Assembly: GCF_018350175.1 (NCBI RefSeq)
Contig: NC_058368.1
Location: 100,380,001-100,444,000, forward strand
Source of the DNA: Felis catus
Lineage: Eukaryota
Length of the DNA: 64,000 nucleotides
Direction of reading: 5' to 3'
Below the pieces are notes generated by a model. It was not told the DNA's origin. It did not search any database and saw nothing but the letters and a program-made list of their open reading frames with translations. Every line of letters starts with the position of its first letter. The first letter of the stretch is position 1. Shown piece after piece: positions 1 through 64,000 of the stretch. The translations under genes were made by a program, and so were the position numbers.

Positions 1-3000
1 TAAATGAGATTGAAGTTTTTGCCTTCATTTGATGTAATTTGTTTTACTAGAGCCTATTTTTCATGTCCAGCAAACAATGGCTTTGGATGAGAGGAAGCTT
101 TGAGCTGTCAGGGAAGGAGAGAAAGCCCCGATGATGCATGAAGTGAGAAGACAATAGGAAAATACCAACATTTCTTGTATAAACCATCACTAAAAATGCA
201 TCAGTAAGGAAAAGGCAGTTAGGTGGCGCTTCCCTGGAAGGCAAAAAAGGACAAGAACACTTATTTTGTAGCTGCTGAACTAACCACTGAAGTTTGGACT
301 TGAGAGCAAGTAACAATTTATCCACTAAGAGCTTAACCTTTTCACTCTGTACTTTCCAAACTTTTCTTGTTTCATACTCATCTTTTTAGTCCCCTAAATG
401 TAACCAACTGCAACTATTTTTAAGCCCCCTTACTACACTCAGTCTTTTGAATTAAAAGAGTTGCCTTTAATAGGAAATCTGCCCTTCATCATAAAGATGG
501 AACACAAAATCCTCCGCTTAGCTATGAGGCCCCAAAAATGAATGGGCTAAAACGCTCTAAGCTTAGCAAATGGCAAAGATACACATTCGACCAAATGTGT
601 TTTAGTCTTGAAAATTATGGACATGTGTCCCGGCAAGGTGAACAGTGCAGCCTCTTCAGGCTGTGAGCTGAACACCGCTGAAATTTTGTGTAACAGGAAT
701 GACCAACCTGGCCCTGGGCAGATGCTAGAATTCACTGGTATCATCCACGAAAGGGCTGTGATAATTTCTCTTTCCCGAAGTGTTGTTATCAAATTCATTG
801 TTGTTGGCTGATTAGAGTGCGCTCAAGTGTTTCTTAATTATGACGCCTGTTTAGGTCTTTCAAAGAACCTAACGTTTCTCACTTTGAAACAAAGGATGAT
901 ACAGTGATTAAGCGTACTAGGTTTGTTTTGTTTTTGTTCTTTCTCCATACCTGCTTCCCGAGATAGACGAGATAGAAGAGAGAGACGCAAAGTCCCGAAG
1001 AGTCCAGGGAAGCCCTAGGACTGGATTTGGCGCCTTTATTTGCCGAGACTTGGAGAAGAGTTGACCCACCCAGTGTCACACATTGTGTCCCTGACAGATC
1101 CTTGCCGATCTCTGTCCGTTGTTCTTCCCATCCTCCATTTATATTATAGTAAGACCCTATCTTACCCTCGTGGATTTTAACATTGCTCAATACCTGGAGT
1201 CAGGATTTTTGGCCTAGTTTTATAATGATAATAAGATGAGTGCAGGTGATAGGGAACACAGAGAAAAGACAGAGCTGTCATTGCCTTAAATTCTGTCTGA
1301 TAACAGGACATTTTAGGATTATGTGCAGTCCAACCGACGTGCTAAGTTTCTCTTGGTTACAAAATATCCTAATAGGTGATATGGGAGACACAGAGATGAA
1401 TATGATCTGGCTCTGCCCTCCAGGAAAGCTTGCCTCCTAATGATTTTCTTCCTGGAATCTATCCAGACCTTTCTGGAAGTGCTAGAGATTCAAGAAAATC
1501 CTGCTCCCGCGACTTTTGGATACCCAACAAAATTACGATGTATGGTTTGGCCAGTAGCATTTTTTGTAGTTCTTTAGCATTCATTCTCCCAGAGACATTT
1601 TTTTTTAACTCAAAAATACATTTCATTTATCCCATGATTAGGTCTGTATGGCTTTATATTTTCTAAGTACATTAACATCACTAAGTGAGGTTAAAAGTAG
1701 GATTCCAGCTTTAGAGAGGAGGGAATAGAACTTGTCTCAAATAGCTGATGATTTTTCCAAAACTGAAACGAAACTTCCTCTTTTCTCTCCACTAAAGTAG
1801 AAGGCGGTTTGACGAATAAGTTCAACTATATCCTGTCTTCTGTAAAGCACGGATTTATAGACTAATTCATTGTAGAACTGTACAATTATTAGAGATGATC
1901 TAGATAGCTAAATCAGTAGCCACTTAAATACACATCTTCTTCCTTGTCATTTAATAATAGGACTTTCACATTCCTTCCTAATAACTTACTCGAATTTAGG
2001 TAAATGAAAGTAGGGTTGATATAATCTATTTGCAAGCCCTCTGACCTGTCCAGTCCAGAGGAGTATAAAGCCAAGAAGTCAATTTTAAAACCTTTTAATA
2101 GCCATGTTATTGACTACTGAGATATTTGAACTGTGGGGTTGTAAGCGAAACTAATGATACAAATATAATTTTTGATATAATGAAAGCACTTGTCAATGGA
2201 TTGTATAGGGTTTTTTTTTTTTTTTCCAATTACTTTAACTGTATTACCAAATAATTAGAACAGAGTTTTGAGGCAAGCTTTCCAGGAATGATGCCCAGAT
2301 GTGAGCAAGCTAATTTTTATCATTAGATTAGAGATAACATTTTAATCCAGCTAGAGCAAAAAATAAAAAAATGTACTTCAATAGAACCTTCAAGAAGCCA
2401 GTGTTATTTACCTTTCTTCATTTTGCCCACAAATTATTTGAAAAGATAGACTACGAATTCTTTGTCATCCATAATATATTACAGCTTTCTGGAAGGTCTG
2501 TGTGAGAAATGCTTTCTAAAGCTTTCTGGGATAAAGTGGCAATCATGGCATCCTTACCGCAAAGAACATCTGTTTACCAGCTCTGCTTTCTTTGACTGGT
2601 TGTAGGAGTGCTTTAGGGAATGAGTTCTTTTTTGTGTCTTGACAGGCTTCTGTGCTCGAGGCCAGACTGCAAAGATAACAGTAGCATGTGCTGGTGTGTG
2701 TGTGTATGTGTTTGCATGTGCGTAGAGCATGCGGAAATCGAAAGCATGGACGCATAAGAATATGTTCTGTTTTAGCAAATAATTGGAAAGTCCTTGGGAC
2801 TTTTACATAATGTGTACATACCCTCCATTTGTAAAAAAAAAAAAAAAATGAGAATAATAATAATAATTTTGCTTTGTCTCCCTTGTAATTAAGTTCTCAA
2901 TTTGTAGACATGTGTTACGTTTTTGACTAAAATAATGCATTCAGAGTGGCACCTTGGAATAATGACCACCATATTCAAACAATTCTATTTGTGTCTTATT

Positions 3001-3151
3001 TGTAGAATATTGTGAAAAGAGGAAGTATCGTAGGCTTTTTTGCCTGAAATAAAACTGTCAAGTTCTTTAAGGGAGGGAAAAAATTGAATTTGGGAAACAT
3101 TCTTCCTAATTTTTCCCCTGATACCATTTTTTATTTAAAAAATAAAGATGA

Positions 3152-3470
3152 GGGGCACCTGGTGGCTCAGTTGGTTAAGTGTCTGACTTCAGTTCAGGTC
3201 ATGACCTTGGCTTCATGGATTCAAGCCCCATGTTGGGCTGTGTGCTGACGGCTCAGAGCCTGGAGCCTGCTTTGGATTCTGTGTCTCCCTCTCTCTGCCC
3301 CTCCCCTGCTTCTGCTCTCTCTCTCCCTCTCTCTCTCTCTTTCAAAAACAAATATTAAAAAAAATTTTTTTAAAGGCATCCTTCTCTCTCTGCCTCTCCC
3401 CCACTCACGCTTTGTCTGTGTCTCTCAAAAATAAATAAACGTTAAAAAAATTTAAAAAAATTTTAAATAA
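3152..3470 (+). mobile_element. CanSINE followed by a second CT-rich/A-tail 3' segment
   Basis: GGGGCACCTGGTGGCTCAG head, (CT)n and A tail to ~3364, then a second tail at 3381-3470. Confidence 0.9.
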
Positions 3471-3734
3471 AAATGAAAGCATTTCCCTTCCTATTTTGAC
3501 TTTTTTCTCAGCCTTTGAATATTCAATATTACCAAGCATGTAATGAGCAAACCAAATTATAGATAATTTCCTTTACCTCTTAAGTTAAAAGTGATTTTCC
3601 ATATTTAAATGCTGCAAATATTAATTATTGGTTATGTTCATATTTTAAGTTTCTTGGATTCCCTCCCTTATTTTAAATTCCAAGGGACTGTGTCTGTCTT
3701 TCAAAATACTTTAACAGTTGAGATACAATTGAAA

Positions 3735-3960
3735 AAAAATTTTTTTAACTAAAAAAATTATTTTAGTGTTTATTTATTTTTGAGAGAGATCGAGCACAAG
3801 CATAGGAGGGGCAGAGAGAGAGGGAGACACAGAATCTGAAGCAGGCTCCAGGATCCGAGCTGTCAGCACAGAGCCTGATGTGGGGCTCGAACTCACGAGC
3901 AGTGAGATCATGACCTGAACCTAAGTTGGACGCTCAACTGACTGAGACACCCAGGCGCCC
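3735..3960 (-). mobile_element. CanSINE
   Basis: Reverse-strand head CCAGGCGCCC; TSD-like TACAATTGAAAAA / TACATTTGAAAAA. Confidence 0.92.
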
Positions 3961-4408
3961 TACATTTGAAAAAGTTTTAATTTCCATGTATTTTATATGT
4001 TGCTTAAAGAAATGTGAAACATGGAAACTACTATTTACAAAGTTTATTTCTTCGTATTAAGATACCTTTGTTCATTAAAGGAAAAAAAGATACGTAAACC
4101 TGGCTTTCGTTTTCTGGGACATTGTAGTCTAGGGAATTATGGTTGTTCATTACCTTGATGTTCTTGAATAAGTGGTACGGTAAGCCTTCAACATCTGAGT
4201 CCTCCAGTTCAGTTACAAGGTGAGCTGTCATAAGAGGAAAAGGTTCACTGAAGAAACAACTAGTTAAAAAAGTAACGTTCTAAAACCACATCAAGTTAAT
4301 GTCTCTTTTAATCAGTTTTGGAGTGATTGTAAGACACAACAATTTAATGAAAAAAGTCCGAAGCTAAAATAGTGCACATACATCAAAGTACGTTGGTTGC
4401 AAATATGA

Positions 4409-4533
4409 TTTATTTGTTTATTGGTAAAGGTTTTATTTATTTTTTTAAGTAATTACACCCGATGTGGGGTTCGAACTTACAATCCCACGATCAAGAGTTG
4501 CATGCTGTACTGACAGAGCCAGCTGGGTGCCCC
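4409..4533 (-). mobile_element. Short older CanSINE (tRNA-like part plus tail, no CT tract)
   Basis: Reverse of GGGGCACCCAGCTGGCTCTGTCAG...GTTCGAACCCCAC with a T-rich tail. Confidence 0.75.
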
Positions 4534-4739
4534 TGCCAGTATTCTTTAGTTCAAAGAAATTAATGTTGAAAAATGGCATGAGTCACATGTAAATACACTG
4601 ATAAATGAGGACCCATCAGAGTTATACCAATGAACAGTTTAAAATGAGAGAACAAAAATGGATGAGGACATAAGTTAGTTGTTTCATATGAGAATTATTT
4701 GGGAATCAAGGAGTAAAAGAAACTCTTGTAGGGGGTGCG

Positions 4740-4863
4740 GGGTGCGCCTGGATGGCTCAGTCACTTGAGCATCCAACTCTTGATTTTGGCTCAGGTCATG
4801 ATCCCAGCACCATGGAATCCAGCCCGACATTGGGGACTGTGCCATGCGAGGAGTGTGCTTGAG

Positions 4864-4915
<52 letters not shown>

Positions 4916-4996
4916 CCCTCTGTCTCTCCCCTCCCTCCGTCTAACCCCCTCCCCCACTCACACAGGCTCTCTAAAATAATTTTTTAATATAATAAA
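4740..4996 (+). mobile_element. CanSINE with long (CT)n
   Basis: GGGTGCGCCTGGATGGCTCAG head; (CT)n at ~4866-4905. Confidence 0.88.
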
Positions 4997-5409
4997 GACA
5001 TTCTTGGGAAAATTAATGACATTTTTGAGAATTCTTTGCAATTCTAGCCAGTTCTAATTCAGGCAGAACTGTTGTCTAATTTTGTCAGAAAAGAAAAATT
5101 TTGTCCGGAAAAATCAACCCTTGTTTCAATCTTTGCTCCAGTTCATAGCCACAATAATAGCTTAAACTTCTGGTACAATTTTTAATGAATTTATTTACAA
5201 TAAACCAACATGATATTTTTCACTATTTTCCTGAAAAAGTGGATTGGCCTTCTCCTGTTGCCAATTTTCCTCTCATAATGAAAACCTCCTCTATAAAGCC
5301 ACCACTCTAAATTCTCTTTCACCTGTAATTATGAATAGAATGTGCCTCAGTTGACCCCTGCATTTAAAACCCTAAGTATTTATTTGTCTCTTAGAATGTT
5401 AATTTAGCA

Positions 5410-5791
5410 CAGTGAGTCTCAACTCTGGTCACTTTAAAAATACTTGGGTGGCGCCTGGGTGGCTCAGTCGGTTAAGCGGCCGACTTCAGCCCAGGTCATG
5501 ATCTCGCGGTCCATGAGTTTGAGCCCCGCGTCGGGCTCTGTGCTGACAGCTCAGAGCCTGGAGCCTGTTTCAGATTCTGTGTCTCCCTCTCTCTGACTCT
5601 CCCCCGTTCATGCTTTGTCTCTCTCTATCTCAAAAATAAATAAATGTTAAAAAAAAAATTAAAAAAAAATACTTGGGATGTCTTTTAAAATACTGATGCC
5701 CTAGCTGCTCTCTTAAATGAGAACCTCTGAGGGGGTAAAGCTTGAGGTGAACTCTTTAAAGCTTCCCGTGAGATTCTAGTGAGTACCACTG
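5410..5791. mobile_element. MER5-like hAT MITE interrupted by a CanSINE
   Basis: CAGTG...CCACTG ends and an internal TTTTAAAATACTGATGCCC segment resembling MER5. Confidence 0.55.
5446..5669 (+). mobile_element. CanSINE (feline type)
   Basis: Full-length element with TSD AAAAATACTTGGG. Confidence 0.93.
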
Positions 5792-5965
5792 AAGGTACAC
5801 CACAAAGGTATGAAAACTTCCAACAGTTAGCTTTACAACCAGAGAAAAGATAGGATATGATTTTTTTCCCCTTCATACCTTTTTTAATACATCAAAAGCT
5901 TCTAAGGTTTTCCCTTCTGTTCTAAGTCAAATTTGAAAAAGCTATGATAGCATATTAGGTCTCTA

Positions 5966-6190
5966 TTTTTTTTTAATTTTTGTAATGTTTATTTATTTTT
6001 GAGAGAGAGACAGACAGACAGAACATAAGCAGGGCAGGGGCAGAGAGAAAGGGAGACATACAACCCGAAGCAGACTCCAGGCTCTGAGCCATCAGCACAG
6101 AGCCTGATGTGGGGTTCAAACCCACAAACCACGAGATCATGACCTGAGTTGAAGTCGGACGCCCAAACAACTGAGCCACCCAGGAGCCCC
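5966..6190 (-). mobile_element. CanSINE
   Basis: Full-length reverse element with TSD TATTAGGTCT. Confidence 0.92.
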
Positions 6191-6254
6191 GCGTATTAGG
6201 TCTTTATTGACAAGAGAGAGAGCAACATAACTCATTTCTGTATTTTGAGTGTCT

Positions 6255-6451
6255 ATTTTATTTTTGAGAAAGAGAGCGAGCGAGCGAGAGAGAACGAGTA
6301 GAGGAGGGGCAGAGAGAGGGGGACAGAAGATCCAAAGCAGGCTCTGTGCTGACAGCAGAGAGCCCAGTGCAGGACTCGAACCCATGACCATGAGATGATG
6401 ACCTGAGTTGAGGTCGGATGCCTAACCAACTGAGCCACTCAGGTGCTCCCC
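6255..6451 (-). mobile_element. CanSINE
   Basis: Reverse element; TSD CATTTCTGTATTTTGA / CATTTCTCTATTTTGA. Confidence 0.92.
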
Positions 6452-9084
6452 ATTTCTCTATTTTGAAAGGTCCTTCTTTAGTTTGTCTTCTCTCCTGCAT
6501 TTGCTGTCTTTAGAGAAAGCATCGCAGTACTACTTGTTTTTGTGAGAGTGAGGACCTTGCAGGCAGGACCTCTGCAGACTCCTCACACCTCCACCTTTCC
6601 CATTTCCTCTGCTCTGCCATCCCATCATGCAGCCTACTCAAGCCACCCAAGTGTACCCTCTCTTTCCTAAACTTGTGGTGCTTCATCCAGCCATAAGGCT
6701 TTTGATGGAACTCTTCCTTAGGCATGGCTGTCTTGCTCATCTGCCTATCACAGCCCTCCTGGTCAGCCTCTAGAACACCTCCCAACTTCCGCAGCCTTTT
6801 GCACTGCTATCAGCTGAATGTTCTTTATTAGAAAGAGCAACTTTAGAAAGGCATCATTATTCCCTCCAAGCGAATTACACTTCGCTCATACTAGAGAGAC
6901 AGTAGTTCTTAAATAGGAGATGACAGGGAAGGACAAAATGGTGGGGAGAATCTCAAAGTTGCATTCAACTAGAGTGGAAGTTTACTCTGTGTCAAGATGT
7001 ATTTTCTTGGTCATGTTGTATTTTTGCATTTAGAACAAGTTAACCATGGAAGTGTATGACGTTAGGGGTCTATCCTAACTGAAAGACTTGTAAATATGTA
7101 AATATGTTTGCATTTAATATGTTTTAGAGGAAGGAGATAGCAGAGGTAATTGTGTAAGTTCCCTTCAAAAACAGAAGATAGTTTCTTTCTTAATTCAGTT
7201 TCAGCTAATGGATTTTTCAAAAACTGGAATGATAGAATTCTTTAATATTCTTATTTTATTTTGGTGCACAGTGAGTGGCTCTGATAGTTTAGATTCGTGT
7301 GCATTCCTTTTGTGCCCAAAGAATAATGCCTTCGAAAGGGTTTATAAGGATTAGAGTTGAGCTTGAATCGTTGTTGATTACTAGGAAAGTTGTATAAATC
7401 ATCTTTGCGTTTTAGCTCAGACTCTGACTCACAGCTCATCAGTGACCGATCTTAATTATGTGGGTTTTGGGCAACAACCATATCATTTTAGGTTTTTTTG
7501 AGTTATGGGTGCCCCCAAAGCATAGAGGTCGCATAATATGTATGATAGGGCTAGGAGACAGGCCTCAAATCGCTCTGTGATAAAAAGGTGGACCCCAGAG
7601 GGGAAGGTGGAATGAAGAGAAGGCACAAGATGAGATCTCCCACAGTGAAGTTGGGAGAATAGATTGGGGCGGTACCAAAGGATTTCTTGATGCTTAACAG
7701 AAGCCAGAACACCAAAGATCATGGAATAGCTAAGACATTCAGTATTTATTCTTGCTTACAGTGTTGAGTGCTGTTTACTTTCTTTAATCCTAAAAAGCCT
7801 TGTTAGACACATTAACTATGGGTCTAGCGCATCAGTTACGGTAACCTAGATTTTATTTTACTCCATGTGTGCTACAGCTCCAACGTTTTTCTGCTGATTC
7901 AGCCCATGTACTTTTGTGTCTTCTTGATATAAAGTGTCCCCCCCTTTTCATGTTTGGTCGCCCTGTCTAAATTCAGTTTGGCGATATCTTCCGTGCTCAT
8001 TTTATATCTTCTTTTCCCCCACTAATAGATGTGCTTTTTGATTCCAGAGGTTAATTAAGAATGTGAACTAATTAAAGACATATTATTTCTTCTGTAGCGG
8101 TTTTGCACTTAGCGTGACCAGTAAGCAGCTTTTTTATGTTTTGCATTTAATGTCGTTAGGACCCAGACAGACTTCAATAAAGGGCACTCATCAGCAGGAT
8201 GCCACATCTTCTATGTTTGTGCCCAGCTGGAGCTAGGATGTTTGTCCTGACCTCATCGAGAAAGACTGACTGCTTAGCAAACTTGGCCAACCATAGTTCG
8301 AACCAAAAGAGTTTGTATACAGTCTGTTGGCTGCATAACAGAAGACCAAATGATTGTCTTGCTCAGAAAGAAGGGTCTGTCAGTGATGATGACTTCTTGT
8401 TTCCCAAAAAGCATGACACTGTGATCTCATCCACTGATACCCTCCCGGACGCAGGCCATGTCTGATTCATCTAATGTCTGTGTTGGAAGCAACAAGGTTT
8501 ATGAACGATTGGCAGAATGCAGTTTTCAAAATCTTGGATGCTCATTGTTTGTTAATGGCATTCTCAGAAACGTATTAATTTGGTACATATAGTATTTTCC
8601 ATGAAAGTCATTTCTTATCTTTTTGTCTCTGTTCCTCTTCTCAGATTTCATCCAAACCCTCCCAGAAAAGTGAGTTCCTTGCATGTCACTTCTGCCTTGT
8701 CATCAAAGATTACACTGCTGCTTGTATAAAAATCTCAAAGGCCTTTACACAGTTTCCAGTGATTTTTTTTTAAAAAAACTGTATGTTTTCGTTAAGACTT
8801 CTTTTTAAAAATGCCCATAGATTTAACAGTTGCTTTAAATTATTGGAGTTTCTATTGGGCTCTCATTAATAGGGTTAAAATCTACTTTTTTGGCTAAGTT
8901 GGCTTCTGTGATTACTGAGTTTTCTACTTCTCTTCCTGAAAGACAAATTGCAAATATGAGAGTCCAGCAATTTTTTGATTTGTGAGATTCTGTTGTATAA
9001 CAAACAACAGAAACCTTTCTTCATGGTTCTATATAGATGTGGGAAAATGGTTCCTCACTACACAACAGGTTTTGGGGAGTTTTC

Positions 9085-9531
9085 TTTTTTTCTTTTTTTA
9101 ATTTTTTAATTTAATGTTTATTTGTTTTTTTTTTCAACGTTTATTTTTTTTGGGGGGGGGACAGAGAGAGACCGAGCATGAACGGGGGAGGGGCAGAGAG
9201 AGAGGGAGACACAGAATCGGAAACAGGCTCCAGGCTCTGAGCCATCAGCCCAGAGCCTGACGCGGGGCTCGAACTCACGGACCGCGAGATCGTGACCTGG
9301 TTGAAGTCGGACACTTAACCGACTGTGCCACCCAGGCGCCCTTAATGTTTATTTGTTTTGAGAGAGACAGAGAGACAGAGAGTCAGAGCGTGGGCAGGGG
9401 AGGGGCAGAGAGAGAGGGAGACACAGAATCTGAGCTGTCAGCCCAGAGCCTGACGCCGGGCTATAACTCATGAGTCATGAAATCATGACCTGAGCCGAAG
9501 TCGGACACTCAACCGAGCTCCCCAGGCACCC
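9085..9531 (-). mobile_element. Nested CanSINEs: young element 9125-9341 inserted in the tail of an older one
   Basis: Inner element flanked by TTAATGTTTATTTGTTTT at 9111 and 9342. Confidence 0.92.
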
Positions 9532-9588
9532 TTGGGTTTTGGAATTAAAAAAAAAAAAGTTTGTAATCTCTTTAAAATTTCAGATTGC

Positions 9589-9825
9589 TTTTATTTATTT
9601 ATTTTATTTATTTATTTATTTTCAACATTTATTTATTTTTGGGACAGAGAGAGACAGAGCATGAACGGGGGAGGGGCAGAGAGAGAGGGAGACACAGAAT
9701 TGGAAACAGGCTCCAGGCTCCGAGCCATCAGCCCAGAGCCTGACGTGGGCCTCGAACTCACGGACTGTGAGATCGTGACCTGGCTGAAGTCAGAAGCTTA
9801 ACCGACTGCGCCACCCAGGCGCCCC
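9589..9825 (-). mobile_element. Young feline CanSINE
   Basis: TSD CAGATTGCTTTT; CpG-rich body. Confidence 0.93.
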
Positions 9826-10020
9826 ACCCAGATTGCTTTTAAAAATATATTCAGTTTATTTGATATTAATGCATTACGTATTAATATAAACAACATACAC
9901 TATTATTTTGAAATAAGATTTGACCTCATGGAATCCTATTCTATTGAAAGACAAAACTTGGAAAGTAAATATTATTTACCCTGGTTAATATATCTGAGTC
10001 TGGAAACAAGGTTTCAGAGA

Positions 10021-10249
10021 TTTTTTTTTTTTAATTTTTTTTTTCAACGTTTATTTATTTTTGGGACAGAGAGAGACAGAGCATGAACGGGAGAGGGGCA
10101 GAGAGAGAGAGGGAGACACAGAATCGGAAACAGGCTCCAGGCTCTGAGCCATCAGCCCAGAGCCCGACGCGGGGCTCGAACTCACGGACCGTGAGATCGT
10201 GACCTGGCTGAAGTCGGACGCTCAACCGACTGCGCCACCCAGGCGCCCC
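10021..10249 (-). mobile_element. Young feline CanSINE
   Basis: TSD TCAGAGATTTTT; most CpGs intact. Confidence 0.93.
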
Positions 10250-10452
10250 TCAGAGATTTTTAAAAATTTTAGAAAAGTTCATGGCTCAACTTTGATATTT
10301 TATTTCCTTGGTTTACCAATTAACATTATTATCTACAAAATCAAAGATTATTCTTTACTTCCTTTTTGATTTTCCTAGATATCAAAATTTTTTTTGTCTA
10401 AGAAGTACTTTATTTTGACCTTACTATATCTGATCAAAAGTTTCTCACTTTT

Positions 10453-10683
10453 GGGACGCCTGGGTGGCTCAGTCGGTTAAGCGTCCGACTTCAGCTCTGG
10501 TCACGATCTCACGGTCCGTGAGTTCGAGCCCCGCGTCAGGCACTGTGCTGACGGCTCAGAGCCTGGAGCCTGTTTCGGATTCTGTGTCTCCCTTTCTCTC
10601 TGACCCTCCCCCATTCATGCTCTGTCTCTCTCTGTCTCAAAAATAAATAAACGTTAAAAAAAATAAAATAAAATAAAATAAAA
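10453..10683 (+). mobile_element. CanSINE with (AAAAT)n tail
   Basis: TSD GTTTCTCACTTTTG. Confidence 0.93.
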
Positions 10684-11104
10684 TGTTTCTCACTTTTGAA
10701 AGAGCTAAGTTTCTTTTTTAATTTCATTATCATTTTTGACTATTTTAAGATGTTTCTTATTACTTAGATTGAGTGAGGAACCAAATATTATTTGAAAGTC
10801 ACCCATGATCCTCTCTTAATGAAATGTGTACATTTCCTTGAAACCTTTCTGAATTCCCCAATTGAGATTGTAAATACAGAAAAATAAATAAATTGCAAGG
10901 ATATCTTTTATACCTAAAACAACTTTTGAGATTTTGTAGTCATGGGAAATATCCCAAAGATCTATACTTTCATCTTAAAATACAGAAATACTAGAAATAG
11001 TTTTGTTTGGAATGTTACTCTTGTAAAAGTTCATGAGAAGAGTTGTCTAGGAAGAATAACTTGTCAGCCTTCCTATGTTATAACTATATAAATAAATTGT
11101 GATT

Positions 11105-11239
11105 GGGGTACCTGGATGGCTCAGTCAGTTGAGCATCTGACTCTTGGTTGTGGCACAGGTTGGAATCTGCTTGGGATTCTCTCTCCTCGCTCTCTGACCC
11201 TCCCCCCTTTCTCTCTTAAAAAATAAACGTTACAAAAAA
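11105..11239 (+). mobile_element. Internally deleted CanSINE
   Basis: Head and CT/A tail present, middle missing. Confidence 0.8.
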
Positions 11240-11319
11240 TTTGTATTAACGTAAATATTTCAGAACTTTATGCTGTATGGGAAGTCCCTGGATATTTGTC
11301 AATTCCCCCACTTACCATA

Positions 11320-11662
11320 TTTTTAATAAACTTTGGTTTTTTTAGAGCAGTTTTAGATTCACAGCAAAATTTAGAGGAAGGGTACAGAGATTTTGCAGAT
11401 ACTTCTTGCTTCCACACATGCATGGCCTCCCGTTATCAACATCCCCCAGCAGAGTGATACATTTGGTACAATTGGTGACCATACGTTTGCACATCATTTT
11501 TTTTCCCAAAGTCCATAGTTTAGTTAGGGTTCACTCTTGGTATTGGATGGTTTATGGGTTTTGACAAGTATGTAATGACATGTATCTACCCTTACAGTAC
11601 CATACAGAGTAGTTTCACTGCCCTATAAATTCTCTGTGTCTTGACTATTCCTTCCTCCCTCC
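11320..11662 (-). mobile_element. L1 3' end fragment (older mammalian L1M type)
   Basis: AGCAGTTTTAGATTCACAGCAAAATT...GTTATCAACATCCCC; similar to the start of the L1 at 23180. Confidence 0.8.
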
Positions 11663-12059
11663 AGATACTTTTTCTTGCCCACTCTGAACCTTATGAAAAA
11701 AAATCAAGTGTTTTAATCTTCACAGTTATAAGCCAAGAAAAAAAAAAAAAAAACCACTGTGGGCAGATGACAGAACATAAGACAACTTTGAGTTCCTTGA
11801 AAAGAGGGTATTAGTCTAGCCTTCCAACAAATATTTCCTTTTGTTGTCATTGTGCATTTGAATTATAGGCTGCTCAAAAGCACCTTGCTTTACAAATAAA
11901 TATATGGTTAACCATAGTTTATATGCCGTGGCTCTAACTTGAACAATCTATTAGAGCTGTAGACTATTGGGAACTTGATTGAGAACAGTTCTGGAATCAT
12001 CAGCAGCTTCCAGTCACTCATTACCAGTTGATATAGAGGCCCATCTCCATGGGAAATCC

Positions 12060-12345
12060 TTTATTTTTATTTTATTCTTATGTTACGTTATGTTACGTTA
12101 TGTTATGTTACGTTACGTTATGTTATGTTACGTTACGTTATGTTATGTTACGTTACGTTATGTTATGTTATTGAGAGAGAGGGCGAGAGCACGAGAGGGG
12201 GAAGGGCAGAGGGAGAGAGAGAGAATCTTAGGCTCCACGCCAAACACAGAGCCCAACATCGGGCTCGATCTCACAACCCTGAGATCCTGACCTGAGCCGA
12301 AATCAGGAGTTGGAAGCTTAACTGGCTGAGCCACCCACGCGCTCC
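12060..12345 (-). mobile_element. CanSINE whose tail has become a (TGTTA/CGTTA)n pentanucleotide repeat
   Basis: TSD TGGGAAATCCTTT; repeat at ~12078-12172. Confidence 0.92.
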
Positions 12346-12529
12346 TTTGGGAAATCCTTTAATCCACTTGTAAACAAAGATGATGTTGCCTAGGCTTTGC
12401 TTGTAGCTCTTTTTATTACTATGATCAGTTGTATTGCCCTAGATGTTTTCAAAAGTTATTTTTCTTGTATATTGGGTTAGTAATTAGCAGCAGAATTTTA
12501 GAGCTGGAAGGAATGAACAGTTACATACA

Positions 12530-12745
12530 CCAGTGTGGCTGAATTTTCCAAACATTATGTTGAGCAAAAGAAGCCAAAATACTGTGATACTGTGTGCTTC
12601 CACTTATATAAAGTCAACACGGCCACCCGCCTGATTGTGTGGGAATTCAGGAGAGTGGGGAAGGGGCAGTGACTGAAATGGGACAAGGAGAGAATTTCAG
12701 CTTGTGAAGATTCATTAACCGTACAGCTTTGATTTGTGTACTTTA
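12530..12745 (+). mobile_element. Old L1 3' UTR fragment
   Basis: AAACATTATGTTGAGCAAAAGAAGCCA...TACTGTGTGCTTCCACTTATATAAAGT. Confidence 0.6.
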
Positions 12746-15700
12746 CAGCCACAAGCTTCAAACAATTGTAAGAATCATGAGATATAATTGGGGGGGGGGC
12801 AGGGGAAAGAGCTGCTGTAGTTAAAGCAGGGATAGTACTGGGGGCTCAAATGGGGGTCAGGTGAGGGTGAGCCAGTGTGAAAACCACGGGTGTAACCCAC
12901 CCCCACCCCATTTTAGAACTCAGGGAAGGAGAATTCCCCCAGAGACCCTGCGTTGACCAGATTACACAGCTACTTGCTGACAACATTTATAAACTCATTC
13001 TGTACAGATAGAGAACACGTACGTACCATGTCCCAGATGTGGGCCAGGACGCTCGGATATAGTTGAGAACCAGACCGACCCACCCGGACCCTGCCCTCGC
13101 AATAATTTAGAATTCCTGTTTTCCAGCTGACTCCATCGCTTGACTGGCCCCACCCAAGTAGACATTTGAGTTTGCGCTTCCTTAATTCACATTAATTTCC
13201 CCACGTCAGAAGACTGGGTATTTCATTTTCTTGAAGCTGAGCCTAGCGTTCATTTCCTTCCCACTTAGACTTGGTATGCGTTTCATGGTGCTCAAGGAAG
13301 CATGTTTTAAGAATCAAGGGTAGTTGACTCTTCCTTACAAGAAACCCTGGTCTTCCACAGAGGCTGTGAGGAGAGGAGAGAGAAAGCCCGCCCAGGCCTC
13401 AGGGCTTGCAGACTGAGCCCCCATCATTTCTGGGCGGGTAAATTCACTCACACCACTTGGCTCCCAGGCCTGTCATTTGATCAGGCTCTCATCTGCATGT
13501 CAATGAGGCTTAAAGCCCGTGGAAAGAATTAACTGGTCTGGGATGTTTATGCAACTTTTCAGCAAAGGCAATTGAAAGGAAAGTTGCCCTGACTGAGCTG
13601 ATTGTCTTGGAGCAGATATATAGTGAAGTAATCATGTTAATATTATGTGACTCAGGTTATACGATATTTTCAGTGATCAGCCTAGTAGGAGTTTAAACAT
13701 GAGCAAAAACACAAACTCATCAAAAACAGTAAATGAAACATCCCTTTTAAAGCATGTCAACTGGCCTTTTATTTATTTTTATACTTTTTATTCAGATTAA
13801 AGCCTAGAACAAATTCAGATTTCCTTCAGTTTATGAGCCGTGTTTTCTATTGCATTTTTAAACCAACAATATTAATTTCCAGTTGTATTTCTTTTCCTTT
13901 AGGACTAATTAAAGAAAACATGTTTGTTTTTCTGGGCATCACTCCCAAATCTTCAAGTGCCAGGATATAAATTCTGGTTTTATGTTCCAAAAGAATGTTT
14001 AGGTTTTGAGATCATATAATCTTTAGTAGAATAAAAAGTTCGTGTGTGAGGGGGTGCATATGTTCTTTGTTCACGAGTTTAGCTTCCTACCATAGACATT
14101 TCTAGAAAGGAAAGCAAATTCCATGCAACAACTTTCCTGTTAATTCTCCACAGGTTATTTAAATAAACACACAACAAATTCAATTTAGATTTAAAACTAT
14201 GTTTCAGAGGCTCCCAATTTAATAGGTAAGATGTCTATGTTCTGTTGTTTGTGTTAATGTCCTTTACATAGAGTCTTAAGTTCCTCCAAAAATTCTTGAG
14301 CGAGCTTCATTTTCAAGTTCTTTGAAACTGCAAGACAGTAATCTAAGATCCTTCATGATCCTCCCTTCTGAGTAGAATTGAGCCACCTCTGTGCCAATGA
14401 CGGTATACAGCAACCCCCCTTTCTGTAAAGTGATTAGGTTGTAAAACCAGTGCATGAGGCCACAATGATGTCTAATCAAAATGACCCTTGAATGCCTGTT
14501 AAATTGCCCATGAAATCCACCTTCCCATAAGCCCCACGCTTTGTTTGAGCATCAGCTGAGGTACAACCATGTGCTGGGAAAAAGGAACCCTAGAAGGGCA
14601 CCAGCCTGGTAAGATCCCCATACCATGAAATACATGGGAACCAAGCCAGTGGGTGGGACAGCTCATTTCCTGTCATGACTCTCATGTTCATGATCAGGCC
14701 TAGACTCAAGGAAAGGCACAGTGAGTGGAATTTCCTACCCTATGTCAATTGCTTTCCTTTCTCATCGCCCGCCCCCCCTCCCCCCCGCCTCTTCTCTGTA
14801 CAGTTAATCTCTGTAGAGTTAATTTACGTTAAATGTGTCTATGCGGTGACACCACCGTATGAAGCCCCAGGACTTTTCTGTGCGTAACCTACCAATGGCC
14901 GTATCCCTTGTAAACACTTGAAAAGAACATGCATAATGAGAAATTTCAGTGGTCTGTACCCCAGCTCTCCTACTAGACAGCATTTATTATGGTTTCGAAT
15001 AACTGGTTTTGAAGGTAGGTGGCATTTATGCATGTCGAAATATAGAGAGAGTGTATTTAATACTCTGCCAAGTGTATTTTGGCGACAGTAGAATCTTGCA
15101 CAAGTTGGCTTCCTTTTTAAAAGGTCATTACACAATTTATATGCCTGACATTAAAGAAGTTCTTTTTGATCAGACTGCAGTAATTGGGCATATTTTACTT
15201 AAAATGTTATGTACACATACACACTTCCTAACATTACCCATAAGGGCGTTTCTGGTTTGATTAGACCTGGGAATTTGAGCACCTTTTTCCTCCTGCTGCT
15301 AAGGGTTCAAAGGTCATTCCCCGCCTCAGAGTTTGGTGACCATGGGGATGAGCTGTACAGTTAACTGGGAATCATCTTCCTCCACCTCCCATTTCTTCCT
15401 CACATACACCGGTACTGTCACCACATACCTCCCTCACCAAGCCAGGGTCTGTTGGCTCACCTGACACTCTGAGTCTGGCCCTGAGATGGCGCTAGACAAG
15501 CCGTGGGGCATGGGGCCCCGCTACTTGGTGCCTGCTTAACCAACTCCTGTTTGCACCCTTCCCCTCTTGCAGTCTGGTCTTCTGCGAGCTGCTCGCTCGT
15601 GGTACTCTCCCGCCTCTGACTGCTCTCTGGCTCCCTTCCACATTGGAAGAAACTCCAGACCCCTTTACAGGGCGCTGTGGCCCTGCGTCCTCACGCCTCT

Positions 15701-15912
15701 GCCTGCCTCTCTGACTTGGCCCCCTCAGACCCACTGCCCACCACGCCCACCTTCATGCTGTGTCTTCTTGAGGGTCACTCTCCATCCAGACCCTTTGAAC
15801 TTCCATTTCTCTCTGCTGGTAATCTTTCCCCAGATTTTGCGTGGCCTGATGCCTTTTGTCATGCAGAAAGAAGCCCTTCTTGACTCCTCCATCGTTAAAA
15901 GAGCCCAGCCTT

Positions 15913-16116
15913 GGAGCGCCTGGGTGGCTCAGTCCATTAAGCATGTGACTTCGACTCGGGTCACGATCTCAGGGTTTGTGAGTTAGAGTCCCACATCGGG
16001 CTCTGGGCTGACAGCTCAGAGCCTGGAACATGTTTCAGATTCTGTGTCTCCCTCTATCTGCCCCTCCTCTGCTTATCCTCTCTCTCTCTCTCTGAAATAA
16101 TAAATGAATAACCTTT

Positions 16117-16153
<37 letters not shown>

Positions 16154-16565
16154 CAGTCTTGGGGCACCTGGGTGGCTCAGTCATTTAAATATCTGACTCT
16201 TGGGGCGCCTGGGTGGCGCAGTCGGTTAAGCGTCCGACTTCAGCCAGGTCACGATCTCGCGGTCCGTGAGTTCGAGCCCCGCGTCAGGCTCTGGGCTGAC
16301 GGCTCAGAGCCTGGAGCTTGTTTCCGATTCTGTGTCTCCCTCTCTCTCTGCCCCTCCCCTGTTCATGCTCTGTCTCTCTCTGTCCCAAAAATAAATAAAC
16401 GTTGAAAAAAAAATTTTTTTAAATATCTGACTCTTGATTTCAGCTCAGGTCATGATCTCATAGTTGGTGGGTTTGAGCCTCATGTCCAGCTCTGTGCTGA
16501 CAGTGTGGAGCCTCCTGGGAATTCTCTCTCTCTCTCTCTCTCTCAGCCCTGCCCCCCACTCACAT

Positions 16566-16599
<34 letters not shown>

Positions 16600-16620
16600 A
16601 AAATAAACTTAAAAAAAAAA
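15913..16620 (+). mobile_element. Cluster of three CanSINEs: 15913-16148, 16161-16620 and a young one (16202-16420) nested in the second
   Basis: TSD AAAAGAGCCCAG(C/T)CTT for the first; TTAAATATCTGACTCTT for the nested one. Confidence 0.93.
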
Positions 16621-16737
16621 GCCCAACTTTCCCACAGTCAGCTTTAGCCTTTTTTTTTTTTTATTGCATTCATCCAAACCTGAAAAGATTTCATGTCCAT
16701 TTATTTACTTGTTTATGGTCTGATCAATCCATCAGAA

Positions 16738-16952
16738 CAGTGCTGTCCCACATGGTAGCCACTGTCCACATGTGGCTATTTGAGTTTTAAATGTCACAAA
16801 TGGAAATGAAATAAAATTTGAAGTTGGGTCTCTCACTGACACCAGCCACCTTACAGGTGCTCAGTAGGCCCTTGTGGCTGGTGGCCACCATGTCAGAAAA
16901 TGCAGCTAAAGCACATTCCCATCATCACAGAAAGTTCTATTGGATGGCACTG
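16738..16952 (-). mobile_element. MER3-like hAT-Charlie MITE
   Basis: TGGTAGCCACT...CACATGTGGCTATTT and terminal CATCATCACAGAAAGTTCTATTGGA. Confidence 0.85.
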
Positions 16953-16972
16953 CACTAAAATAGGAGTTCCCT

Positions 16973-17200
16973 GGGATGCCTGGGTGGCTCAGTCGGTTAA
17001 GCGGCTGACTTCAGCTCAGGTCATGATCTCGCGGTCCGTGAGTTCGAGCCCCGCGTCGGGCTCTGTCTGATAGCCCAGAGCCCGGAGTCTGTTTCAGATT
17101 CTGTGTCTCCCTCTCTCTGACCCTCCCCCATTCATGCTCTGTCTCTCTCCGTCTCAAAAATAAATAAACGTTAAAAAATAAATAAATAAATAAAATAAAA
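16973..17200 (+). mobile_element. CanSINE
   Basis: TSD AAAATAGGAGTTCCCTG. Confidence 0.93.
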
Positions 17201-18567
17201 TAGGAGTTCCCTGAGGGCACCAGACCTGTCTCCTTGTTCACTGCTGAATGCCCAATGGCGGTGTCCCATATGTGGTGCTCAATGGATAAGAGTGGAAGGA
17301 AAGGAAGGCAGGGAGGAGAAGAGCCTTATATTTTTCAGGGAAAGAGATCTTCATGATTTTAATATTTGTCTCCAATCCTCCATACCTCTAAATAGGATTA
17401 AATATCAGGATTAAAAAAATTAAAATGTGGTTCTTAAGGGAGACTATTTAACCATCGCAATGGAATCCCTTTTAATATCCCTCTATTGCTTTTTCGCCTC
17501 ATCTCCTTGGAGCGTCACCTGGGGGCCTCCAGCCTACACATAAAGGCATATGTGACTTCCAGGAGCAGAGCACATTTTTCCTGGTCTGTGCTCAGCACAA
17601 TAAACCTTTTTCACTCCCTTTATCTCCCAAGATAGTTGCACAGGTTTTTTTTCTCTTTCCAGGGCTACAGTTCCCCAAAGTTAGAAATATGGAATGTGTG
17701 TGTACCTACAGGTTCTTTGTGTAACTTTTCTGAATTTGCCTTGTGGTAAATCATACTTTTTGAAAGTGTGACTACGTTTGCCACCTTCTGTATGGTGCCG
17801 GACTGGGGAGATCTGGCGAGGGTTGTAGCTGAGTGCTGATTAAAAGCAGCACCTTCTCTCTGGCTTGCTTGAGAGCTAAGACCCTTATAAATTGTTGCTG
17901 TGAACTTTTGAACTCAGAGAAACCTCTGAATATATGTAAGAAGTAAGATAATCCAAGGCTAAGGATTTGTGTCTTTCTCGTAACGAATCACGTCTATGAA
18001 GAAATAATCATGATTGTTGGCATTTTAAGATTTTCGTATAATTTAATTTTTTAAAACTTATCCACAACCTTTCAATATACTTCGTAGAAGGTTTTTTTAA
18101 CAATAACTTAATATATAATTGTCTGGATAGGAAATAATTCCATATAGTAGACATGAAAATGTTTTTTAAGTAAGGATGGTCTCAAAAACAATAATTTTTG
18201 TCATTTTTGCTGTAAGACAGAGACTCCATTTAAGCCCACCATAATTTACTAAACTATGCTCTGAAGCCTAGATAACCAAAAATTTATTAGATTTGAACTG
18301 TCACAGTGTCCAAACTTTTAAATTTTTAAGCAAGTTTCATGTCAAATGTTCTGTTGCCCTGAGTAACAAAATGAAATGTTGATATCTTGAATAAAACAAC
18401 AACCCTTTGCAGATCCACTGTGCCTTCCTCCAGAAAGCTTCATGAATTAGCGAATCCTTTTATTTAATAAGATCTTACAAGAGAAATATAATAGCTACTA
18501 GTGGAAAGTTGTATTCTATTTTTATTGGAAGAGGTAAAGCATAATATGTCTTTAAAAGCTGAGTGCT

Positions 18568-18790
18568 GGGGCGCCTGGGTGGCTCACTCAATTAAGTGTC
18601 CCACTTCGGCTCAGCTCATGATCTCGTGGTTCATGGGTTCAAGCCCCATATCGGGCTCTGTGCTGACAGCTCAGAGCCTTGAGCCTGCTTTGGATTCTGT
18701 GTCTCCCTCTCTCTCTGCCCCTCCCCGCCCCCCCATGCTCTGTCTCTCTCTGTCTCTCTCTCTCTCTCAGAAATAAATAAAAACCTTAAA
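18568..18790 (+). mobile_element. CanSINE
   Basis: TSD AAAAGC(T/A)GAGTGCT. Confidence 0.92.
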
Positions 18791-19439
18791 AGCAGAGTGC
18801 TAAGAAGTATCTGAGTCTGTAGGCCTAGAAATCAAGATTTGGTCTCTGACATGTGTTACGGGCCACAGGTAATATTCCCTTCAGGTTCTTAAGGGAAGGG
18901 AGATCTCACGCTGCAGGGATCCTGTGTGTGGAATATGCTATAGCTTGGAGAACCTACTGGATTCTAAGACCCTCTGTATGCAGACAGGGTTGATTATTTG
19001 AACTCATGGCAAAGAGCACCTGTAACCACTTTCTCAAATTTCTTTTCGGATTTTAACATTTTGATGTCAGCATTCATTGCTTTTAGCTTATTGAGACCAG
19101 AATATTTTGTAACACAGCCAGCCTCTCTCCTCAAAAGAATATCCCACAACAGGCAAATACATAAGAATGCTTGAAAGTGCCTTGGATGTCTCTAGCAGCA
19201 CGTGTTCAACAGAATACCTGGAACCACAGGGGAGCCATGCATCTTCTGTCTTCCTGACAGGCTGCCCCCAGCCAGCCCCAGAAACTATACTTCAGTTCAT
19301 TTCTTGCGGAGGCTGGTAATGAATAGGGTTATTAGCAACTGAACTGAAAACTCCTGGTTCCCACCAGCTCCAGACTCCTGCACCAGGTATACTCTCTGTT
19401 TAGCATCAAGTGGAATGATCTTAGGGTCTTGTTGGACAT

Positions 19440-19610
19440 AGGCCGCAATCCCTTCTCCACCCGTCACTTGTTCTGTGAACTGATGATTGTTCTCTAACCA
19501 ATATCTGCTTTCCTGCCTCTAAAATGGGGAGAATCATACCAGCTTTGCAGACTTGTTACAAGTTTTAGAAGTCAAGCGTGTAAAGTGCCTGGCAAGGGAT
19601 GAATTGCTCA
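19440..19610 (+). mobile_element. MIR fragment
   Basis: TTTCCTGCCTCTAAAATGGGGAGAAT...TGTAAAGTGCCTGGCA. Confidence 0.6.
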
Positions 19611-20424
19611 GGAGGTAGTAATGTCTCTTTAGCTTCATGAAATTGATTAGCTGGAACTCTTCCTGGAGAAGAGAAGTCTGTTTTTGGACTACGTTCACTT
19701 AGCACTTAAGTTTTATTTTGTTATGTCTCCAAGTATACTCCTTGAAAAAAAAAAAAAAAGTATGATTATTTGCACCAGAGGTCCTCATTATCTGAGAATA
19801 GTCCAGAGTGGAATAAAAGACCACTTAAAGTGAAGTCTCTAAACATGGGAACATGTCTTCGTGGTAAATAGTGAAACAAACAAACAAAATTAATGAGACT
19901 TAGGTTAGATCTTTGAATGAATTGGCAGTCAGTTCTTTCAACAATATTATGTATTCATATAACATGACATCCATCACTTTGTGTTTGGTTTTGCAGTATA
20001 TAACAGTGGTCATTTCTGTGTAAGTAAATTATCAGTCAGTCAGTCCTTGGGCTTCACCAATTTACTCAAAGCTTCTTAGCATTTGATAGCCCCTTCTCTT
20101 GTGAAACCTATTAAACCACCATCCTTGTTGATATGTTTCTGAAATTACTGCTTCAGCTTCTCTAATGTGGCCTGATGTATATTTCAAAGAGTTACTTAGC
20201 ATCATCATTTCTGATTTCATGAATGCTGCATGTTTTTGTAAGCTTTGCAATTTAACTTACAATCCACTTACATTGTATTTGTGTTGCGCTGAAGGAAGGT
20301 TTAAAAAAAGCCTCCCTTACTTAACCAGTGCAGGATCAATTTCCAAAAATGTTGATTTAGAGGATATAGAGCTTGCTCCTTCTAAGCAGGGAGAGACCCT
20401 TGAGCAGGGGGAGTTATTTTTTTA

Positions 20425-20610
20425 AGGATTTTTTTTAAAATGTTTATTTACTTGAGCGGGGAAAGGGGCAGAGAGAGGAGGACAGAGGATCTGAAGCAGA
20501 CTCCACGCTGACAACAGAGAGCTCAATGTGGTGCTCACACTCACAAACATGAGATCATGACCTGAGTTGAAGTCGGACGTTCAACCGACTGAGCCACCCA
20601 GTTGCCCCCC
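20425..20610 (-). mobile_element. CanSINE
   Basis: Reverse head CCGACTGAGCCACCCAGTTGCCCC and T-rich tail. Confidence 0.9.
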
Positions 20611-21189
20611 AGCGGGGAGAGTTTTTTAAAACAGTTAACGCATGAATATTTTCATGTTATGATGACTTTTATATCACTTGCAACCTTGAAACTGTGGGAA
20701 GTTGGATAACCAGGCCTCCCTGTGTAGAATGATTGTCCTCCTGTGATGAGGAAAGGCTGTATCACTGACCTAAAGGTCCCAGCATGATCTTCTTCAGCAT
20801 GTTTGCTGAAACATGTCCCCTGGGTTTTCCAGAACAGCTTTTCCATCAGTACCATTTGATCTGCTGCTTCCATGTAATCCATTCCTAATGATAGCTCAGA
20901 CATAGAAAGAGGAGGAAAGATGTGTCTTGCTTCCTTAGCCCTGTATCAGCACAGTCAACTTTTAACCATTTATAAAATGATTTTTAAAAAACTGGTCCTT
21001 GTAATCACCTACTGGAATATGGATACAGTTGGGGACAACTAAAGATAGAAAATAGTGGCAAACATTCTGAAATCCATCTGCAGGGTCATAATTTCTGAAT
21101 CATCACTGACCTGGAGGCACTGAGTAATTTTGCTTATTATTGAAGATATGTATGTAGTTGATCTATACTCAGAATAATAAAAACAGTTA

Positions 21190-21310
21190 CAACTGACACC
21201 TGTTGAGCACTCTTCTAAGGACTTTGCCTACGTGATTTCTGGTCATCTTCACAGTATCCCCAAAGGTCAAATGTGCCTGTTTTACAGATGAGGACACTGA
21301 GTCCCCATCA
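21190..21310 (-). mobile_element. MIR fragment
   Basis: TTTTACAGATGAGGACACTGAG core. Confidence 0.65.
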
Positions 21311-22896
21311 CTTAAAAGCTTGTGAACATTGATGAAGTAGAAATCTAGCATGAGTATGGGATGAATATGGATATTGTTGCCCACGGAGGTGTAAAGATTA
21401 CCAGTGTGAATCACCAGTCGGGGTGGGGGGGGGGATTGGAAATTAAGGAATCTAGTGTTTTCTGACCCCATAAATGGAGCAAACAGAACTCATAATGGTA
21501 GAGAGCCAGGTTCTTCCTATGTTAAGTTCAGCAACATGCAGAGGAACTATAGTATTTACTTGAAGAGAATTGTAATGGATCAGAACAGGGAAAATTTAAG
21601 ATTTGTCAGTAGAAATGGAATGTTTGAAGTCAGAGAACTCATAGTAATGTGTGCTGGTTACCACACATAGAATCAGATTAAATGGGAGAGGAAGAAACTG
21701 GAGAATGTCTACAGTTCACTAGATAACAAGAAAGGAGTGAGCCAGTAACTCAATTGGAGTTTGACAGGTGAAGCAGAGGTCCACCCGAGGCTGAACGGAG
21801 CATAAACCACACTCTGTGGCTTGGCAGTGCCTCCCTCCCTGGATAATGATGTAACAAACCCATGCAAATGAATTAGATTGTACAGCTGCATGTGTTCCAA
21901 CCAGCTTCACCTTGGGATACAGTTTGAAAAGTTCACCAAGGGTTTGAGTCCCAGACAAAAGATGTGTCCAAGAGGGAAGGAATATATGTTTAAAACATTG
22001 TGTTTCCATGGCTTCTGTTGTTAGTTGCACTCACTTGATTGCACATAGTTTCAGCAATTCCGTTAGTCCCCATGTCCACGTTGTCTTGCCTCTTCTACCA
22101 GTTGGCATTGCTTCCTGGAAGGGTCTTGGTCTGAAATTGACAGATCTCTTCCTGAGACCCTGTATAAGGTGGTTGAGATTCACTAGGGTCCTACCGGTTG
22201 AAATTAGCTTCCTTTGCCGTACTCCAGCTGGAAGAGTTAGGCCCACAAAAAGGGAAAATTGGTGTAGAAGTAGAAGTAAACATGAGCATTGAAATTGAGG
22301 ATTCTAACGTGACTTAGGTACAGAGGGAAAAGGAAGAAAGAAGACAAAATCCCAGGTTTTCATAGCACCTAGAACAGTGTTGGAAACTGATGAGACGCTT
22401 AAAACGTCACTTGATTAATTTAAAATGATTTGAAGCTGAAATTTTTCTTAAAGAAACAATACATAAAATGCATCTGAAAAAATAAGCATCTGTATTCAAC
22501 TTCTTACTCAGCTATTGATGTAGATGTGAGACTTTTGACACTTAGTCTAAAAAATTCTAGTCAAGACAGATTTGTACTTACATGTCCTCTGCCTGTTTGT
22601 AATGAGAATGGGACCCTCTGTATTGATGGATGTCTCGCTAATGAAGTCATTTGGACCAGGGACTTTGGTATGAATGTATGGGCAGCAGCCACCTTGAGGT
22701 GAGGTTGCCTTAATGTCAAAAAATAACTGTTTTCCCCACTCATTTTACTTCGTTTATTTGTATCCCTATTATTTATTTAATTTTTGATAAATTCAAAACA
22801 TGTAGTAGGCAGAACAACTCAGGAGACCTCTTTTCTCTTCCCCAGCACACCATGAGCAAGTTCTATGACCTTAATTAAGCAAATCACTGGTTCCTT

Positions 22897-23098
22897 GTAT
22901 TTATTTTTTTAATGTTTATTTATTTTGAGAGAGAGAGAGAGTGAACAAGCAAGTGGCAGTCAGAGAGAGAGAGAATCCCAAGCATGCTCTGTCACTGCAG
23001 AGCCTGACACAGGGCTTGAACTCAACAACTGTGAGATCATGACCTGAGCCGGAATCAAGAGTCAGACGCTTAACCTACTGAGCCACCCCGGCGCCCCT
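22897..23098 (-). mobile_element. CanSINE
   Basis: TSD TCA(C/T)TGGTTCCTT. Confidence 0.92.
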
Positions 23099-23179
23099 CA
23101 TTGGTTCCTTTTAGAAGTAATTTCCTTAACTTGTAAGCTGGTAATATTGTGCTAGATAATTTAGTATTTTCTAAAGGAC

Positions 23180-25525
23180 TTGGTTTTTGTTTTTTGGGAT
23201 TTTTTTAGGCAAGTTTTAGGTTCACAGCAAAATTGAGAGGAAAATCCAGAGATTTCCTGTGTACCTCCTGACCCCATGCATGCATAGCTTTCGCCGTTAT
23301 CAACATCCCCATCAGAATGGTACATTTGTGACAACTGATGAACCTGCACTGACGGATCTTAAGCATGCAAAGTCCACGGTTTACCTTACACTCTTGGTGT
23401 TGTATAGTTTATGGATTTAGCCAAATGTGTAATGATATGTATCCCCAATTGCAGAATCATCCAGATTGCTTTCAATGCTTTGTAAATCCTCTGTGCCCTG
23501 ACCATTCATCCCTGTCCCCGTACCTCCCATGCCTGGCAACGAATCAACTTTTTATAATTTTGCCTTTTTCAGAGTGTCCTATGGTTAGGATCATGCAGTG
23601 TGTAGCCTTTCTGTTTGGCTTCTTGCATTTAGTAATATGCATTTAAAATTCCTCCGTGTCCTTTGATGGCTTGAGAGCCCACTGGTGTTTAGTGCTGTAT
23701 TATTTTCCATTGTTTGAATATATGCCAGCTTATTTATCCATTCACCTGCTGAAGGCCATTCCAAGTTTTGGAATTGTGAACAAAGCTGCTGTAAACATCC
23801 CAGTGCAGATTTTTGTATGGACATTGTTTTCAACTCCTTTGGGTAAATATCAAGGAGCACTGTTGCTGGATCTCATGGTAAGAATATGTTTAGTTTTGTA
23901 ACTATGGCCAATCTGTCTTCCAATATGTTTAGTTTTGTAACTATGGCCAATCTGTCTTCCCTTTCGCATTCCCTCCAGCAGTGAATGAAAGTTCCTGTTG
24001 CTCCATATCCTTACCAGCATCTGGTGTCGTCAGTGTTATGGATTTTGACCATCCTAGTAAGTGTATAGTGGTATCTCATCATTGTTTTAATGTCATATTC
24101 CTGATACTATATGAAATGGAGCATCTTTTCATATGCTCACTTGCCATCTATAGATCTTCTTTGGTGAGGTGTCTTTTAAGATCTCTAGTCCTTTTTTTAA
24201 ATCAGTTGTTTACTTTCTTGTTGAGTTTCAAGAGTGCTTCAGCTATTTTGTCTTACAGTTCTTTATCAGATGTGTCTTTCATAAATATTTTCTCTCAGTC
24301 TGCAGCTTGTCTTACCATCCTCTTGAAACAGTCTTTTCACAGAGCGCAAGTTTTTAATTTTAATGAGGTCCAGTTTATCATTAATCTCTTTTATGGCTTG
24401 TGCCCTTGGTGTTTTAGGTAAAAAGTCATCACCATACCCAAGGTTATCTAGGTTTTCCCCTATGTTCTCTTCCAGGAGATTTATAGTTTTTGCCTTTTAC
24501 ATTTTAGGTCTGTGATCTACTTTGAGTTAATTTTTATGGAGGGTATAAAGTTTGATGTAGATTCATTTTTTTTTCCATGTGGATGTCCAGTTGTTCCATC
24601 ACCATTTGTTGAAAAGACTACCTTTGCTTCATTTTATTGCCTTTCTTCTTTGTCAAAGATTAATTGACTATGTGGATCCATTTCTGGGGCTCCCACTTCT
24701 GTTCTATTGATCTGTATAGTCTTTTTTGCCAATACCCCCCTGTCATGATTACAGTATCCTTAACAGTAGGTATTGAAATCAGGCAGTGTCAGTCTTCCAA
24801 CTTTATTCTTCTCCGTCTATATTGTGTTGGCTATTAAGGGTCTTTCGTCTATCTATATACATTTTAGAATTAGTTTGTCAGTATCCACAAAATAACTAGT
24901 TTGAATTTTGTTTGGGGTTGCAATGAATCTATAGATCAAGTTGGGAAGAACTGACTTCTTGACAATATTGAATCTTCCTATCCATGAATATGGAGTATCT
25001 CTCATTTGGCTCTTCTTTAATTTTGTTTGTTAGTATTTTGTAGTTTTCCTTATATACATATTGTACATGTTTTGTTAGATTTATACCTAAGTATTTCATT
25101 TTGGGGGTGTTAATGTGAGTGCTATTGTTTTTTCAATTTCAAATTCCACTTGGTTCTTTGTGGTATGTAGGAAAGCTATCGACTTTTGTATATTAACCTT
25201 ATATCCTGCAACTTTGCTGTAATTGCTTGTTAGTTCTAGGAGTTTTTCTGTCACTTCTTTCATATTTTCTAAGTAGACAATCATGTAATTTGCAAACAAA
25301 AACAGTTTTATGCCTTTCTTCCCAATCTTTATACCTTTTATTTCCTTTTGTCTAATTGCATCAGGTAGGACTTACTGTACAATGTTGAAAAGTAATGGTG
25401 AGAAGGAACCTCTTTGCCTATTTCTGATCTGAGTGGGAAAGCTTTAAGTCTCTCCATTTAAGTATAATGTTAACTGCAGAGTTCTGTAAACATTCTTTAA
25501 GTTGAGGAAGTTTTCTTCTATTAAT
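23180..25525 (-). mobile_element. 5'-truncated degenerate L1 (3' UTR and C-terminal part of ORF2)
   Basis: ORF2 remnants on the minus strand such as FANYMIVYLEN...LLELTSNYSKVAGYKVNIQKSIAFL and LLDIYPKELKT, with many stops and frameshifts. Confidence 0.93.
23883..23960. repeat. Perfect 39-bp tandem duplication inside the L1
   Basis: AATATGTTTAGTTTTGTAACTATGGCCAATCTGTCTTCC at 23883-23921 and 23922-23960. Confidence 0.95.
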
Positions 25526-26341
25526 TAATTTTTAAAATAATAGTTTTCATTGGTATTCTCTAATGAAAGGAAACACAGAAGAGTATAGTAGTAAAAAGAA
25601 GTAGATGTAAAACATTTGTATAAGGCTAGAGTTTGAACTTAAAGTGATTCTCAGAAGAACCTGTCATTCTCATTGGTGGTTTTGTCCCCCTTTGATTCCT
25701 GCCTGCTTTGTTGCCTTCCCCTAACCTTTGGTCAGCCTTGTTAGGTGTGTTCACTGTTGTCAAACACCCATCTTTTTCTGACTTTCTGAACTAATTTGAA
25801 CCATGAACCCGAAATTTTGAGGGATAAAGACTTTGATTTTTATGATACATGCTATTCCCCCAAATGTAGTTATGTCCTATATTTATTTTAACTATATTGA
25901 ACTATGATTTGTTTTGTGGTAAGACTTTGTACAGTCCTGGTACAGAAAATTTTGGATGCCTTGTGTGGCTAAACTAAAGTTAGCTTCTTATAAAAATATC
26001 TCTGTTTGGTTTCACTGCTTCATTCAGTGGACTTTTTTTATTCATTTGCTAAATTCTTGAGTGTTTTCCATATGCCACAGTATGTGCTGAGTCCTATGGC
26101 TTATGGTGGACAAGACAAAGGATCTCATCATGAAGTAGGCAGAAACATGAGCAGTTAATACTAAGTTCTTGTAAGTACACTGAATATAATTTTCTCAGGG
26201 ATTTCTCGCAGAGGAAGAGGCAGGCATGGACTCTAAACTTGAAGTCAGGTGTAGATTTGGACACTTCCTTATGTGTTACTTCCTGCATAACCCCCAAGGT
26301 AAGTGTATAAGAGTAGTTTAAAAGGGCAAACTAAGTGAATT

Positions 26342-26830
26342 GGTCAGGGTGAAATCACAAGAAACAGAAACCACTCCAGAAATTTTACACAGAGGGAAAT
26401 TAAAATAGAGCATTAGTTACTTCATTGCTGGAAGGGCTGAAACCCTAACCTAAGCAAGATAAAACAGTCCTGTGATCAGCAAAGGCAGGGAAGCCACCAC
26501 CACTCCTAGGGCCGTAAGGGCAAAAGAAGGTGGTCTGTTACCACCTTCAACTGAGGGTGACCATTCCTTCTAGCACAATTGAGAATGATGCTAATGATGC
26601 TGCCTTGTAGGAGTTGATCACCTATAGGAGACACTGCCTATAGCAGGGCAATTGTGTGTGTGCCAGTGTGCATGTGTGTGTGTGTATGATATATAGATGT
26701 GTATAGGTATTTAGAGAGACAGACACTTACCATGTCCCTTCTCCCTGCCCTCTCATCTGCCCACGCCTGCGCTTGCCCAGACCTAACAGGAAGCCAGTCA
26801 GCTGGCAGAGGAGCTCAGGAAATAGTTATC
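26342..26830. mobile_element. Probable MaLR (MLT1-like) solo LTR relic
   Basis: GTCAGGGT...AGAAACAGAAACCACTCCAG start typical of old MLT1 LTRs; highly diverged. Confidence 0.45.
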
Positions 26831-28221
26831 CAAGAGAGTGGATCTGAGACCAAATAGGCAAGTGATTGCACTATTTATTGGCCAACAAAAAACCAGAGGT
26901 AGGGGTTTGGAGGTTTTGGGGTGATCACAAGAGGAGGAGGTTGTCTGCAGAGATATCAGCATAAGCCAACAACACCACAGGACATGGAGCAGCATAGAAT
27001 ATGCACAGAATCTCAGCATCATTAAAGTTTCCAGCATGAGTCAGAGGTTGGCAGGAGGGCCCCAAAATGGTTCCTTATGACTGATGGAAGAACTGGCCAT
27101 TTGCCCCATGGGCAGTGGGAAGACACTCAGGTATTTTCAATAGGCCATCTTTGTGTTTTAAGTCACTTGGACAGTTGTATAGATGCAGGGAATGATTTTG
27201 AAGAATGAAAAATGTACTAGTGTTTTGGCCTTTTGTCTTGTTCTTCTCTATTCATTCAAGCAAGAAACAATGAGAGGAAGCTGTAATAAGAAATGGTCAG
27301 AAGGATGGTAAGGATAAATAGTTACTTGATGGGATAAGTGAATGTCAGGTGAGGCAGAGAGAGGGGACAGGGATGATACCCAATCTCTAACCTTAGCCGA
27401 GCAGAGGATGATGGTCTCCCGAGTAAGGTTGTTGGAGTTGGAGGCCTGTGCGACATCCAAAGAGGGATATCAAGGAGCAGGAGGCTGTCTGTATATGTAG
27501 GGGTCAGTGGTTGAGTAGGAAGCAAACCAAGACTTTGGACCCACAGGGAGCAAAAATACTGGAGCCATAAAGGGCAAAGAGAAAAAATGTCAGACAGGTC
27601 CAGTGGTCATTGGATTTAGTATTTAGGAGCTGATCTTGTTCCAAATCATTTCCAGAGGAAAAAAGTAGAAACTCAACTGTGGTCAGTTAAAAAGAGAAGG
27701 AGACAGGACAGTGGCAACAGTCAAAGTAGATGCCTCTTTTGAGTTGTTTGGACGAGGGGGCGGGGGGAAAGATGGAACAGAATCCAAAGCCGAGATGAGT
27801 TTTGTTGTGCTAGAGAGGGGAGGATGTGTGTGGTCAGGTGCATACAGCCAGAGATGGGCTTTATCTTTAGAGGATTGAGTAGAGGTAGAGACCCAAGGTC
27901 TCAGGGCTGGAGTCAGGCCTGGGGAAGTTCCTAGAATTTTCCACAGCTGCTTGCCAAGGAACTGAGCCTATGTTGCAGAAACAGTGCATTCAGAAGTCCG
28001 GCCTTTGGCAAAGAGCCACATAGCACCTTCCACTTACAAGCAGAAAGCACCTCCTTGACTGTGTGATTTTAGGACATCAATACAAAACTAGCAGTTGTAA
28101 AACACTCTGCCACCTTCAGCCTGGGTTCACAATTTCATTGACACTATGATCACTCCTAGCTATATGTGTAAACAGAAATGCACATATGCATACTAACATA
28201 GGTGTGTGCACTTGTACATGT

Positions 28222-28260
28222 GCACACACACACACACACACACACACACAGCTATATATA
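28222..28260. repeat. (CA)n microsatellite with short (TA)n
   Basis: Visible directly. Confidence 0.9.
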
Positions 28261-28879
28261 TTTCATTGTTTCTTGGAAAATCCTTATTAGGAGCCTAAGA
28301 CTCAGAGCAGATATGCCTCGACAAAGCATTCACGATCCGTACGTGATTTAACCCAGGGCTTCTGACGTCAGATTCCTAGGCACAGCCTTTGTCATTCTCG
28401 TAGATTGGCCTAGAGAGTTTCAGATAGAGCGGCACTGGCCCTTCCACTCTACTTCCTGGTTGACCAGGCCTTTCAGCCTCAGACACCTGGGACCTCTTTT
28501 CTGGCACCTCTGGTGTTGAGGTGCTGAGTGGGTTTCCTGTGTCCCATAATCATCTTCTTATGGTGGGAGATCCTCTGCTCCCAGTGTTCCATACCCTGAT
28601 ATCATCCTTCTCCAGATTCTGCCCACGGAGCAGAATTCTATCCTGGGCTCTTGCTTTCTATATACAGTAAGGAAAGGCCGCTGGGGTCTTTACACTTACA
28701 GACTTTTCCATCAAGGCCTGGTTCTCAAGTTCTCTCATCTTCCCCTGCTACCAAATTTCTTCCAGCATTTGAATCCAGTGTTTCTCCTCATTCCAACTCA
28801 AGGCCCTGCCAACCCCCTGCTCTGTGGAGCCATGCAGTCCTTGGAGAATTCCTGATTCAGTTGCATATCAGCTGGAACC

Positions 28880-28995
28880 AACTGGGCAAGTTTCTCAGGG
28901 TTACTGAAGCTAATAATACCTTGTAGGTTATTGTGAGAATTTCAGGAGAAAACATGTGTGAAGGATCCAGCTCAGTGCCAGGCTTAATCAATCTT
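28880..28995 (+). mobile_element. MIR fragment
   Basis: AATAATACCTTGTAGGTTATTGTGAGAATT...CTCAGTGCCAGGC. Confidence 0.55.
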
Positions 28996-30289
28996 AGCTC
29001 CCTTTCCCCACCCCAGTGGCCCGGAGCTCTTATCCACATTTCCCAGCACTTAGCACACTAATATAATTAGCGACATTAATGTATCTAAAAGGCAATTACC
29101 ATTTAATTGCTCTGACCCCAACCAGCCTGAAGTTCCATTTCATTCACTTCTAATTTGGAGCGAGGGGTTTTTAGTCATACCCTGGCTGTTCACAAAATCA
29201 CTGCCTTATCGAGAATTGAAAATAACTTTAGGCAGCCATTGATTACAAGGTAAAAGATTTGGTAATTCTCTCCAGTTTGCTGTATATAAAAATGCAAATA
29301 TCAATTTGCTCCTGGCCAGTGAAGAAATCAGACAATTTTAGGCAGCAGCTTTCTGTGCCTTAGTGAATTATCCTGCTTGGTTAGATCAGCCCTGCCTTCC
29401 AGAAGGCATGCCCTTCCCAATATGCACTATACCAATCTTCGTTGAAATAAATTAGTGCCCTTGTATAGAATCAGACCTAGAATCAAGTTTCAGGCATCTC
29501 TTCTTAGAAGACATTTATTTATATTACATACTCAATTTAAAGGAATAAATGCCCTTCCCTCAGCCTGCAAAGTTTGTTTATCTTAGTGCTACTGTGAGAA
29601 CCTAACGTCCAAATGAAGGCAGCGTGTTTTTTTTTTTTTTCTCCTCCTTGGACCCAACCTTGCATAAAGTAACAGCAGTCTCTAATCAAGGGGAACTCGA
29701 AGTTCTTTGAGACTTTTGAATCCAAATCTTTAATATTAGAACTGCACATGTGCATTTGAGGAAACCTAGATTGCCCTCAGCCACACGGAAAACATTTACA
29801 TCTGAACCACTTTACGTGTGATTGGGAGTTAAAGTAAAATCTAAGTAACTTTAGCAGTTTGCGATTTGGAAAACAGCCTGGGCCGTATAAATTTCCCTTT
29901 AGTTCTTTTCTGTTAAATCTTATGCCAAAGTAAATGGAAGCCGTGGAGAACCTTTGAACTCCTCGGTTCTCAGATGACCTCAGTGCAGTTGGATTGGCAG
30001 AGCCCGTGTTCCATTTCCAAAGGAAGATTTTTTTCCTTCCCTCCTTGAAGTACACATGTGACAGTTACCTTCCTGGGCAGAGGACGCAGGAGTGCGGCCG
30101 GAGCCCTCCGTGCTCTGTGCCGTGTTCGTGCCGCTGCGAGATGGGCTTTGTGCTGTCAGAAGCTCACTGCCAAGGCTCTCTGGGATCCCCGGAGTTGACA
30201 CCCAGGCTTCTTAGCACCTCTGCTTCATGATTTCGGGCAGCTTTTTCCCTTCTCTTTCCCTTTTGGAAAGAGCTGTTGGAAGCAAGAGG

Positions 30290-30334
30290 TCTGGAGTGTG
30301 GAGCCTACTTAAGATTCTCTCTCTCCCTCTTCCC

Positions 30335-30378
<44 letters not shown>

Positions 30379-30398
30379 AAATAAAATAAAATAAAATA
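30290..30398 (+). mobile_element. 5'-truncated CanSINE
   Basis: GTGTGGAGCCTACTTAAGATTCTCTC, (CT)n and (AAAAT)n tail with no tRNA-like head. Confidence 0.8.
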
Positions 30399-31544
30399 GC
30401 CCTGCCCACAGGAACCCCTCTTGTCTCTGAATGTTTTATGCTTGGACTCATGATCACTTTCCTGTCTAATATTCATTTATTAATGATTAATAATTACTTA
30501 AATGTATCTTATAATGGTATAACATTTTATATGTGTGCATGTATTATATGTGCAATACAACATTATATATATATATAAAATGGATAAATTTTCATGAGTG
30601 CGTTCCTATGACTAGATCGTTTTTTGCCTCTTGAAGGTAGGACTATGACAGTGGGTGTTCATCCCCAGAGTTGAGCACCATGCTGGGAATGGGATGCATT
30701 GTCATTAGTGTGAGTGTCTCTCTTCAGCCCTACTGTGTGTAGTTGGCCAAGAAAAGTACTCTCCAGCAGTCAAGACAATAGTCACAAAAATTAATTTTAC
30801 TCTGCTTATATTTTAATGTATGTTTTTTCTCTAGTATAGAAATAACCCTAAAGGAAAAAAATGACTTCTGTTTTACCCTGTTGCCCTAATGCAAAGGAAC
30901 ATATTACATGTTTGCTAATCCTTTGAAAGACAATGTTTACATAACCCTTCATTTTTTTGAGGGAGGGTGGGGGAGGCTTATAAAACATTTTTTTGCCCTC
31001 AGCTCCAAGAAGTCAATGTTATTTGGCATAAATTGTTACTATTTGGCCTGTTTGAGAAATAGCATCACATACACAGTTTCTTTATGTATTATCCCAAAAT
31101 CAAATTTCAAATTACAATTACAGTCTCATAATTATATTTTGTCTGCTGTTTAGGGTGGTTCTTGCCTGCTCTACAAATTCATTCCAGGCGGTCATTGTGC
31201 CTTTGCTCAAATACGGTCTGGAGTGGGAGGGCTCACCCATGCTGGCAACAGCCTTTTTCTCTTTCAAGTAAGGCAGCAGGAACTGACGTGCAGAGTGTTT
31301 AAAGATCTTTATGGATGTCGAAGTATAAGCACCCATAACATGTATCATCGGAGGAGGGAAAAGACCCTTGTGGTCTGAAAAATGCATGACTTCGTATTAT
31401 AAACCTGAGGGAACTCTTCTCAAAAGCAGTTCTTTATAGGCTGTATATGTTGGGTATACTTATCGTAAACCATTAGGGGAAGATGGAGAATACTCAACAG
31501 AAAATCCATCCTCTGACAGCACAGGTGGAGAGACCAGGCCCACG

Positions 31545-31760
31545 AACCAGTGGTTTGGGAATCCATCATACCTGCCTTGGATTCCTGTCCCCGTTTTTCA
31601 GTAGCTTTGAGCAGTTTACTTTCCAGCCTGGTCTTTCTTCTGTTTCCTCATCAGTGAAACGAGAATGATACTAAGTATTAAATGAGATTATATTTATAAA
31701 GGAACACACCAACACAGTGTCTGGCTCAAGTCGGTATGAAGTGAACGGTAGCCAAAATGA
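31545..31760 (+). mobile_element. MIR
   Basis: TGTTTCCTCATCAGTGAAA...TATTAAATGAGAT...ACAGTGTCTGGC. Confidence 0.7.
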
Positions 31761-33099
31761 GCATTACTGTTGTGTTATTACCATTATTCTTTTTCATTAT
31801 TATTATTGTTACTAGTATCATGAGAAACGCCAGGGTACCTATTTGACTGACTACAGTTAACACTGAAGTAATAGATATTTAGGGAAGAGCAGCAATGTGG
31901 TGTGGGCACTCTTAGACGGCTGTGTGTCTGAATAGCCAACTAGAGATGGGGGTTTAGTAGGAAGTGTCAGCACCCCCAAGCGTCACCTCCCCTGGCGGAA
32001 GCTTTCTTACCTAACTGCTGCCATAAATCTCTTACATGTACCCTTCCTGAAAGAGCTAGTGTGTACCAAATACGGATCTTACTGTTACACAAAGTATCTG
32101 CGAATTTCATATCTCTCTGGTATATTTTGCTCAGGCCAGTGTTGTCCTAGTATAATGTAGATACAGAGAGTATGTAGTTCGCGTCCCTCACCAGAAGCTC
32201 TGATTTGTAGCATCTGATAATTTGCATGATGTGTAAATACTCTCTCTCCCTCTCCCAATGCCTAATGCCAAGCTCCCAACATGAAGCCACTGAACACAGA
32301 GTTGGGAAGAGGTGTGCATCCACAGTTGGTGAAGCCGAGGCAGGCCGGGTCCAGTACTCCTGAGGTAGCCCGAGGCATATGGAGCAACGGTATGGAGTGG
32401 AATGATTGGCAGCAGAATTTGAGTAAATACAGTCGAGGGAAAGTAGCTTGTCCCCAGAATGGAGCATTGTGATATATTTAGCCAACAGAATTCATCCAGA
32501 AAGTGAATTAATGCCAGATTACTTGAGCAGTGTGTTTCGGTGCCATTTTTCTGTCCTTGCTCTGTCACTCTCCAACCATACTTAGGACAGAAATTTTTTC
32601 CTAGCCTTCTGTGCTCAGGGTAGTGGGGAGGTCCCCTCATCACTTCCCAATTGTCAGAGTGTTTCTTTAATCAGTAGTTTAGAGATTTGGTCCTGGACGT
32701 AATGCCTGTGTTTCTAAAAGTGTCGTCTTCCCTCCCTGCCTTCCTCTCTTCCGTCTTTATTCCCTTCCCTACTTCCTTTGAGAGTATTTTCTGTCATCTC
32801 TTTTGTAATGTCAGCAACAACGCCATGAGGTCATCAGAATCAATAATCGTATTCCTGCTTTGTTAAAATGGTAAAGATGCTAGAAAACTGATGTGCTTCA
32901 TGAACGTGACTTGGTACCGTCACTGGTAACTTGTCATTTTCTTACTTGGAAATCCTCACTACTATTCAGATACGCTACCTCTTTGATTTGGAGAGGGTCA
33001 TTTCAATCTCTGGCCCCCTTTCCTTTGCTAACACGTATTTAATTTTCTTCTCTCCCGTGGTTGTTGAAAACTATACCACATCGTATCCAGGAAATTGCA

Positions 33100-33215
33100 T
33101 TACAGTAGCTATAAATAGATTTCTGAGAATTTTTAATTAGGTGGTGATACCTAGAACTTCTGCAATCTCATTATATCCCCGGAGATGATAAAACAAATTC
33201 CTCTTGGGAAGCTGT
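33100..33215 (+). promoter_or_regulatory. Candidate ancV1R promoter motif cluster (TATA/MEF2-like, homeodomain and O/E-EBF-like sites)
   Basis: CTATAAATAG 33109-33118; TTAATTAG ~33133-33140; CTCATTA 33167-33173 next to TCCCCGGAGA 33176-33185; TCCCAAGAGG on the minus strand within 33198-33210. Motif matches only. Confidence 0.45.
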
Positions 33216-33430
33216 TGTGTTTTCTGCCACCCATCGCTGGAGCAAGCCGGACTCTGTCACAGACCATCTCAGAATTGTCCGGATGATACTAGTTCGTGTT
33301 CTAACCTTAATCAGTTTTGTCAACATAGTGGATCAAAAAGCCCAGGTCTCCTCACTAAAAAGTCCTCCAAATGCCTAAGGACTTCAGCTTTGAGGAGGAG
33401 ACATTTGAGAGGACCAGGTTGCTATTTACC

Positions 33431-34402
33431 ATGAAGCCATCTGCGGACGTCCTTGAGATCACCGCTTGTGCCGTTCTGATCCTTGTCAGCGTTGTCGGAA
33501 ACGTGTGTTTATTTTTTTCTACAAGGAGATGTAGCCCTGGCCGGTTACAGACATCCCATCTTCTGATGTTCAGCCTTCTATTCGTCCACCTCGTTAAAAA
33601 CGCGGTGGTGAATGTCATGAAAATTGTTTATTCTTCTGGTTTCGTGTTGGATTCAGCTGGCTGCAGAGTCCTGCACTTCACGGCAAGCCTGACCACTTCC
33701 CTGGCCATCTGGTTCATGTTACACTTTGCCTTGTCCTACCACCGGAAGCTTTACCAGACTGTCCACCCCTCGAGTGAGGCTGCCAATCTGGAGAATCAGA
33801 AGCCTTCTTTGAAGGTGGTGTCCGTGCTTTGGGTGGCTGGTGTGGCAGTATACGTCCCCGTTTTGCTTTATACCAGAAAATCCGAACACCGGAGTGCAGG
33901 AAATGGTACAGACCCCTTGTCTCCCAACAGGATTTATGTGGATTGTCTCACAGACTTTGGAAACAAGCAGGTAGCCTTTTACTATGGGAAAGTATTTTTG
34001 GTTCTGATTGATACTCTTCCTTTAGCCACCTTAGTCTTTGTCTGCTTCTGGATGTCTTTCCTCCTCTTGGAAAGAAAGAAAATGACATATGGCGACATCT
34101 GGATTGGAGATGATGATTCAGAAACTGAAATCCTTAGAGGGGCCAAGTTCAGTATTTTATTAATGTGGCTGATCACTCCACTTTGGATTTCTCACTTTAT
34201 CTTAGTCTATTTCTTAAAAGACTTGGCAGCCTGTGTCTTTTTTCCAGCTGTTCTCACAGCACTCTCTTCAGGTTTCTCGGCTCTCAGTCCTTTCCCGCTT
34301 ATGTTGGTGAATTACAAAATGAAGTTGGTGTCCCTCTGTGGTCCCAAAGAGGAAGAGCCCACACCACAGCCTGCAAAGGTTACCCTTCCTCCATATGCTT
34401 AA
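33431..34402 (+). CDS. ancV1R: Intronless 7TM vomeronasal type-1-like receptor (ancient V1R), 323 aa from ATG 33431 or 343 aa from ATG 33371, nested in SNCAIP intron 1
   Basis: Longest ORF in the window, uninterrupted, with seven hydrophobic segments. Numbering from ATG 33371: GN in TM1, DSAGC with Cys98 at the top of TM3, NGT sequon (Asn178) and Cys192 in ECL2, E..RGAK..I before TM6, SPF in TM7, no DRY or NPxxY, very short N-terminus. ATG 33431 is in ACCATG context, whereas ATG 33371 has C at -3. Position in the SNCAIP first intron matches the reported ancV1R locus. Confidence 0.93.
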   Translation: MKPSADVLEITACAVLILVSVVGNVCLFFSTRRCSPGRLQTSHLLMFSLLFVHLVKNAVVNVMKIVYSSGFVLDSAGCRVLHFTASLTTSLAIWFMLHFALSYHRKLYQTVHPSSEAANLENQKPSLKVVSVLWVAGVAVYVPVLLYTRKSEHRSAGNGTDPLSPNRIYVDCLTDFGNKQVAFYYGKVFLVLIDTLPLATLVFVCFWMSFLLLERKKMTYGDIWIGDDDSETEILRGAKFSILLMWLITPLWISHFILVYFLKDLAACVFFPAVLTALSSGFSALSPFPLMLVNYKMKLVSLCGPKEEEPTPQPAKVTLPPYA

Positions 34403-34418
34403 TGGAAAAGAACTCAGT

Positions 34419-34611
34419 TGTTTTTTGTTTTTTGTTTTTATTACGTTTTTATTTTGATTCCAGTATAGTTAACGTATAGTGTTGTACTGCTTTCAGCTGT
34501 ACTGTGTAGTGATTCAGCATTCCATACATCACCCGGTGCTCATCACAAGTGCCGTCCTTAATCGCCATCATCTATTTCCCCCACCCACTTCCCCTCTGGT
34601 ATCCATCGGTT
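34419..34611 (-). mobile_element. Carnivore L1 extreme 3' end, directly after the ancV1R stop
   Basis: T-rich tail followed by TATAGTTAACGTATAGTGTT...CCATACATCACCCGGTGCTCATCACAAGTG. Confidence 0.8.
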
Positions 34612-34626
34612 TAAAACACTCGGTTT

Positions 34627-34826
34627 TGGGGCGCCTGGTTGGCTCAGTCCATTAGGCGTCTGAGGTTCATGATCTTACCGTTCGTGTGTTGGGGCTCCGC
34701 GTTGGGCTCTGTGCTCACAGAGCGGAACCTCCTTGGGATCCTTTTTCTCCCTCTTCCTGCCCCTCCCCCACTCTCTCTTACTCTCTGAAAATAAGTTAAA
34801 AAACATTTTTAAAAATCTTTAAAAAA
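34627..34826 (+). mobile_element. CanSINE
   Basis: TSD AAAACACTC(G/A)GTTTT. Confidence 0.9.
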
Positions 34827-35182
34827 GCTAAAACACTCAGTTTTAATAGCGGGGAAGCAGGCCCCAGTCCTAGAAGGTGCAGCCGAGGCTTCCCTAGCCC
34901 TCATCCTAGACAGTTTCTGCAAGGGGGCTTAAAGACCCCCTTCTCCCCGAAATCAGAGCTCTGAGGGAAATGGTAAAAAGATCCACAAACACTTACTTAT
35001 TAGAAGCTGAAGAAAAATAGGCATCCTGACATTTGTCCTTTGGGACAAGGCCAAGATTTTGAATATAGAAATTCTAGAGTGACTCAACAAAGAAACATAG
35101 TCTGGAAATAAACTCATTGTAACAATTAATATATAAAGTATGTACTCTCTGCAAGGTGTTGCATTCAAAAACAGCATACTGT

Positions 35183-35420
35183 TGGGGTGCCTGGGTGGCT
35201 CCTTTCGTTAAATGTCTAACTTTGGCTCAGGTCATGATCTCAAGGTTGGTGGGTTCGAGCCCTACATCAGGCTCTGTGCTGACATCTCAGAGCCTGGAGC
35301 CTGCTTCACATTCTGTGTCTCCCTCTCTCTCTGCCCCTCCCCTGCTCACACTCTGTCTCTCTCTCTCAAAAATAAATAAACGTTAAAAATGTTTTTAATA
35401 AAAAAAAACAAAAACAAAAA
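35183..35420 (+). mobile_element. CanSINE
   Basis: TSD-like AAAACAGCATACTGTT / AAAACGGCATATTATT. Confidence 0.92.
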
Positions 35421-36353
35421 CGGCATATTATTGACACTGAGGATGATACTTCCTACCGGAATTCCTGAAGGTGCTTGACAGTAATCTCGTGTTTTCATCT
35501 CGTGTTTTTCTTAACATGCTTTGCCACGTATTGAAAATCATTAGTTAAGCATGCAGCGTTCAGTTTTTGCACTTTTAGTCATAGTACCTCATCTCAGCAG
35601 GAAACAGACTGTGTTCATTTTCCTTTCTCTAAGTGTCTTTAGTAAATTAGGGATAGATGAAAGCATTGGATCAAAGAATTAGTGCTTGCCAAATCATAGT
35701 CTGCGTATATGCACAGACATGCAAATATTTGGTTGCTGAGCCTACCATGCTTGCTTAATACATATCAGAGAGTACTCTTCTTCTGGAAAAAAAAAAACAT
35801 TTATTTTATGGAGAGTTTATTTCCTCTTTTGGTTATTAAATTGGTACATTCTAATTGGAAGAAGTGATAAAATCTTCCCAATAATCTGATTTCTGGACTT
35901 GGAGTCAATAAAAATAAGCATATTATAAACACAATTAAAAATACATGGCCAGGATTTTATTTTTCGCAGTTAGCCAGGATAGCCATTTGGACTGCTTCAG
36001 ATTCAATGAGTAATTATTTTAAATATCTTCTAATGCATACATATTGTATAAGCATGGAACTTTACACTAATTCTCATTAGATTTTTACATTTTTTTCATT
36101 CTCCTCCTTTATTAGTAGACCTGGGATTTATAATACTGTAGTTCTAGTGACTGGATATCCCTATATTGAGATTCTTGCTCTAAAAAGGCTGCGTCTAAAA
36201 TTATAAACCTGGATCTCATTAACAGGAGAAACTTAGAACATCTTTGTGGCCATAAAGTGCTATGGAGAAGAGAAATTTTAAAGTAACCAAGGCCTAAATT
36301 TTGTAGAGTTTCATAGGCCGGCATCTGTCCCTTGTATAGCAGTGGGAATTAAA

Positions 36354-36355
<2 letters not shown>

Positions 36356-36392
<37 letters not shown>
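36356..36392. repeat. (CA)n microsatellite
   Basis: Visible directly. Confidence 0.95.
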
Positions 36393-36394
<2 letters not shown>

Positions 36395-36596
36395 CTTAAG
36401 ACCTCATAGTTTTCTGGGTGGTCTTCATGGGAAATGCTTACTGGAGTCCACCGAGGCGGTTTAATCAGAAGGGCACTCGGCATGGATCCTGTATAATGAA
36501 GTTAACATCTGTGGAGGTGGGGGAGTGGGGAAGAGGTCACCATCTTTTAATTAAGTGCAGATGTAGCCAGGGCTGGGATGAGCCATTGATCTTAGG

Positions 36597-36782
36597 TAGC
36601 AGTTCTCAAATGTGGTTCTGGGACCAGCAGAAGCAGCGTCGCCCAGGAACTTGTTAGAAATGTAAATTCCCAGGCCTCCCACCCAGGCCTTTTGAATCAG
36701 AAACTCTTGGGGCTGGATCCAGAAACCTGCTTTAATAAGCCTTCTAGATCATTCTCATGTGGGCTGAACTTTGAGAACACTG
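36597..36782 (+). mobile_element. MER5A hAT-Charlie MITE
   Basis: GTTCTCAAA...GGAACTTGTTAGAAATG...GAATCAGAAACTCT...TTTGAGAACACTG. Confidence 0.88.
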
Positions 36783-38057
36783 GTCTTGCTTGGTAGTTTA
36801 ATCTTTACAAACACTGAAAGGTAGGAGAAGGAAGCCAAGATAACAGGCCTGATGTAGTCCGTAATGCTCTCTGTGCATAGTGCTGTTGCGTCTACTCCTG
36901 TCTAAAAGGGAATCGAGATTGTCATCTGTGTTCCATACATTCTCGATAATAATTGCCAAGCAAATCCACTCTAGAAATCAAACAATCTTTGCAAAATCAA
37001 GAGTAAAGCATGACCACTTCAGGTGCGCCAGAAATTTTGGAACTTGGAATTGTATAGTTTCCTGTACATAACTGAGTAGGGGATCCAGTTCCAAAATTAT
37101 TCCATAGTTCCTTTCCAGAAGCCGGTGCAAGACACGACTGGCTACAGTCCAGGCTCTATCTCCCAGTGCTAGAAATGTTTCCTTTTTCTTCCCAGATATT
37201 TTCTTTTTGTTTGGGCCTTATTAGGTCATAGTTTTGTCCTTGTAGAATTGATAAGTTTTCATCTACCACAAAGAGTAAATCATATTCTCAGTGAATGAAT
37301 AACATTCCAATTCCCTTTTAAAAACTATTTTTCTCTTTAACTCTCTCTCAACCTCCATAAGTCATTCACATTCCTTGTGGGATCAGGGTGGCAGATGAGA
37401 CAGGACTGTCATGGAAGGACCCTGGAGAGGGGTCGGAGATGGTCAGGACTGTCCTGAGATCCTGGTTTGATTTCAGGGGGGTTCCCACTGCCGTATCAGC
37501 CCACACAGAATCTTCGTGTTAGGAGATCTTCTGTTCCTCTTTCCAAATGCAGGATTCCCATCTTTGGCTCCTGGAGGATCCTTCCCAACTTCTAGATGAA
37601 CAGTTTCTTGCTGGTGTGGTTATGATCTCAAAAAGCAGCCCATTCCACTTAAGCCCATTGCAGTCGCCATTGGTAAGAAGTCTTCTGAAATGGGTGTTTC
37701 TGAAACTTCCTCTAAGATCTGCCCCTGGAGTCAAATTTTCCTTTTACATGGTGGCTCTTTATAAAATTATGAGAGGGAGAAGATATTCTCTTCTCCAGCT
37801 TAGATATTTCCTTAGCGTTGCCACATGAGACTGAGTTTTCCGACCACCGGCTGTCTTGACCTCCTTATTCTGTCTCAGGACATAACAGCTTGCCTCTGGC
37901 CTTCTTAAAAGTGGCATGTAGAACCGAATATGTTGTCACTTTCTTGTGTTTATGTGTGTGTTACTATTTTTTCTATTATACATTATTTTGTCTTGGGCCG
38001 CTACTATAAGCATAGATTTCTCTCCTTCCTCTTTCCAGAAAGAATATCAAATATTAA

Positions 38058-38257
38058 ATTTATTTTTATAATATTTATGTACTTTGAGAGATAGAGAGTA
38101 GGGGAGGGGCAGAAAGAGAGGGAAAGAGAATCTGAAGCAGGCTCCGTGCTGTCAGTGCAGAGCCTGATGCGGGGCTCGATCTCACAAACCATGAGATCAT
38201 GACCGGAGCTGAAACCAAGAGTCAGAAGTTCAACCAACTAAGCCACCCAGGTGCCCC
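38058..38257 (-). mobile_element. CanSINE
   Basis: TSD ATCAAATATTAAATTTA. Confidence 0.92.
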
Positions 38258-38281
38258 ATCAAATATTAAATTTATGTTAAA

Positions 38282-38312
38282 TCTCTCTCTCTCTCTGTCA
38301 CACACGCATGCG

Positions 38313-38358
<46 letters not shown>
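38282..38358. repeat. Compound microsatellite (CT)n-(CA)-(CG)n-(CA)n
   Basis: Visible directly; long alternating purine-pyrimidine run. Confidence 0.95.
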
Positions 38359-38360
<2 letters not shown>

Positions 38361-39176
38361 TTTAAAAGTGCCTCTAGGCTTAAAAACTAAGGTCTTATCA
38401 AGCTCTTAGGTTCTAGTGTAAGTTCATTGTCAGCCTTTAGATTTTAGAAATAATGAAATGATCCCCCAAATTATTTGCAAGAATTTTGAACTAATAAGCT
38501 AATGCTCAAAACTACAAAAAGACCAATCTTTATGAAGATTTGTCAGAGCAGCCCTGACCTCTGGAGTTTCTCCAGAGTGAGATTCTCCAATATCTTACCT
38601 AGCCTTTTGAATAAGACAAAAGGAAGGATCATCATAATCATTTCCTTTGAAGACGAAGTCGAAGTATTAAACCGACTAGCTATGCAATATAATGTTTTAT
38701 GGACCAGTTCCGGGATCTCTTTGGGTAAGGGGTGGTAGGTGGAAAAAGATCTGTACCCTTTTCTCTCATGATGATGATCATGCCTGCTGTTTTTTCTATT
38801 TAGACTCTGCTGGAGAGGAGAAAGGGCAATTTGTTTGGCATTGCAGTTTGTGAGCACCCAAAGTGATACAATTAAGGGCTAAGGATGTGTGGGGAACTCT
38901 GACCTAGTTGGTTCAAAGACATGCCCATGTTTCAGAGCAAGCCGGAGGGCAAACTAGAAGAGTCCCAGAATTAGTAGGAAATAGCTTGTCTGAGCTGGCT
39001 TTCTCCTACTTAATACTACTTAATTTTGGCCAAACTATTCTTGTGTTTTCCCATCTGTAAAATGGAAAGGATATGGTTGCACACCATGATACATACCCTC
39101 TGCCTCCTCACAGAGTTGTAATAAATAAAGTCAGATGTAAAAAAAAATTAAAAGTGACTTGAAAACATCAAATGTC

Positions 39177-39386
39177 TGGGGCAGCTGGGTGGCTCAGTCA
39201 GTTGAGCGTCCAACTTCGGTTCAGGTCGTGATCTCAAGGTTGACAAGTTAGAGCCCCATGTCGGGCTCTGTGCTGACAGCTCAGACTGGAGCCTGCTTCG
39301 GCTTCTGTGTCTCCCTCCTTCACTCTGCCCCTCTCCCACTCACGCTCTGTCTCTGTCTCAAAAATAAACATTAAAAAAAAAAAAGA
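39177..39386 (+). mobile_element. CanSINE at the end of a MIR fragment (~39000-39140)
   Basis: TSD CATCAAATGTCTG. Confidence 0.92.
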
Positions 39387-39474
39387 AACCATCAAATGTC
39401 TGATACAGGCACAGTTTAACACTGCAGTTTTGGCAAACTGGGAAAAGGGAGAAAAGCCAATTGAACATCAACAG

Positions 39475-39620
39475 CCCCGGCTGTGTGTCTATGAGGCAGT
39501 TATAGAACCTCTCTGAGCCTCGATTTCCTTATCTCCACAAAAGAAATTCTAAAGATATTTGTCTTTCAGAGCCTTTATGAAACATAAGTGGGAAAGTAGA
39601 TGTAGAAGCACCCAGGCCCT
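39475..39620 (+). mobile_element. MIR fragment
   Basis: AACCTCTCTGAGCCTCGATTTCCTTATCT. Confidence 0.7.
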
Positions 39621-39984
39621 GGGTGTAAAGTTTGTTCCAGACCGAGCACCAGACCTAGACCCCAGTGCAAAGTTTTGCTTCACTACTGTTCCTGTGGGCA
39701 AACAGGAAGTATCAGCAGCCCTCCCCTAGGAGCTAGAGCAGCGAGGGTCAGTTTGTTATGGTGAAGTCTCTTGCTTGATGGCAAACATTCACTTGTATTT
39801 TCTCCAAGCATGCCAGAAAATGTAATACTCTAAGAAAATGTGCTGTGTTTACACTCCAGCTTTGGAAATAATCCCCTGACCACCCCAGCTTGCCCCTCTG
39901 CCCTCCACCCTTCAAGACCCCTTTTTTTTTGGAGCACAACAGCAGTAGGTGTTCAGTTGGTGTTCTCCATCTTTCTGGAAATTC

Positions 39985-40335
39985 TGCTCAAGAACTCTCC
40001 ACCTTTGCCCACGCTGTAATCACTGCCTGGGACACCTACCCCCCCCGCCCCACCGCAGCCCTACAGCTCCCCTCACCATTCATACCCTCGTTCCTCAGTG
40101 TACAGCTTAGACCTTACCCATCCCAGTCAGACTGCCTCATCTCCAGGGTCTAGGTTGGCTGTCTCAGGATTCCTGTGTATTTATTTCTCTCAGCAAGGAC
40201 TACATTTTATTGTCATGACTTGTTTGCTCCTCTGTGTCACCTTGGACTGCGTGCCCTGTACGGGTGTGGAGAACAGTGTATTATTGCCCAGAATTTACCT
40301 ACAGGGATAGTTCATAAATGAAGAAGTGGATGAAA
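39985..40335 (+). mobile_element. L2 3' relic
   Basis: CTTTGCCCACGCTGT...TGCCTGG start and an AAATGAAGAAGTGGATGAA-like end. Confidence 0.5.
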
Positions 40336-40737
40336 TCTCCAGAGCTCATGCTTTCTGCCTTAACCCCTCGTGTATACTTCTTGGCTCTCCTTCAGTTGCC
40401 TCTTTCCAGTAGAAATTTCTTGCCTCTATCATTTTTCTCCTTCAAGACTGGGCATTTAGCGACTGCCATGCTTCTGGCCACTGTTGAATCAAAGAGTCAA
40501 AGAAACTGAATCCAACATTTGGAATGAGTTGCTTCCTTGCCAACCAAGCTACTGAGCCAAGTGGGGACGACATTTCATATATTTCACTTTTTTCCACCCA
40601 TGCCTTCCAGTACTTAGTGTATGATTTGGGAGGTGGGGGGGGGGCGGGGGGAGCTCTTGTTATAATAAAGGAAGTAAGTCCAGTATCGAATGTGCAAGCT
40701 TTCAAACTGAAAATGTATCCCCGTACAGATTTGGCTC

Positions 40738-40783
40738 TGTGTGTGTGTGTGCGTGTGTGTGTGCGCGCCCGCACGCGTGTGTG
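40738..40783. repeat. (TG)/(CG) compound microsatellite
   Basis: Visible directly. Confidence 0.9.
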
Positions 40784-41700
40784 TAGGGATGTAGGCTGCT
40801 ATGTTTTCCCAAGTACTGGTGAGTTAAAGAGCAAAGAAAGCAGCTGTAATGCAAATCGAGTGAGGTTACCTCATCCCCGACAAAGCACTCTGCTCATTTA
40901 TTTTGACAAGCCCAACTTGGGTTTAATTACCAAGCCTTGTAGCAAACTGGTAAACGGAGCAGTAGTGACTTTGGCAGAAAAGGAGAGATCTGTGTAACGT
41001 GAGCCTCCAGAATGAGTCCATGCTGACTCCTTGTAAAATGGAGTGAGGCAATTCATTTTAAGAAGAATTTCGGTAGAGCAGTTTAGGTAACGTGTGACTG
41101 TAGTCACAAATCCGTGGGTCTTTTATGAGCCAGGCACACCGGAATGTGTCCATTAAGTCAGGGTAATTTCTCACAGAAATTCTGTTGGCCCTTCCAAGCT
41201 TTTTCCACTGATGATGCCATCATCCAACAGACTTTTGGAAGCCTTCATTTTGAATTACTTTTAGAGCCTGTTTTCAAGTCACAACCAAAAAGTTAAAAAT
41301 ATCACCTGAAGACCAGCACAGCACTAGAGTGAGGGAAGGCTTTTTTTTTTTTTAATAAATTGCTTGCCTTTTATTATCCAGTTGGTCTTAGTTACTTTGA
41401 GCTCCTGCCCCAGATTGAGCCTTCCCTCGAAAGAAACAGTTGGACCATCCCTGAGGTCCCCTATGAGAGGGTGACATGGTGTTGATAGACCCATTAGGGC
41501 CATGAGCCCCTCTGTACACTTTAATAGGCACTTGGAGGGACTTCTGTTCCTGGCAGATTATCAAAACGCCATGAGAATAGAAAAACTCCTTCCAGACATG
41601 GTGAACAGTTGGTGCTCAGGATGTTGTTCTTTATCTCCTCTAGCTGAGCAGCCACTCAGAGTTTGGGTGAAGTTTCTCCCACTACTTTTGGGGAAGTAGT

Positions 41701-41755
41701 AAAAGAAGGGGGAAATGTGTCACCATCATCAAAAGAAGGGGGAAATGTGTCACCA
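41701..41755. repeat. 25-bp direct repeat with 30-bp period
   Basis: AAAAGAAGGGGGAAATGTGTCACCA at 41701 and 41731, spacer TCATC. Confidence 0.93.
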
Positions 41756-42110
41756 ACAGGTTCTGCACAGCCTCCAGGTCCCAGCCACCTAGGCCCGTGT
41801 CTCCACATTCTACTATTTCACTTCTTTTTTCCCTCCTGTAAATTTTCCTACGGAAGTTGGTAGCACTCAACCATTAGAACCTGTTTCCTTTACCTTTCTC
41901 TGCTCTGTCACTCACTGACTACCTTCCATCTTCCATCTTTCCCCAGACCTTAAAAAAAACTAAGCACAGAGCCTACCTGCCTCAGTGAGTAACAAACTGA
42001 AAGTTGCTGGCACTGATAAAGAGAAATGGAAAGCCCGGCTGAGACTGACAGGGAATGATTTCAGCCAGTCAACAGTACCCAAGGCGGACAGATCTTGTAA
42101 GAGGTGTGTT

Positions 42111-42295
42111 GGGGCGCTGCTCAGTCGGTTAAGCGTCCAACTCAGGTCATGATCTCACAGTCTCATGAGTTCAAGTCCCACCTCGGGCTCTGTGCTGACA
42201 GCGCAGAGCCTGCTTGGGATTCTCTCTCTCCCTCCCCCTCCCCCACTCACATTATCTGTCTCTCTCAAAATAAAGAAATAAACATAAAAAAAAAT
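42111..42295 (+). mobile_element. CanSINE
   Basis: Head GGGGCGCTGCTCAGTCGGTTAAGCG; TSD-like AGGTGTGT. Confidence 0.9.
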
Positions 42296-42638
42296 ATTAG
42301 GTGTGTGGGGTGAAGGGGGACAGCATTACAAAAGAAAGCCCTTAGGACCTCAGAGAATCTGGGACAGGTGACTGCCGCTTGGAGGGTGAGGGCTGATGGG
42401 GAGGGGGAACGGAACAAATTTATAAATGACCGGGTTTCCAGATCTCAGAGGGGCCCAAGGCCAACTATGATGCATAGCAATAAAAATTTCATGTAAAGGA
42501 TTTTAAGCTCGACTGCCCTTTCTGGGGAGGCTGAAAAATATTTTTCACCTAAGTGCAAACCCACTCTGTTCGGCCCTGCATAAGGTTAGCTCTCTTGCAT
42601 CCAAGCTGCTAGCCTGGCCAGATGGAGGGTGGCCTTGG

Positions 42639-42639
<1 letters not shown>

Positions 42640-42673
<34 letters not shown>
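42640..42673. repeat. (TG)n microsatellite
   Basis: Visible directly. Confidence 0.95.
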
Positions 42674-42680
<7 letters not shown>

Positions 42681-43089
42681 TTGCACTTGACACAGCTGGC
42701 ACCCTTGCCTCTGGTCACAACAGTGAAGTGGCTCCCCGTAAATCTCACGTAAATCTCCAACACCGATTTCAACAAAGCAAGAACCCTTCCTTCCTCCGGG
42801 GTGAAGTGAAGGAAACACAGTCCCCACCTTGCAACATTTTATGACCTTGGTGGAGGCTTTCTTTCTCTAGACCTTAGAGCAAATGGAGGCTCCACAAAAG
42901 TATGAATCGTAACAACCTGGTAATTTTTTTTTGTAAGAAATTGTTGCTGTTGTGGCATGAGAATTTAAAACAATCTCAGAATACAAATTTGATCTTGGAA
43001 TACAAATGAAATAAACATGATTTGTCAGGAGGCACTAACAGAAAGGGGTGGATGGTCCTTATTGTTTCAAGCCGAATTCCTTCCAAGGA

Positions 43090-43410
43090 TCACACACGCA
43101 GATGCCCCCAAGGCCAGGCAGGGCTCAGTGAGGAGAGCAGAAAAGGGGAGCTGGTGAACTGGGAGCACAAGCCTGTCTCTGAGGCAGCTCAGCTGTAGCC
43201 AGTTGTTGTCATGGGGAATATGGATCCGTGTTGGCCAGAACTTCAGATATTTTTAAAGCAAAGCCAGAAATCCAGAATTTTATGTGAAATCACCCAAGGT
43301 CTACAAATTGGCAACTAACTCGGTTTTTTTAAAAAACATTGCTAGGGCCAGACACATCACATCTGTGGGCCAGACTCCACGCACGGGGGCATCCTGTGTG
43401 TGTCCTCTGT
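43090..43410 (+). mobile_element. MER102-like hAT-Charlie element
   Basis: AAGCCAGAAATCCAGAATTTTATGTGAAATC...TTGGCAACTAA...CATCTGTGGGCCAGA. Confidence 0.75.
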
Positions 43411-44067
43411 AGCTGTGTATTCCCTTAGAGCATGTGGTCAGGAAAGGGGGCCCACTGCTTTCCACTGTGGGCTGGTGTGTGCGGTGGGACGGTGTCCCTA
43501 GAGCAGGATGAGAAAAGCGCCCGCAGCCCAGCTCCGTTTCCTTATCGTGTTGGAAGACTATCCGCAGCTGCTCTAAGCTGACCTCATCCCTTCCCATCTC
43601 ATCCCGAATTCCTCGGAAGGGAGTGTCCAGCCATGCCAGGTGCCCCGTGGAAGGGCAGATGCAGAGGGCGGGGGCAATGTCATGATCCCTTGGGACAACT
43701 GTAGCCTCGCTGTCTACTGAAAAGGAGCAATGAATTTTGGGAACGTGGCCGGATCGGTGAACCATGGGCATTTCTGCACTTGTACAAACGAGGATGTAAC
43801 ACTTTCAAGGTGGCCCCTGGGAAGAGAGAAGCACTGAAACCAGACAAGAGGAACTGGGAGGTAGAGAAAATAAGGCATCTTAAGGAGATGACTGCATCTG
43901 GAAGCCCATTAGGAGTAGAGAAGGGTCCTGGATGCCTTGACCCCTTGATCTGAGTGTGGACCACCCAGCCCATTGAGATAATTATATGCAGCGGCTGAGG
44001 TCTTCCTCTCATGAGCTGGAACTCTTATAACTTGTGTTCTGGCCTACGGAATAGAGAATCTCACTGC

Positions 44068-44280
44068 TGGGACGCCTGGGTGGCTCAGTCAGTTAAGTGT
44101 CCAACTTCAGCTCAGGTCATGATCTCAAGATTTGTGAGTTCGAACCCAGAACTGGGGTCTCTGCTGTCAGCCCAGAGCCTGCATTGGATCCTTTGTCTCC
44201 CTCTCTCTCTCTCTCTCTCTCTGCTCCTCCCCCACTCTCTCTCTCTCTCAAAAATAAATAAACATTAAAAAGAAAAAAAG
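44068..44280 (+). mobile_element. CanSINE
   Basis: TSD AGAATCTCACT. Confidence 0.92.
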
Positions 44281-44917
44281 AATCTCACTACCATCTCCAA
44301 GTGTAGTGTAAAGATTGTCTGCTTTAACGTCATGCTTTATATCATCCACTGGCTGTGTCCCATTAGAATGGCTGCACTAGAGTAGATATTGCTCTTTATA
44401 TCATCAGAACACCTCAAATAGGGGCTCACTGATTACTTGTTAATTTGCTTCGGTAAGACGTGTTCATACGCGTTTTATATGTGGTCTGTATTTCTAGGTA
44501 CTTAGAGATCCACTCTATCCCTGGCTTTGATGCATGGTTTTCTGCTGCTTCTCCCCATGTATCCATGTTTCTGGTGATATGCTTTTGTCTGTGTGCTGTC
44601 CTCACCCCCACTATTATCATGTGTTCACCAAGACCATAGGATCAGAGTCTGTATGTCAACAATTCAACGTGGAGCACAGATGTAGGGAAAAGAAATTAGA
44701 CTGGAAGAAAGTCTGTTAGCTGATGAGCTAGAATCCAGATAGCCTGGGTTGTCCCAGAATCCACCAGAATGGAAGAGAAAGTTATTTTGTGTAGTTTGCA
44801 AGTATGAGTGTGTATATTTTTCTCTGCACATCTTTGTGAGGATTGAAGTGATATATTTTTGTACCAAGCAATTTACTTAAGGACCTCTTTTAAGATTTCT
44901 TATAAACATTAAGATTT

Positions 44918-45175
44918 CTGGATATGTATATATCTATGTATCTATATATACATATATCTGGGATATATATATATAACAAATATTATATTACTAGATATAA
45001 TATATAAATATATACTAGCAGTATGTATTAATAGTCATTATTTAATATCCATTATTTATTAGGATAATTAACATAATTATTGTGAAATTATTACAATTTT
45101 GTTAATAATATTAACATGTAATATGTAACCTTGATTTGCAATATTATATATGTATATAACAAATACAAATTAATT
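44918..45175. repeat. AT-rich low-complexity (TA)-like tract
   Basis: Visible directly. Confidence 0.8.
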
Positions 45176-45225
45176 TTCTTTTCATTTTCATTTTAAACTT
45201 TAACGTGATTTCAGAAGAACTTTTA

Positions 45226-45392
45226 GGGGTACCTGGGTGGCTCAGTCGGTTAAGCATCTGACACTGGCTCAGATCATGATCTCGTGGTTCATGGGTTTGA
45301 GCCCCACATCAGGCTCTGTGCTGACAGCTCAGAGCCTGGAACCTGCTTTGAATTCTGTGTCTGCCTCTCTCTCTGCCCCTCCCCCACTCATG

Positions 45393-45431
<39 letters not shown>

Positions 45432-45740
45432 AAAAATAAATAAACATTAAAAAAAATTCTCAATGGGTAATCTCATTTGAACATGGTAGTAACATCCTAA
45501 TCCTTTCTTGGATCAGCTCTGTATCCATTATAATTAAAAATATGTGAAAGGTGCATGAGTGGCTCAGTTGGTTAAGCATTCAATTCTGATTTCAGTCAGG
45601 GCAAGATACCAAAGTTCATGGGTTCAAGCCCCGCATCGGGCTCGGCCCTGACAGCACAGAACCTGCTTGGAATCCCCTCTCTCTGCCCCTGCACCTCTCA
45701 TTCTTTCTCTCTCACACACACAAAATAAATAATAAATAAG
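45226..45740 (+). mobile_element. Two tandem CanSINEs (45226-45456 and ~45549-45740)
   Basis: Each has a GTGGCTCAG head, CT tract and A-rich tail. Confidence 0.9.
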
Positions 45741-47077
45741 AGAATACATAAAACTTATAAATAAGCTTAAATGTATGTGTAAAAATGGTATATGCATGCG
45801 GGAAGAAGAGGAAATACTGAGAATTAAATCAGCTGATGGTTCTGAGTTATGGATAGCAAGTGATTCCCTCCCCCCATTTATTGTAATTAAACCATTTGTG
45901 TAACTTAAAAACAAACAAACAAACAAAAAAAAAACAACAAGAATGCCTCAAAATGAGAAAGCAATGCCCCCAGAGTAAGAGTTCCCTTTTCAAAAACAGG
46001 CATTTTTACACTCTCAGTCTTACACTTATGAAACCCATTTTTATCAGCCTGGATTTATTTCCACTTTCCAATAATGTATTCCTTAGTGGTCTTATTTCTT
46101 GGTCTCATCAAGATACCCCTTGATTAGAAAACCGAACGAGGGAAAAACTAAATTATTTCTGATGCTCCAGTCTGCGTACCTAAGATAGTTTCTGTAATAC
46201 CAAAGACAAGTTCCTGGAAATGCAGTCTTTTTCCATCTCCAAGGCGGCTGTGCGGGAGATGCTGTGCACTAAGGCACCGCCAGGAGATCTATATTTCTGT
46301 TCTTGACATCTGTAGGTGCCACTGCCACCGCCAATGGTGATGATGATAAGTGATGGGAAAATGAACTGGGAGGTGATGTATCTTCCTTGACAGATTTAAA
46401 GGATTGCCGCGGGCAGCCCCGAGGCAAGTGCTGACTGAGGACATTCTGGCGCCTGCGTGGGTCACCGTGGCACAGTCAGGCAAAGCTGTGAAGAGCTGGG
46501 AGCAGTGCGCAGACTCTGTGCTTTTGATCTCTGCCTGGATCCTTTTTGTGCATTGGGGGTGCGGGGGTGGGGGAACTGGACGCTGTACTATAGAGTCTGA
46601 AGCATCCGTTGCTGTGGGTTAGTTGGTCTCCGTCGTGTACTTGGGTCATTCCTGTGGGGAGCCGGTGTTGACGGCGCCGTGTGCAGCTTCCAAGGCTATG
46701 CCCGCAGTAAACAGGGGAATAGGGTGAATACCCTAAGATTTTGAGGCTTTCACCCAGGGTGCGGTAAGTGCTGGTTGTGGGCTGGGTGCCTCCTAATATT
46801 GGTCAGCGGGGAAGTGTCTGACCTGAGCTATGGCTCTAGCAAACCCAGGCAGATACAGACCTAGGTGAAACAAAGGACCCTGGCTGCTCCCTGGGGAGCC
46901 TGGGGTGCTGTGCTTCCTGCTTCTGGAAAGCCAGGCCTGGGGTAATATCCAAAGAGAGGAAAGGAGCTAGCGCCCAGTTACCCTACTCATTTTGCTGGTT
47001 TAAACAGACCTAGGATTTTTGGTTGTAAAACAGCTAGTAACCCTTTGGCTTTTCTTTTTTGCTTCTATCTTTTCCAG

Positions 47078-47124
47078 AGCTTTTATAAACATTTGACTTT
47101 ACTCAAAATGTGCAAAGAAGAATA
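47078..47124 (+). other. SNCAIP: 5' UTR portion of the SNCAIP start-codon exon, containing the uORF MCKEE* (47108-47125)
   Basis: Lies between the acceptor AG (47076-47077) and the main ATG; reads ATG TGC AAA GAA GAA TAA. Confidence 0.85.
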
Positions 47125-47181
47125 ATGGAAGCCCCTGAATACCTGGATTTGGATGAAATTGACTTCAGTGATGACATATCT
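47125..47181 (+). CDS. SNCAIP: Synphilin-1, first coding exon (exon 47078-47181; coding part MEAPEYLDLDEIDFSDDIS)
   Basis: Polypyrimidine tract and CAG acceptor ending at 47077; ATG in ATAATGG context at 47125; GTAAGT donor at 47182, phase 0. The peptide matches the known synphilin-1 N-terminus. Confidence 0.96.
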
Positions 47182-48402
47182 GTAAGTCATACTTCTTGCA
47201 AACAATGCTTCAGGAGGTTCTGCCTTTACCTGTAATCTGCGGATCCTGAACTCTTCCAATCGCGTTTAGCAGTTGATGGCAGATGGAATGTGGCTTTGGG
47301 GTCCCCTGGACCAAGAAGTGAATCTCACTTAATTGTGTGTATGGCATGGTGTGTGTGGGGGCGGGGTGGGAAAGGCATATGACCTCATTGAGCTCCCCCC
47401 TTCCTAATTGTTGTCGAAATTATTCACCGAGAAAATTTATAAAATGCCTGCAGAGAGCACATGATCAACCCTATCAGTGATAATTCCCTTTATAGGACTG
47501 GCTTTACCGCAGCCAGCTTTCTCTGGAGCTCACAAGGACACGACGGCCAAGCTGTTCACTGATGAACAAACAGTAAGAGGAATCCTTCCAGGCACTGTAG
47601 GTGTCAAAGCACAGGTTGGATGCTATCGGGGAATACTGAGAGTCATGTGTTGATGAGGACTGGGCCAGCTCCTCTCTGAGGCCCTGTTTAATCCTGTGAA
47701 GCTCTGAGCTGATGAACTTCTTCATTGTCAGGAGCCACCACCTTCTTGCTGCCTCCAGCCTATCTCACCGTGGCTCTGAGGGGTCCTCTGTACTCACCCT
47801 GCCTAGAAGTGACTGTGACTTGTCTCAGGCCACACGGTCATTTCTGCCTCCGAGACCAGCCAGCAGCCTTGTTGGCTGCTCACAACCCCAGATAAACCGG
47901 CTCTCAGAATATGTGATGAGAAGGTTGCTCTTTCTAAACTAGCCATATAACTTTTCTTCCCAGGACCTCCGTGGTCACAATTGCTGACCCTACTTTTCAT
48001 CACTGTCTCAGGGCATGGAGCTTTGGGTCACCACTAGAAATGGTGTCAAAAAAGATAAGCTTCTTTTCACACACCTCTGGCAAAGTTATTTCTCTACTCC
48101 GCTATTCGCTATTCACTTTGAAGTAAAACTTGCATACTGTATGCAAGGATTGGATTCCTCGGGTGAGTTTGATGAATGATCTTCTTTATACAACCTTGGA
48201 TGATTCTTGGTGTGCCAGGGAAATGTGAATGCTGCCTCTCCCTATTTTAGCTTCCAGACAATCTTTATTAATCCTCATTGAGACCAATGCAAAGTGAGTT
48301 TCTTCCTTCCCACCTTATCTTTCTGTCTCTTTCTCTCTTTTTTAAGTTACTATACTTAAAAGTGTTCAGAACATGGTTCTGTTATAGCATTGACCTTGAA
48401 GT

Positions 48403-48425
48403 ATTTTTTTAAGTGTATTTATTTT

Positions 48426-48456
<31 letters not shown>

Positions 48457-48615
48457 AGAGTGGGGAGAGGGCCAGAGAGGGAGAGGGAGAATCCCAAGCA
48501 GGCTCCAAGTTCAACACAGAGCCCAACTTGGGGCTCGAGCTCATGAGCACGAGCTCACAACCAGAGCTGAAATCAGGAGTTCAGCAGTCAACCAACTGAG
48601 CCACCCAGGCACCCC
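48403..48615 (-). mobile_element. CanSINE
   Basis: TSD-like ACCTTGAAGTATTTT / ACCTCGAGGTATTTT. Confidence 0.92.
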
Positions 48616-48779
48616 TCACCTCGAGGTATTTTGAGCCTAGCGGGGAGAAGCAAAGGAAGTAAAGAATAATGTGGGGAGATGTAGGGAGTGTGGAAGCTGT
48701 CTTAGAAAGAAAAACATACATTATGATTAGGAGTTCAGAGTAGCTCTCTTAGCTTTGATAATGAAGCATCATTTAAGGA

Positions 48780-48975
48780 GCTTGGGGTTTGGAAGGCCCC
48801 TGTTGGGCTCCAGCCTTGTCCTGACCTGTGCTGACTGGAGAGCAGTAACTTTGCCTCTCCTAGATACCCACCAACTTTTACTGCTGTGTTGAGGATTGAG
48901 TGAAATAATAATATATGTGGAGCACGCAGCTTGGCACACTGTTAAGTTGCCCTTAAAAATGGTAGCTTTTGCTAT
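48780..48975 (+). mobile_element. MIR
   Basis: TGTGTTGAGGATTGAGTGAAATAATAATATATGT...TTGGCACA. Confidence 0.6.
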
Positions 48976-49414
48976 CATTTCAGTGAATAATAACAGTAAT
49001 ATTTATATGGCCAATGGTGAAGAAAGAACTCAAGGGAAAAAACCAGGCATCATGTCAGGACTTTTTTTTTTTTTTTTTTAAATACAATAGAGCATTTGTA
49101 CTTATAGAAGAATCATCTGGCAGCAGCCTATAATTTTGATGAATTAGGGATCTCCACTTGAAAGATAATAAACCACGTTAAGCAATAGCCCACGCTGTTT
49201 AGCAAATCGGGATACGGGATTATGTAATAGTCGAGCTCCTACAACTTGACCACTCTGAAACATAAATAAAGATTATCCATCTGTAATTGTGTAACTGCAC
49301 TCAAACCTTCCCCCACCCCTTTAAAGATGTTCTATTGTTTGGATCTTTAACCTGCATTTAAACTTAAATCAGAGGGGGGAAAAGAATGATACTGCGTGGA
49401 ATGGTTGAAACAAT

Positions 49415-49635
49415 CACGGCTAACATTTGCCGAACACTCACTCTGGGAGAGGCGTTATCTTGCTTAATCCTCACAACAATCCAGTGAGGCAGGAACTTGT
49501 CATGATTTTCATTTTACAGACGAGGACTCTGAAGCATGGAGATGTTACCTAACTTATCCAGGGCCACCCTGCTAGTGGGGAGCCATCTGTCTCTGGGATA
49601 CCTGCTTCAGGCTACAACACCTGACTGCCTCTCTA
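49415..49635 (-). mobile_element. MIR
   Basis: TTAATCCTCACAACAATCC...CATTTTACAGACGAGGACTCTGAAGC. Confidence 0.8.
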
Positions 49636-49644
49636 AATCTATTA

Positions 49645-49874
49645 CAGTGGTCCTCATCAGGGTTGATTTTACCCACCCCCCAGGGGACCATTTGGCAATG
49701 CCTGGAGACATTTTTGGTTGTCATGGCTGGGGAGGTGTCCCCCCTGGCATCTAGTGGATAGAGATCAAGGATGCTTCTGAACAACATAAAGTGCACAGGG
49801 ATCCCTACAGCATCCCTTACAGCAAAGAGTTACCCGGCCTAAAATGTTGGTAGTACTGAGGGCAAGCAATCCTG
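49645..49874 (+). mobile_element. MER20 hAT-Charlie MITE
   Basis: CAGTGG...CAGGGGACCATTTGGCAATGCCTGGAGACATTTTTGGTTGTCA...TGGCATCTAGTGG. Confidence 0.9.
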
Positions 49875-49951
49875 GTTTTTCTTAAACCACACGAAATTAA
49901 AAGAAGCTCTACTTTGGCAACCTCTATAATATGGTAAGTTATTTTATAATA

Positions 49952-50192
49952 CAGTAAAACCTCCCTTTGCAAGCATAATTCATTCTGGAAACATGCTTGT
50001 AATCCAAAGCACTCATCTATCAAAGTGAATTTTAAGAGCCATTGGTTCAGCTGTGATCCCGTGACATCCGGCATTGTGTACAACTCGTACTGCGAGAGAT
50101 CGCTCATTTATCAAGTTAAAATTTATTAGAGATGTTTGCTTCTCTTGCAGAACGCTCGCAGGACAGGTTACTCGCAATCCAGGGTTTTACCA
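49952..50192. mobile_element. TcMar/Tigger-type non-autonomous MITE
   Basis: TA-CAGTAAAACC...GGTTTTACCA-TA: imperfect terminal inverted repeats with TA target duplication. Confidence 0.75.
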
Positions 50193-51062
50193 TAGTTCCA
50201 TCCGATCCAGGTTCAAGCCCTTGCATGTGCCAGAATCGTTTTGTTCTTATATAATCACTTCTTGCAGAAAGCAGTGATGACCTCTTCAATATGGAGATGA
50301 TTGTTCTCAGCCTCTTTAGGTAAACGAGGAGCAGTGAATGTTACAACCGCTTTAAGAGCTAAATGGAGACGATTCCGATGCTGACGTTTAACAAGATGTG
50401 TTCAACTCGCTAATTCACTGGCATAAAAAGAATATAGCCTCCCATAAACATGCCTTTGCTTTTAGGATTCCATAAGCTCCATCTCTGATGGCGCTTACAC
50501 CTGTTTCCTGATAAAGTGGCAGGAGTGGGGAAGAAAATGCTCAATACGTTTAAAAAAGATGCCCAAGTTCACAAGTGTTTTTCTGATTCTCTAGCCGTAG
50601 CCCTATTACATCGTCTGAGCTTTCTGTTTCCTGATTTTTCCCCTCTGGTCATGAGCCTGGTTCTTGTTTTAATTAAAACACAAGCTCTATATTGGTTCAA
50701 AAAAAGCAACTAGAACTTTTTTGCCTTTACCTAATGAGACAAAACCCAGAAGGCAATCAAATTATTTTGAAGTTACCCAGACTCAAAAATAACATTCATC
50801 CTTTCCAAAATGCAGGGTTTAAACTAACTACAGGCTCGTCTCCCTGCCATGTCCAAGGAGAGAGCATTGCACATTCCCTGCAGGTCTGTGAAGGAGATGA
50901 TAGGGCTTTTCTGTCTCTGCAAAAGGGTTTGCAGATTTCTTTCTTTATTCCTGCAGAAGCCAGATGCTTCTCCTGAAGAAGAAAAATGCACTGGGATATT
51001 ATTTTACCACAGACTTCTTAGTAGCCACGGTGTATTTATTTTATTAAGAAAGGCCAATTTGC

Positions 51063-51292
51063 AGGGCACCTGGGCCGCTCAGCCGGTTAAGTGTCCGACT
51101 TCAGCTCAGGTCACCATCTCAAAGTTCATGAGTTCGAGCCCCACATCGGGCTCTGTGCTGACAGCTCAGAGCCTGGAGCCTACTTCGGATTCGGTGTGTC
51201 CCTCTTTCTCTGCCCCTCCCCTGCTCATACTGTGTGTGTGTGTGTGTCTCTCTCAAAAATAAATAAACATTAAATAATTAAGAAAAAAAAAG
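51063..51292 (+). mobile_element. CanSINE
   Basis: TSD AAGAAAGGCCAATTTGC. Confidence 0.93.
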
Positions 51293-53639
51293 AAAGGCCA
51301 ATTTGCTATTCTTCCAGATAGTATATTATACACAGAACAAAACAAAGCAGAGGCCGAACTGTAGATCTCGTGAGGAGCATCCCTCCCAGCCCTGAGACAC
51401 GGGCTCTGCCATGTACCACGCTCCACTCTGTGAGTCAGGGGTCTTGTTAAAGACTCCTATCAACTCTGCGGGGCAGGCCCTGTTTCAATACCCAGTCTGG
51501 CACATGAAAAAAAAAAATGACCCTTCGAGAAGGTGTATGACTTTCACAACGTTATGGATAAGTAAGTGGCAGGGTCAGGATTTAAATACAGAACTATGTG
51601 ACCACGTTACTCTTCCCCTTCTGAGCGACCTGGTGGAGTAGAGACTCCGGACCAGTCCATAAAATGCCATCACTATCCTCCGTCGGTACTGATGCAGTTG
51701 CAAATAGCTGCTTGGAAGTAATGGGGTTGGTATATATTCCAAATAAAGTAAAACGAGTGAAAGAGAATGTAGGCAAACCTCTTAATTTTACTGCATGTCT
51801 GCTTTCCCATCTGTAACATGATAATTATCATCTCTACCTATTGCCCTGGAGAAAATACGAGATTTTATATATGTATGTGTGCAAATGCATGCCCACATAT
51901 TTATATAATACACACATACCTATTTGCATACCTGTGTGTGCGTATGGACATACACATATACATGTAAATATACTCCCGCACATGCACACAGACAGAAGTG
52001 AGGACACACTCTGTTCCTCATCAGGAAGCTTTGCCACCTTTCTGTACCATTGTGACTACAACGGGTGAAGATGACATTTTTTTGACAGTCTAATTTTTGT
52101 GCAAGTCACATGAGAACATAATGAATAAATGCTGTTCCACCTCACTCTAACCTTTGACCCAAGCCCTTGAAGCCTAGACTAATAGCACAGAATGATATGG
52201 ATTCATTTTTCTTTAGTGACAGAGCCACAGTGTGGTAGGAAAATAACTTCTTCTGGTAAACAAGTCTCCTCTTAGTGGATTCTCACATTTTTCCAACCTT
52301 GCACTAGAATGCCTGCCCCTGTCTGGTTTGTGTGCACCACTTTTTACTCAATGCAATCCACTGACACTTCCGAGATTTCATTACATTTCCACAAAGCCGT
52401 GTGCTGTGGTGGGAGGTCCCAAGAAAGGGCACATAGAGCTTATCAAGTGGACTCAAGCAGAGAGTTGATTGGATCAAGAATATAAGTTTTGCCTTGAGTT
52501 TAGGAGTGAAAAGGAGTGTAAAGCTAATCAAGGTAAAGAGAACCTGGCTTGCCCCTCCTCTCTAGCAAGAAATCTACCTGAGCGAGATCCTAATATACTT
52601 TCTTGCATGCTCCCCTACAAGGTTGCCAAGATTCTCACATGGCCTCTGGCCACCTCCGTCCCTTCTTCACTGTCCCGTCTATCAGCCCTGCCCTTCCTAG
52701 CAGTTGCCTGGTTGCCTGCTCTTATCTTCTTAGTGTGTCCCAGTATGATCGACTTTTATCGGGTGTTCACATGTTCTTTCTGCAAATGTCTTGTGTTCAA
52801 GTCTACATTACCTTTCATTCCTTCCTCCTGTGGTGCCCGTTATCAAAAACCTCATGCCTTGTTCTACTATCCTGCGTCGTCTGTGTTCTCTTGTTTCGGT
52901 AACACCTGCCAGGGAAGGAATTAGGAATAATCTAGTCCAGACAAGATGAACGATGTGTTCATGTCCCATAGGTAGTATAAGAGCCCAAGACCAGAACCTG
53001 GGGACCCAGACTCAACATCTTGAAATCCATACCCCTTCCTGAGAATGTGGAGAGTAGCCTTATAGATAGAATGATTTCCAAGAATGAACAACTGCCAGAT
53101 TTTTTCTTTTGCTCTTCTCTTACTCTGCAGATAGCCCTAAAATGTCTTATCTTGCTTATCAGTTATAGCACATATTAGATTGGCAATGCAGATTATTCAC
53201 ACAAACTATTTACCACTTATGTACTAGATTTAGTGGTGATCTACTCAACAACATGCATTAAACAGTTACAGTGTTCCAAGAGCACGTCTAAGCTCGGGTG
53301 AATGACACAGACCGGATCTATGTTCTTAGAGTTTCCAGGACCCTTTAATAATAATTGAGCATATTATGAAATGTCCAGTTGAATCCATAGAAGGTCAGAT
53401 TTAATGACCATATCAAACTCTGTTCTTGACGGCCTTTATGTTTTTGTGGTGATTGATAATTGGCTCACAATTGAAACTAGACCATCACTGAGGCTGAACA
53501 AGTATAATAGCCAGCCCTGTGTCCTACTGCAAGTTAAATTTCTTTTGTAATTTTTTTGTGACTTGGAATTTTTGCCTCAATAGTTGCCGTTGCTTTGGCT
53601 TCACTTCCACATGCTCATTTTGTATACTTGTTAATGTAA

Positions 53640-53880
53640 GTAATGGCTAGCATTTATTGAACACTTAGTATGTATCAGACACTCTTACCTATGTTTTACA
53701 TTATTAAATTCATAGTCTTCACAGAATGCTCTTGATATAAGCACCGTTATTACCCTGCTTTACAGGCGAAGAAACTGGTAGGCAGAGGTTAAGTAATTAA
53801 TATGAATTATCTGGAAAATGGTGAAGCCAGGATATAACGTGGACGGTCTGGCTGCAGAAACCATATATGTAACCCCTGTG
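53640..53880 (-). mobile_element. MIR
   Basis: GCATTTATTGAACACTTAGTATGT...TTTACAGGCGAAGAAACTG...AGAGGTTAAGTAA. Confidence 0.85.
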
Positions 53881-54158
53881 TTGAAAATGACTGCTGCTGG
53901 GCTTGTTGGTTACCTGTGGTTGGCTCAGTTCATTGAGGTCCCTTCTCATCCATGATCACTTGTCCTCACAAAGGGGGACCACTCATTGCTGTGATATCTC
54001 ACTACACTTGCCAATGTGGACCTTCATCTTTTGCCTAACTACACATATGAGCAATATAATGCTGTATGTGGTAAACTCTTAAAATGGGCAAAACAGTTAC
54101 TGAGTTTTCCCAAATACCAGCTACAAAATATGTCTTAGCGTAAAATAATTTGATTATC

Positions 54159-54349
54159 TTTTTAAAATTTTTTTAATGTTTATTTGTTTTTGAGAGACAG
54201 AGAGAGACAGAGCGTGAGTGGGGGAGGGGCAGAGAGAGAAGGAGACGCAAAATCTGAAGCAGGCTCCAGGCTCCAAGCTGTCAGCACAGAGCCTGATGCA
54301 GGGCCAACCATGATCGGACACTTAACTGACTGAGCCAGCCAGGCACCCC
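54159..54349 (-). mobile_element. CanSINE with internal deletion
   Basis: TSD AATTTGATTAT; part of the tRNA-like region is missing near 54305. Confidence 0.9.
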
Positions 54350-56190
54350 AAGAATTTGATTATTATTAATGAAAAAAAACCCTCTCGATAGAATAAAAAC
54401 AAGGAACAAGAACAAAAATCAAATGCGTTTGAAAAGAGGATCATTTGTAATAATTTTCTTTCACAAAGCCTAAATGGTAGAAGGAAATGTATTTAAAGCC
54501 GTCTGGGATGAATGTATGAAAACGTAGATCGCCAGTATTTGTACTATGTAGAGATGGTCGTTGAGACTGTGGGCGTCTGTATGGCCACCTGTGAAACATG
54601 GAACGTGGAAGGAATAACATTCCAAGAACGGAACTGTGTAGAAGTATGTCCCACATGGGACGAGGGAAAAGAGGCTTCTATGAAAGAGACTGGGAAATCA
54701 TTTTCAGAAATACAGGAGGAATGCTAAGGGATCTTAAAAGGCAGAGAGGTATCTAATGAATTTAAAGAAGCAAGGGATAAATAGCAGGGATTGGGTCATG
54801 ATAAAAAAGAGAATGGTTGGATTTTCCAGTCAAGACCCATTGGAGGCCATAGTAAGAGCAGGGCCTTTGGGGTAGTGAACAGAAGCCATGTTGTGGTGGC
54901 TAGAAGAGCAAATGTAAGAGATGAGGGAGGAGAGAAGAGAACCACAGCAATTCTTGAAAAAAAGATGGCAGTGAATACAAGAGCAAGAAAGGCCATGATT
55001 CACTGAGGAGGCAGCATGTCTTCAGGTGGCAGAGCTGCTTGTTTGTCAGAGGAGAGAGCTGACGTCGAGAGGGTGACTGACAAGATGGAGGGACGAGGGA
55101 TGATGGCAGAGCCAGAGACCTGAAGGGATGGGAGGGGAAGAGACGTAAGCACAAGTGGAGGGCTAGTGGCGAAGGGGTGGACTGTTAATGCCACATCCTC
55201 TGTGGGGAAGGCATGAAGTCAGGACACACCTTCCTCAATTGGAAGGGCAGGCCACTGGAGAGGAGTTCCAGACTTCAGGAAAATACTACATTTCTGAAAA
55301 CCTCGCTTCAGGGTGTGTCTGCTTTCACGGCCAGCTTTGCGTGCACACACGGTTGCTGTTTCACTGGGTGGGTATTGAGATGCCTGCCCGAATTTTGGAA
55401 AGCTTTGTGAGAAATCATGAATTTCAGGATGGTTGTTTGGATGACTGGCTTAATTGTTTCTTTTGGAAACTTAATGAGACCTTAACTGTTTAAAAGTCTC
55501 TAGCTTCAAAAGGTGTTTGGGATTTTAGTTCTTTTATTCTTTCCCTGTGGCTCATTACTGCTTGAGTAATGTCTGCATGTTCACCCAACTGGCTCCAGCT
55601 TTCAGGAGTAAGGGCCAAAGCCTTTCAGTCTTGAACAATATCTAGGATGGTCAGAGATCCTTATGGCTTGGTGTAGAAATCATGCACTGTTATGAATCCC
55701 ATGCACGCTCAAACTGTTTTGCATGGCTGAGTGACAAAATTGACTGGCTCAGGCAGGGATGTGTAGGATTGTCTTGTGTCATATCAACTCGAGTTCGCAA
55801 AGGAATGTTTCAGTGTCGGCCCTTGGCCATGGACTCTCATAAAGGAGGAAAGACCAAAGAGAAGTTAAATAATGTGCTGGGACAGGCTGGGCTCTCCTTT
55901 CCAGTCCCAGCTCAACCCCGTCTTCTGTCTCTTAAATTCCCACATCTGGATCAACTGAGCTTCAAAGTCAGGAGGGCAATGAAGATGATGAGGGAAGGGC
56001 TGTGTGCACAGGTGGAAAACAGGTTAGGGAGAAGAGACAAAAACATTCAACATCGTTTCACGCCTTGTAAACTGACTTCACTTGTATTATCCACATATGA
56101 TTATCTGTGTTCTATAAATAAAGAAAGCAAACCCCAGAGATATGAAATGACTAGTTTGTCCAGAACCTCAGTTAATAAATACCAGAACTT

Positions 56191-56390
56191 GGGGCACCTG
56201 GCGGGGTCAGTCAGTTAAGCATCTGACTTCAGCTCACGTCATGATCTCGCAGTTCATGAATTCAAGCGCCCCATGGGGCTCTAGCTCAGACCCCACTTTG
56301 TATCCTCTGTTTCCTCCTCTCTCTTCCACTCCCCTGCTTGTGTGCCCTTGCTCTCTGTCTCAAAAATAAACAAACATTTAAAAACTAAAC
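56191..56390 (+). mobile_element. CanSINE inserted in a minus-strand MIR (~56050-56450)
   Basis: TSD AAATACCAGAACT; MIR-like flanks on both sides. Confidence 0.9.
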
Positions 56391-56800
56391 AAATACCAGA
56401 ACTGGGGCTTGAATCTGCATCTTCTGGGTCCAGATCCATTGTTCTTTATACAGAAGGCTAAGGCATCAGCCAGTACACATACTGTTAATCTATTAGAGGT
56501 GTGTTTTTTTCTTTTAAATATACCATAATTTCATGGCTAGACTTGTAATAATGAGGGGTTTTTTAGGAAGATGAGTGCTATATAACTATTAACTATTACT
56601 ATTACTATTTTTATTATTGCCACTAAAATCATGATTACATAGGGGAATTCATTTATTCAAGTTCAGTAAGTACCCACTATCTTTGGTAAACACAATATTG
56701 TCCACACCCTCAGGAAGCAGAGAAAGTAGTGACATAAACATATAGGTGAAATATCATGGATGGATTCTGTAATGGAATTATGCTTAAATTATATATAAAG

Positions 56801-56972
56801 CAGTTGTTCCTAAATGTTAGCATGCATCAGAATCATCTAGTTGGCTTGTAAAAATACAGATTGCTGGGCTCTACCCTCAGAGTTTCTGGGATGGGGCCCA
56901 AGACTGTGAATTCCTAACAACTTCCTAGATGGTGTCTGTGCCCCCGGTCCAGACACCACACTTTGAAAGCTG
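56801..56972 (-). mobile_element. MER5A MITE
   Basis: GCATCAGAATCA...AAAATACAGATTGCTGGGC...CCACACTTTGA. Confidence 0.85.
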
Positions 56973-56979
56973 GGATTAC

Positions 56980-57325
56980 TTCCATCTGGGAGTGTGGGAG
57001 AAGATTCTATAGAGCGATTCCCAGGCCCATCTTGAAAAATTAAAAAAAGTTTGCCTAATGAACTGGGTGGAATAGCATTCCAGGTCGATGGAATGGCACG
57101 CCTAACAGTATAGACAGGTAGAACAGCAGATATGGCGTCCCTAAGAAATTTCATATTGCCACAATCAAAAACGAAGTGAACAATGGTAAGAGATAAGTCT
57201 GAGCTCATGGAAGGCTTCCTGTGCCATGCTGAGGCTTTGCCCGGTAGTCCGTGCAGAGCCACTGAAGGATGTGAAACAGAGAAGCACCTTAGTCAAATCT
57301 GCATTTTAGAAAGCCAGTTAATTGG
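56980..57325 (-). mobile_element. L2 relic
   Basis: GCATTCCAGG...GAGCCACTGAAGG...ATCTGCATTTTAGAAAG. Confidence 0.6.
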
Positions 57326-60300
57326 AGTGCAAGTACGGAAGCATGGAAGAAATGCCCACTTACTACCTAAGTATGAAAGAACTCCTTTGAAACGCTGTAA
57401 TATTCTGCCGGGGATCCATCAAATGTGTGTTTGTCTTGGTATTCCAGTCAAATAGTTAATAAGCCACTGTGTGCCACGTATATATGCAAGTCAGAGACAC
57501 CATCCTTTCCCTCAGGCAATTGTGGGAGCCAACACTAACATCTAGGAAACAACAGAGCCCAAGGCAAGGCAGTATTTTACCAAGGGCAGTAAAGAGCAAG
57601 GTCATTTAGGGCTGAAGCAGTTAGCCAGGGTTTCGTGCAGAAAGCACAGCGCATGCTGGCCTTGCAGAAAGGCAGCTTTTCCCTGGCCAGAGGGAAGCTT
57701 TGCCAGCCAAGGTACAGAAGGTGGAACTAAACTTTGAATGCACACTGCATGCACCCTGAAGAAGTGGAGGCAACTGGTCAACCTGTAGAAGGGGCTTTTC
57801 TTGAGACCTGGAAAGGAAGTTTGAATCACTAAGGCTATTTCTACGGGACTAACCTCTGGAAGATTTTTAGAAAAAGAACAAGAGTGACATAAAACCAGGA
57901 AACAACCATCTGCAACCCCCGTCTCTCTAATCACCCAAGGATAAAAGGCATCAAGGGAACAGAATATAAAGGCTGGGGTTGGGAGCAAGAAACAGGGGAG
58001 ACACTTTGGACTTTGGTTCTGATAGGGCCAAAATGACAGTAGTTGTTGCCCAGGGAGTTGGCCACTGTCCGGAGAATGAGGTGGCTTGGCTATCAGACAG
58101 CTCCTTCTAAAGGCCATCTGTCCTTTGTACTGGGATGAAGGGCTGGGGAGCCTTCCCTTTTAGCTCCCAGATGGTAGGACAATGCACTCATGTGAGAGAG
58201 ACTTCCTGGGTCATTTGCTTATTCCCAAATGTGCAAATATGAAAATGTTTTCTCATGTTGGTTTTGTGAATTGTGTGTTTCTCTGGCCACTCTTCCCTTT
58301 GTGACCTGACCGTACAACATTCTCTTAAGCTTCATCTCCTATCCAGAGAGCAGCGTTTGTGCTTACTGAAACAAATACCCAAACTGATTCTGTTTCTTGT
58401 GTCTTTATAAAGGATAGTAGATTTGTTCACAGTGTAGATTGGAGTCTTCGCTGAATTTGACATTCCACATACCCTTACGGTTCCCCAAAACTTTGATTGT
58501 CCAGCCAACACATCATCCTTTTCTCAGATGGCTGTATTTGTAATTTTCGTCACCAGGCACAGCACATGACTTTTTCTTCAAGGTCATTATTCCCAAAGAA
58601 TTGAGACGTATACCTTCACAGGAGTGACTTTCTGTACGCCAAGGGTGGAGAGACAGAGCTGCCGCGGGTTAACACAGGTTGAGGCGGTGCGTGGGGCTCC
58701 GCGAGGTTCATCCTCTGCCTGTTGCTCAGTCCCCACACCATCCGGGCAGCCTGTGCTGCTCGAACTTAAATGCCATTATGTTACAAGTTGCTGCACACTC
58801 AGGATCTTTGAGGTCACGTAGGAAGAGCTGGGGGTAGAGCCCATAATTCAGAGATTCTGATGTAGCCGACTTTGGGGTGAGAGGTGGCGGTCAGGATGCA
58901 TGTGGCTGAAAATGCAGGAAGCCCCGCAGCCAGTTTAATCAAATACATATCATTAAGCCCCGTGAACAACCTTATTGAGTTTATCATTAACTCCATTTAA
59001 ACACTAATCCATCTTTAGCTCCCTCTTTATAAAATTTGCCTTGGGAGAACAACAAAACAAGACAGAAGGAGCAAGGGTGAGACTTTGCCAAAGGGTGCTT
59101 TTGTGGGGCGCATGGCCGCGGAAACAAAAGGCCCCGTTTTAATTGAATTGTAAACTGTGTAATTATTTAACCTGTACCAGCTGGTCTCAAGAAGCTACCG
59201 GATTCCTTAGAGAGCTTGTACTTGGCCAGGAACATAAGGCACCTTATTAGGAACAAGAAAAATGCCTTCTGTACCTATGTTACCCCCATCCCCCAAAGAA
59301 CATACTGTAAAAGGGGAAAAATGCTTGAAGTTCAGTTTTGGTTCAAGAGACAGCCCTCCCTCTTTCTCAGTATGTGAGTGGATTGACTAGTAGCACCTGT
59401 AGTCTCTGAGGACTGGCCAACATAAACAGGATGTTATTGCATCAGACAGGTAGGAGTAATTTCTCTAATTGGTCATTTGAGATTTCATTTTTCACTTGCA
59501 AGACCTGCAGATTTAATTTGTTTGTGACATGCGGTTGGCAAATTGACAATACATACAACTGCCCCCTCCCTCTGTCTTGCTGTCCTGCCATCGTGTGGAA
59601 AGCACTGGGGGGTCTCCATGTAGACCCTTGGCTTCATCTGTCAACATCAAGCTCACTAGAGTACCTTCTTATTGACAAATGTACCCTAATTACACATTCC
59701 TCACTTGTAATGCTAGAATAATCCTAATGAGTTTTCCGTGATCATTTTTCTTTCAGATTAATTAAAGGGTTTTTTTTTCTCATTCCCCCCCCAAATTCTG
59801 AGTGAAGTCCTTTATCACACATTCTCATTCCCATAAGAACAGTATTCCCAAAGGTACAGAGCCAAATATTTGTAGGTAGCTGGGTTTTATGAGTTAATGT
59901 ATGATTGAAGATGGTCCTTTGATTAAAGAAATAGTTCATCCTATCTATTTTGTTTTAAAACATCCTTCTCTGAAGAAAGATTGATTGGCATCAGACAGAG
60001 CCCCCGTAAATCAGAGCTATTGATTTTCCATTTGTTTTAGCCCTTCTGGTTTTATGCCCCCTTATGTCGTAATTTGTTATCCTGATAGCTGGCCCCTGAG
60101 TCGGTGCCCAGTTGATCCCGGGGGCTGGTTTCTTTCAGTTCGGTCTAATCTATACATAAAACAGATTAGCTTCCAGACAGAGAACCAAGCTCCTCTTGCT
60201 CTTTATAACATCACCCCCTGTGTTTCCCACGGAGCTCACGGACGCCACACAGTAAAACCTCTGGCAAGTGGCGACATGAGGGATGTTGGTGTAGCCCAGA

Positions 60301-60744
60301 GAATATCAGCACAGGTGAGGCTCCTGGCTACCCTGGGCGCTGCAGGAAGCTGGGTGCTTCTCCCCTTGGCCCTTCACAGTCGGACTCAAAACGCATGTAT
60401 TCCAGACACCTTCCGGAAATTCCTCAAGGCCAGAAAATTCTTCCATCTTCCACAAGTCGCAGAAGCAACAAGAGAGAGAATGTCTGCCGGATACACTTTG
60501 CATGTTAAAGCAGGGGTGCATAGCCCTTCTTGATGTACATCTGCTTAGATGTATACAGATAGAGCTTGGGTCACTGCCAGATCACTGAGGAGCCCGTTGA
60601 GGATAAAATTCGACTTTTCTGGATCTACATGTTGTACTCAAGTGTCACTTCTTGTGCTTTGCTTTCTCTGGCCTCTTGAATGAATGCAATGCTCTTGTTT
60701 TAAGTTGTTGTTTTATTCCCTTTCTCCTCCGGCTTCCCATCCAG

Positions 60745-60817
60745 TACTCGGTGACGTCGCTCAAGACCATCCCCGAACTGTGCCGAAGATGTGATGCACA
60801 AAGCGAAGACAGATCAG
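60745..60817 (+). CDS. SNCAIP: Synphilin-1, second coding exon (73 nt, YSVTSLKTIPELCRRCDAQSEDRS plus 1 nt)
   Basis: Pyrimidine tract and CCAG acceptor ending at 60744; CAG|GTAGGT donor at 60818. Continues in frame from the previous exon and matches synphilin-1 residues 20-43. The gene continues beyond the window. Confidence 0.96.
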
Positions 60818-62079
60818 GTAGGTCCCTCTCCTCATCCCTCTCCTTCTCCTGACTCTGAGAGAGCGGAGGGCTCCAGGAAGATGCCTCTCCCTCCCACAAC
60901 TTGCCGCTGCCTTCTGTCTTTCCTTTACAGCTTCTCCCTTCACCCCCCTACGCACACCCCCTCAACGAACAGATGTTAGGTCACCCTCCACAGGCTAACA
61001 GGACAGGGAGGCCCTAATGAGGACTCGGCTGTCTACAAATCAACGTAGGCCGTCATCTCGACAGCTCCAAACCACAGTATACGCGGCAATTTACTGAAAA
61101 CCCGAGAAACCATTGGTGACAAAACATAATGATAGAGGCGCCAATGAAAAAATGTTGGATGCGTTTACTACCCATATGGCCAGGACCAGCTTGGGGGATG
61201 GTGTTTTGCCAGAATCTGAAACCCTATCAGGGATGCGACATGATAGGATCTGCAAGAAGGCATACTGTAACAGTTAAGATTAAAGCAAAGCTTTGGAGTT
61301 TAATAGTGTAAACTAAACAGAGAATTATGGCATACAGATGAAAACCAGCTGGTTGACCTTTTCTCCTTGCACACACCCCCACCCCTGACCAAAAAAAAAA
61401 AAAAAAAATACATTCAGAGTTGTTTTTCCCTCTGTAAATCAAATTAAGTTTCTCTCCTTTTCTCTCCATGATGGGTGAAAATGAAAAAAAAAAAAAAAAA
61501 AAAAAAGGATGTTGATGGAAATGATACAATGACGTTAAACTAAGAAAGGATGTTTATTATTTTTCGAAGTAATTGCCCTAAGGTACCACCATTGATCGTG
61601 CCAAGCTCACCTCCTCTGATAGTAGCTAGGATCCTGAGAACCATGGGGAATGGAAGGTTCCAGATAATCCTCAGATGATGTGTATCGGGTTTCCTAGAGG
61701 GCCCTTACCTGTATAGCTACTGGAATTCTAGGCCTTTCTAACTGAAGACTTGCCCAAAGCTAATCTACTTTTCTCCTGGACGGCTTGTTTACTTTGGAGA
61801 CTTTGCTTAGAGGAGATGGGGCAAATAATTAGTCTTTCTAGGTTTGTTTATCTCTGTTTTTTGTGTGAGTGAAAGTAATACTTCAATGTTTGGGTCAGAA
61901 ACGCAGAGGATAGTTCTACATTCGCATAAAAGTCTTCATTTACCTTCAGAGTTTTGGGTTTTTCTTTTTCTTTTTCTTTTTCCTTTTAATTTCAAACAAT
62001 GTCAAGTTTCTGGCGGGTTCAACAAAGGCTCTAGCCATGAGGCTTTTAAAGATGTGCCTCCTTACAAGCCATTGCCAGG

Positions 62080-62455
62080 CTCCAAGGTTGGATTGCTGAC
62101 TGTGGGCAGTGACTTGAGTCCAAGTTAGGGTTCAGTGACTTATCACCCATATGGCGTACAGCCTCAACCTATTGTCAACAAAATGAAGAAGAAACTTGTT
62201 CTGCCAATGTTACCAGGTGTTGTTAGGATTAGAGTTAGGTGAGGTATCTAAAGTTACTGTTTCTGTGCTAGCTACTGTTGTAAGCCCTTTCCTCACATTA
62301 GCTCTGTTAATCCTAAAGTCCCCATGGGTGGAGTACGTAGAATGCCAATGCTATAGGTGGGTAAACTGAGGCACAGCAGAGAAGTTAAATATCTTGCCTG
62401 CAGTCACGTAGCAGTTAAGTTGCAGAGCTGGGATTCAAACAGCAGCAAGTGTACC
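62080..62455. mobile_element. Two MIR fragments in opposite orientation (+ ~62080-62270, - ~62290-62455)
   Basis: GCCTCAACC...AAAATGAAG...TTGTTAGGATTA, then GTAAACTGAGGCACAG...GAGCTGGGATTCAAAC. Confidence 0.7.
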
Positions 62456-63399
62456 TCTCGAGTGGGTTCTTTTTCCATCACGTAGGCTTCCTCTCAAATA
62501 GCTTGACTTAGTGGCATTAATTTAATTTTAAGATATTATCCTTTCAAAACTTTCAAAATCAGCATTTTTGCCTCGTAGACTGTGGTGAACTGCTCTTCTC
62601 TGTTTAATAGCTATTCTTGCTTACTGAGGTAAGTGCATTAACCAAAGCCGTTAAAGATCATTTTTCCTGGGGCTGATTCACTCCACTTTCTCCAGGTCAC
62701 GTGTCTTCCCACCTCTTGCACAATAGGTGATGTTGGATATTTCCGCTCTGGTTGAGAAGGAGGCCAGTTTCAAGTGTCAAAGCTTTTAGACTTCACCCAG
62801 GGCAAAGACCCAGTGCTCAAGGTCCTCAGCAGTAATTAGACCTGACAGGAAATGGACGTATATGGGCAAGACTCAGGCCTTTTACTAGCATCCCATGTAG
62901 GCCTCACTGGGAGGCTGCGAAACTACTTTCTACCAGAGCAAGAATGATCCTAGAGAAAGAACATATACAAAAATCCATCTATCTGTAGCATCACTGTAGA
63001 TAATCTGTGAGCTCCTTTGAAAGGAATCTCAACATAGTAAAGAGTTTTCACAGCTAGTTTTTGAAAGCATTGAGGCATTCTCAGTTCCAAGGGTATCCAG
63101 ATATGGAAGTACCACCTCCTTATACCCCTCCACTCTTGCTCATATCAACTACCCACGAGGATTTGGCACCAGGAGGCCTTGCACATGTCTACCTTTATGG
63201 TAATCTTTTCAAACAGACGGCAGTCGAAGGCACACTGGCCTCTGAAAAGAGTCCACCCCTTCTTTTGGATGGGGCAGCCTCTGGGGAGACTCTTCCCCAA
63301 ACCTCTCCTCGCTTAGAATACACTCCACCTGATCAAGGCTCTTTTGAAAACCATTTTTGCACAAACAAGTCCTTGACCAGGTGTTCTCGGACCCATTTG

Positions 63400-63965
63400 T
63401 CCTTTTTATTTATTCATTCAGCAAATAATTGAATACTTTTTGTCATTGACACTCAGGACATGGGAACAAGTAAGATGTAGACAAGGCCCCCGTTCTCACA
63501 ATGTTTACATTCCGGGGAGTGGCAAGAAGGCAAGCAAACGAATTAATACCAGATCATTTCACACAGTGGGAAGAGGGGATGAAGCAATGTGATAGAGTAA
63601 CTTGTAGGAGTTGGAGGAGGGCACTTGGTGGGGCAGGGGAGAGGGGAGGGTCTGGGAGTGTTAATAAAAGACCCGGCCAGAGGTAACCAGTGCAGATTGT
63701 TGAAGGCAGAGGAGCTATATAGCGAAGTCCCTATGCCAGGAATGAGCCTCGCATGTATGAGGAAGAAAAAGAAAACCAGAGTAGCTGCAGCAGGGTGATC
63801 GAAATGAAGATGAGGTCTGGGCGATGGTCAGAGTCAGACTCTGTAGGGCTCTATCGATTGATCACGTATGTGGACTTCGGCTTTATGCTAAGTGCTACGG
63901 AAAGCACCACCAGAAGGATTTCAGTTTTTTTAAAATCTTGTGACCTGGAAAGAAGCCTCGGTGTG
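63400..63965 (-). mobile_element. L2 3' region relic
   Basis: TTTATTCATTCAGCAAATAATTGA terminus followed by purine-rich L2-like body (GAAGGCAGAGG...AGTCCCTATGCCAGGAATGAGC). Confidence 0.75.
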
Positions 63966-64000
63966 TAGAATTCTAACTCTCAACAGAAGGAACCCAAAAC

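Follow-up and report, generated by a model that had tools for sequence, protein, structure and literature searches.

An intact ortholog of the ancient vomeronasal receptor ancV1R within a SNCAIP intron of the cat

The window analysed here is a stretch of 64,000 nucleotides of the cat genome. Its plus strand carries an open reading frame of 343 codons at 33371..34402, unbroken under the standard code with ATG starts and one of three ORFs of at least 80 amino acids that overlap positions 32500..35500. A first-pass annotation had read this frame as an ancV1R gene, describing an uninterrupted single-exon ORF of 1 kb, set in repeat-rich intron about 12.7 kb upstream of the SNCAIP start-codon exon and on the same strand. 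The description stands: the ORF is present as stated, the distance from its last base to the SNCAIP start-codon CDS (47125) measures 12,723 bp on the same strand, and a high-copy repeat follows the stop codon closely. The features of the locus are as follows.

33371..33430, + strand: 20-codon in-frame upstream extension from the first ATG, 5′ UTR or alternative start
33431..34402, + strand: ancV1R coding sequence, single exon, 323 codons plus TAA, 972 bp
34440..34612, no strand assigned: high-copy interspersed repeat, beginning about 40 bp past the stop codon
47080..47181, + strand: SNCAIP start-codon exon with CDS 47125..47181 (MEAPEYLDLDEIDFSDDIS), placed from its translation and flanks, the exon start being approximate
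about 60745..60817, + strand: following SNCAIP coding exon (YSVTSLKTIPELCRRCDAQSEDRS...), flanked by cag (acceptor) and gtaggt (donor)

When 34440..34700 was searched against the genome, 3840 first-look candidates came up. The 40 that were scored are the locus itself and 39 copies of the repeat, distributed over many contigs and both strands and 79–84% identical over query bases of about 1–173. The SNCAIP start-codon exon has an acceptor after a polypyrimidine tract at about 47077/47079 and a gtaagt donor at 47182, and its peptide, MEAPEYLDLDEIDFSDDIS, is presumably the N-terminus of synphilin-1. Its reading frame runs on into the next coding exon, which was matched by tblastn: residues 180–204 of a Cricetulus griseus protein (P0068, named Synphilin-1 at NCBI) are 92% identical over 25 aa at 60742..60816. 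Further SNCAIP exons lie on the + strand beyond the window, at C1:100460970-100461854 and C1:100463702-100463911. Since the start-codon exon carries a splice acceptor it must be internal, and the intron that hosts the ORF is the SNCAIP intron upstream of it. That this is the first intron is a published statement, every ancV1R having been placed in SNCAIP intron 1 (Zhang & Nikaido 2020, PMC7290294). No CpG island occurs in the 64-kb window; the sole island in the 100 kb upstream, at C1:100344201-100346000 (about 69 kb upstream of the ORF), is a candidate promoter.

A protein search of the 2.4-Gb cat genome returned only the locus itself (E = 2e-215), the next match having E = 5.3. The first-pass annotation had seen no other receptor copy in the window, and in the whole genome the ORF is single-copy. 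The protein has 70 database homologs at E <= 0.001. The closest, from Lynx pardinus, is 99% identical, and the proteins of 323 aa from about 50 other mammals are 56–82% identical to the window protein (76% for a Carlito protein named 'ancient vomeronasal 1 receptor'); orthologous ORFs do therefore exist in other mammals. Identities of 56–82% span placentals, marsupials and a monotreme, and those of 34–50% extend to amphibians, lungfish, coelacanth and bichir. In a maximum-likelihood tree of 54 rows the window protein falls inside an ancV1R clade of 14 rows (support 100/100), which also includes six mammals, a lizard, three amphibians, lungfish, coelacanth and bichir. The lizard representative belongs to the same 90% cluster as a curated Anolis record named 'ancient vomeronasal 1 receptor', and branching within the clade follows the species tree, with placentals, marsupial, monotreme, lizard and amphibians and then lungfish, coelacanth and bichir.

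This clade, the named records and the position in SNCAIP together support the identification, and positions 33431..34402 of the + strand are almost certainly the felid ancV1R ortholog, an intact gene with a single exon and a single copy that lies in sense orientation within a SNCAIP intron. Its role is taken from other species. The founding paper on ancV1R is reportedly that of Suzuki et al. 2018. The first-pass annotation was also right to treat it as a published gene and not as a new family, ancV1R being in print with the cat listed as intact (PMC7290294). What it had stated of the gene, namely that it is a single-copy gene of SNCAIP's first intron, is expressed broadly across vomeronasal neurons and has been lost in several lineages, is likewise in print (PMC7290294, PMC8822828).

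The product is a seven-helix G-protein-coupled receptor of 323 aa belonging to the V1R/ORA-T2R supergroup. The seven hydrophobic helices proposed on first reading are borne out by Kyte-Doolittle peaks and by two AlphaFold models, all of which agree on seven long helices. The earlier of these models, built from 53 orthologs alone (pLDDT 47.4), was too poor for a fold search and was replaced by an AlphaFold2 model from an 89-row alignment (pLDDT 77.0, pTM 0.77), which has seven transmembrane helices and a hairpin in ECL2. Foldseek against the PDB gave at least 500 matches, and all of the matches listed are GPCRs, with TM-scores of 0.53–0.70 (normalised to model length) and 10–19% identity. The best are class-A peptide receptors (NTSR1, apelin receptor, galanin receptor 1) with TM-scores of 0.6–0.7. 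A sequence search of solved structures yielded only weak class-A matches (best 5-HT2A, E = 0.0022), which are uninformative on family, and an embedding search gave only 7tm_1 clusters among its named matches. The V1R-type hallmarks that had been pointed out are all present: in the 343-aa numbering, GN lies at 43, Cys98 and Cys192 are both found, the single N-glycosylation sequon, NGT, is at 178 and SPF is at 306, while DRY/ERY and NPxxY are absent from the 343-aa window protein. These features are, however, not diagnostic of V1Rs, the Pfam V1R model missing this protein.

Since the ORF is intronic and adjoins a high-copy repeat, it might be thought a chance or repeat-derived frame and no gene at all. 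The probability of this is negligible. A chance open frame is ruled out by the single copy and the 70 database matches; conservation reaches from the placentals, marsupials and monotreme to the bichir at the identities given above, and the predicted fold is that of a seven-helix receptor. By hand arithmetic, a run of 343 random codons would be free of stops with a probability of roughly (61/64)^343, or ~1e-7. A different proposal accepts a real and constrained gene and concerns its product, which in carnivores might be a 343-aa form translated from the ATG at 33371 and carrying an additional acidic extracellular N-terminus of 20 residues. The frame is indeed open from that codon, with an in-frame TAA close upstream at 33356 (15 nt 5′ of the first ATG), and one other protein, P0002 (343 aa, 88% identity), shares this ATG and has a comparable open extension. 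The first ATG nevertheless lies in a weak context (ccaaATGc, with C at -3 and C at +4), whereas the second, at 33431, has an A at -3 (taccATGa). Moreover, mammalian orthologs are mostly of 323 aa with the Met at 33431 as first residue (MKPSAD...), and the N-terminal extensions of the camel and sloth models are shorter and different in sequence, length and start position. Intact ancV1R measures 972 bp in most mammals and the felid rows of the published alignment begin at the ATG at 33431 (PMC7290294); in addition, transcription may start downstream of 33371. The longer form is thus distinctly unlikely and, as judged from the sequence, the conserved coding sequence is most probably the 972 bp (323 aa) that run from the second ATG, as opposed to 1032 bp. 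It could also be argued that the ORF is a relic, selection having been relaxed in the felid lineage and the frame remaining open only for lack of time. True seals and certain antelopes have been interpreted in this way; some carnivorans combine an intact-looking ancV1R with an omega near or above 1 (1.28 in three true seals), and the fossa, another feliform, has a pseudogene (PMC7290294). Catarrhines and cetaceans are among the lineages in which the gene has been inactivated (PMC7290294, PMC8822828). Among the 135 alignment columns with conservation of 90% or more, the cat protein itself has three departures (F43H, L58A and K79R). Three is, however, the family median (33 of the 53 rows have three or more), and 41 columns are invariant across the 53 orthologs, including G23, N24, C78, C172, P287 and T160 of the N-x-T sequon. 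The cat and six other felids are all scored 'intact' in Table S1 of Zhang & Nikaido 2020 (PMC7290294), and in the first 72 codons of the alignment in that paper the cat, cheetah, lynx, puma and tiger rows differ, by eye, at seven sites, all of them synonymous. Published omega is ~0.4 on most mammalian branches and the parts of the paper drawn on here name no felid where they list lineages of raised omega (PMC7290294). A relic is therefore very improbable, and we infer from intactness and conservation that the cat copy is probably functional.

The last alternative bears on classification and not on the identity of the gene. It holds that the protein is no V1R sensu stricto but represents a distinct branch of the V1R/T2R supergroup that is just as old, in which case the name 'V1R' would mislead as to its relatives and possibly its ligands. 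The Pfam V1R model (PF03402) has no match to the window protein at E <= 10, and its scan of the cat genome gave 115 places, none of them at the ORF; contig C39 carries most of the cat V1R loci and C13, C47 and other parts of C1 the remainder, while the window has none. The TAS2R model (PF05296) has no match to the window protein either, the ORF being absent from its 56 genome places. The best Pfam match is 7tm_1 (PF00001), at 28.2–28.9 bits and below the cut-off of 30.5. In the 53 orthologs E <= 0.01 is reached by V1R in three, by TAS2R in nine and by 7tm_1 in 26. With hhalign, ancV1R aligns with V1R at E = 0.002 (probability 14%) and with T2R at E = 6.6e-4 (27%), both weaker than V1R with T2R (E = 5.7e-6, 85%). 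The 54-row tree recovers the V1R/T2R supergroup as a group of 41 rows (96/83) with class-A sequences outside (100/98), and within it the ancV1R, V1R, T2R and lamprey ORA4-like clades form a four-way fork whose order is not resolved. Constraining ancV1R with the V1Rs costs 3.82 lnL (AU p = 0.092) and with the T2Rs 0.68 lnL (AU p = 0.48); these AU tests, for which the groups were defined with the tree already in view, reject no grouping. The ancV1R stem is moreover long (1.33 changes per column), so that profile scores may reflect rate and not ancestry, and the tree set is without labelled teleost V1R5/V1R6, the closest relatives of ancV1R in the published tree, which places it in the V1R family (PMC7290294). 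Profile and tree tests cannot tell 'nearer V1R' from 'nearer T2R', and a branch separate from the V1Rs is possible but doubtful. What can be dismissed is a canonical V1R or T2R, the protein lying outside both the cat V1R clade (100/99) and the T2R clade (100/100), as well as an ordinary class-A orphan receptor, since the sequence falls outside class A in the tree although the fold matches; the first-pass annotation had named both a canonical V1R and a non-V1R GPCR as outcomes that would count against it. Outside the orthologs, the family profile best matches a set of unnamed receptors from amphibians and bowfin whose third intracellular loop is long; its more distant matches include lamprey ORA4-like, lungfish and caecilian ORA1 and ray V1R-like proteins that pass the Pfam V1R cut-off. 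It is conceivable, though on balance rather unlikely, that the ancV1R lineage is a non-V1R branch as old as the bony vertebrates, perhaps nearest to these amphibian and bowfin receptors, and that in every vomeronasal neuron it would assist, as a general partner, whichever receptor has been chosen and would not itself be a pheromone receptor.

As the felid ortholog of ancV1R, the gene may be expected to behave as it does in other species. Published work finds ancV1R expression in every vomeronasal neuron, where it accompanies canonical V1Rs (PMC7290294, PMC8822828), and in the bichir the gene is co-expressed with TRPC2, Gi2 and Go (PMC8822828). By analogy, practically every vomeronasal sensory neuron of the cat would produce ancV1R in addition to its own single chosen canonical V1R or V2R. 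Its role in pheromone detection would be general and not ligand-specific, and it might signal through its co-expression partners in the Gi2/Go and TRPC2 pathway. A mouse ancV1R knockout is reportedly the subject of Kondo et al. 2024. The cell types that express ancV1R outside the nose are described as unidentified, and functions beyond chemosensation have been suggested (PMC13113109). Five RNA-labelled database rows hold the stretch; they are gut or mammal metatranscriptome contigs, in which mRNA is indistinguishable from intronic pre-mRNA or DNA. Four raw-read RNA runs under the same species label are of unknown tissue, and the search of sequencing runs identified none from the vomeronasal organ.

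In genomes, ancV1R is used to mark a functioning vomeronasal organ, and its intactness in the cat fits such an organ. Felids show flehmen behaviour, with which an intact and normally conserved ancV1R is in keeping. Because the cat and six other felids were scored as intact in 2020, the intact copy in itself adds nothing new, and the cat gene is already known (PMC7290294). The practical value lies in the annotation of ancV1R orthologs. Their public names are varied and many are unrelated to the gene (NPY receptor-like, T2R-like, GPR176, ORA4-like), and public models sometimes fuse ancV1R to SNCAIP or to an RPL10A copy. Since the Pfam V1R model fails to detect this gene, family-profile screens for vomeronasal receptors will miss it.

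Several known receptor systems can be set beside the window gene. Class-A peptide GPCRs (NTSR1, apelin receptor, galanin receptor 1) share its fold, and 7tm_1 is its best Pfam match; unlike them, the window protein scores below the 7tm_1 cut-off, lacks DRY and NPxxY and is separated from them in the tree (100/98). The T2R/TAS2R receptors (PF05296) are of the same supergroup and size, and their profile-profile score is slightly better than that of the V1Rs. Nine of the 53 ancV1R orthologs touch the TAS2R model and some are named 'taste receptor type 2-like' at NCBI, whereas the window protein has no TAS2R match and the T2Rs form their own clade (100/100) on a stem of 1.8. Canonical mammalian V1Rs are likewise intronless seven-helix proteins of about 300 aa with a short N-terminus, GN in TM1 and neither DRY nor NPxxY, and are included with the window protein in the supported group (96/83) that excludes class-A GPCRs. 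They are, however, only 12–16% identical to it and are detected by Pfam V1R at the 115 genome places where the ORF is missed. They also form a clade of their own (100/99) of multi-copy, clustered genes, in contrast to a single-copy gene inside another gene, and are expressed as one receptor per neuron and not, as ancV1R, in all vomeronasal neurons (PMC7290294, PMC8822828). With published ancV1R the window gene shares the single-exon ORF of 972 bp, the same-strand position in SNCAIP upstream of the start-codon exon, the single copy and the 100/100 clade. It has no substantial difference from the published sequences beyond an additional upstream in-frame ATG (343 aa), which is unused there, and the published row 'Cat', compared by eye, is identical to the window over the first 216 nt shown (PMC7290294).

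The forward strand carries an open reading frame at 33371..34402, of 343 codons followed by TAA (standard code, ATG starts), and the uninterrupted frame of about 1 kb claimed in the first-pass annotation is indeed present. Three ORFs of 80 aa or longer overlap 32500..35500, this one included. By our own arithmetic a stop-free stretch of such length has p of roughly 1e-7 in random sequence, and conservation of the ORF across orthologs rules out a chance open frame as its origin. An 87-aa antisense ORF at 33355-33618 (-) overlaps the 5′ end of the receptor; nothing points to its being more than a by-product of the sense frame.

An in-frame TAA at 33356 lies upstream of the first ATG, and initiation there would add 20 residues (MPKDFSFEEETFERTRLLFT, 33371-33430) to those read from the second. 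One further protein, P0002 (a 343-aa homolog, 88% identity), retains this 20-codon extension; N-terminal extensions in the camel and sloth models are shorter and different from that of the cat ORF. The sequence around the first ATG (ccaaATGc) is a weak start context; the second ATG carries A at -3. The majority of orthologs start at this second methionine (MKPSAD...) and the published felid alignment rows begin at ATGAAGCCATCT, corresponding to window position 33431 (supplement of PMC7290294). We consider it unlikely that the translated product is the 343-aa form from 33371, and the predicted 323-aa protein is taken as the ancV1R (ancient vomeronasal 1 receptor) product in cat. The proposed frame thus stands but its start does not: the conserved coding sequence opens at the second ATG (33431..34402) and is exactly 972 bp, and intact mammalian ancV1R genes are mostly 972 bp (Zhang & Nikaido 2020, PMC7290294).

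A word-indexed protein search returned 70 proteins at E <= 0.001. The Lynx pardinus protein is 99% identical to the window protein (three residues differ), about 50 placental, marsupial and monotreme proteins, nearly all of 323 aa, are 56-82% identical, and amphibian homologs 45-51%. A full HMMER profile search of 1.84 billion representatives gave only 40 at E <= 0.001, with ten scoring below 1e-30; full-length proteins among the matches include those of axolotl, lizard, lungfish, coelacanth and bichir. In the tree (54 rows, 315 columns, IQ-TREE, LG+C20+F+G4) the window protein falls inside a 14-row clade with support 100/100, whose internal order matches the species tree. The clade holds a lizard representative from the same 90% cluster as the curated Anolis carolinensis ancient vomeronasal 1 receptor, and the match from Carlito bears that name, which bears out the identity first proposed. 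The gene is single-copy in the cat genome (self E = 2e-215, next match E = 5.3), as is ancV1R in most species (PMC7290294). Sequence comparison places it firmly in the ancV1R orthogroup and the V1R/T2R supergroup.

The orthologs go by inconsistent names in NCBI's automatic annotation (neuropeptide Y receptor type 1/2-like, taste receptor type 2 member 1-like and 14-like, GPR176, B2 bradykinin receptor-like, rhodopsin-like, olfactory receptor class A-like 1 or 4), and ancient vomeronasal 1 receptor is the name given to only two of the clear orthologs, those of Anolis and Carlito.

The protein shows the hallmarks which had been described as V1R-type.

Features of the protein (motifs in 343-aa numbering)
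43: GN, present
98 and 192: Cys98 and Cys192, present
178: N-x-T sequon NGT, single
306: SPF, present
5-34, 41-68, 75-111, 123-147, 179-219, 229-260, 271-293: predicted helices (AlphaFold2; model numbering, with Cys172 in the second extracellular loop)

DRY/ERY and NPxxY motifs are absent from the 343-aa protein. In the alignment of 53 orthologs, G23, N24, C78, C172, T160 and P287 are invariant. The seven hydrophobic helices reported earlier are supported by hydropathy peaks and by both AlphaFold models, each with seven long helices. In the AlphaFold2 model from an 89-row alignment with distant relatives added (pLDDT 77.0, pTM 0.77), Cys172 sits in a short hairpin of the second extracellular loop and the C-terminus is disordered. 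Foldseek against the PDB gave at least 500 matches; those listed are G-protein-coupled receptors throughout, mostly peptide-binding class-A (NTSR1, apelin, galanin, endothelin B), with TM-scores (model-length normalised) of 0.53-0.70 and 10-19% identity. Named matches in an embedding search are all 7tm_1 clusters. These model-based comparisons show the predicted fold class, without discriminating between families.

Although present and conserved, the hallmarks do not prove V1R membership, since the Pfam V1R model does not match and the tree leaves the relevant fork unresolved. The only Pfam match on the window protein is 7tm_1, which scores 28.2 bits with the 343-aa form and 28.9 bits with the 323-aa form and so misses the 30.5 cut-off; the V1R and TAS2R models gave none. 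At E <= 0.01, 7tm_1 matches 26 of the 53 orthologs, TAS2R nine and V1R three. Genome scans found 115 places with the V1R model and 56 with the TAS2R model, the receptor ORF among neither. Profiles were compared by hhalign with 11 canonical V1Rs and 10 T2Rs from the same cat genome.

Profile comparisons and topology tests
hhalign, ancV1R vs V1R: E 0.002, probability 14%
hhalign, ancV1R vs T2R: E 6.6e-4, probability 27%
hhalign, V1R vs T2R: E 5.7e-6, probability 85%
AU test, ancV1R held with V1Rs: lnL cost 3.82, p 0.092
AU test, ancV1R held with T2Rs: lnL cost 0.68, p 0.48
AU test, ancV1R held with the long-loop/bichir group: lnL cost 2.82, p 0.25

Four lineages meet at the fork: ancV1R (stem 1.33), V1R (95/87 with a ray protein), T2R (100/100) and three lamprey ORA4-like proteins. 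They are nested in a 96/83 group from which class-A receptors are excluded (100/98). None of the three alternative groupings, named only after tree inspection, was rejected by the AU tests. In the published phylogeny the nearest relatives of ancV1R are teleost V1R5/V1R6 (PMC7290294), and calling it a V1R rests on that phylogeny.

Apart from orthologs, the ancV1R profile matches two sets of proteins best, at E = 1e-15 to 1e-6 (database proteins P0081, P0084-P0087, P0089, P0094 and P0095). One set comprises unnamed receptors from amphibians and bowfin, 428-550 aa in length, whose third intracellular loop is long; the other consists of proteins from bichir, sturgeon and coelacanth, each about 300 aa long. 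The tree joins both sets in one clade (100/99) that falls outside the V1R/T2R/ancV1R group and is possibly of V1R5/V1R6 type. Two isolated open frames of the cat assembly are set apart from its main V1R and T2R clusters: one of 329 aa at G000:C1:22615677-22616435 (-), with a weak TAS2R-model match, and one of 307 aa at G000:C22:39622208-39623029 (+), with split V1R-model matches.

Public gene models fuse the receptor with its neighbours. The dog UniProt entry '60S ribosomal protein L10a' (P0065) joins the N-half of RPL10A to the C-half of the receptor; dog ancV1R is scored intact in Table S1 of PMC7290294. The hamster (Cricetulus griseus) protein P0068, named Synphilin-1 by NCBI, is a chimeric model with the first 180 residues of the receptor spliced to SNCAIP exons, its remainder being synphilin. 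Searched against the window, which lies on C1:100380001-100444000 (+) of the 2.43-Gb assembly, and against the genome, it matches the receptor ORF itself and SNCAIP exons.

Features around the receptor
34440-34612: high-copy interspersed repeat, starting about 40 bp past the receptor stop codon (genome search)
47125, +: SNCAIP start-codon exon, ATG-MEAPEYLDLDEIDFSDDIS, then a gtaagt donor
about 60742..60816, +: SNCAIP exon, 92% identity to P0068
C1:100460970-100461854, +: larger SNCAIP exon, P0068 match
C1:100463702-100463911, +: larger SNCAIP exon, P0068 match

The peptide encoded at 47125 is what we take to be the synphilin-1 N-terminus, a reading supported by the frame, which runs on into the tool-matched exon at 60745 (YSVTSLK...). 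Upstream of 47125 are a polypyrimidine tract and AG at about 47077/47079; with this acceptor the exon is internal, and the ORF therefore lies in an intron upstream of it. From the end of the ORF to the SNCAIP start codon downstream, on the same strand, the distance is 12,723 bp, in agreement with the approximately 12.7 kb first estimated. There is no CpG island within the 64-kb window. The sole island in the 100 kb upstream, C1:100344201-100346000 (1.8 kb, GC 0.68, CpG o/e 0.92), precedes the window start by about 34-36 kb, the ORF by about 69 kb and the start-codon exon by about 81 kb; at a guess, it may hold the promoter and exon 1 of SNCAIP. The repeat search gave 3840 first-look candidates, of which 40 were scored (its own locus and 39 copies at 79-84% identity). 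Because the repeat begins so close to the stop codon, any 3′ UTR of more than about 40 bp enters repeat sequence; the nearest downstream AATAAA is at 35107. The seven-helix receptor gene nested in SNCAIP on the sense strand is intact, conserved and single-copy.

Of 135 columns conserved at 90% or more, the window protein differs from the family in 3 (F43H, L58A, K79R); 33 of the 53 rows differ in as many or more, which places cat at the family median. Compared by eye, the window is identical to the published 'Cat' row over the first 216 nt, and within the first 72 codons five felid rows differ among themselves at seven sites, all synonymous. Most mammalian branches have an omega of about 0.4, and Table S1 scores as intact all seven felid rows inspected (Felis catus, Felis nigripes, Acinonyx jubatus, Lynx pardinus, Panthera onca, P. 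pardus and P. tigris) and the fossa as a pseudogene (PMC7290294). We infer, with good support from its sequence, that the cat ancV1R is functional. Knockout of ancV1R in mouse reportedly impairs pheromone detection.

The general picture outlined in the first-pass annotation is found in print: all ancV1R sequences are housed in the SNCAIP first intron, all vomeronasal sensory neurons express the gene alongside canonical V1Rs, and catarrhines, cetaceans, the manatee, many bats and some others carry it in inactivated form (PMC7290294). In bichir it is co-expressed with TRPC2, Gi2 and Go, and with V1Rs and V2Rs (PMC8822828). In other species ancV1R is described as lost wherever the vomeronasal organ was lost. 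By analogy, the cat gene would be expressed in all vomeronasal neurons and may have a general role in vomeronasal signalling. The papers listed by a full-text search on 'ancV1R' included none focused on felids. The receptor gene first noticed here is real and was correctly interpreted; it is not new, the ancV1R of the cat family having already been published (PMC7290294).
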